Virus record (IMG/VR): IMGVR_UViG_2802429242_000011
Location: 1-3,381 of that record
Source of the DNA: a virus
Taxonomy: Duplodnaviria; Heunggongvirae; Uroviricota; Caudoviricetes
Length of the DNA: 3,381 nucleotides
Reading direction: 5' to 3' (one strand)
Shown here: piece after piece, positions 1 through 3,381 of the stretch
How the letters are laid out: each line of letters opens with the position of its first letter
How positions within the stretch are numbered: position 1 is the first letter of the stretch
Translations under genes and position numbers: made by a program
Notes under the pieces: generated by a model
What the model saw: only the letters and a program-made list of their open reading frames with translations
The model's database searches: none
What the model was told of the DNA's origin: nothing

Positions 1-585
1 CTTCGCGGGAAATGTGTACCGCGAGATCTGAAAGTGAACGAAACAAATGCTGAATATCTGGTGCGTAAATTTGCTGAAGCGGAGGCCAAGTGCGCGGCGC
101 TGGCGGCGGAGAATGCGGGGCTGAAGGCGGGACATTCATATTTCTCATATGGCTCTGAGCATAATTTCGAATGGCACAAAACTGCTGAGGAAGCTATCGA
201 ATCGGCTGAGGCTGCAATTGACGACTATCGCGGTGATGCTTGCGATGGATGGAGCGAAGAGGTCGATAGTATTTGCTGGGGAATCATCATGCAATCGTCA
301 ACGAAGGTTGGCGAACGACCACGCAACGAGGATGACTGTTGTGATCCTGCGATCGATACGATTTGCGATTATGCGCTTCTGCCTAATATCGACACCCCAG
401 CCACCGATGCTTTTCTGGCTGAAGTACGGGCGCAGGGCGTGGAGATGCTGGCAAAAAATCATCAGAGTATCGTCAATGCACTTAAGGGAGATTCTCTCTT
501 TTCTGATGGTGAATACCGACATGCAGCTATTGTTTCCGCAGCTGTATATTTCGCTGCAGAGCTTCGCAAAGGAGGCTGTCAGTGA
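1..585 (+). CDS. Hypothetical phage protein, probably the C-terminal part of an Ea22-like early-region protein; 5' end likely lies upstream of the window
   Basis: Frame 1 is open from base 1 to the TGA at 583-585. The first in-window start is GTG at 34, which has no convincing Shine-Dalgarno upstream, so the true start is probably outside the window. The product is acidic and Ala/Glu-rich with a predicted coiled-coil N-terminal stretch. The stop overlaps the next gene's start (GTGA, 582-585), indicating translational coupling. The family call is from memory of Ea22-like proteins, not a search. Confidence 0.55.
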   Translation, partial: LRGKCVPRDLKVNETNAEYLVRKFAEAEAKCAALAAENAGLKAGHSYFSYGSEHNFEWHKTAEEAIESAEAAIDDYRGDACDGWSEEVDSICWGIIMQSSTKVGERPRNEDDCCDPAIDTICDYALLPNIDTPATDAFLAEVRAQGVEMLAKNHQSIVNALKGDSLFSDGEYRHAAIVSAAVYFAAELRKGGCQ

Positions 586-998
586 GCGAAATTAATTATC
601 AGGCACTGCGTGAGATAGCAAAACAGGCAACACAAGGCGAATGGGTCGCATTTATTTCGCCGGGCAAATACGGCACGTACGCCGTGCACACACCAGGAGA
701 TAATCATCACGGAGATATTGTCGACTGGCCTGGATTCGACGAACAGAAAAACGCAGAGAACAACGCTCGTTATATCGCAGCTTTCAACCCTGAAGTAGTG
801 CAGGCGCTGTTGGATGAACGAGAAGCCCAAAGCAAACGCATTGCAGAACTGGAAGCACGGGAAATTTCGCTCCCGGAACGTAGCAGCATGCTTCATCGAA
901 CAGATTTTAACGAGGATTACCACACGGTAATGGCATACAAAGTTTCTGAAGTCATCGCTGCAATCCGCGCCGCTGGCATTCGCATCAAAGGAGAGTGA
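582..998 (+). CDS. ead/Ea22-like family phage protein (138 aa)
   Basis: GTG start at 582 is preceded by GGAGG at 571-575 with 6-nt spacing. The N-terminus MSEINYQALREIAKQATQGEW, the internal NARYIAAFNPEVVQALLDEREAQSKRIAELEA and the C-terminal AIRAAGIRIKGE match my recollection of conserved blocks in lambdoid Ea22/EaD-like proteins. Stop TGA at 996-998. Confidence 0.7.
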   Translation: MSEINYQALREIAKQATQGEWVAFISPGKYGTYAVHTPGDNHHGDIVDWPGFDEQKNAENNARYIAAFNPEVVQALLDEREAQSKRIAELEAREISLPERSSMLHRTDFNEDYHTVMAYKVSEVIAAIRAAGIRIKGE

Positions 999-999
999 G

Positions 1000-1191
1000 A
1001 TGAACGGACAAATCTCAATTGTTCGACCGGGAGCATGTGACGATCGCGAGATACGAATGATTATTCGTCTGGCGATGGGGAAAACAATAACGGCTCTCAT
1101 TACTCCAGAAAATCTCGCATTAGCATTAACCGGAAAGTCAGACCTGCCAGTAGAGCTAAAGCTGCGAAATGTTGAGATTAAGGTGAAATAG
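1000..1191 (+). CDS. Small hypothetical phage protein (63 aa)
   Basis: ATG at 1000 lies 1 nt after the upstream stop and is preceded by AAAGGAGAG. The ORF fills the gap between its neighbours exactly, with stop TAG at 1189-1191 two nt before the next ATG. No recognisable domain. Confidence 0.55.
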   Translation: MNGQISIVRPGACDDREIRMIIRLAMGKTITALITPENLALALTGKSDLPVELKLRNVEIKVK

Positions 1192-1193
1192 CT

Positions 1194-1811
1194 ATGACCA
1201 CTATTACCAAAGAACGTATTGAATTGTTCATTAAAAATCCGCTTGAAAACGGGCTTACTCGTAGCGAACAAATGGAAGTGGCACGGATTGCTTTGGCATC
1301 GCTGGAAGCAGAACCGGTTGCAGTAAACGACGACATGGCTTACGCATTCCATCACGCATTGTCAGATTCATCGCTAGGCGCTGATGAAGTAGAGGAAATT
1401 AAGGCCGGTTTGCGTGCTGCCTTTGCCAACGTCACTATCCAACCAGAGCCGGTAGTGCCGGATGAAATCGAGCCAGACGATAGCAATACGTTTGATTATG
1501 TTGATGGCTGGAATGCCTGCCGCGCTGCCATGCTTCATAGTGCCGAACCTGTAAGCCAGGCTTACAAGTTGAACGCGCTAGATGGCAACTCTCCGGTAAC
1601 TCCGGATGGTTGGATAAGCTGTAGTGAGCGAATGCCGGATGATGGTCAGCACGTAATTATTTTATGTGATGGCGCATTCGTTCTTTATGCGCAATATCGA
1701 GACAGTGAGTTTTTTGATGTTGTCCGCAATGGTGAGGAGTTCTTCGAAACGCAGAGCCGCAATGTAACCCACTGGATGCCGCTACCGGAACCGCCGCAGG
1801 AGGTGAAGTGA
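1194..1811 (+). CDS. DUF551 domain-containing phage protein (205 aa)
   Basis: The C-terminal segment DGWISCSERMPDDGQHVIILCDG...VTHWMPLPEPP matches the DUF551 signature (W-I...E-R/L-P-x-D ... THWMPLPEPP) that I recall from lambdoid prophage early-region proteins. ATG 1194 has AAGGTGAAA upstream. Stop TGA at 1809-1811 overlaps the next ATG by 1 nt. Confidence 0.8.
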   Translation: MTTITKERIELFIKNPLENGLTRSEQMEVARIALASLEAEPVAVNDDMAYAFHHALSDSSLGADEVEEIKAGLRAAFANVTIQPEPVVPDEIEPDDSNTFDYVDGWNACRAAMLHSAEPVSQAYKLNALDGNSPVTPDGWISCSERMPDDGQHVIILCDGAFVLYAQYRDSEFFDVVRNGEEFFETQSRNVTHWMPLPEPPQEVK

Positions 1812-2383
1812 TGAACAACTTAATGATCGACCTTGAGACGATGGGGAAAAATAAGGATGCACCGATCGTTTCCATTGGCGCGGTGTTCTTCACTCCAGAA
1901 ACCGGAGACATCGGACAAGAATTCTATACGGTTGTCAGCCTGGACAGTGCTATGGAGCAAGGGGCCACACCTGACGGCGATACCATCCTGTGGTGGTTGA
2001 AACAAAGCCCTGAAGCACGAGCTGCAATCTGTATTGATGATACTTTGTCGATCAGCGATGCACTCTCTGAACTGAGCCATTTCATTAATCGGCACGCAGA
2101 CAATACGAAATATTTAAAAGTTTGGGGTAACGGGGCCACCTTCGACAACGTAATTTTACGCGGAGCTTATGAACGAGCGGGACAAATCTGCCCATGGGCG
2201 TACTGGAATGATCACGATGTACGCACGATCGTTACGCTTGGGCGTTCCATCGGATTCGACCCCAAAATGGACATGCCTTTCGATGGCGAACGGCACAACG
2301 CCTTGGCTGATGCTCGTCATCAGGCCAAATATGTTTCAGCTATCTGGCAGAAATTAATTCCTGCCACCAGCACAGAATTATGA
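1811..2383 (+). CDS. DEDDh-family (DnaQ-like) 3'-5' exonuclease, phage type (Rv2179c-like)
   Basis: All three Exo motifs are present in order: Exo I MIDLET (D-x-E), Exo II WGNGATFDNVIL, Exo III H-x4-D in ERHNALADARH. I prefer ATG 1811 (GGAGG at 1799-1803, 7-nt spacing) over the in-frame GTG 1808 used by the ORF track. Stop TGA at 2381-2383. Confidence 0.85.
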   Translation: MNNLMIDLETMGKNKDAPIVSIGAVFFTPETGDIGQEFYTVVSLDSAMEQGATPDGDTILWWLKQSPEARAAICIDDTLSISDALSELSHFINRHADNTKYLKVWGNGATFDNVILRGAYERAGQICPWAYWNDHDVRTIVTLGRSIGFDPKMDMPFDGERHNALADARHQAKYVSAIWQKLIPATSTEL

Positions 2384-2419
2384 TTTTCCCGGGTGCAGCC
2401 GGTTTTGATGGAGAAAATT

Positions 2420-2701
2420 ATGAACACCTTGTTTTTACTGATGGCTGAATTCAATACCCCAAACATTGAACTCTCAGCAGTTAGCCAAAAGTACTTTGGT
2501 ATGAGTCCAGCCACGGCAGAAGCAAAAGCAAACGCTTGTAAGTTGCCCATTCCAACATATCGCATCGGCACATCACAAAAAGCAAAACGTTGCATCAATA
2601 TTCAGGATCTTGCGGAATACATAGACAAAAGACGAGAAGAAGGACGTATCGAGTGGGAACAGGTCAGAACAGGCAAACAGAAGGGCAAAGAACATCACTA
2701 A
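2420..2701 (+). CDS. PrtN-family / excisionase-like small DNA-binding protein (93 aa from ATG 2420)
   Basis: N-terminus MNTLFLLMAEF followed by a ...SQKAKR..I.IQDLAEYIDKRR core resembles the pyocin-activator PrtN family, which is often annotated as excisionase in enterobacterial prophages. ATG 2420 has GGAG at 2410-2413 with 6-nt spacing. The ORF track's GTG at 2393 and the ATG at 2408 lack a Shine-Dalgarno. Stop TAA at 2699-2701 sits just before the terminator. Confidence 0.7.
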   Translation: MNTLFLLMAEFNTPNIELSAVSQKYFGMSPATAEAKANACKLPIPTYRIGTSQKAKRCINIQDLAEYIDKRREEGRIEWEQVRTGKQKGKEHH

Positions 2702-2703
2702 AG

Positions 2704-2730
2704 AAAAAACCCGCCTGAAGGCGGGTTTTC
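2704..2730. terminator. Bidirectional rho-independent terminator shared by the convergent + and - strand transcription units
   Basis: AAAAAA (2704-2709), stem CCCGCC (2710-2715), loop TGAA, stem GGCGGG (2720-2725), TTTTC (2726-2730). On the - strand the same hairpin is followed by TTTTTTCTT, so termination looks at least as strong for the - strand genes. Confidence 0.75.
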
Positions 2731-2748
2731 AAAAAGCACCAGCTATGA

Positions 2749-2922
2749 TCATGCTGCTTTGCGACGACGAAGCTTACCCTGCTGCTCTTTACCAGAGACA
2801 GTAGCGTGAGTGAACGCATTAGGAGCAGCCTTCATCATAACTTCAACAGCAGCACCCATACCTGCGAATGCTTTCATTGTGTCGAACTTAACCTGTGGCT
2901 TGGTTGCTTTTTGATCTTCCAT
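2749..2922 (-). CDS. Small hypothetical protein (57 aa), not in the supplied ORF track
   Basis: ATG is the reverse complement of 2920-2922 and TGA the reverse complement of 2749-2751. Hand translation gives MEDQKATKPQVKFDTMKAFAGMGAAVEVMMKAAPNAFTHATVSGKEQQGKLRRRKAA. GGAG sits 6 nt upstream (reverse complement of 2929-2932), an in-frame stop lies 5 codons upstream, and the terminator follows directly. Codon choice favours GCT/GGT/GTT/CGT. No family recognised. Confidence 0.55.
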   Translation of the reverse strand: MEDQKATKPQVKFDTMKAFAGMGAAVEVMMKAAPNAFTHATVSGKEQQGKLRRRKAA

Positions 2923-2961
2923 AGAAAACTCCAGAAGCTATACCGAAAAAATTCCTGTTGT

Positions 2962-3381
2962 TTACTCATCATCAATAGATGATACGCAATATTTATTTTT
3001 AAATTTAAGGTTCTTTGGCGTAACTTCATCAGATATATCAAAACCGTCCAGAATTCTATTGAATGTAGCTTCTGGCATATCATCATGAACAGAAATCTCA
3101 CCCGATCGCTGCTTTCTAACCATGTTATCCACTCGCCAAATTATAGCTTCAGCGTAAACAACATAACTTGGATGCTTGATAAAGCGATGATCACCAGAAT
3201 TCAAGACGCAAGACGGATCGTGGGGGACACCATCCTTGATACTAGAAATATTAACAACTAAAACACAATAACAATCGTTAACGGGGTAATAAACAGGATC
3301 ATTACAAATCACATGAAGATGATTGCATGGCCCAGTTGGGGCAAGCACAGTTCCTTTCCTGTATGGCTGATAATCCGTCAT
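2962..3381 (-). CDS. Hypothetical protein (139 aa), low-GC; candidate divergent MazF/PemK (Kid)-fold toxin-like protein
   Basis: ORF runs from an ATG at the very last three bases of the window (3379-3381) to TAA at 2962-2964. The start could instead lie further upstream, outside the window. GC is about 38% by my manual count, against roughly 50% for the phage genes. Ordered motif resemblance to MazF/Kid as I recall them: YQP...G..LAPTGP, CYCVLVVNISS, IIWRVD, MPEATFNRILDGF. By-eye only, unverified. Confidence 0.6.
   Translation of the reverse strand: MTDYQPYRKGTVLAPTGPCNHLHVICNDPVYYPVNDCYCVLVVNISSIKDGVPHDPSCVLNSGDHRFIKHPSYVVYAEAIIWRVDNMVRKQRSGEISVHDDMPEATFNRILDGFDISDEVTPKNLKFKNKYCVSSIDDE

Follow-up and report, generated by a model that had tools for sequence, protein, structure and literature searches.

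The small gene at positions 2749 to 2922 of the window, by which we mean the whole stretch of 3,381 nucleotides analysed, belongs to a family with a newly seen partner: in the other lineages examined, it normally lies directly downstream of a gene for an acidic protein of about 177 aa with a predicted GNAT fold (phrog_4350). The GNAT gene is absent from the window, its place being taken by an unrelated pair that encodes a Panacea protein and a 139-aa protein, and the 57-aa gene is very probably the orphaned half of a GNAT cassette. As to function, we consider it about an even bet that the small protein binds the GNAT effector so as to neutralise it or control it in some other way, and that the copy in the window is a stranded orphan.

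The 57-aa gene and its product

The window covers the early-left end of a lambdoid prophage. Its plus-strand genes are ea22-like, DUF551, Rv2179c-like 3'-5' exonuclease and PrtN-family excisionase-like genes, and the minus-strand features, namely the 139-aa ORF, the 57-aa ORF and a strong terminator, converge on the last of them. The whole minus-strand cassette sits reversed between the excisionase-like gene and the integrase, so that early-left read-through towards int would be antisense to it. The features at this end of the window are as follows.

2393..2701, plus strand: PrtN-family (excisionase-like) gene, convergent, ending at the same terminator as the 57-aa gene
2705..2730, both strands: intrinsic terminator common to the 57-aa gene and the convergent PrtN-family gene
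2733..2760, minus strand: hairpin across the stop codon of the 57-aa ORF, AAAGCAGCA ... TGGTGCTTT
2749..2922, minus strand: 57-aa coding sequence with ATG start, small basic protein of the phrog_2741 / WP_000390072.1 family
2751-2749, minus strand: stop codon TGA of the 57-aa ORF
2922-2920, minus strand: start codon ATG of the 57-aa ORF
2923..2935, minus strand: last 13 nt of the small gene's native upstream region, beyond which lies the Panacea/139-aa cassette
2929..2932, minus strand: Shine-Dalgarno GGAG with a 6-nt spacer (TTTTCT) to the ATG, kept in every context aligned
2938..2940, minus strand: in-frame TAG delimiting the start codon of the 57-aa ORF
2962..3381, minus strand: 139-aa ORF (phrog_19071), putative toxin of a Panacea-antitoxin pair, a neighbour and not the natural partner of the 57-aa gene
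3379-3381, minus strand: ATG of the 139-aa ORF, overlapping the Panacea stop codon just outside the window

The signals that an earlier note on this DNA had described, a GGAG at 6-nt spacing, a stop-delimited start and a terminator downstream, were each confirmed when the minus strand was read, with no ATG, GTG or TTG between the TAG (2940-2938) and the ATG. The terminator (2730-2705) has an 11-bp stem with six G-C pairs, followed by TTTTTTCTTT; the T-run is strong for the minus-strand cassette, and the PrtN-family gene is left with a weaker TTTTC tail. The 86 nt from the last ORF codons through the terminator had a folding energy of -28.8 kcal/mol (z = -3.5 against shuffles), and a terminator stands 3' of the small gene in nearly all homologous loci, with stem sequences that differ. 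Before the main terminator, the last codons AAA GCA GCA pair with TGGTGCTTT just past the stop codon, and the 3' arm of this hairpin with its flank (ATAGCTGGTGCTTTTTG) is identical in the E. coli, Enterobacter and Pseudescherichia loci, within surroundings that vary; the hairpin could be a tandem terminator or a stability element. The noted contrast in composition was also borne out: the GC content of the 57-aa ORF is 47.7%, against 38.3% in the 139-aa ORF upstream, and its Ala codons are mostly GCT or GCA, with GGT for Gly, GTT for Val and CGT for Arg. The gap between the two ORFs is 39 nt. Since scanning of both strands over 2300-3381 found no promoter-like site, and no terminator-like site on the minus strand between the ORFs, their co-transcription, as had been suggested, is plausible.

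That the 57-aa ORF is a real gene is close to certain. A word-indexed search of 5.8 billion proteins yielded 48 relatives, all from Enterobacterales and mostly of exactly 57 aa, and an exhaustive profile search of 1.8 billion representatives returned only 14 clusters, two of them chance matches. The true clusters are all stand-alone proteins of about 54–77 aa, most of them 54–61 aa, which argues against the ORF being the 3' remnant of a larger disrupted gene, an outcome that the earlier note had allowed for; long matches of 939 and 3,417 aa were repeated hits to the Ala-rich core only. In codon alignments of E. coli, Enterobacter, Pseudescherichia, Franconibacter and Hafnia sequences, pairwise dN/dS was 0.07–0.25. 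The sense frame of seven genus-level sequences contains no stops and has the lowest pN/pS, 0.21, compared with 3–33 stops in the other five frames and a pN/pS above 1 in four of the five; the fifth, an antisense frame that shares wobble positions, has a similar pN/pS and 11 stops in the seven sequences. Stops and pN/pS in homologues likewise rule out the plus-strand antisense ORFs at 2806-2982 and 2810-2914. A chance ORF, or a sequence conserved as an RNA or terminator region, could account for the partly open antisense frame and for the conserved hairpin that spans the stop codon; for the family this reading is refuted by the frame statistics above, by an open frame of 54–61 codons that is kept in homologues down to about 35% identity, and by the lack of any Rfam match at the gathering threshold in the window and four related loci.

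The gene had been described as unlisted, yet it is already annotated publicly as WP_000390072.1 in RefSeq E. coli genomes (hypothetical), as gp24 of phage mEp460 and as phrog_2741 (PHROGs, function unknown), the profile of which the protein matches over its full length (E 1.1e-34, residues 1-57 on profile positions 1-57 of 57). Approximately 562–565 of 5,426 complete E. coli genomes carry the small gene, O157:H7 and O111 strains among them. A full-text literature search with the protein sequence, accessions and PHROG identifiers found no mention of the protein. Pfam and NCBIfam (E <= 1) and PADLOC gave no match, and the only hit when PDB sequences were searched by profile was a beta-glucosidase, a chance match (E 1.2).

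The 57-aa protein is strongly basic (pI 10.2; 9.2–10.8 in the family). The AlphaFold2 model, of low confidence (pLDDT 66), predicts one helix (residues 15-32 plus 34-37) with disordered tails. Homologues share no invariant lysine and vary at the N-terminus, and 19 of 22 end in Ala-Ala. The window copy carries L29M, at a nearly invariant core position of the family. Motifs recognised by ClpX include the ssrA-like LAA and the MuA-like RRKKAI, and the conserved C-terminal Ala-Ala may, by analogy, make the 57-aa protein proteolytically unstable. The suggestion of a membrane-associated peptide did not hold up: no transmembrane segment was found, the best 19-residue Kyte-Doolittle window scoring 0.91 with K and E inside the central segment, and the hydrophobic moment is about 0.3. 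The same hydropathy speaks against a small membrane toxin of the type I or holin-like kind.

Conserved linkage to a GNAT-fold gene

In a megablast comparison, phage mEp460 shares with the window only the small gene and its terminator and not the 139-aa ORF; upstream of the small gene it carries gp23, of 177 aa. Homologues of gp23 with 61–66% identity precede the small gene in Enterobacter and Franconibacter. In Hafnia, the preceding gene encodes 179 aa and is a candidate counterpart of gp23. Each of the 56–58-aa homologues in Edwardsiella, Photorhabdus and Serratia lies downstream of a gene of the 177-aa type, and on two metagenome contigs, where the small proteins are only about 40% identical, a homologue of 172–181 aa is found upstream (hhalign probability 100%). 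When IMG/VR loci were retrieved with the 177-aa profile, the small gene was present downstream on the same strand in 80 of 80, and the arrangement held in eight further loci outside this set. The small gene is always 3' of the GNAT gene, at a distance of 93–196 nt. In the loci examined, every GNAT gene had the small gene with it, while some copies of the small gene had no GNAT gene.

At least three sites in prophages harbour the pair. In mEp460 it is inserted, in reverse orientation, between the excisionase and integrase genes; in several genera it separates the Q antiterminator from the holin; and in Photorhabdus it lies within a tail module. Its occurrence at several positions points to an autonomous, mobile two-gene cassette.

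In Hafnia prophages (L004 3150-4109, L005 3051-4109), where the site is that between Q antiterminator and holin, the pair is immediately preceded by a gene with a RelA_SpoT domain. This gene matches the PADLOC candidate defence family PDC-S33 (E 1e-112), and the locus thus looks like a small defence-type island. In Enterobacter prophages (L009 5301-5492), the terminator of the small gene is followed by a 63-aa gene and then by one for an N6/N4 methyltransferase. The 63-aa product weakly resembles the winged-helix model DprA_WH, at a score that does not reach the gathering cut-off (E 1.7e-4).

The 177-aa protein is phrog_4350, a PHROGs family without known function. Its AlphaFold2 model, built on a 22-sequence alignment, is confident (pLDDT 82.8, pTM 0.79), has TacT3 and AtaT among its structural matches, and gives the partner of the small protein in related loci a GNAT fold. 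Pfam, NCBIfam and PADLOC gave no match for this protein, and no Pfam acetyltransferase model was hit even at E <= 1. The family is strongly acidic (pI 4.3–4.9) and keeps a YYxSFGF motif, and the site of the acetyl-CoA loop reads HPLKGRM and not the canonical Q/RxxGxG/A. Weak PDB matches of the GNAT-like profile to engineered HIV gp41 constructs, made through a GG-linker-like stretch, were judged to be chance.

In native loci, the gap between the two genes (L003 4273-4468, minus strand; L009 4823-5000; and equivalents) opens with a conserved element, TAGACG-N16-18-TAGGAT, which was seen in 12 of the 14 diverse loci compared and in most cases overlaps with the stop codon of the GNAT gene. The first box varies as TAGACA or TGGACA, and the second as TAGTAT, TAGAAT, TACGAT or TAGCAT. 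The pattern is that of a sigma-70 promoter, and the element may act as one, though it has only 8 of 12 consensus positions and was not called by the scan tool. The leader of about 150 nt contains three conserved hairpins, TTACCT..AGGTAA, ACCAATCG..CGATTGGT and AAAGGTTAGC..GCTACCTTT, and a hairpin GAGAC..GTCTC adjoins the Shine-Dalgarno sequence. Only one of 24 pairs shows a compensatory change, and no Rfam family matches the leader; an RNA structure in it is plausible, and the palindromes could equally be protein-binding sites. The window copy has lost the promoter-like element and the leader, and the Shine-Dalgarno region alone survives.

Exchange of the GNAT cassette for a Panacea pair

We mapped the exchange by comparing phage Lys8385Vzw, which has the arrangement of the window, with mEp460, the flanks of the two being 97–98% identical. 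A block of 1,208 bp in Lys8385Vzw (upstream region, Panacea gene and 139-aa gene) stands in place of a block of 803 bp in mEp460 (upstream region, GNAT gene and leader). One junction falls 13 nt short of the ATG of the small gene, which in the window corresponds to about 2935/2936. As read from this alignment, a clean cassette exchange replaced the GNAT gene and its leader by the unrelated Panacea and 139-aa pair, leaving the small gene in the window as an orphan. The proposal that the 57-aa and 139-aa genes differ in origin is thereby upheld, as homology to mEp460 stops 13 nt 5' of the ATG, where the 1.2-kb cassette meets what had been a 0.8-kb segment. Among 99 loci with the small gene, 40 had the Panacea arrangement and 59 the GNAT arrangement; in the complete E. 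coli genomes (n = 5,426), the orphan arrangement with the Panacea pair occurred about 205 times and that with the GNAT gene 357 times.

The incoming pair has a partnership of its own. The 190-aa protein encoded just outside the window carries a SocA_Panacea domain (E 1.8e-18), and its gene (phrog_1281; L001 6729-7301) overlaps the start of the 139-aa gene by 4 nt (ATGA), which suggests translational coupling. The 139-aa gene, called at 128 aa in RefSeq, gave only sub-threshold chance matches in Pfam, NCBIfam and PADLOC. The pair is PanAT-like and is found across Gammaproteobacteria, sitting in the tail modules of Enterobacter and Proteus prophages; there, the 139-aa homologues always follow a Panacea gene and have no 57-aa gene behind them. 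The idea that the 57-aa protein neutralises the product of the upstream ORF therefore finds no support, since the conserved partner of the 139-aa ORF is the Panacea protein and the pair occurs without the 57-aa gene. A toxin-neutralising partner, as the earlier note had it, is still the best guess, for the absent GNAT-fold protein and not for the upstream 139-aa ORF.

Nor does the small protein look like an accessory third member of the Panacea/139-aa module, serving it as second antitoxin, chaperone or regulator. Some Panacea loci do have accessory third genes (PMC8832971), and only 39 nt without an intervening minus-strand terminator-like or promoter-like site separate the ORFs here. This reading is largely refuted by the Enterobacter and Proteus pairs that have no such gene downstream and by the GNAT-fold protein being the conserved partner of the small gene, and the junction 13 nt before the ATG indicates that the juxtaposition arose by recombination. 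The 57-aa protein has no Panacea (SocA_Panacea/DUF4065) domain and is not conserved with the pair elsewhere. Its upstream neighbours in the window do form a PanA-PanT-type pair, in the slot that the GNAT gene has in mEp460; RefSeq accessions of the pair and of the 57-aa protein were absent from the supplementary data of two Panacea/NetFlax papers.

The orphan copies differ from the native ones in polymorphism. E. coli-type haplotypes in the GNAT context showed four synonymous and no nonsynonymous polymorphisms, against three synonymous and five nonsynonymous ones in the Panacea context, a contrast (5:3 versus 0:4) too small for significance. Two of the nonsynonymous changes are L29M, carried by the window at a core position that hardly varies, and A56V, which alters the terminal Ala-Ala. 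Most frameshifted, truncated or internally deleted database variants start with MEDQ, the Panacea-context allele, and the Panacea context was confirmed for both of the two disrupted variants looked up. The frame was intact in 40 of 40 orphan copies sampled, which says little on selection because the swap is recent, given flanks that are 97–98% identical. These patterns suggest that orphan copies are under relaxed constraint and slowly decaying; with small numbers and a recent swap, they are suggestive only. The earlier note had named tolerance of frameshifts or stops in related prophages as evidence against the gene; such tolerance is seen to some extent in the orphan arrangement and not in the family as a whole.

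The surroundings of the exchanged cassette were also inspected in E. coli O177:H21 (L001 7301-9100). No integrase was found past the Panacea gene, and host pseudogenes, a tRNA-dihydrouridine synthase fragment and a frameshifted DUF2713 gene, follow directly. The early region is interrupted by an IS3 element, and this copy is a defective prophage. An RNA, the 193-nt, ArcA-regulated sRNA-17 of E. coli K1, has been reported in a mEp460-like prophage, in a study that left out 'hypothetical protein' genes before intergenic regions were defined (PMC7719688). We rejected it as an explanation, since the window lacks its primer-table sequence, which maps near yfdP at L001 581-599, some 5.5 kb away from the small gene.

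Proposed function and comparison with known systems

The native cassette reads, in order, the GNAT gene of about 177 aa, the 95–196-nt leader with its promoter-like element, the small gene and the terminator. In the working model, the small protein would bind the GNAT-fold effector and neutralise it or otherwise control it, much as antitoxins do in toxin-antitoxin or defence modules of reversed gene order, and its C-terminal Ala-Ala might keep it proteolytically unstable. In the window, the cassette exchange removed the GNAT gene and leader and brought in the Panacea and 139-aa toxin-like pair, so that the orphan small gene would be read through from the upstream operon, with a candidate Panacea promoter at L001 7456-7428, remain translatable and be stopped by its own terminator.

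Several observations lead us to a neutraliser: no GNAT gene was seen on its own, while the small gene persists where the GNAT gene is missing; the two proteins have complementary charges, and the small one is a single helix with disordered tails; in native loci the small gene appears to have a promoter of its own; what took the place of the cassette was a genuine pair of the toxin-antitoxin type; and the Hafnia pair adjoins the candidate defence gene PDC-S33. Taken by itself, an antitoxin-like function of the small protein falls slightly short of an even chance. A more far-reaching version, which we regard as doubtful, is that phrog_4350 and phrog_2741 form an undescribed reverse-order toxin-antitoxin or anti-phage defence cassette moving among Enterobacterales prophage hot spots, with the small protein as a degradable inhibitor in the substrate groove of the GNAT protein; the orphan could then still shield the lysogen from relatives that carry the GNAT gene, serving as an unpaired antidote (anti-addiction or cross-immunity).

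The small protein may instead be an autonomous 'moron' product that acts alone on the host or on other phages, for example as an exclusion or regulatory factor, the GNAT gene being a frequent neighbour and the window copy fully functional. The conserved promoter-like element, long leader and terminator of the native loci would suit such a gene, as would its codon choice, which resembles that of well-expressed genes, and its intact state in all 40 sampled orphan loci and presence as an orphan in about 205 complete E. coli genomes. We nevertheless regard it as unlikely, because the GNAT linkage is strict over three prophage positions and down to about 40% identity, which is hard to explain by two independent genes. 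The excess of nonsynonymous changes and frameshifts once the GNAT gene has gone also counts against it, and after so recent a swap the intact frames are uninformative on selection.

It is rather improbable that the small protein serves the GNAT enzyme as substrate, activator or specificity subunit, for instance as a basic peptide that becomes acetylated or brings the enzyme to a target. The homologues offer no evident conserved site for acetylation, given the missing invariant lysine and the variable N-terminus, and an enzyme that is never alone beside a small protein that sometimes is fits an antidote better than a cofactor. The roles might also be reversed, with the small protein as the toxin, the GNAT-fold protein as an antidote that sequesters or modifies it, and the orphan selected for silencing. 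Some toxins are likewise basic, helical and small, and orphan copies show more amino-acid changes and frameshifts; an expressed toxin would however kill the cell once a swap had removed the antidote, yet intact orphans with an intact Shine-Dalgarno sequence are found in about 205 genomes, and the protein has no membrane segment, so we consider this reading very unlikely.

Set beside known systems, the preferred neutraliser model would make the small gene and GNAT gene work most like a GNAT toxin-antitoxin pair, though one that fails the defining features of that family. GNAT toxins of the GNAT/DUF1778 type II systems (TacA-TacT, AtaR-AtaT, KacA-KacT and ItaR-ItaT) acetylate aminoacyl-tRNA, and the antitoxin blocks them by direct binding. 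The likeness lies in a mobile two-gene module of a GNAT-fold protein of about 175 aa and a small partner, in TacT3 and AtaT being among the structural matches of the phrog_4350 model, and in a phrog_4350 gene that is never found without the small gene. However, antitoxins of this family carry an RHH/DUF1778 domain, which was absent from the 57-aa protein in Pfam and NCBIfam at E <= 1 and in the profile search against the PDB; the chains searched presumably included AtaR, whose complexes with AtaT (6ajm and 6gtr) are PDB entries. Their antitoxin gene lies upstream and overlaps the toxin gene, whereas the small gene lies downstream after a 95–196-nt leader with its own promoter-like element, and in the window the GNAT gene is absent altogether. 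The phrog_4350 protein also differs in being acidic (pI about 4.5), in having no Pfam acetyltransferase match and in its non-canonical CoA loop, which together make aminoacyl-tRNA an unlikely substrate. Acidic and without the canonical acetyl-CoA loop, this GNAT-like protein stands apart from the GNAT toxins that acetylate tRNA, and it could be a harmless enzyme.

HigBA, MqsRA and HicAB are reverse-order type II modules with extra antitoxin promoters and antitoxins that have DNA-binding domains. The native cassette resembles them in having the effector gene first and the small putative neutraliser second, with a promoter-like element in or at the end of the first gene. There is no relationship in sequence or fold, the 57-aa protein being predicted as a single helix with disordered tails and their antitoxins being DNA-binding.

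The small gene is present in about one-tenth of complete E. coli genomes, and the GNAT link turns two 'hypothetical proteins' into a testable two-gene system, which may be a new type of toxin-antitoxin or defence system made of an unusual acidic acetyltransferase and a tiny antidote. Should the module prove inert, what is left is an annotated hypothetical gene whose evolution makes a neat story. Taken alone, the orphan copy is unremarkable; its family is a credible, widespread candidate module. The window records a clean swap between toxin-antitoxin-type cassettes at a prophage hot spot, and the early decay of the orphan gene can be followed in natural populations. The orphan is also comparable with orphan antitoxins and prophage morons, being a small gene with its own terminator, set against the direction of the phage operon, found at several hot spots and split from its cognate partner; prophage morons have a promoter of their own, whereas the orphan copy has lost both the promoter-like element and the leader.

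Follow-up and report, generated by a model that had tools for sequence, protein, structure and literature searches.

A low-GC gene at the attachment-site end of an Escherichia coli temperate prophage very probably encodes a MazF-fold toxin of the PanA-PanT family

The stretch of viral DNA analysed here, referred to as the window and 3,381 nt long in total, is the early-left arm of a temperate E. coli phage, with genes on the plus strand for an Ead/Ea22-like protein, a DUF551 protein, an Rv2179c-like 3'-5' exonuclease and a PrtN-family excisionase. In the genome of phage Lys8385Vzw (accession MT225100; locus L002) the excisionase gene is followed by the opposite-strand genes orf57-panT-panA, by about 455 nt of sequence and then by the integrase gene. 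The features of the opposite-strand unit that fall within the window are as follows.

2697 to 2730, no strand assigned: bidirectional hairpin (GC-rich AAAACCCGCC-TGAA-GGCGGGTTTT) resembling an intrinsic terminator, between the convergent excisionase gene (+ strand) and the panA-panT-orf57 unit (- strand)
2749 to 2922, - strand: 57-aa ORF (orf57, PHROG 2741; PHROG match 1e-34), co-directional with panT and located 3' of it
2962 to 3381, - strand: putative panT, encoding a 139-aa MazF/CcdB-fold toxin of the PanT cluster T6 of Kurata et al. 2022
3166 to 3219, - strand: codons 55-72 of panT, where conservation in the family is highest, with the pattern D55-x2-C58-x-L-x2-G63-[DE]-H65-x-F67...S72
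3241 to 3321, - strand: codons 21-47 of panT, comprising the second main strand (residues 19-25) with H21-L22 and the third (37-47) ending in S46-S47
3378 to 3380, - strand: stop codon TGA of panA, sharing bases with the start codon of panT in an ATGA; the coding sequence of panA itself (190 aa) is situated past the end of the window

Regarding the boundary between the two convergent units, the single hairpin at 2697-2730 could terminate transcription both ways, and a terminator scan of L002 returned an 11-bp stem with 6 GC pairs at 5006-5031, equivalent to 2705-2730 of the window. The excisionase candidate next to it (window 2393-2701) belongs to the PrtN family (PF11112, 2.5e-23); its RefSeq start is the ATG at 2420, giving 93 aa, and not the GTG at 2393. 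The gene at window 1194-1811 encodes a DUF551 protein in RefSeq (PF04448, 6.6e-22); at the equivalent position in Lys8385Vzw, directly before the exonuclease gene, the product of Lys8385Vzw_33 (MT225100; L002 3546-4112) is labelled 'valyl-tRNA synthetase', a label that is probably wrong.

On the other side of the unit, the phage sequence (L002, ~6516) and the prophage sequence of E. coli SLK172 (locus L001) diverge about 260-265 nt 5' of panA, and the divergence point at ~6516 of L002 is probably the att core. Past this point SLK172 carries 105 nt from the 5' part of a gene for tRNA-dihydrouridine synthase (L001 7505-7609), and this arrangement suggests phage integration into a dus gene. The gene order, the divergence point and the tRNA-dihydrouridine synthase gene fragment together place panAT as the last cargo before the attachment site. 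A short direct repeat, TCGAGCAT, is present at L002 6506-6528. The att-proximal position is a cargo slot of variable content in this prophage group. Phage mEp460 (L035, NC_019716.1, 2550-3453) keeps orf57 and the terminator and has the gene for an unrelated 177-aa protein, F853_gp23, in place of panA-panT before the integrase gene.

The original prediction had placed a 139-aa protein on the minus strand at 2962-3381, and the ORF calls made here agree with it in location and length. The start ATG is formed at the final base of the window (3381, - strand). In the Lys8385Vzw locus, where the ORF protein is identical, an in-frame stop codon occurs 8 codons 5' of the ORF with no start codon in between, so that the ORF is complete within the window and a longer ORF reached by upstream extension is ruled out. 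The ORF has a GC content of 38.3% and a GC3 of 30.7%, compared with 48.5% GC in window 1-2701 and 52.1% GC3 in the exonuclease gene nearby; the low GC content ascribed to it at the outset thus holds by both measures.

The RefSeq model of the toxin, WP_014640052.1 (128 aa; L001 6263-6649), starts at the GTG of V12, which is 11 codons late, and loses the first two residues of a beta strand predicted at residues 10-16. Residues M1, P6, K9, G10 and T11, encoded within codons 1-11 (window 3349-3381), are kept in the family alignment, and the ATG overlaps the panA stop codon as ATGA; the 139-aa model, as given in phage MT225100, is therefore the correct one. The toxin is labelled just 'hypothetical protein' both in the E. 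coli genome records listed and in the pair of phage records carrying the gene. The analysis accordingly corrects the RefSeq start of the toxin and supplies a functional label for both genes.

The ORF is a genuine gene: close relatives of its protein form 62 clusters in Enterobacterales, Vibrio and Shewanella, and an exhaustive profile search returned 2,703 family representatives (at the 50% identity level) at E<=1e-3, 929 of them at E<=1e-10.

Regarding a partner gene, window positions 2700-3381 match phage Lys8385Vzw, phage SKA5 and a large number of E. coli chromosomes with 99.0-99.6% identity, and the ORF protein is identical over 139/139 residues in Lys8385Vzw and E. coli SLK172. In both of these loci (L002 and L001) the next gene 5' of the ORF, just past base 3381, encodes a protein of 190 aa that is annotated in RefSeq as 'Panacea domain-containing' and matches PF13274 SocA_Panacea with an E value of 2.2e-19. 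Compared with other antitoxin types, this protein matches the Panacea domain alone, with no match to MazE/AbrB, Kis/PemI or RHH antitoxins. The original prediction saw no antitoxin in the canonical position; that position is filled by the Panacea-domain gene panA, the TGA of which overlaps the panT ATG, and the antitoxin appeared to be missing because the window edge cuts panA off. A search beyond position 3381 for an overlapping antitoxin gene of the AbrB/MazE or RHH type had been suggested; an overlapping gene is present there in L001 and L002, and it is of the Panacea type. For the source of the window itself, we infer the presence of panA from the 99.0-99.6% identical loci and from the co-occurrence of both genes in 208/208 E. 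coli genomes.

This co-occurrence emerged from complete E. coli genomes, among which panT was found in 208 of 5,426. A joint panA+panT query likewise returned 208, with at least 80% of the query covered in 206 of them, and no case of panT without panA was seen in E. coli (208 vs 208 genomes). Decayed modules among the matches listed (NZ_CP032265.1 and NZ_CP074819.1) have a truncated panT and have kept panA; the loss of panT first, with panA kept, is the decay pattern expected of a toxin-antitoxin pair. Similarly, an upstream PF13274 ORF was present in 28 of 31 assessable related loci drawn from a species-representative genome set, and all 28 of these ORFs match the Pfam model. They are 169-227 aa long and are separated from the toxin gene by a gap of mostly -4 or -1, and the loci span Gamma-, Alpha- and Betaproteobacteria, with Enterobacterales, Methylococcales (methanotrophs), Vibrionales (Photobacterium), Alphaproteobacteria and Burkholderiales. 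The neighbourhoods of the homologues, which the original prediction had singled out as informative, therefore show a Panacea gene 5' of the toxin gene as the prevailing arrangement.

Comparison of the two E. coli-associated loci gives a difference of 13/573 nt in panA (L001 6679-7251 vs L002 5679-6251) with 5 amino-acid changes, and of 3/420 nt in panT with no amino-acid change, the antitoxin being the more variable partner. Across the 28 PanA proteins (alignment A4), T134, H135, E142, W143 and I153 are invariant, in a C-P-E-W-x-D-P...P-I segment. The segment (~134-153), a candidate for binding the toxin, coincides with the last residues of the Pfam Panacea match (27-137) and extends past them; a variable, charged tail comes after it.

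Panacea is the name given to this antitoxin domain by Kurata et al. (2022; PNAS, PMC8832971), who catalogued 88 clusters of partner toxins. In their cluster T6 the antitoxin gene comes first, the antitoxin has no N-terminal domain and the genes overlap by -1 or -4, and the tested member of the cluster was annotated from HHpred as 'EndoA/PemK/MazF-family RNAses' (Kurata et al., 2022; PMC8832971). The T6 rows of Dataset S1 of that study include Pantoea septica LMG 5345 (gap -4) and Yersiniaceae bacterium 2016Iso4 (gap -1). The genome scan carried out here independently returned both strains: the Pantoea septica LMG 5345 locus (L008) encodes a toxin 56% identical to the ORF protein with a Panacea gene 5' of it at a gap of -4, and the strain 2016-Iso4 locus (L007) encodes one that is 55% identical, also with a Panacea gene 5' and at a gap of -1. 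On the strength of these identities and gaps the ORF belongs to T6, the match being one of the same strains and the same gene spacing and not of accession numbers. The ORF is thus a further member of the published PanAT family, and the apparent orphan with MazF-like features is the toxin half of a PanA-PanT pair split by the window end, in a family that is published and partly validated.

The validated T6 pair is PanA:PanT of Pseudomonas moraviensis (WP_083354365.1 / WP_083201923.1). Its PanT shows toxicity in E. coli that the cognate PanA neutralises without any need for ClpXP or Lon, and PanT pulls down this PanA on co-purification; in labelling assays the toxin selectively stops incorporation of 35S-Met in a MazF-like manner and thymidine incorporation is not inhibited (Kurata et al., 2022; PMC8832971). 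The sole E. coli PanAT validated in that study is a different one, with a membrane toxin of cluster T3 (PMC8832971). Family members of the Pseudomonas type are 40-43% identical to the ORF protein (E 1e-28 to 1e-35), the tested P. moraviensis toxin not being among them. The termini of that toxin as derived from primers, MPGNIL...IRQNNF, resemble the Pseudomonas subgroup, the members of which start with MPGN[VI]F or MPGTIL and end in ...RQHKI. The tie to the tested toxin rests on the published cluster assignment together with these primer-derived termini. A later characterisation of T6 toxins was not found in the literature.

Regarding the protein itself, scans with Pfam and NCBIfam gave no match, and in PHROGs the ORF protein matches solely a family of unknown function. 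BLASTP against E. coli MazF was non-significant (E 0.51). With hhalign, a 125-sequence profile of the family gave a probability of about 1% against each type of MazF profile used, namely E. coli MazF alone, 111 MazF homologues, and a mixed set of MazF, Kid, EndoA and S. aureus MazF, the MazF-type reference sequences having been verified against the PDB before use. The Pfam PemK_toxin model (PF02452) gave a best E value of 0.11, for one of the 125 family members, and none was significant; a profile search of PDB sequences with the family found nothing. The top hhalign alignments, low-scoring as they are, are collinear and pair most of the blocks in which the original prediction had seen a MazF-like motif order, with that order kept, as listed below (all from low-scoring alignments).

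YQPYRKGTVLAPT paired with YVPDMGDLIWVDF
HLHVICNDP paired with HRPAVVLSP of MazF
VLVVNISS paired with CLCVPCTT of MazF
CVLNSGD paired with EVVLSGQ of MazF
PEATFNRILDGF paired with the C-terminal helix of MazF

A further pairing that had been proposed, AEAIIWRVD with ADQVKSIAWRAR, falls in a gapped stretch of the alignment and is reproduced roughly at best. The claimed motif order consequently stands as a collinear arrangement of most blocks, but the likeness within the blocks is not above chance. In the low-confidence register of these alignments, H21-L22 corresponds to H28-R29 of MazF, S46-S47 to T52-T53, and the helix at 104-116 to the C-terminal helix of MazF.

The fold was recovered by structure prediction. 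An AlphaFold2 model of the ORF protein, built from a 54-sequence alignment, has a pLDDT of 90.2 and a pTM of 0.84, with predicted beta strands at residues 10-16, 19-25, 37-47 and 72-83, helices at 84-93, 104-116 and 122-131, and a disordered tail at 132-139. When the model was searched against the PDB with Foldseek, all of the best 50 matches were MazF chains (best E 4.4e-3, probability 0.94-1.0, target-normalised TM 0.50-0.63), and the best matches among viral structures were PemK-like proteins. At the level of the model, the CcdB/MazF fold that had been called from the sequence is thus confirmed, and the call was right by virtue of the structure prediction, motif likeness alone being insufficient proof. 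Of the profile and structure searches, then, AlphaFold2 with Foldseek found the fold, and the PemK_toxin, PDB and hhalign profile searches were without significant match. With 0/125 family members significant against PemK_toxin, the proposal that the protein is a divergent member of the MazF fold, undetected by PemK/MazF sequence models, is supported. The C-terminal extension that had been remarked upon is also seen, as about 20 residues comprising the extra helix 122-131 and the disordered tail.

The catalytic pair of MazF consists of an Arg opening one strand (R29 in E. coli, R25 in B. subtilis) and a Thr closing another (T52/T48). Conservation of the corresponding positions was read from a broad alignment (A2) of 125 family representatives that are 24-50% identical to the ORF protein. 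Position 47 is Ser or Thr in 123/125 and position 46 in 107/125, so that in the low-confidence register the position of the catalytic Thr is kept as Ser/Thr. At the position of the catalytic Arg, H21 (124/125) is followed by L22 (118/125), and it is L22 that aligns, with low confidence, with R29, as had been suspected when a Leu or His was predicted to replace the Arg. The catalytic Arg of MazF does not appear to be evident in PanT, its aligned residue being the near-invariant L22. The first two strands of the model (10-16 and 19-25) are joined by a two-residue turn, where MazF has a loop of ~12 residues in the hhalign alignment. With Leu at the Arg position of a low-confidence alignment and a two-residue turn replacing the long loop, canonical MazF chemistry is doubtful and a remodelled PanT active site is plausible.

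The most conserved block of the family lies elsewhere, between strands 37-47 and 72-83, and contains D55 (121/125), C58 (122/125), G63 (117/125), H65 (123/125), F67 (119/125) and S72 (117/125). A counterpart motif is absent from MazF, and the block is a candidate active-site or substrate loop. The near-invariant set as a whole (n=125) consists of H21, L22, D55, C58, G63, H65, F67, S72, Y76, G113 and S117. The T6 PanT family, for which Pfam has no model and which numbers over 2,700 representatives at the 50% identity level, combines the MazF fold with a different set of invariant residues, and we infer from the alignment a changed catalytic centre in which H21, H65, D55 and C58, with S46/S47, would replace the Arg/Thr pair of MazF.

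These residues bear on a variant of the main explanation that keeps the toxin-antitoxin assignment and gives PanT the fold of MazF with another chemistry or target, H21, H65, D55 and C58 forming a new active site. Such a site could be that of a two-histidine acid-base RNase of new specificity, a metal site, or that of a hydrolase or transferase of the Cys-His-Asp type with a component of translation as its target. The variant would account for L22 in the R29 position, for a two-residue turn alone between the first two strands, for the 97-99% conservation of H21, D55, C58 and H65 in a family whose MazF counterparts are without such a motif, and for the PemK HMM being matched by no family member. 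It fits less well with the retention of S46/S47 at the end of strand 37-47, matching the position of the catalytic Thr, and with the MazF-like behaviour of the tested T6 toxin in labelling assays; moreover, the register is of low confidence, and a shift of one residue would place H21 on the Arg position. We regard a new chemistry as possible, though doubtful. An extended form of it, in which the T6 PanT lineage dropped the Arg/Thr pair and the long loop, acquired with the H21/D55/C58/H65 centre a new chemistry or target, and serves here as an abortive-infection effector with PanA as a phage-sensing switch, is more speculative still and we consider it unlikely.

The reading that best explains the locus is that the ORF, as panT, supplies the toxin of a type II module made up of two genes, panA and panT, and carried as low-GC cargo at the att-site end of an E. 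coli temperate prophage; we hold this to be very probable. The expectation that a low-GC cargo gene next to the excision genes would form part of an addiction-like module is borne out in that the gene, at the prophage end, is accompanied by a conserved PanA. In the proposed mechanism, panA and panT would form one operon read towards the terminator at 2705-2730. As a weak promoter candidate, a single sigma-70-like site is present ~125 nt 5' of panA, the number of such sites there being not above that in shuffled sequence. PanA would be translated first, with panT translationally coupled to it through the ATGA overlap. By homology with the P. moraviensis T6 pair, PanA would neutralise PanT by direct binding, and freed PanT, like the P. 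moraviensis toxin, would arrest growth by blocking protein synthesis, most probably through RNA cleavage as an endoribonuclease. The module may have a role in prophage retention or phage exclusion; none of the PADLOC-DB v2 defence models matched PanT, PanA or orf57 at E<=1.

A different function for the same fold would be that of a non-toxic prophage protein, such as a regulator or RNA binder, with the adjacency of panA unrelated to neutralisation. About a third of candidate PanTs (8/25) showed no toxicity in E. coli (Kurata et al., 2022; PMC8832971), and the fact that the canonical catalytic Arg is not evident would also agree with this reading. However, the coupling to PanA is tight and ancient and extends across bacterial classes, the two genes co-occur in 208/208 genomes with panT alone truncated in decaying modules, the strong conservation of polar residues is what an enzyme would show, and a member of the same cluster is toxic; a non-toxic protein is therefore improbable.

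CcdB is the gyrase poison of the F plasmid. That PanT is likewise a gyrase poison and not a translation inhibitor is highly improbable given that CcdB, which shares the general fold, was outscored by ten different MazF/Kid-type chains (nine of them named MazF or Kid) and was absent from the best 50 Foldseek matches in the PDB, and given that the tested T6 homologue inhibits translation specifically and does not inhibit thymidine incorporation.

Regarding the 57-aa ORF downstream, orf57 is the sole co-directional neighbour of panT inside the window, as had been stated, and is probably co-transcribed with it. By tblastn it was detected in L001 (E. coli) and L002 (phage) only, being absent from 32/32 related loci in other organisms, and it is present in phage mEp460, which lacks panAT; a role of orf57 as partner in the module, which the original prediction had entertained, is ruled out by this distribution. 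Tandem Repeats Finder, applied to L002 4900-6800, returned three trivial short repeats, none of them adjoining the 5' side of the toxin gene, and a ToxI-like RNA antitoxin is ruled out by the lack of a tandem repeat array and by the protein-coding gene upstream. There is accordingly next to no likelihood in a three-component module including the 57-aa ORF, which its absence from all 32 loci and its presence in mEp460 without panAT contradict, or in a type III (ToxN-like) system with an RNA antitoxin, for which no ToxI-like array exists in or around the cassette and in place of which the upstream element is a protein-coding Panacea gene.

Compared with known systems, the module differs from the type III systems ToxIN, AbiQ and CptIN in that these have a repetitive RNA antitoxin and the partner here is a protein. 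It differs from CcdAB in the weaker match of its toxin to the CcdB fold than to MazF, in the inhibition of translation and not of replication by the tested PanT homologue, and in having no CcdA-type antitoxin. With the type VI system SocAB of Caulobacter it shares an antitoxin with the same Panacea/SocA-like domain. SocA acts as a ClpXP adaptor through which SocB, a toxin blocking the DNA polymerase clamp, is degraded. The MazF-fold toxin described here is unrelated to SocB, neutralisation by the tested PanA requires neither ClpXP nor Lon, and the SocA equivalog model NCBIfam NF047745 scores PanA at 14.4 bits, against a cut-off of 190.

The systems MazEF, Kis-Kid and PemIK share with it a collinear secondary structure that includes the C-terminal helix and an antitoxin gene that is located upstream and translationally coupled; in the low-confidence register, the Ser/Thr pair that ends strand 37-47 would fall at the position of the catalytic Thr of MazF. 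PanT nevertheless differs from MazF, PemK and Kid in having no detectable similarity of sequence profile and, as tentatively aligned, Leu22 at the Arg position. It departs from MazF further in the two-residue turn in place of the strand 1-2 loop, in its own D-x2-C...G-[DE]-H-x-F block and in its extra C-terminal helix, and its antitoxin is a Panacea domain and not MazE/AbrB or Kis/PemI. The likeness is greatest to PanAT of cluster T6. Unlike the T6 row of the tested pair, which is flagged NotPhage, the present module resides in an E. coli temperate prophage beside the att site; in common with T6 it has a standalone Panacea (PF13274) antitoxin gene upstream within 100 nt, the order antitoxin-then-toxin, an overlap of -4 or -1, and a toxin that is without CDD or Pfam match and yet has a structure like that of MazF/EndoA/PemK.
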